DNA of 12,567 nucleotides from the NCBI GenBank assembly GCA_964510585.1, contig CAZECW010000045.1, positions 1 through 12,567 on the forward strand, read 5' to 3'. The notes under the pieces were generated by a model. That model made no database searches. It had not been told where the DNA came from and saw nothing but the letters and a program-made list of their open reading frames with translations. A program made the translations under genes and the position numbers. Of the stretch, positions 1-12,567 are shown piece by piece. The DNA comes from an uncultured archaeon (GTDB lineage Archaea > Asgardarchaeota > Jordiarchaeia > Jordiarchaeales > Jordiarchaeaceae). Position 1 is the first letter of the stretch. Every line of letters starts with the position of its first letter.

Positions 1-141
1 AGCGCACCGAGATGTGGCAGGGGCATTGAACATAGGTGCCGTCTATAACGGAGGGCACGTCAACTGGGCGATGGCACACCCATTGGAGGTTCAAATATGA
101 GCTTCCAAGAATCCCCCGACTTTAGTCGCGGGGAGTGTCAA
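1..141 (+). mobile_element. Right end of an IS200/IS605-family element (tnpB-carrying), truncated by window start
   Basis: TnpB-like C-terminus followed by GAAT (109-112), subterminal hairpin TCCCCCGAC-TTTA-GTCGCGGGGA (112-134) and terminal TCAA (138-141). This is the characteristic IS200/IS605 right-end layout. Confidence 0.9.
2..100 (+). CDS. tnpB: TnpB RNA-guided nuclease, 3' fragment (AHRDVAGALNIGAVYNGGHVNWAMAHPLEVQI*)
   Basis: Manual translation of frame 2 gives HRDxxxAxNI, the TnpB RuvC-III motif, with its Asp at 11-13 and TGA at 98-100, directly upstream of the IS right end. The 5' part lies outside the window. Confidence 0.88.
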   Translation, partial: AHRDVAGALNIGAVYNGGHVNWAMAHPLEVQI

Positions 142-161
142 AAAGCCGAAGAATGACACAC
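36..161 (+). ncRNA. Predicted TnpB reRNA/omegaRNA (scaffold about 36-141, guide from flanking DNA starting at 142)
   Basis: Stems 36-58, 61-68/79-85, 86-93/98-105 and 112-134. Loop TGGCAC (72-77) pairs with GTGTCA (135-140) as a pseudoknot. Both RNA boundaries are inferred, not observed. Confidence 0.7.
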
Positions 162-439
162 AATTAGGAATTTTCATTCACTGGGCTTCACGGTCTCATA
201 CGCCGCCTTCTCATAAGGGTCAATCTTCTCCCTCACCTTCCAAGGATACGTGGCTCTGCCTCTGCTCCAAAAATCGCCCAACTTGTATCTAGGTACAGTT
301 TCATCGCAACTATTTCTAAAAACTCTCCATTTTGGAACTGTTAGAGTGGTTTTAATTAAGCATTGAATTGTGTATTAATGATAGGAGAAGGGGGAAAATA
401 TTTAGGTTTATTCCCTAAAACTTCAAGTGGGAGCATCTT

Positions 440-880
440 ATGAGCGAAGTAAAAGAAATGGATTTTGAGGTGCTGAGAGAACCTTGGAACGTATACCAAC
501 TTGAAGAGGGACCAATACTTAAAATCAAATACGTATTGACAAGAGTTATAAAAAGAAGGGAGGACGGAGGACGGTTCGGTTATGCCTTTAAAGGCCAAAA
601 TGTAGTAGCTTTTTCCCACATTCCACCTGAACTTAGGGGTGAACCCACACGTGCAATTTATAGTCCAATGGAGCTCCAAGCCTCCATAGTAAATGAGGAC
701 GTCCGATACACAACCATAGCTGAGGAGTGGAACGAGTACCTGGCCGAAGACGGAACCAAAATAAGGGTAAAATTAACAGTTGTCAAAGTCTCCAGAACAA
801 ATAAAAGAGACGTGGACGGTGAACCCATATACCTAGTTCAAACATCCCTACTCCCCCAAATTCAGCCAAGAAAAAAGTAA
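440..880 (+). CDS. Hypothetical protein, 146 aa, two tandem copies of a ~65-80 aa domain
   Basis: Clean ORF preceded by GGGAG. EPWNVYQLEEGPILKIKYVLTRV aligns with EEWNEYLAEDGTKIRVKLTVVKV (period 81 aa). Confidence 0.8.
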   Translation: MSEVKEMDFEVLREPWNVYQLEEGPILKIKYVLTRVIKRREDGGRFGYAFKGQNVVAFSHIPPELRGEPTRAIYSPMELQASIVNEDVRYTTIAEEWNEYLAEDGTKIRVKLTVVKVSRTNKRDVDGEPIYLVQTSLLPQIQPRKK

Positions 881-992
881 TACAACATCAACTCCAACTA
901 TGTGCTCCCCACACTATACCCTCTCACCATCCAATAGAAAAACAATAATAAGCTGCCACTGCCTAACCATAGTAATAGAGAAAAACTCAAAT

Positions 993-1010
993 GAGAAAAC
1001 CTTTTTTAAA
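993..1010 (+). promoter_or_regulatory. Putative archaeal BRE/TATA promoter for the 1053 gene
   Basis: GAGAAAAC followed by CTTTTTTAAA, about 43 nt before the ATG. RBS GAGGTGA lies at 1042-1048. Confidence 0.5.
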
Positions 1011-1052
1011 CTGGATTTCTAACCCGCGGTGAAAGTTGTTTGAGGTGAGCTT

Positions 1053-1733
1053 ATGGCAGAAGACCAAAAAGACAGGCAATCTACTAAAGCAGAAAGGGTC
1101 ACAATTGTTGAGGGAGGATCTGTCGATATCTGCGGTTGGCACGTGGCACTCACATCCATCTGGATTCATAATGGCTCAATCAAAGCAGAGCTAGCCATGT
1201 GGTCAGACAAAATCAAAAAACCCCTGTCAGGCGGTTACTCAAAGGGGAACAAGGTTGAAATAGGAACGTCAAACTGCATTTACTACGTGTATGAAATCAA
1301 AAAATTTGGAAAAAACAATGAAAAGCCAGGCTATATAGTTCTCACCACAAATAAGCCAGAAATTTTGGAGACCAAAAATTACCAAGAATTGGAGTCAATT
1401 GAAGCCACAACCAGAGCCTACATAGGTGATGCTGATTTCGGCTTAGGCCTTGTCTACAAAAGAAATGATGGAAAAATGGTTGCAACGATCTGCCCACCGC
1501 TTAACAGTCCACTTGGGCAGGATTTTGATTTATGCGAAGGAGACACTCTCTGGGTCGGAGAATGCGCCTACAATGTTGAAAAAATCGTCGATGGCTACAG
1601 AAAACCCGACGGAAGATACGAGAACGGCTACATAGTGCTAAAAAAACACAAAGAACTACTCCCAAATAAAGGTCCAATAATCCCCGGAGAATGGATATCG
1701 CAACCCCCCACCACACCAAAAGATGACCCGTAG
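1053..1733 (+). CDS. Hypothetical protein, 226 aa, two tandem beta-rich domains
   Basis: Strong RBS. GNKVEIG..CIYYVYEI..GYIVL (aa 65-97) is echoed by GDTLWVG.CAYNVEKI..GYIVL (aa 163-196). Pro-rich tail. Confidence 0.82.
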   Translation: MAEDQKDRQSTKAERVTIVEGGSVDICGWHVALTSIWIHNGSIKAELAMWSDKIKKPLSGGYSKGNKVEIGTSNCIYYVYEIKKFGKNNEKPGYIVLTTNKPEILETKNYQELESIEATTRAYIGDADFGLGLVYKRNDGKMVATICPPLNSPLGQDFDLCEGDTLWVGECAYNVEKIVDGYRKPDGRYENGYIVLKKHKELLPNKGPIIPGEWISQPPTTPKDDP

Positions 1734-1798
1734 CATCGAAAAACTGTTGGAGCCCTGTCGCACCTTGAAAAGATTAACACGAGAATCCATTTATTTTG

Positions 1799-2224
1799 TC
1801 AAATTTTGAATGTTTCTTCGATGAATTTTTTGCATAGGTTATGCACCCATCTTGCTTTTTCAAAGGCATCCGGTGCATAGTCTTTAAAGTATGTTTCATC
1901 TATCCCTTTTTCAAACCCGTAACCCGCAAGTCCCCTTTGCTCAGCAAGTTCAGCAACTATGTCCGCAATTAATCCAAGTTCTTTCCTAAACCATTGGGGC
2001 AAGTTGGGAATTCCTTGGATTTGCAACAACACATCGCTCACATCATGCTCTTTAGGAAAATCTATACCCAGAGAAATCAGAACGGCCTTAGCTGAATGCT
2101 CGGCCGCCATCTGTGAACTATACACAACATCATCCCAGCGTTTATCTTCAATTGCCCTCTCGGCACTTTGAAGCCACCTTGCAGCTCTGCTTATGCCCTG
2201 TGTTGCCATGCCAATATTTCTCAC
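1799..2224 (-). CDS. HEPN domain protein (PF05168/COG2250-like)
   Basis: A.RWL..AE....D..W....Y.SQMAAE.S.KA.L...G..FPKEHD..... and RGLAGY are typical of this HEPN class. GTG start overlaps the upstream stop (GTGA); alternative ATG at 2209. Confidence 0.92.
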   Translation of the reverse strand: MRNIGMATQGISRAARWLQSAERAIEDKRWDDVVYSSQMAAEHSAKAVLISLGIDFPKEHDVSDVLLQIQGIPNLPQWFRKELGLIADIVAELAEQRGLAGYGFEKGIDETYFKDYAPDAFEKARWVHNLCKKFIEETFKI

Positions 2225-2976
2225 AGCTCGAAAACCTCCCCTGCCTTAACCTGCTTTAAATGCCAGTAGGTTTTTCCACTCGCAGTGGTTATCCGCATAG
2301 CTCCAAGCTTTGAGAGCTTCTCCCTGAATTCGCCCAAAACCTTTGAAAGGAAACCCTCCTTCTCATAAAGGATTATCCCCTCCATACAGGCATCAATATA
2401 TATTCTGTGGGGCTCCAAAGCTTCAGACTTACTTAAAGGATAATGTTGAATCGACGTTGGAAAGTTTCGCTCCACAAGCCTCTGGAACTCCAATGTTTCA
2501 CGCATCTTCCTCCTCAGCTTTACAAGCTCCCTCGTTCGCTCCCAGACCGGCTTATCCCAACCCTCAACCACCACGAGCAAATCAATGTCAGAGTCCCTAT
2601 CCCAACTTCCCCTAGCCACCGATCCGAAAACAAGGACTCCAACCAAGCGCTGGGAAAAATGCTCATAGAGAACCTTGCAATACCTAGATAAAAAGTCAGC
2701 ATAGATGCAAGGCAATCTTTCAAGGTTTTTAAGACTGATGCTGGGATGAAAAAGAGATTCAAAGCTTTCAAGAAGGCTCTCAGCGCGTTCACCCTTCTCC
2801 GATAGGGAGTAAAGCCTGTTTTCGGAAACTACGAGGCCTCCTGATACAAGCATTTTCAACCTTTTGCTCAGGGTTTTGGGATTGTGCACAATTTGGCGTA
2901 GCTCTCCGAAACGGGTTTTGCCTTCCTTCAACTTCTTCAAAATCCTTATAGTGTACTCATCAATCAAGGCAACCAC
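2221..2976 (-). CDS. HxlR-like winged-helix fused to a minimal nucleotidyltransferase (MNT)
   Basis: N-terminal ILKKL..GKTRFGELRQIV.NPKTLSKRLKML...GLV....RLYSLSEKGE is a wHTH. GSVARGSWDRDSDID is an exact GSx10DxD motif. Start may be GTG 2976 or TTG 2967. Confidence 0.9.
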   Translation of the reverse strand: MVALIDEYTIRILKKLKEGKTRFGELRQIVHNPKTLSKRLKMLVSGGLVVSENRLYSLSEKGERAESLLESFESLFHPSISLKNLERLPCIYADFLSRYCKVLYEHFSQRLVGVLVFGSVARGSWDRDSDIDLLVVVEGWDKPVWERTRELVKLRRKMRETLEFQRLVERNFPTSIQHYPLSKSEALEPHRIYIDACMEGIILYEKEGFLSKVLGEFREKLSKLGAMRITTASGKTYWHLKQVKAGEVFEL

Positions 2977-2983
2977 AACAAAA

Positions 2984-3019
2984 TAGTTTACAAAAGTATA
3001 TAAATACTTTACTAAAATA
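2984..3019 (-). promoter_or_regulatory. TATA box of the wHTH-MNT/HEPN operon flanked by an inverted repeat (putative operator)
   Basis: Minus-strand TTTATATA at 2997-3004. TTTACAAAAGTAT (2987-2999) and ATACTTTACTAAA (3004-3016) form an 11/13 inverted repeat around it. Confidence 0.65.
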
Positions 3020-3155
3020 TATCAATAGAGATGCAGAATTACTCAATTTCGCCCCCCAAAGCATTTATACAGCTTCCTTTTCGGTTAAACCCCAAAATAA
3101 GGAATAGAATCAAACACCCCTAAACCACCACATAAATATGAAGACGGAGAAACAG

Positions 3156-3183
3156 AAAAAAGGGAAGAAATATGAGAAAAAAA
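3156..3183 (-). terminator. Oligo-T terminator region after the Fe-S gene
   Basis: Minus-strand T7 (3177-3183) and T6 (3156-3161) tracts within a pyrimidine-rich stretch just after the TAA stop. Confidence 0.5.
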
Positions 3184-3187
3184 TTTG

Positions 3188-4399
3188 TTATACTAGGGCT
3201 AAATTGTCCGCAACTAGCTCCGCTATGTCTAAAACCCTAATTTTGGAGCCAAGAGCCTCCTTTGCGTCCTGAAGATTCATTATACAGAAGGGGCAGGCTG
3301 TCACTAGGTAATCTGCTCCGGTTTCCTCTGCTTCCTTTATCCTGTCCTTAGCTATCTCAACAGCCAGTTCTGGAAAACCACTCTTAACACCCCCACCTGC
3401 ACCGCAGCACCAGGAAGCGTCCCTTATCCTTTTCATTTCCACAACCTTAACACCAGGCATCATTTTTAATATCTCCCTTGGAGCTTCATAGATTCCCATG
3501 TGTCTGCCAAGGTGGCACGGATCATGGTAGGTCACTTTTACATTTGCCTTTTCTAGTTTCAGTTTGCCCTCCTTCAACAGGTCTCGGATGAGATCCACTG
3601 CATTAACAACCTCGAATGGAAGCTTGCCAAAGAGCTCCACATAATCCTTGGCAATAGTTCTGAAACAGCCAGCACAATGAATTACAACTTTTTTGGCTCC
3701 CGAAGCCTTTAGAACCTCCAAATTGTGACTAGCGAGTTCCCTAGCCAAATTCCAGACCCCTGTTCTGAAAAATATTGAGCCACAGCACCATTCATCGGGG
3801 TGCACTATGCCAAAATCCACATCCGCAGCTTCCAAAATCTTCAGAAAAGCCTGGGCAAGCTCGGGCATTCGATAGGGCTCCGTGCATCCCACAAACCATA
3901 TTAAATCAGCATTCCGGGGAACGGTTTTGCCTGCAGGTAGCCATTTTAAACGATCCTCATGTTTCTCCATATAGGGGTTATGTTCCTTCCTAGTCCACTC
4001 CGCAATTTCCCTGTGTCTCGGCATGGGGCCCAGCCCTTCTTCCACAAGGTCTGCTCTCATAGCCTCAAAGAGCTTTGTGTGATCAATAAATCGTCCTATC
4101 GGTAACACTATGTACTCACACATAGTTTGGTGACACGCTGAGTGGCAACTTCCACAAGTGGTACACTGGTAAAGCACCTTCGCCAAGCCCTCACTGGGCT
4201 CAAGCAACCCCTCTAAAATCCCTTTAGCAATGCGTATTTTGCCCCTGGCATAGTACGGGTCGAACTGGGGGGAGTGCTCAAGAACTGGACAAACTCCGTA
4301 TCTGCCTACAGCCCATCTATAAGCTATTCTACAGTCACCTATACCGGAGCAGGCATAAACCATATCTGAAAGCCTTTTTGTGTTTTCCATTTTCGCCAA
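3188..4399 (-). CDS. (Fe-S)-binding oxidoreductase with two CCG domains (GlpC/GlcF/HdrD-like)
   Basis: Ferredoxin-like CTTCGSCHSAC and GVCP. CCG domains: FVGC..CCGS..HCAGC and YHDPCHLGR..CCGAGGG..TACPFC. Start is TTG 4399 (RBS GGGGG) or ATG 4390. Confidence 0.93.
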   Translation of the reverse strand: MAKMENTKRLSDMVYACSGIGDCRIAYRWAVGRYGVCPVLEHSPQFDPYYARGKIRIAKGILEGLLEPSEGLAKVLYQCTTCGSCHSACHQTMCEYIVLPIGRFIDHTKLFEAMRADLVEEGLGPMPRHREIAEWTRKEHNPYMEKHEDRLKWLPAGKTVPRNADLIWFVGCTEPYRMPELAQAFLKILEAADVDFGIVHPDEWCCGSIFFRTGVWNLARELASHNLEVLKASGAKKVVIHCAGCFRTIAKDYVELFGKLPFEVVNAVDLIRDLLKEGKLKLEKANVKVTYHDPCHLGRHMGIYEAPREILKMMPGVKVVEMKRIRDASWCCGAGGGVKSGFPELAVEIAKDRIKEAEETGADYLVTACPFCIMNLQDAKEALGSKIRVLDIAELVADNLALV

Positions 4400-4411
4400 T
4401 GATGATCCCCC

Positions 4412-5893
4412 CTACAGGTAGAACTTTCCTGGGCTAATAATCCTGTTAGGATCTAGGGCCTGTTTGATACTCTTAAGAAAAGAATAGTAAGCTCCATTGA
4501 AGGCCTCCGTATCTATTAAGCCCTTGCTGTATATTTCTCCCAACATGTAAGGCATGCCTCCCTCTCTTATGAGCATCTCGAGTTGGCTCTTCCAGAGTTC
4601 TAGGTTCTTCGCCCTATATTGCGGTTTGTCCCAAGCCAAAAGTCCAGCGTCAACTTCCACAGTAGTGTGTCCACAAAGAAGGGCGGTAGATATCCCGGAC
4701 TGCATCCCCCCATTGGCATCAAGCTCAGCCTTGTGCGCCGCTTCCCACTCATCAAGTTTATGAGCTATGTAGGGGAAACGGTGAATTGGAACATGGACTT
4801 CAGTTGTCAAGGGTATAGAGCCTGGCCCCATTCCACCCCATATGCCGTGGAAGGTTAGCCAGTGGCCCTGTTCTTCATAGTGCCACTTGGCATAGTTTCC
4901 ATCTTTAAGCTCTGGACCCAGCTCTGTGCAGCCATTCTCTTTACATATTCGGTCCACAATTTTAATATTTGCTTCCAGCTGTTCTTCTGTCTCTGCTTCC
5001 ATGGTGTAAAAGAACACAGCTTTCGTTAATCCTACCCACGGCTTTATTTGGGGCACATCTGTTAATAGCTGTGTGCCTAGAACCATTGTTAGTGTCCAAA
5101 GTTGTGAATCAAATATTCCAAGGTCTCCTCTCTTCCTCCACGCTAGCCAGATTTTGGCCGCGTTTTCCGGTGAGGGTTCCTCTATGGTAAAGGTCTTAGC
5201 CGCATGGTAGGGAGGTTTTGGGAAAATCTCCAAGGTGGCCTTGGTTTTGATCCCCAAAAGCCCATTGTCACCCAGAAATAGCCCAGTTAAATCCGGGCCG
5301 AAACCGAACCTGCAGAATGGCTCCTTGGTGTAGACGCTGGCGTTGGAGCCAGTGTTTATTATGTCTCCATTTGGCAGAACGACTTCTAGAGCCACGCAGT
5401 GCTGAGTGCATGTGCCGTATTTTGCTCCTCCGCCTCCTCCCACGCTGTGGTGTGAGAGGCCGCCTCCAACTACTGCGGATATTCCACTTCCCGGACCGAG
5501 GTTTCCAGTGTAGTAGCCCAACTCGTTGAGTTTGGAGTTAAGCTCTGCCCAGGTTATTCCTGTCTCAACGGTAACTGTAAGAGCGTTTTCGTCTATGTTT
5601 AATATTTTGTGCATTCTGGCGGTGTCCAGAACTATGCTTCCTTTCTCTATGGGCTTAGAGCCTCCCAGTAGGCAGCAACCTCCGCCGCGGGGAACTATGG
5701 GTATCTTGTACTTGTTGGCTATTTTTACTACTTCTGCTACTTCTTCGGCTGTTCCCGGTTTCACCACATAGTCTGGAGGGTTGGGAGGCAATGCGCTGTC
5801 TATGCCTCTTGCGTAGGCATAGGTTATGAAATCTTCGTCGGAAACGTATTCTGTACCCACCGCGTCCTGCAACAATTTTAGAACCTTACTCAT
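4412..5893 (-). CDS. FAD-binding oxidoreductase, VAO/PCMH fold (GlcD/Dld-like but atypical)
   Basis: PDYVVKP.TAEEV..VVK.AN.YKIPIVPRGGG, LEVVLPNG, DLTGLF.G..G.LGI.TKA and DPNRI.SPGK. RBS GAGGTG at 5899-5904. Confidence 0.93.
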   Translation of the reverse strand: MSKVLKLLQDAVGTEYVSDEDFITYAYARGIDSALPPNPPDYVVKPGTAEEVAEVVKIANKYKIPIVPRGGGCCLLGGSKPIEKGSIVLDTARMHKILNIDENALTVTVETGITWAELNSKLNELGYYTGNLGPGSGISAVVGGGLSHHSVGGGGGAKYGTCTQHCVALEVVLPNGDIINTGSNASVYTKEPFCRFGFGPDLTGLFLGDNGLLGIKTKATLEIFPKPPYHAAKTFTIEEPSPENAAKIWLAWRKRGDLGIFDSQLWTLTMVLGTQLLTDVPQIKPWVGLTKAVFFYTMEAETEEQLEANIKIVDRICKENGCTELGPELKDGNYAKWHYEEQGHWLTFHGIWGGMGPGSIPLTTEVHVPIHRFPYIAHKLDEWEAAHKAELDANGGMQSGISTALLCGHTTVEVDAGLLAWDKPQYRAKNLELWKSQLEMLIREGGMPYMLGEIYSKGLIDTEAFNGAYYSFLKSIKQALDPNRIISPGKFYL

Positions 5894-5957
5894 AATAGCA
5901 CCTCAAAAATCGCAGTGTTTTTTATTCCAAATGCAATAAATTTTGTATATGTTGATT

Positions 5958-6836
5958 CTAGCGTTTAGCCATGGGTATGCTTTTGAAGCCTCTGCATATT
6001 TCTGTTACTGCTTTCTCAACGGGTATTCTTTCAATGGATGAGGCTCCTACGAATCCTTGGGCGATAGTCTTCTCATATATGATTTTGGTGCTCTCCGGGT
6101 CATAGAATGGTCCTCCATGTATTAGGCAGATTACTTCAGGGTTTACTTTTCTTGCTGCTTCAAATATTTCCTGTGCCCTCTTAAGTAGGGTATCTAAATC
6201 TTCCAGTGCAGTAAACCCCGCTATGCCTCCCATTGTTGGTCCCACATGGGCGCATATCGCGTCTGCTCCGGCTTCGGCCATATCTTTTGAGTCTGCCGCA
6301 GTGAAGACGTAAGCCATGGTAAAAACGTCCCAATCATGTAGGATTTTTATCATTTCCACTTCTCTGGACCATCCCCAGTGGGCGACGCCGTATCCAAAGG
6401 CCATAGACTCGTTGAATTTTCTGAGGGCCATTCCTCCCTCTATTAGGTTCTCATAAAGTCCTGTTGTAGGAAAGTTTATCACTCCGTTGAATCCTTTGTT
6501 GAGGAAACGTTTTAGTAAGGCTTCTAGGTCGAGGCAGAAGCAGTCGTTGGCCTCCACGCCTGCGATTATGGGCTTGTTTTTAACAACGTTCGCTATTTCA
6601 TCATACATTTCTAGTGTTATGGGGTTTGAGTTCCCAATTATGGTAGTGGGTAGCCCCATCAATCTGGTTTTTCCCGTGCTGTAAATAATTATCAGGTCTG
6701 CTTGGCCGAGCTCAGCGCATTTTGCTATTATTCCGGCACTGCACCCTGCCCCCAGAATCGGTCTATTTTCGCTAATTTCTTTGTGGAGTCTATCAAGTAT
6801 TTCCTTTCTGGTTATTTTTACTACCATTTTACTCAT
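5958..6836 (-). CDS. TIM-barrel protein of the PEP-hydrolase-like / TIM-barrel signal transduction family (PF09370-like)
   Basis: GAGCSAGIIAKCAELG.ADLIIIY, GF.GV.NFPT.G, YVF, AGAD.I..H.G.T.GG, HGGP and GF.GASS.ERIP are family hallmarks. ATGA overlap with the upstream gene. Confidence 0.92.
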   Translation of the reverse strand: MSKMVVKITRKEILDRLHKEISENRPILGAGCSAGIIAKCAELGQADLIIIYSTGKTRLMGLPTTIIGNSNPITLEMYDEIANVVKNKPIIAGVEANDCFCLDLEALLKRFLNKGFNGVINFPTTGLYENLIEGGMALRKFNESMAFGYGVAHWGWSREVEMIKILHDWDVFTMAYVFTAADSKDMAEAGADAICAHVGPTMGGIAGFTALEDLDTLLKRAQEIFEAARKVNPEVICLIHGGPFYDPESTKIIYEKTIAQGFVGASSIERIPVEKAVTEICRGFKSIPMAKR

Positions 6837-8074
6837 CTCCTTCTCGTGATTAATTCCTCAAAAGTTTCAACTACTTTATCCGCAAACATGTCATCATTAA
6901 TGTGGCAGTCAACCTCAACAACTTTGACCTTCTTTTCCACGTTCTCCTTTAATGAATCAATGAATCCTTGGTCAGCTTCGGGGTCGTATAGGGGTGCACC
7001 CCTTTTGCTGGCTTCAGAGAAACCGCGCAGGGGAATTATAATTGCTACTGATCCCTTGGCTCTATTCGCCCTCTCTGCAATGTTTTTGCCCACCTTTTCT
7101 AGCTCCTCTTTAGTGGTTCTCACCAATACTACACTTGGCCCATGCATGGTCCATTTGCGACCTTTAAACTCGGAGGGAACTTGATCTATTCCTGTTCCCG
7201 GAAATATGTGCATATCTAGGCCGCCGGGGGCTATTATTTGGGGGAGAGCCTTCTCATTGGCACTTTCCAGGCGTACCCTCCTCACTTCGGGGGCACCTAT
7301 TAACATTGAGATGTATTCTGGGGGGTATAGAACCATTGGAATGGTTTCAAAGGAGGTGATATCGATGACTGCGTCGATGCTTCCCTCTCTTATCAGTCTG
7401 TCTAGCATGGGCGTTTTTGCGTGGAAGGTTACAGCATTGTATCCCTTCTTCTCTAGACGAGAGATGACTTTCTGGACGCATGGGGTTGTGACTCCAAGAA
7501 CAGTCATGCCTACAAGCGGCTTCTCTTCTGCTTTGGGAACCTCCTGTTCCACCATGCCTATAATTGCGCCCGCCGCGTTGGATAGTGTTCTTTTAACTAT
7601 TTTGTCGAGACCCACTAAATCTACGGGTGTTTGCATCACAGTTATGTCCTCGTCCCCTATGGGTCTGGGGTCTATGAATGTAGTTACTAAAAGTTTGGGT
7701 ACCCCTATGGGAAGTACCTTCATAGCTGCTGTTCCCAATGCTGCTGCGGTTGTGCCGCCTAAACTCATTATGCCATCCAGCTCGCCTTTGGAATACAAGT
7801 CTCCCACTATTTTTTTGACTCCCTCTACCATTACTTTGGTGGCTTCGAACCTGTCAGCGCCCTTTTCAGCGGCTTCCACAAGTTCTTTAAGGCTTTTGCC
7901 GCCGGCTTCAGCAACCTTCTCTCTGGGAACATCTCCCCTAATTAGGGGTTTGCCCATGACTCCTGCATCCACAATTATTGCTCGATGTCCCTTTTTCTCA
8001 ATTATTTCCTTTAGATATTTGACCTCGTCTCCTCTAGTATCCAGAGTGGCTACAATCACAATTTTCTTAGCCAT
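6833..8074 (-). CDS. Tm-1-like ATP-binding domain protein (UPF0261)
   Basis: IVATLDT.GDE, LP.GVPKLL.TT, N.AGAI.GM, VG.T..GVTTPCV, PGGLDM, P.RGFS and HIND..FA are UPF0261 hallmarks. RBS GGAGG at 8085-8089. Confidence 0.93.
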   Translation of the reverse strand: MAKKIVIVATLDTRGDEVKYLKEIIEKKGHRAIIVDAGVMGKPLIRGDVPREKVAEAGGKSLKELVEAAEKGADRFEATKVMVEGVKKIVGDLYSKGELDGIMSLGGTTAAALGTAAMKVLPIGVPKLLVTTFIDPRPIGDEDITVMQTPVDLVGLDKIVKRTLSNAAGAIIGMVEQEVPKAEEKPLVGMTVLGVTTPCVQKVISRLEKKGYNAVTFHAKTPMLDRLIREGSIDAVIDITSFETIPMVLYPPEYISMLIGAPEVRRVRLESANEKALPQIIAPGGLDMHIFPGTGIDQVPSEFKGRKWTMHGPSVVLVRTTKEELEKVGKNIAERANRAKGSVAIIIPLRGFSEASKRGAPLYDPEADQGFIDSLKENVEKKVKVVEVDCHINDDMFADKVVETFEELITRRR

Positions 8075-8297
8075 CCTATTTATTCCTCCAACCTAATATT
8101 CAAGGCTTCCAACCACGTCTTGTTCCATATTCTAAACTTCCCAGCCACAAAAGAGAGGATGCACCTATACTCTGCCTAGAATACTTTTAAAGGGAAATCA
8201 TTGCTCTAATCACACCTCTCTTCCGGGGAAAATGCAAGTTACGGATATGTATCCTTAAATATTATGAATGCACTTAATAGTTATTTAAATCTAATCT

Positions 8298-8378
8298 TGA
8301 AACCTTAAAGAAGCGATTGTTAGATAAAAAGAGCGCTCAAGAATGTAGATCCTAAAAAATGCTGAAACCTGAAAGAAG
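8298..8378. repeat. 16-bp imperfect direct repeat (8298-8313 and 8363-8378) in the divergent intergenic region
   Basis: TGAAACCTTAAAGAAG versus TGAAACCTGAAAGAAG, 15/16 identical, 65 nt apart. Confidence 0.6.
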
Positions 8379-8466
8379 ACAATAGAGAAAAAAATGTGAG
8401 CAGATAAGTTGTTAACTAAATGGGTGGTGTTAGTAGACTAAAATTAAGGATTTGAGAGGTGTTGGA

Positions 8467-10413
8467 ATGCCTGTTTTCAAAAAACTATTTGAACCCATAA
8501 AAATTGGGAGAATGGAGCTAAAAAACAGGATTGTCATGCCCGCCATGTGCTCCAAGTTTGGCACAGAGCTAGGAGCTGTAAACCAGCGAATCATCGACTA
8601 CTATGTTGAGAGAGCAAAGGGTGGAGTTGGCCTCATAATAATAGAGAATACATGCATTGAGTGGCCCAGGGGGAAGGCTGGAGCAAGCCCAATAAGAATA
8701 GACGACTGGAAGTACGTTAGCGGTCTACACGACTTAGCGGAGGCCGTACACTCCTACGATGCAAAGATTGCCACTCAACTACATCACACCGGAAGGCAAA
8801 ACTCTACACTGTGTACTGAGGGAGTGGAGCTTGTTGCCCCCTCACCAATACCATGCGCCGCAATGGGAGGTGAGATGCCCCGAGAACTGACAACAGAAGA
8901 GGTGGAACAATTGATTGATAAGTATGTTCAGGGGGCTCATAGAACAATGTCTGCGGATTTCGACGCTGTGGAGCTTCACGGCGCCCACGGCTATCTCATA
9001 AGCCAATTTATGTCTCCCCTCACTAACAAGAGGAAGGACAAGTACGGTGGAGACTTCGAGGGACGCATGAGGTTTCCCCTCGAAATAATAGAGAGAATAA
9101 AAGCCATAGTAGGCCCAGACTTTCCAATAATATTCAGAATCAGCGGAGACGAGTACATAAAAGGCGGACTCACAATAGAGGACACCAAAAAGATCGCCAA
9201 GAGACTGGAGGAGGCCGGTGTACATTGCATTAGTGTCTCAGCAGGAATCTACGAGTCCGAACCTTCCTGGTTTGCTAAAATCTATCCCCCTTCTGCCATG
9301 CCCAAGGGCTGCTATGTCCCCCTAGCTGAGGCAATAAAAAGCGTGGTAAAAATCCCAGTTATCGTGGTGGGCAGGCTCAGTGACCCCATACTCGCCGAGA
9401 AAGTACTGCAGGAAGGTAAGGCTGACCTCATAGCCATGGGAAGAGGATTGCTTGCAGATCCCTACCTACCACAGAAAATAGCTGAGAATAGACTGGAGGA
9501 TATTAATCCCTGCATCTACTGCAACCAAGGTTGCTACGGAAACCTTTTCAAAATGTGGAGCATACAGTGCGACGTTAACCCCGCACTGGGACAAGAAAGA
9601 GAATTCCAAATACAACCTGCCAGCGAGGCAAAAAAAATCATGGTGGTGGGTGGAGGACCTGCAGGCATGGAGGCAGCGCGAGTTTTAGCTCTTCGGGGAC
9701 ACAAGGTTACCCTATACGAAAAGGAGGGAGAATTAGGAGGACAGATCAGGGCTGGCTCTGTAGCAAGCTTCAAAGAACCAGTGGGAGAGCTATTAAAATA
9801 CTTCAGGACACAGCTGAACAAACTAAACGTAAAGGTGGAACTAAATGTTGAGGTGGACGCTAAACTGGTAAGTAAAGTGAAGCCCGACGTATTGGTAGTT
9901 GCTACGGGTGCAGTGCCAATCATACCGGATGTGCCCGGTGCTGATGGAGAAAATGTGGTTTTGGCAACTGATGTTTTGCTTGGGCGAAAGGCTGTGGGTG
10001 AGCGTATAGTTGTGATTGGGGGTGGCGAGGTTGGGGTGGAGGTCGCCATTCACCTTGCAGAGAACGGAAAAAAGGTTTCCATAATTGAGAAGGGTTTCGC
10101 CCTCCTACTAGAATTGAACACTGTTACTCGCCTGTATCTCCTTTGGAGATTGGCTCAGCTGGGAGTAGAAACAATCATTATGGCCAACGTGAAGGAGATA
10201 AAGAAGGATTCTGTGGTTATAGATAGAGGGGGCAAAACCGAAGAGTTTAAGGCAGACAATGTTGTGCTTGCTGTAGGCTTTAAGCCAAACAGGGAACTCT
10301 TGGAAAAATTGAAGGCCACAAATATACCAGTTTACGAGATAGGAGATTGCAAAAAAATAGGTAGGCTCAAGGGAGCAATACATGGAGGATCAATTATTGC
10401 AAGGAGAATATAG
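8467..10413 (+). CDS. NADH:flavin oxidoreductase / ene-reductase (OYE TIM barrel + [4Fe-4S] + FAD/NAD domain; 2,4-dienoyl-CoA/enoate reductase-like)
   Basis: LFEPIKIG.MELKNRIVMPAM, ELHGAHGYLISQF.SP.TN.R.D.YGG, CIYCNQGC..C, GGGPAGMEAA and IGGG.VG.E. ATG 8467 (RBS GAGGTG at 8456-8461) is preferred over TTG 8452. Confidence 0.95.
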   Translation: MPVFKKLFEPIKIGRMELKNRIVMPAMCSKFGTELGAVNQRIIDYYVERAKGGVGLIIIENTCIEWPRGKAGASPIRIDDWKYVSGLHDLAEAVHSYDAKIATQLHHTGRQNSTLCTEGVELVAPSPIPCAAMGGEMPRELTTEEVEQLIDKYVQGAHRTMSADFDAVELHGAHGYLISQFMSPLTNKRKDKYGGDFEGRMRFPLEIIERIKAIVGPDFPIIFRISGDEYIKGGLTIEDTKKIAKRLEEAGVHCISVSAGIYESEPSWFAKIYPPSAMPKGCYVPLAEAIKSVVKIPVIVVGRLSDPILAEKVLQEGKADLIAMGRGLLADPYLPQKIAENRLEDINPCIYCNQGCYGNLFKMWSIQCDVNPALGQEREFQIQPASEAKKIMVVGGGPAGMEAARVLALRGHKVTLYEKEGELGGQIRAGSVASFKEPVGELLKYFRTQLNKLNVKVELNVEVDAKLVSKVKPDVLVVATGAVPIIPDVPGADGENVVLATDVLLGRKAVGERIVVIGGGEVGVEVAIHLAENGKKVSIIEKGFALLLELNTVTRLYLLWRLAQLGVETIIMANVKEIKKDSVVIDRGGKTEEFKADNVVLAVGFKPNRELLEKLKATNIPVYEIGDCKKIGRLKGAIHGGSIIARRI

Positions 10414-10417
10414 AACT

Positions 10418-10462
10418 CCATCCGCCTCTCCTTTATTTTTTGGGAGGGTGGGGGCTCTTTTT
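10418..10462 (+). terminator. Putative terminator: stem-loop with T tracts
   Basis: CCGCCTCTCC can pair with GGAGGGTGG around a TTTATTTTTT loop, followed by CTCTTTTTCT, just after the TAG stop. Confidence 0.5.
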
Positions 10463-10591
10463 CTGGTTGATGTTCCAAATTTTTTGGGGCTTCCTAGAGT
10501 TTTCCTTACAAAAAAGTAATTAGTGTAGCTTAAATATAGTTTTCTTGAGAAAGGTTTTGCAGTTAAAGGGAAGTTTTTGGGTGTTTTAAAA

Positions 10592-11911
10592 GTGGTTGAG
10601 ATGACTTTTTATGGTGGGGTTGGAGAGGTCGGCGGCAACATGTTCCTTCTCAGTGACAGAGATACCAGGATCTTCTTGGACTTTGGTATGAACTATGCTG
10701 CGAGGAGAAATTTTTATTCTTGGCCGGCTCTGCAACCCAGGGATGAGAGGGGGTTGCTGGATTTTGGACTCATACCCAACCTAACTGGAATATACCAATA
10801 TGAGGAGTCTGAGCCCGGTGTTAACGCTGTTTTCCTCACCCACTCCCATGGAGATCATAGCGGCTATGTCTCGTTAATTAAAAGGAGGATTCCTGTTTAT
10901 TGTGGTGAGACCACTTGCCTTATAATGAAGGCTATGGACGCCATTGGTAGAAAAACCTTCGAGAAGGACTTGAAAGGAATAGAGTGGAGAACTTTTCGCA
11001 CCGGTGACCATTTGGAAATCGGCGGTGTGGAAATCATTCCCATACATGTAGATCACTCTGTTCCTGGAGCTTACGGCTTCATAATTCACACCTCTGAAGG
11101 GACAATTGTGTATACTGGGGATTTCAGGACTCATGGAACAAAACCCATGTTAACTGAGGACTTTGTGCAGAAGGCGGCTGAGGAGAGTCCCGAAGCCGTT
11201 ATTTGTGAGGGCACAAACATTATGCAGGCCAGGGTCTCAAGTGAGAGGGATGTGGAGGTGGAGCTAGACAGCGTGGTGGCTAGCACTCCCAAAATTGTTT
11301 TAGCCAGTTTCGGTCACAACGATATAGACCGCTTGAGATCCTTTTACAATGTGGCTCAAAAAAATGACCGCTACCTGGTGATTTCGCTGAAGCAAGCCTA
11401 CCTATTGAGGGAACTACAAAAAGACCAGAGATTAGAGGTTCCCGACGTTACAGGAGACAGGTTTATAATATTAGACGAGGAGAAGAGAAAAAACAGGTGG
11501 GAGAGGGAGGAGATTCAGAAATATAGCAACACTAAAACCATTACAGAGATTGGCAAAATCCAAGACAAAATAATTTATATCATGTCACAGTTTGACCTAA
11601 ACGACCTTGTGGAAATTAGACCTGAGGCGGGTAGCGTTTACATCTACTCCTCTTCAGAACCCTTCACCGAGGAGGGAGAAATAGACTTTGAACGGCTCAA
11701 AAACTGGCTGGCATGCTACGGTCTACCACTCTACCAGATACACGCCTCGGGACACGTAATGCCCCACCAACTAGCGGAGGTAATAAGAAGGGTGAAGCCC
11801 AAAAAACTGGTTCCAGTGCACACCGAATATCCTGAAACCTTCAAAAAATACTTTGGAAAAAATGTCAATGTAGAACTGCCCACAAAAAACCAAACAATGA
11901 AAATACTCTAA
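10592..11911 (+). CDS. Metallo-beta-lactamase/beta-CASP nuclease, RNase J-like (COG0595-type)
   Basis: GGVGEVGGN, LDFG, THSHGDH (HxHxDH), VDHS, YTGDFR, EGT, HASGH and PVHTE. Start is ambiguous: TTG 10577, GTG 10592 or ATG 10601. Confidence 0.92.
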   Translation: MVEMTFYGGVGEVGGNMFLLSDRDTRIFLDFGMNYAARRNFYSWPALQPRDERGLLDFGLIPNLTGIYQYEESEPGVNAVFLTHSHGDHSGYVSLIKRRIPVYCGETTCLIMKAMDAIGRKTFEKDLKGIEWRTFRTGDHLEIGGVEIIPIHVDHSVPGAYGFIIHTSEGTIVYTGDFRTHGTKPMLTEDFVQKAAEESPEAVICEGTNIMQARVSSERDVEVELDSVVASTPKIVLASFGHNDIDRLRSFYNVAQKNDRYLVISLKQAYLLRELQKDQRLEVPDVTGDRFIILDEEKRKNRWEREEIQKYSNTKTITEIGKIQDKIIYIMSQFDLNDLVEIRPEAGSVYIYSSSEPFTEEGEIDFERLKNWLACYGLPLYQIHASGHVMPHQLAEVIRRVKPKKLVPVHTEYPETFKKYFGKNVNVELPTKNQTMKIL

Positions 11912-11943
11912 AAACAACTCCGGCAACACATACCCTGAAAGGC

Positions 11944-12567
11944 TCACGGGATTTCTGCCAGAAAATCTAATATTTCTTGGACTGCTTCATCCATTTTTTC
12001 TCTCAAGAATCCATGGGGAGCATCCTTAAACAGTTTTAACTTGGCCCCAGGAATAAGTTTAGCAATAATTCTAGAATTTTCTGCGGGTACAATTAAGTCC
12101 TTTTCTCCAGCCATAACAAGGGTGGGAGCCCTAATACTGGGTAAACGATCACAAGCATCAAAGGCTAGAACTGCTTCCGCCTGCCTCCTTTTACCGGTAA
12201 CCGTTGTGGGATACTTTACAGACAGAGCTCCCTTCAATAGCTCATCTCGATGCTCCCTCAAACAATTGGGAGAGTATACTAGGCTCCACCAAAGCTCTAA
12301 CGCCTCTTTCTGAGACATTTCGGGAGGGGGATTCGCCACAATGAACATTTTCTTTTGCACCTCTTTGGAAACCGGCACACTCTTGGGGCCGCCGCAGGTT
12401 GCCATGCAAAGAATCAAACCCTTAACCTTCTGGGGATAATTAATAGCGAATTCCTGGGCAATCATTGCCCCCATTGAGGCTCCTAGTATGTGGGCTTTGG
12501 GAACCTTTATGGCATCCATCAACCCCGCAAGGTCATCCGCCAACATTTTTATGGTGTAGGGGATGTC
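11944..12567 (-). CDS. Alpha/beta hydrolase, 5' end outside window
   Basis: GASMG nucleophile elbow, GEKD acid and APHG His give an intact triad. The frame stays open to the window edge (DIPYTIK|MLADDL), so 12546 is not the true start. Confidence 0.93.
   Translation of the reverse strand, partial: DIPYTIKMLADDLAGLMDAIKVPKAHILGASMGAMIAQEFAINYPQKVKGLILCMATCGGPKSVPVSKEVQKKMFIVANPPPEMSQKEALELWWSLVYSPNCLREHRDELLKGALSVKYPTTVTGKRRQAEAVLAFDACDRLPSIRAPTLVMAGEKDLIVPAENSRIIAKLIPGAKLKLFKDAPHGFLREKMDEAVQEILDFLAEIP

Follow-up and report, generated by a model that had tools for sequence, protein, structure and literature searches.

The first 141 bases of the window are very probably the cut-off right end (RE) of an IS608-like element of the IS200/IS605 group, carrying tnpA and tnpB, in an Asgard archaeon, where the tail of tnpB overlaps the scaffold of an omega-RNA (reRNA). 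The window is the whole stretch of DNA analysed here, 12,567 nucleotides, and corresponds to contig C45 of a 3.78 Mb assembly in 217 contigs. The system is of a known kind, an IS200/IS605 right end together with a TnpB omega-RNA, to which the window adds one more case. Frame 2 of positions 2-100 translates as AHRDVAGALNIGAVYNGGHVNWAMAHPLEVQI and then reaches the stop codon TGA (98-100). An earlier note on this DNA had proposed that the 3′ end of tnpB overlaps a structured scaffold extending to the right boundary of the element, that the stop codon falls in the third stem and that the catalytic Asp of RuvC-III is retained. All three proposals are borne out: the stop codon lies in the 3′ arm of that stem, the boundary lies at 141, and the Asp codon (Table 1) corresponds to a residue that is invariant in the 34 TnpB proteins aligned. 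In P0002, a close homologue, the corresponding residue lines up with the part of solved Cas12f chains that holds the RuvC-III Asp.

The boundary is defined by the other copies of the element in the same genome. A BLAST search of the whole genome with the first 200 bases of the window gave 95 matches, 71 of which span the scaffold. These 71 copies all terminate in ...GAGAGTGTCAA or ...GGGAGTGTCAA, and their right flanks are mutually unrelated. Because they share this end (...GTGTCAA) and diverge from the next base on, with no similarity from 142, the element ends at window position 141; the guide boundary claimed at 141/142 is therefore correct, as is the guide start at 142. The assembly breaks inside the repeated element, so that only its last 141 bases are found on contig C45. 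Many of the BLAST matches to the element lie 139-141 bases from contig ends, an offset that would correspond to the k-mer overlap of the assembler at a repeat, and the same overlap would explain why the window contig begins inside the element. Dozens of contigs start or stop 138-141 bases inside the repeat (e.g., C68, C153, C48, C74, and C2), and the IS/PATE family is therefore a main cause of the fragmentation into 217 contigs. The first flank base after TCAA in 77 right ends of this genome is A in 44, T in 18, C in 14 and G in 1 (raw counts regardless of base composition), and an insertion or retention bias is a possible source of this skew.

Table 1. Features of the right end in the window and base-pair counts for the pseudoknot (pair counts on 89 distinct sequences from the final alignment of 90 right ends).
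Feature	Position	Strand	Basis or remark
Last 32 codons of tnpB and stop	2-100	+	Frame 2, open at the contig edge; stop TGA 98-100
RuvC-III catalytic Asp codon GAT, motif AHRDVAGALNI	11-13	+	Invariant D365 in the 34-protein alignment
Stem-loop 1 (36-40/54-58 and 42-44/50-52)	36-58	+	Inside the coding region; 8/8 pairs changed on both sides
Stem 2 (65-68/79-82), 10-nt loop bearing the 5′ strand of the pseudoknot	65-82	+	Covariation in the final alignment
Pseudoknot 5′ strand UGGCA, supported core 73-76	72-76	+	Pair counts in the final alignment
Stem-loop 3 (83-93/98-108), includes the tnpB stop codon	83-108	+	7/7 basal pairs (83-89/102-108) changed on both sides; MFE agrees
GAAT, probable TnpA guide tetranucleotide (GR)	109-112	+	Adjoins the right-end hairpin on its 5′ side; covariation with the final base of the element
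Stem-loop 4 (112-120/125-134), UUUA tetraloop 121-124; also subterminal imperfect palindrome (IPR)	112-134	+	7/9 pairs changed on both sides
Pseudoknot 3′ strand UGUCA, supported core 136-139	136-140	+	Pair counts in the final alignment; geometry as in ISDra2; A141 is the unpaired -1 base
Right-end cleavage site TCAA, transposon end	138-141	+	71 copies ending ...GTGTCAA; IS608 precedent (PMC3201880)
Would-be guide flank AAAGCCGAAGAATGACACAC	142-161	+	Inferred from the boundary
Pair 72-140	72, 140		UA 68, unpaired 21 (A.A in a distant clade); n = 89
Pair 73-139	73, 139		GC 87; n = 89
Pair 74-138	74, 138		GU 61, AU 25, GC 3, unpaired 0; n = 89
Pair 75-137	75, 137		CG 84, UG 3; n = 89
Pair 76-136	76, 136		AU 60, CG 20, GC 3, GU 2, unpaired 3; n = 89
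Pair 77-135	77, 135		Unpaired 53; n = 89

The tail of TnpB in the window matches residues 364-395 of an intact 395-aa TnpB (locus L023, 62% identity) and differs in 2 of 32 residues from the C-terminus of another intact homologue, P0003 (393 aa). The window's subfamily comprises four right ends (C45, C54, C8, and C152), which are 98% identical and all situated at contig ends. The copy on C8 reaches 226 bases farther upstream and encodes 107 aa of TnpB, including the zinc finger (CPWC...CKQC) and the RuvC-III Asp (PF07282, 67 bits). A database search with this fragment led to P0003, which shares 95% identity with it and, compared by eye, is consistent with the N-terminal parts found on C169. 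A tblastn search of the genome with the L023 homologue recovered three left halves, on C7, C169 and C162, each consisting of TTAC followed by AAAACCGTTGGCGAGAAAG, a hairpin, tnpA and the N-terminus of tnpB before running off the contig end. The tnpA gene encodes a Y1 (HUH) TnpA (PF01797, 113-129 bits on the three contigs), each left half being a candidate partner of the window copy. Given three tnpA-tnpB left halves at contig ends, the parent is an IS608-like tnpA+tnpB element split over contig ends, and the tnpB joined to the window copy is consequently not assembled: it was sought in the assembly and not recovered, the additional 226 bases of C8 are unique, and TnpB residues ~207-307 (about 100) are on no contig of this assembly.

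The 32 codons present in the window are open and only two residues off the intact homologue, the 98% identity of the four right ends suggests recent copies, and the 141 tnpB codons assembled on C169 are uninterrupted. These observations argue against the window copy being a relic, that is, an intact right end preceded by a broken or deleted tnpB, whose scaffold would depend on TnpB provided in trans or have no function. A relic is nevertheless an alternative of some weight, if an unlikely one: the contig begins inside the element and its upstream part is out of view; one of the three left halves is frameshifted (C7 has a 2-nt deletion relative to C169, although the RuvC-I motif YVDLGV is still present); there are four right ends and only three left halves; copies in genomes of the same genus are mostly decayed or gene-less, the full copy (L019) being decayed; and most members of the family in this genome are gene-less mini-elements. 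The preferred reading remains the right end of an element with its own tnpB.

The family's TnpB carries PF01385 and PF07282 (RuvC with a zinc-finger insertion), both found in P0002 and precomputed for P0003-P0050, the window containing the last 32 residues only. The 34 aligned relatives all have D190 (RuvC-I), D365 (RuvC-III) and each of the four zinc-finger Cys. The position of the canonical RuvC-II Glu is occupied by an invariant Gly (G283 of P0003), and an alternative Glu, E331 (...VNERGTS...), located 48 residues after G283, is at least 90% conserved. Judged by these residues, the family TnpB is of the published rearranged RuvC-II type (RIIr branches, PMC10691335; “TnpB2”, PMC10530073), in which a Gly likewise replaces the canonical Glu and the alternative Glu lies ~45 residues downstream. 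This rearrangement has been described as compensated (PMC10691335). The alternative Glu is essential in a Fanzor, and the rearranged type is active in Fanzors and in the Thermoplasma volcanium TnpB (TvTnpB), which cuts DNA in a TAM-dependent manner (PMC10530073). By analogy with this published activity of the same type, the nuclease of the family is probably active. The missing canonical Glu could also indicate a nuclease-dead, RNA-guided repressor (TldR-like), but this is highly improbable in view of the invariant RuvC-I Asp, RuvC-III Asp and zinc finger, the conserved alternative Glu, the compensated and active precedents (PMC10691335; PMC10530073), and the mobility of the elements, which have tnpA and many recent copies. 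The earlier note had envisaged a RuvC-dead tnpB as an outcome that would overturn its reading; conservation of D190, D365 and E331 in the relatives speaks, at the level of sequence, against it. TvTnpB is likewise archaeal and IS605-type with TnpA, and its RNA was mapped at the RE. The TAM of TvTnpB is NTGAC, compared with an inferred TTAC for the window family.

The region 30-161 folds with a dG of -56.1 kcal/mol (z = -6.0, 200 dinucleotide shuffles). A covariance model of the right end (113 positions and 32 pairs, without the pseudoknot), built from 21 right ends, was searched against 151 Asgard genomes (33 with matches), genome-contig loci found through TnpB, and 79 metagenomic loci. At 52 of the 79 metagenomic tnpB loci (33-65% protein identity), the model matches on the tnpB strand and overlaps the 3′ end of the gene. 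A one-protein search of genome contigs yielded 10 loci, and the alignment-based metagenome scan was needed to reveal the covariation of the pseudoknot. In the final alignment of 90 right ends, with pairs counted on 89 distinct sequences, paired cells amount to 87.9% vs. 64.3% in shuffles, and the covariation score is 0.54, compared with 0.18 in shuffles and 0.07-0.11 in controls whose partners were shifted by 1-3 columns. Both sides have changed in 29 of the 38 pairs. These figures lean towards the four stems of the search model, to which the alignment was fitted; a plain MAFFT alignment already gave the same signal.

Covariation supports four stems: 36-44/50-58, 65-68/79-82, 83-93/98-108, and 112-120/125-134. 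The first and the last coincide with the stems claimed at 36-58 and 112-134, for which many compensatory changes are seen. The third had been placed at 86-93/98-105; compensatory changes confirm it and widen it to 83-93/98-108. The second had been drawn as 61-68/79-85, of which only the 4 bp 65-68/79-82 stand. Its lower part (61-63/83-85) is rejected, 83-85 covarying with 106-108 instead: in Heimdallarchaeum and Methanoxibalbensis, positions 83, 85 and 86 change jointly with 108, 106 and 105. What is left of stem 2 consists of two covarying pairs, 65-82 (UA 25, GC 18, GU 12, CG 7) and 68-79 (GC 59, CG 19), and two invariant G-C pairs. Mini-elements of subfamily B form the same stem-loop 1 from different sequence. 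The apical part of stem-loop 3 differs in length between subfamilies, some of which contain long insertions.

The overlap with the gene leaves traces in the protein. Base 65 is the first base of a Trp codon (TGG); all four bases occur there, and the residue is Trp, Gly or Arg. Its covarying partner, base 82, is a synonymous third position in a Pro codon. Gene-less copies retain these tail nucleotides without a reading frame. Because bases 65 and 82 change together and base 82 is synonymous, the conservation of the tail ...N-x-x-M/V-A-H-P-L is at least partly imposed by the RNA.

A pseudoknot of six pairs had been proposed between TGGCAC (72-77), in the loop of stem 2, and GTGTCA (135-140), just before the guide, and both motifs are where they were said to be. 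The pairing itself holds in part. Positions 73-76 and 136-139 are paired in 97-100% of the 89 sequences, with covariation only at 76-136; pair 77-135, which is C.A in most sequences and fails in 53 of 89, is rejected, and pair 72-140 fails in 21 of 89. The search model lacked the pseudoknot, and hence the alignment was not fitted to it. These counts support a core of 73-76/136-139, of 4-5 bp since 72-140 is added only in the window's own clade. Pair 76-136 switches by lineage, being C-G in a metagenomic clade and in the Asgard loci L087 and L091 and G-C in L101, L112 and L115, with mismatched intermediates in L043, L056 and L106. On this alignment the covariation is real but thin: it concerns one pair and few independent events, and there is otherwise hardly any variation in either strand. 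Since the 3′ strand coincides partly with the TnpA cleavage site, it would be conserved in any case, and the conservation of the 5′ strand comes partly from coding.

Since stem 2 covaries, any long-range pairing, if formed, must cross it, which would make it an H-type pseudoknot and not the nested helix of the MFE structure. The contrary proposal, that 72-77/135-140 is an ordinary long-range helix closing a multiloop, or a by-product of two independently conserved motifs, has to discount this strong covariation (65-82, 68-79), the three Watson-Crick forms of 76-136, and the behavior of base 76, a synonymous third position (GCA, Ala) that is A in 63 of 90 right ends and changes mainly along with 136. 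It can draw on the MFE fold, where the nested helix occurs without stem 2, on the lack of two-sided change in five of the six proposed pairs, on the disrupted pairing in L043, L056, L106 and L088, and on the separate constraints on the two strands from TnpA and from coding; taken together, it is improbable, and the short pseudoknot is preferred. Within 135-159, GTGTCA (135-140) and TGACAC (154-159) form a 6-bp inverted repeat linking the scaffold end with the would-be guide bases 13-18. It would compete with the pseudoknot if formed and is probably due to chance, as the flanks differ in every copy.

The resulting architecture resembles that of the ISDra2 omega-RNA, with which the window scaffold has no sequence similarity. 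In the cryo-EM structure of the latter, the loop of stem 1 is base-paired to positions -5 to -3, with two non-canonical pairs flanking these; -1A stays unpaired, and a UUUA tetraloop caps stem 4 at -20 to -17 (PMC10097598). Both scaffolds overlap the 3′ end of tnpB, stop at the RE, and combine four stems with a short pseudoknot, probable in the window RNA, that joins the bases 5′ of the guide to the loop of the first core stem. In the window RNA, positions -6 to -3 (and -2) would pair with the loop of stem 2, and A141 is position -1, an unpaired A in both. The UUUA tetraloop is on the last stem in both, here at 121-124 (-21 to -18). The differences are that the ISDra2 scaffold has 116 nt, compared with a core of 81 nt (61-141) in the window, or 106 nt with the extra 5′ hairpin; that the long-range stem 2 of ISDra2, which encloses stem 3, is absent in the window RNA; and that the TAM is TTGAT in ISDra2 and presumably TTAC in the window family. 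With an 81-nt core and one extra covarying 5′ hairpin, the length of about 106 nt (36-141) given in the earlier note is a fair minimal estimate. An Rfam scan of window positions 1-400 (E up to 10) matched no family, and the TnpB-associated RNA models RF03065 and RF02998 (named in PMC10055086) were without a match in the same region at the same threshold.

The ends of the element also bear the marks of its transposase. TTAC precedes 90 of 101 left ends, with position -5 and beyond variable, and insertion occurs 3′ of TTAC without target duplication, the right flanks being unrelated to the left flanks. Both ends have subterminal imperfect hairpins in place of inverted repeats, and a hairpin nearly identical to the right one is found 18-19 nt inside the left ends. 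The parent copies have 19 nt between TTAC and the foot of the left hairpin, with AAAG directly 5′ of that hairpin. In IS608, the left cleavage site (CL) is TTAC, its guide (GL) is AAAG and the right cleavage site (CR) is TCAA; guide and cleavage site pair, and TnpA requires only the hairpin, the 4 nt before the hairpin, and the cleavage site (PMC3201880). Among 48 right ends, GAAT occurs with TCAA in 26, and GAAC accompanies TCAG in 9 of the 10 TCAG cases (1-2-base alignment shifts read through). As read from the aligned ends, this covariation is the guide/cleavage-site pairing expected of this transposase family. The GR of IS608 is presumably GAAT.

The likeness to IS608, a tnpA+tnpB element of Helicobacter pylori, extends to TTAC as target and left cleavage site, the absence of target duplication, the right end TCAA, AAAG 5′ of the left hairpin and the 19 nt from its foot to TTAC (parent copies), the imperfect subterminal hairpins at both ends, each with a single bulged base, and a Y1 TnpA gene upstream of tnpB. 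TCAA follows the right hairpin after 10 nt in IS608 and after 3-4 nt in the window element. Unlike IS608, the window element resides in an Asgard archaeon, its TnpB has a rearranged RuvC-II, and it has about 70-90 gene-less derivatives.

Stem 4 (112-134) doubles as the subterminal hairpin bound by TnpA, and TCAA is where TnpA cleaves, so that conservation in this part has a second cause, at the DNA level. It could be argued that the entire conserved structure is only such a DNA signal (hairpin, guide and cleavage tetranucleotides) without a functional RNA, given that hairpin 112-134 recurs in the left end, that GAAT and TCAA covary according to the TnpA rule, and that TCAA overlaps the 3′ strand of the pseudoknot. 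However, stems 36-58, 65-82 and 83-108 are outside the IS608-type TnpA module and show compensatory changes in 18 of 23 pairs, the gene-less mini-elements keep all of these three stems, and the layout agrees with a solved omega-RNA, which makes a mere DNA signal extremely improbable. A scaffold RNA encoded by the same DNA remains the preferred reading.

The large subfamily in this genome consists of gene-less mini-elements of ~280 bp in about 65 or more copies, built of a left end and the same right end with a short internal region between them. Like the PATEs of Geobacillus and haloarchaea (PMC10055086), these copies keep both ends and the whole scaffold, and their stem 2, pseudoknot strands and last 7 bases are identical to those of the window copy. 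The window copy is not itself a PATE; it is one of only 4 right ends of the tnpB-bearing parent subfamily. Gene-less right ends almost identical to the window's subfamily also occur in a Hadesarchaea MAG, AUK037 (L048:1531-1643 and L049:1531-1643; 124.7 and 120.4 bits vs. 127.8 for the window); as this MAG belongs to another phylum, either a recent transfer among co-resident archaea or a binning error is indicated. Contig C81 carries, on its minus strand at ~5075-6800 (loci L012, L017, and L061), a second IS605-type element that is more distantly related. A 571-codon stop-to-stop frame there spans a tnpA remnant and tnpB, and the tnpB frame crosses the whole scaffold, which has a long insertion in stem 3, with the stop TGA directly after the terminal TCAA. 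Three more tnpB-like genes, at C204:1867-3012, C13:1536-2366 and C124:4421-4771, belong to unrelated subfamilies and have 3′ flanks unlike the window right end. Those on C204 (381 aa) and C13 retain the canonical RuvC-II Glu, and the gene on C124 is a fragment of 116 aa.

The right-end DNA would act in three forms. As a gene, it codes for the C-terminal tail of TnpB up to position 100. As RNA, it would provide the omega/reRNA scaffold, with stem-loops 36-58, 65-82, 83-108 and 112-134 and the short pseudoknot just before the guide. As single-stranded DNA, hairpin 112-134 together with GAAT and TCAA would constitute the recognition and cleavage module of TnpA. By analogy with the TnpBs of ISDra2, Geobacillus and Thermoplasma, a transcript through the RE may carry ~16-20 nt of flank from 142 as a guide and, once processed and bound by TnpB, could direct the nuclease to the donor joint beside TTAC that remains after excision of the copy by TnpA; cleavage there would allow the copy to be restored by recombination. 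A homing model with the donor joint as guide target has been described (PMC10055086). A search of the genome with the 20-nt guide flank, allowing up to 3 mismatches, gave no second match, and none of the near-matches of its first 16 nt in this genome follows TTAC. This is what the homing model would lead one to expect, the target being the donor joint (TTAC plus flank) that arises only after excision. In five genomes of the same genus the empty site (TTAC plus flank) was not found; divergence of the intergenic region leaves homology only from 140-300 bases downstream.

One stretch of DNA is thus subject to three overlapping constraints, from a protein, a guide RNA and a transposase signal, without a new principle being shown. 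A wider reading is tentative, its chances falling somewhat short of even: the scaffold may represent an RNA family outside Rfam that serves a thermophilic clade of archaeal TnpBs with a rearranged RuvC-II (Asgard, Hadarchaeota, Methanoxibalbensis, Archaeoglobaceae, and other MAGs), with the RNA fold dictating the sequence of the TnpB C-terminal tail, with a nuclease that is possibly compact, heat-stable and programmable, and with few nuclease copies possibly serving ~70-90 mobile guide cassettes in trans. If true, this would provide a compact programmable nuclease of ~390 aa with a scaffold of 81-106 nt and a 4-nt TAM, TTAC. With the tnpA+tnpB parent of the gene-less guide cassettes identified, the question of which nuclease these cassettes could use is now testable.

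Follow-up and report, generated by a model that had tools for sequence, protein, structure and literature searches.

A Tm-1-type UPF0261–PF09370 gene pair in an Asgard archaeon and its conserved linkage to an OYE-type Fe-S flavoenzyme

Introduction

Bacteria, archaea, fungi and plants commonly encode UPF0261 and PF09370 proteins as a pair, which in plants is fused into a single protein, Tm-1. To our knowledge, only one UPF0261 enzyme and no PF09370 protein has been characterised to date, and we know of no characterised FadH-type OYE reported beside such a pair.

Co-evolution of the UPF0261 and PF09370 domains has been reported (PMC5028733). The characterised UPF0261 protein, MarK (Saro_1862 of Novosphingobium aromaticivorans, PDB 9MPY; J Biol Chem 2025), is a kinase that uses ATP to phosphorylate the phenolic hydroxyl groups of aromatic compounds; it is a homodimer with no PF09370 partner, and its gene adjoins a biotin carboxylase cluster (PMC12624787). 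Residue H219 hydrogen-bonds the acceptor oxygen, H304 stacks and H348 binds the ketone of acetovanillone (PMC12624787). The statement in a first-pass annotation of the present locus that the pair has no established reaction is therefore partly outdated, as it does not hold for UPF0261.

Results

Locus organisation

The window (the whole stretch of DNA that was analysed, 12,567 nt) comes from a hot-spring Asgard archaeon of the Jordarchaeia. The first-pass annotation had described four minus-strand genes, with a 4-nt ATGA overlap between the UPF0261 and barrel genes followed by gaps of 64 nt (5894–5957) and 12 nt (4400–4411); ORF calling returned the four genes exactly where they had been placed (6833–8074, 5958–6836, 4412–5893 and 3188–4399) with this same spacing, and domain searches agreed that none of the four encodes a DNA-binding domain. 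A divergent OYE gene, outside the coordinates covered by that annotation, had been overlooked. The features of the locus are as follows.

881–10480, no strand: accessory block of ~9.7 kb (orf226, HEPN/MNT, CCG, FAD, barrel, UPF0261 and OYE genes), from comparison with G005, a complete genome of the same genus
3156–3187, minus: two oligo-T tracts (3183–3177 and ~3162–3156) just past the CCG stop codon, conserved in two related loci (L012, L013)
3188–4399, minus: HdrD/GlcF/GlpC-like Fe-S subunit (CCG protein), partner of the FAD protein; Fer4_8 and two CCG domains (129 bits)
4412–5893, minus: GlcD-like FAD-linked oxidoreductase (VAO/PCMH superfamily); FAD_binding_4 (123 bits) and a weak FAD-oxidase_C match
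5894–5957, minus: barrel–FAD spacer of 64 nt, aligned with loci L012, L013 and L014
5958–6836, minus: PF09370 'PEP hydrolase-like' TIM barrel (264 bits), overlapping the UPF0261 stop codon by ATGA
6833–8074, minus: UPF0261 protein of the Tm-1 N-terminal type (PF06792, PF23189, NF002674)
8075–8466, no strand: divergent intergenic region, with a strongly conserved block at ~8253–8300 in an alignment of four Jordarchaeia loci
8452/8467–10413, plus: OYE/FadH-like Fe-S flavoenzyme (Oxidored_FMN, 268.6 bits; Pyr_redox_2, 125.8 bits)

The gene next downstream of the CCG gene (2221–2976) encodes a fusion of an HxlR-type wHTH with a nucleotidyltransferase and has a HEPN gene as its partner, and thus belongs to a separate toxin–antitoxin-type unit. 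The whole ~9.7-kb block is missing from G005, in which the homologues of window positions 459–861 and 10567–11917 lie only about 120 bp apart. The genome of the window carries UPF0261 and PF09370 in single copy and OYE in five copies, of which the OYE gene of the window alone adjoins the pair. Barrel homologues are present in 8 of 400 Asgard genomes, and identity to bacterial barrels is ~70%.

The UPF0261–PF09370 pair

The UPF0261 protein scores 158 bits against PF06792 and 206 bits against PF23189 (cut-off 27), falls within subfamily NF002674 (403 bits, cut-off 335) and matches the structures of MarK (9MPY, E 2.4e-48, residues 5–410) and Tm-1 (3WRY, E 6.6e-45). H218 and H311, which correspond to MarK H219 and H304, are invariant in the clade alignment (A2). 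At the site of MarK D14/T15/K16 (K20 in Tm-1) the protein has D12-T13-R14, whose arginine is invariant in 15 clade members and retains the positive charge of the lysine in the D-T-K nucleotide-binding motif. The MarK ketone contact H348 is not kept, being replaced by Ala355, which is invariant in the clade, and domain searches found no carboxylase domain (the AcvCDEF/HpeCBA partner of MarK) in any window ORF. Judged on its sequence, the protein is a probable ATP-dependent small-molecule kinase.

The barrel (PF09370 cut-off 33.8 bits) matches PDB 2P10 both in sequence (E 1.1e-51, 35% identity) and through its structural model (pLDDT 76.6; Foldseek E 1e-21; VIA Z 27.5, rmsd 2.8 over 246 residues). 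The nearest fold outside PF09370 is 4ML9, titled 'TIM barrel with conserved phosphate binding site' (VIA Z 18.1). With a model pLDDT of only 76.6, KPHMT scores 16.4, phosphonopyruvate hydrolase 15.4, ICL 14.8 and PrpB 14.5, and IGPS, KDPG aldolase, TrpA and triose-phosphate isomerase lie on the same flat VIA Z plateau as these PEP mutase/ICL members; the comparison does not separate the PEP mutase/ICL fold named in the first-pass annotation from generic phosphate-binding TIM barrels. GG/GAS-type motifs are present in the barrel.

The UPF0261 gene precedes the barrel gene, as the two domains do in the plant fusion (PMC5028733), which bears out the proposal that the pair is a split Tm-1 in the same order. 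This order recurs in the great majority of related loci examined, and the UPF0261 gene adjoins the barrel gene in 54 of 66 clustered loci, most of the remainder being incomplete. The pair sits among redox genes and has an enzymatic rather than a regulatory look, in agreement with the earlier proposal that it acts as enzymes. A complex of the two proteins is possible, the plant fusion and the co-evolution of the domains (PMC5028733) giving it indirect support.

The OYE flavoenzyme

The plus-strand OYE gene, divergent from the UPF0261 gene, has an ORF of 648–653 residues. The true start is likely the ATG at 8467 (648 residues), which is preceded by GAGGTG; homologues are 648–649 residues long. 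The closest solved relatives are 2-naphthoyl-CoA reductase (6QKG, 398 bits) and FadH (1PS9), and the protein contains a C354-x2-C357-x3-C361-x11-C373 motif, H176/H179/Y181 and two GxGxxG motifs. Its scores fall below the NCBIfam equivalog cut-offs for BaiCD (559 against 825 bits), mycofactocin OYE_2 (545 against 793) and BilR (496 against 750).

Gene neighbourhoods of the pair

Neighbourhoods were compared in 24 related loci whose sequence extends 3 kb or more to each side of the pair and in a looser set of 42 reaching 1.5 kb or more on one side. Of the 24 well-flanked loci, 21 have an OYE/Oxidored_FMN gene no more than 7 kb from the pair, as do 35 of the 42, in Chloroflexota, Poribacteria, Hydrogenedentota, Binatota, Pseudomonadota and others. 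The reciprocal check gave the same picture: all four sampled homologues of the window OYE (58–61% identity) sit by the module in the same operon, three directly upstream of UPF0261–PF09370, and the fourth separated by a second OYE gene from a PF09370 gene that stands alone downstream. The long-form OYE is found at 56–70% identity in three loci (L058, L085 and L086). OYE is a common family, and the short (417 residues) and long (650 residues) OYE forms beside the pair may be non-orthologous. A second copy of the module, on a related 342-kb Jordarchaeia contig (L051), has SDR and OYE genes divergent from UPF0261–barrel, no FAD/CCG genes, and AbiEi/AbiEii flanks.

Dehydrogenases of varying type also occur beside the module, namely GMC in seven and SDR in three loci of the clustered set, with a further SDR and a Zn-ADH in locus L094, and DUF362, a member of the LarA 2-hydroxyacid-racemase clan, is found there in 13 loci. 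The Asgard locus LC30 (L029) has two sets of FAD/CCG genes beside the pair but lacks an OYE within 9 kb, so that OYE is not obligatory; given this locus, FAD/CCG may be of greater importance in archaea than our best explanation allows. In bacteria and archaea taken together, OYE and not the FAD/Fe-S dehydrogenase is the partner conserved beside the pair.

The FAD/CCG dehydrogenase genes

The CCG protein has one full CxxCxxCxxxC motif (C79–C89) together with CCG205 and CCG331, and its best PDB match is 9OJN, a 1042-residue chain titled 'iron-sulfur-binding reductase', which we take from the chain size to be a fused YdiJ-type enzyme. For the FAD protein, p-cresol methylhydroxylase and eugenol oxidases are among the best solved matches, in the FAD-binding domain only. 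Scores lie far below the equivalog cut-offs for glcD (TIGR00387, 147 against 568 bits), GlcF (80 against 333) and TfrB (247 against 385).

FAD_binding_4 paralogues number 25 in this genome, including an 86% identical copy on contig C193; neither this copy and its CCG partner nor a 67% paralogous pair has a UPF0261 or barrel gene alongside. The C193 native copy has CoA-binding and NAD-kinase neighbours that match those in a close relative. Homologues of the FAD family are Asgard-wide, and FAD/CCG pairs are free-standing in Atabeyarchaeum, Helarchaeota, Baldrarchaeia and the close relative, with CCG always following FAD. On sequence grounds the FAD gene of the window arose recently as a paralogue of a gene native to Asgard archaea.

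Adjoining FAD and CCG genes accompany the UPF0261–PF09370 pair in 4 of the 24 well-flanked loci, all four Asgard and none bacterial. The linkage is confined to Jordarchaeia and one other Asgard MAG, these Asgard loci being few and related, and the tree is compatible with one or two origins of the adjacency. The neighbourhood conservation expected of a four-gene pathway thus largely fails, FAD/CCG being absent from all bacterial loci and from L051. The earlier pathway proposal stands in that the pair sits with redox genes, but its FAD/CCG linkage is local to Asgard archaea and OYE is conserved instead.

Transcription signals

The conserved block of the divergent intergenic region holds two TATA-like elements, TTTAAATAA (8289–8281, minus) and TTAAATATTAT (8255–8265, plus), which form putative back-to-back archaeal promoters. 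The leader at 8075–8255 has no notable fold (z = 0.51) and no Rfam match. In the barrel–FAD spacer the GAGGT ribosome-binding site is the conserved part, length and sequence differing between species, and no conserved promoter was found in the alignment with L012, L013 and L014. The TTTATT that the first-pass annotation had placed at 5936–5941 as a possible internal promoter does exist, one base off, at 5940–5935 on the minus strand, but is not conserved. Since archaeal RNA polymerase terminates at oligo-T, the tracts past the CCG gene are the likely terminator of the four-gene unit. With no conserved spacer promoter and with oligo-T tracts solely after the CCG gene, the four genes appear to be transcribed together, as had been supposed.

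Discussion

A proposed core module of three genes

We consider it somewhat probable that the core of this locus is a horizontally mobile metabolic module made up of the UPF0261 kinase, the translationally coupled PF09370 barrel and OYE, with FAD/CCG outside the core. Such a module would move between bacteria and archaea; in this archaeon, the OYE gene and the UPF0261 operon would diverge from a common conserved promoter region. FAD/CCG would be a duplicate of a native, Asgard-wide pair of the 2-hydroxyacid-dehydrogenase type that was placed behind the barrel gene in Jordarchaeia, where the FAD gene is probably co-transcribed with the barrel gene, and would fill a hydroxyl-to-carbonyl dehydrogenase slot that SDR, GMC or Zn-ADH would occupy in bacterial versions. 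It is slightly more likely than not that FAD/CCG works in the pathway of the pair in Jordarchaeia.

More tentatively, the OYE–UPF0261–PF09370 triad could be an undescribed, widespread ATP-driven reductive module, in which phosphorylation is followed by a barrel step and by OYE reduction. The kinase would act on a small organic acid or a cyclic compound, phosphorylating a hydroxyl or enol oxygen; the barrel would bind the phosphate ester and, with phosphate as leaving group or by an enolate-type step, yield an activated C=C that OYE would reduce using NAD(P)H. FAD/CCG would interconvert 2-hydroxy and 2-oxo forms, a 2-hydroxy/2-oxo acid being our first guess at the substrate. The barrel role is a guess, because MarK, a homodimer, functions with no such partner.

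Alternative explanations

A possible but less probable account is that FAD/CCG is an unrelated passenger, a duplicated native pair that came to lie beside an imported module on a variable island and shares no pathway with it. The 25 FAD_binding_4 paralogues of the genome, the HEPN/MNT unit aboard the same variable island and a spacer that varies in length and sequence across species are all in keeping with this account. However, the genes share a strand, a short spacer and a conserved ribosome-binding site with no conserved terminator-like T-run between them, the arrangement persists across species that are ~80% identical in DNA, and an equally tight linkage is seen in a second Asgard lineage.

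The reading put forward by the first-pass annotation, in which the four co-oriented genes form one functional pathway, FAD/Fe-S oxidises the product of the pair and the ancestral function of the Tm-1 domains is thereby revealed, now appears unlikely. It draws on the tight co-orientation (gaps of 64 and 12 nt), on an arrangement preserved in five Jordarchaeia loci at 83–99% protein identity, on the lack of a conserved spacer promoter and on the LC30 locus, where FAD-CCG-FAD'-CCG'-UPF0261-barrel follow one another with a CCG'/UPF0261 gap of 11 nt, albeit in an order unlike that of the window. Against this, FAD/CCG does not lie beside the pair in any bacterial locus or in L051, close homologues (the 86% and 67% paralogues among them) occur without UPF0261 or barrel genes, and the phyletic patterns in Asgard archaea are discordant, the FAD family being widespread while the barrel is found in so few genomes. 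As FAD/CCG is absent from bacterial pairs and free-standing elsewhere, the coupling cannot represent what the pair does in general or did ancestrally; it is a local feature of a few Asgard genomes and offers no clue to the ancestral function.

We regard as improbable a role in anaerobic aromatic catabolism, with UPF0261 as a MarK-like phenol kinase and an NCR-like OYE that reduces or dearomatises the activated ring. The sole characterised UPF0261 enzyme does act on phenolic hydroxyl groups, its catalytic and ring-stacking histidines are conserved here, among solved structures the OYE comes closest to the dearomatising 2-naphthoyl-CoA reductase, the module repeatedly has glyoxalase/VOC, alpha/beta-hydrolase, sulfatase, GMC and MerR/AraC genes nearby, and the FAD protein has its p-cresol methylhydroxylase and eugenol oxidase matches, though in the FAD-binding domain only. 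However, an invariant Ala replaces MarK H348, domain searches of the window returned neither a carboxylase (AcvCDEF/HpeCBA) nor CoA-ligase or ring-cleavage genes, an aryl phosphate does not offer OYE an activated alkene, and MarK needs no barrel partner.

Signalling by the barrel, or Tm-1-like antiviral action of the module on a defence island, is very improbable. In its favour are the historical family name of TIM-barrel signal transduction, the binding of a viral replicase by plant Tm-1, the HEPN/MNT unit on the island and the AbiEi/AbiEii genes flanking the second copy. Against it, PADLOC gave no match for the four genes and OYE beyond a trivial Rossmann-motif match, the module in bacteria belongs to metabolic operons that have MerR or AraC regulators of their own, and there is no DNA-binding or output domain.

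Implications

The proposed three-gene core shifts attention from the FAD/Fe-S link that made the window attractive, which is local to few Asgard genomes, to one well-defined clade of the pair that, in many phyla, is accompanied by a specific OYE-type Fe-S flavoenzyme. The varying dehydrogenases and the LarA-clan relative that travel with it narrow the chemistry to be tested, and genetics is feasible in cultured carriers with AraC regulators beside the module, such as Parahaliea mediterranea DSM 21924 and Thalassotalea sp. PLHSN55. Should the reductive reading of the triad be true, the PF09370 barrel and the two-domain ancestor of plant Tm-1 would for the first time have a reaction assigned to them, and Asgard archaea would present a case of a GlcD/HdrD-type dehydrogenase drawn into the pathway.

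Comparison with known systems

FAD_binding_4 followed by Fer4 and two CCG domains is the build of GlcD/GlcF, of D-lactate dehydrogenase with an HdrD-like subunit and of the fused YdiJ D-2-hydroxyglutarate dehydrogenase, and FAD/CCG resembles all three; it differs from GlcD/GlcF-type systems in a divergent substrate-binding cap domain and in the 25 copies of this genome. The barrel shares PF09370 membership with Mll9387 of Mesorhizobium loti (2P10, 'putative phosphonopyruvate hydrolase'), a structural-genomics entry whose name stems from annotation and not from demonstrated activity.

The UPF0261 protein has the two-domain build of MarK, with the acceptor His and stacking His present, but is only about 30% identical to it, has D-T-R at the site of the N-terminal D-T-K, has Ala355 in place of H348 and lacks an accompanying biotin carboxylase cluster. 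Tomato Tm-1 and plant Tm-1-like proteins (3WRV–3WRY; PMC5028733) contain both families in the order kept here and have the GVTTPCV and FHA motifs in common with the present pair, yet the plant form is a single fusion, known just as a viral replicase binder and with no OYE or FAD/CCG neighbours, whereas here two genes have overlapping stop and start codons. The OYE, in turn, has the three-part build of the FadH-type enzymes (E. coli 2,4-dienoyl-CoA reductase 1PS9, 6QKG, BaiCD and BilR), with which it shares the FMN barrel, the CxxCxxxC...C cluster, the FAD/NAD(P)H domains and the H-x-x-H-G-Y active-site motif.

Gene organisation of the locus

The first-pass annotation described four co-oriented genes with no DNA-binding domain among them, and both the ORF scan and the Pfam/NCBIfam scans agree exactly with that arrangement, its coordinates and its domains, the latter scans finding no DNA-binding domain in any of the four proteins. 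Missing from its list was a gene on the opposite strand that encodes an Old-Yellow-Enzyme (OYE) Fe-S flavoprotein.

Genes of the window, with the basis of assignment
6833–8074, minus: UPF0261 protein (PF06792 and PF23189); ORF scan, Pfam/NCBIfam scans
5958–6836, minus: PF09370 'PEP hydrolase-like' TIM barrel, ATGA overlap with the UPF0261 gene; ORF scan, Pfam/NCBIfam scans
4412–5893, minus: GlcD-like FAD_binding_4 protein (FAD), 64 nt after the barrel gene; ORF scan, Pfam/NCBIfam scans
3188–4399, minus: CCG protein with one full ferredoxin-type motif and two CCG motifs, 12 nt after the FAD gene; motifs checked
8452–10413, plus: FadH/NCR-like OYE Fe-S flavoprotein, divergent from UPF0261; Pfam, motifs
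2976–1799, minus: wHTH-nucleotidyltransferase/HEPN pair, downstream of the CCG gene
1053–1733: ORF without family, downstream of the four genes
11944–12567, minus: alpha/beta-hydrolase gene, running off the window end

The OYE probably starts at ATG 8467, which would give a protein of 648 aa, the length found in its homologues. Motifs recognised in it are the H-x-x-H-G-Y site, two for dinucleotide binding and the cluster signature CxxCxxxC(x11)C. Going by the names that close homologues bear, the window belongs to Candidatus Jordarchaeia/Freyarchaeota, an Asgard archaeon. The stretch is contained in eight hot-spring DNA sequencing runs, and no RNA run is listed as containing it.

Conserved neighbours of the UPF0261-barrel pair

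The pair had been proposed to be coupled to redox genes, which holds widely for the OYE but not for the FAD and CCG genes. Homologues of every window gene were located in 25 species-genome loci and 42 metagenome loci, each encoding a close relative of the barrel. Where at least 3 kb is available on both sides of the pair, an OYE gene lies within 7 kb of it in 21 of 24 loci, mostly within 3.5 kb in these 21 and often as the adjoining gene, whereas FAD and CCG occur together in only four of the 24, all of them Asgard; when 1.5 kb or more on one side is enough for inclusion, OYE is found in 35/42 loci and FAD with CCG in 5/42. Among the carriers are Dehalococcoidia, Chloroflexia, Poribacteria, Abyssobacteria, Binatia and a delta-proteobacterial MAG, as well as Thalassotalea and Parahaliea, gammaproteobacteria of cultured type. 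In the called-gene tables the genes form tight operons, ordered UPF0261-barrel-OYE on a Dehalococcoidia chromosome and UPF0261-barrel-DUF362-OYE in Abyssobacteria.

The association was also examined in reverse, using four homologues of the window OYE (58–61% identity) chosen blind to context. Three lie directly upstream of UPF0261-barrel; at the fourth locus (L095), a second OYE gene sits between the OYE homologue and the barrel gene, and a UPF0261 gene was not called. UPF0261 and the barrel are each encoded once in the window's own genome, which has five OYE genes; of these, only the window OYE adjoins the pair. In neighbour clustering, UPF0261, barrel and OYE are the only generally conserved families, followed by DUF362 (13 loci), a double-HTH MerR regulator (13) and GMC oxidoreductase (7), and more rarely by CCG (6), FAD (5), a glyoxalase-fold protein (4) and SDR (3).

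An alpha/beta hydrolase is a further recurrent neighbour. The hydrolase at 11944–12567 has homologues close to the pair at three further loci (L020, L022 and L076), and the operon at L094 contains a hydrolase with the same Pfam families; the window gene, here outside the indel block described below, may be part of the module's pathway.

The OYE-UPF0261-barrel triad is present at L028 and L030–L032, from the cultured-type marine gammaproteobacteria Thalassotalea, Parahaliea and Halioglobus, with an AraC-family regulator nearby at L028, L031 and L032. These bacteria are practical genetics hosts for the orphan module.

The FAD and CCG genes in Asgard archaea

The FAD/Fe-S link that prompted the first-pass annotation is lineage-specific. 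Homologues of the two genes (42–82% identity) occur across Loki-, Hel-, Hod-, Baldr-, Sigyn- and Atabeyarchaeia, and in each of four sampled Asgard loci CCG comes next after FAD, with no UPF0261 or barrel gene found near them in these four. LC30, the one other Asgard carrier of the pair besides Jordarchaeia, has a tight co-directional array FAD-CCG-FAD'-CCG'-UPF0261-barrel, with no OYE found within 9 kb. Taken with the window-type array, the linkage thus recurs within Asgard in two gene orders, and the node joining the Jordarchaeia and LC30 copies in the barrel tree is a polytomy, compatible with one or two acquisitions.

The window's genome carries 25 GlcD-like FAD_binding_4 paralogues (for example C193:27795–29270 and C122:5657–7132), an expansion of unusual size for an archaeal genome of 3.8 Mb, and relatives within the genus have 11–20. 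An 86% copy of the window FAD gene lies on contig C193 between a CoA-binding/succinyl-CoA-ligase-like gene and a 292-aa ORF, the latter occupying the place of the NAD-kinase gene in an 82%-identical relative, matched by position and length only. Because the neighbours agree in these respects with that relative, we read C193 as the native position, and the FAD/CCG copy in the window would therefore stem from a recent duplication that put it behind the barrel gene.

In the NCBIfam scan, FAD and CCG reached none of the curated equivalogs GlcD, GlcF, TfrB, LdhH and GlpC, and solved relatives of the FAD protein match it only in the FAD-binding half. On an Atabeyarchaeum-type contig (L038), the genes next to FAD/CCG are LarB-like (AIRC) and LarC-like (Ni_insertion), and DUF362 and a 2-hydroxyacid dehydrogenase are encoded less than 8 kb away; these neighbours hint at an action of the Asgard FAD/CCG family on lactate-type 2-hydroxy acids.

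An accessory block

In G005, a complete genome of the same genus, homologues of window 459–861 and 10567–11917 lie ~120 bp apart (C1:299121–301000), and this genome therefore lacks ~9.7 kb, from orf226 through the OYE gene (window 881–10480). The indel is flanked by orf146 and an RNase J-like gene. No integrase was found at the ends of the block, nor any convincing direct or inverted repeats flanking them, the only candidate being the 10-nt ATTTTTTGGG, duplicated downstream of the OYE gene. Barrel homologues occur in 8 of 400 Asgard genomes (4 of 85 genera); the Asgard barrels are ~70% identical to bacterial ones and are nested in a well-supported, mostly bacterial clade of the barrel tree. 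From these comparisons, the ~9.7-kb block reads as accessory and its core as imported.

A related Jordarchaeia contig of 342 kb has the window's arrangement (L050) and, ~45 kb away, a second copy of the module (L051; Ga0315314_1000009, 254979–271842), in which SDR-OYE is divergent from UPF0261-barrel at 76–83% identity. AbiEi/AbiEii and DUF488 genes border L051, from which FAD and CCG are absent. This second copy indicates that the module has been duplicated and is mobile within the lineage.

Also inside the window's block, though missing from the island as found at L050, is the nucleotidyltransferase/HEPN pair, in which the nucleotidyltransferase, carrying a fused HxlR-type winged helix (2221–2976, minus), is coupled by a 4-nt overlap to the HEPN gene (1799–2224, minus); the two give weak PADLOC matches to the candidate system PDC-S09.

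Transcription units

A TTTATT in the 64-nt spacer between the barrel and FAD genes had been raised as a possible internal promoter. The motif is missing in three other Jordarchaeia species, and only a GAGGT ribosome-binding site is conserved in the spacer among the four. Two oligo-T tracts, conserved among Jordarchaeia loci, follow the CCG stop codon; oligo-T is an archaeal termination signal. From a spacer lacking a conserved promoter and oligo-T found only after CCG, we infer that UPF0261-barrel-FAD-CCG is read as one unit. Scans for sigma-70 promoters and hairpin terminators gave counts at or below shuffle level, and neither model applies to archaea.

The 392-nt divergent region contains a nearly invariant block of ~50 nt in which TATA-like boxes face both ways, an arrangement under which OYE and the four-gene unit could be controlled together. 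A structured leader or riboswitch upstream of UPF0261 was discounted, with no Rfam match in the whole window and a folding z-score of 0.51. The long UPF0261 leader includes a nearly invariant CCCCGGAAGAGAGGTGTGATTAGAGCAATGA (8160–8215, minus), which resembles a ribosome-binding site and ATG for a 4-codon mini-ORF and has neither an Rfam match nor a special fold.

Proposed chemistry of the module

The barrel had been assigned to the PEP mutase/ICL-like fold. Its model (pLDDT 76.6) strongly matches the PF09370 structure 2P10, and the next match is a barrel described with a conserved phosphate-binding site; lower matches form a flat plateau in which PEP mutase/ICL is mixed with IGPS, aldolases and others. 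The protein, which has invariant Cys, His, Asp and Glu residues, is a phosphate-binding-type (β/α)8 barrel, but PEP mutase/ICL is not separable within the plateau.

What was observed is which genes are present, how they are conserved, and that motifs of the kinase and the flavoenzyme are retained; the chemistry that follows is our proposal. The UPF0261 kinase would phosphorylate a hydroxyl or enol oxygen of the substrate; the barrel would bind the phosphate ester and employ it in an elimination or enolate step producing an activated double bond, which OYE would reduce with NAD(P)H; hydroxy and oxo forms would be interconverted by a dehydrogenase whose type varies, bacteria having SDR, GMC or Zn-ADH and Asgard the recruited FAD/CCG. 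We lean slightly towards the overall reading of the locus as an OYE-UPF0261-barrel module with FAD/CCG recruited in Asgard, and the specific activation-elimination-reduction chemistry is put forward tentatively. The original observation is confirmed, and the earlier proposal that the pair acts as enzymes feeding a flavin/Fe-S dehydrogenase is partly supported.

Our first guess at the substrate class is a 2-hydroxy/2-oxo acid, because of the DUF362 and FAD/CCG associations. DUF362, the commonest extra neighbour, belongs to the Pfam clan that also contains the LarA 2-hydroxyacid racemases (PMC11770544), and the Atabeyarchaeum LarB/LarC-type neighbours of FAD/CCG fit a lactate or 2-hydroxyacid theme. 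The main alternative is a phenolic or cyclic enone. A reading of the module as a defence system is set aside, the module proteins having no PADLOC match.

Comparison with known systems

The UPF0261/PF09370 pair is already a familiar orphan: that the two co-evolve and are fused in plants was described in 2016 (PMC5028733). A literature search returned no paper linking UPF0261 or PF09370 to OYE/ene-reductases and none giving PF09370 an activity, and the clade-wide OYE-UPF0261-barrel triad therefore appears undescribed so far.

Among UPF0261 enzymes, a reaction has been demonstrated only for MarK of Novosphingobium, which uses ATP to phosphorylate acetovanillone on its phenolic oxygen, with release of ADP (PMC12624787). 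Residues were compared through an alignment to the MarK structure 9MPY and an alignment of the UPF0261 clade (A2). The window protein has the nucleotide motif D-T-R, where MarK and Tm-1 carry Lys in place of Arg, and the acceptor-contacting H218 and stacking H311 are invariant in the clade, whereas the ketone-binding H348 of MarK is replaced by an invariant Ala. From these residues, UPF0261 here likely has a kinase-type activity, on a substrate different from that of MarK.
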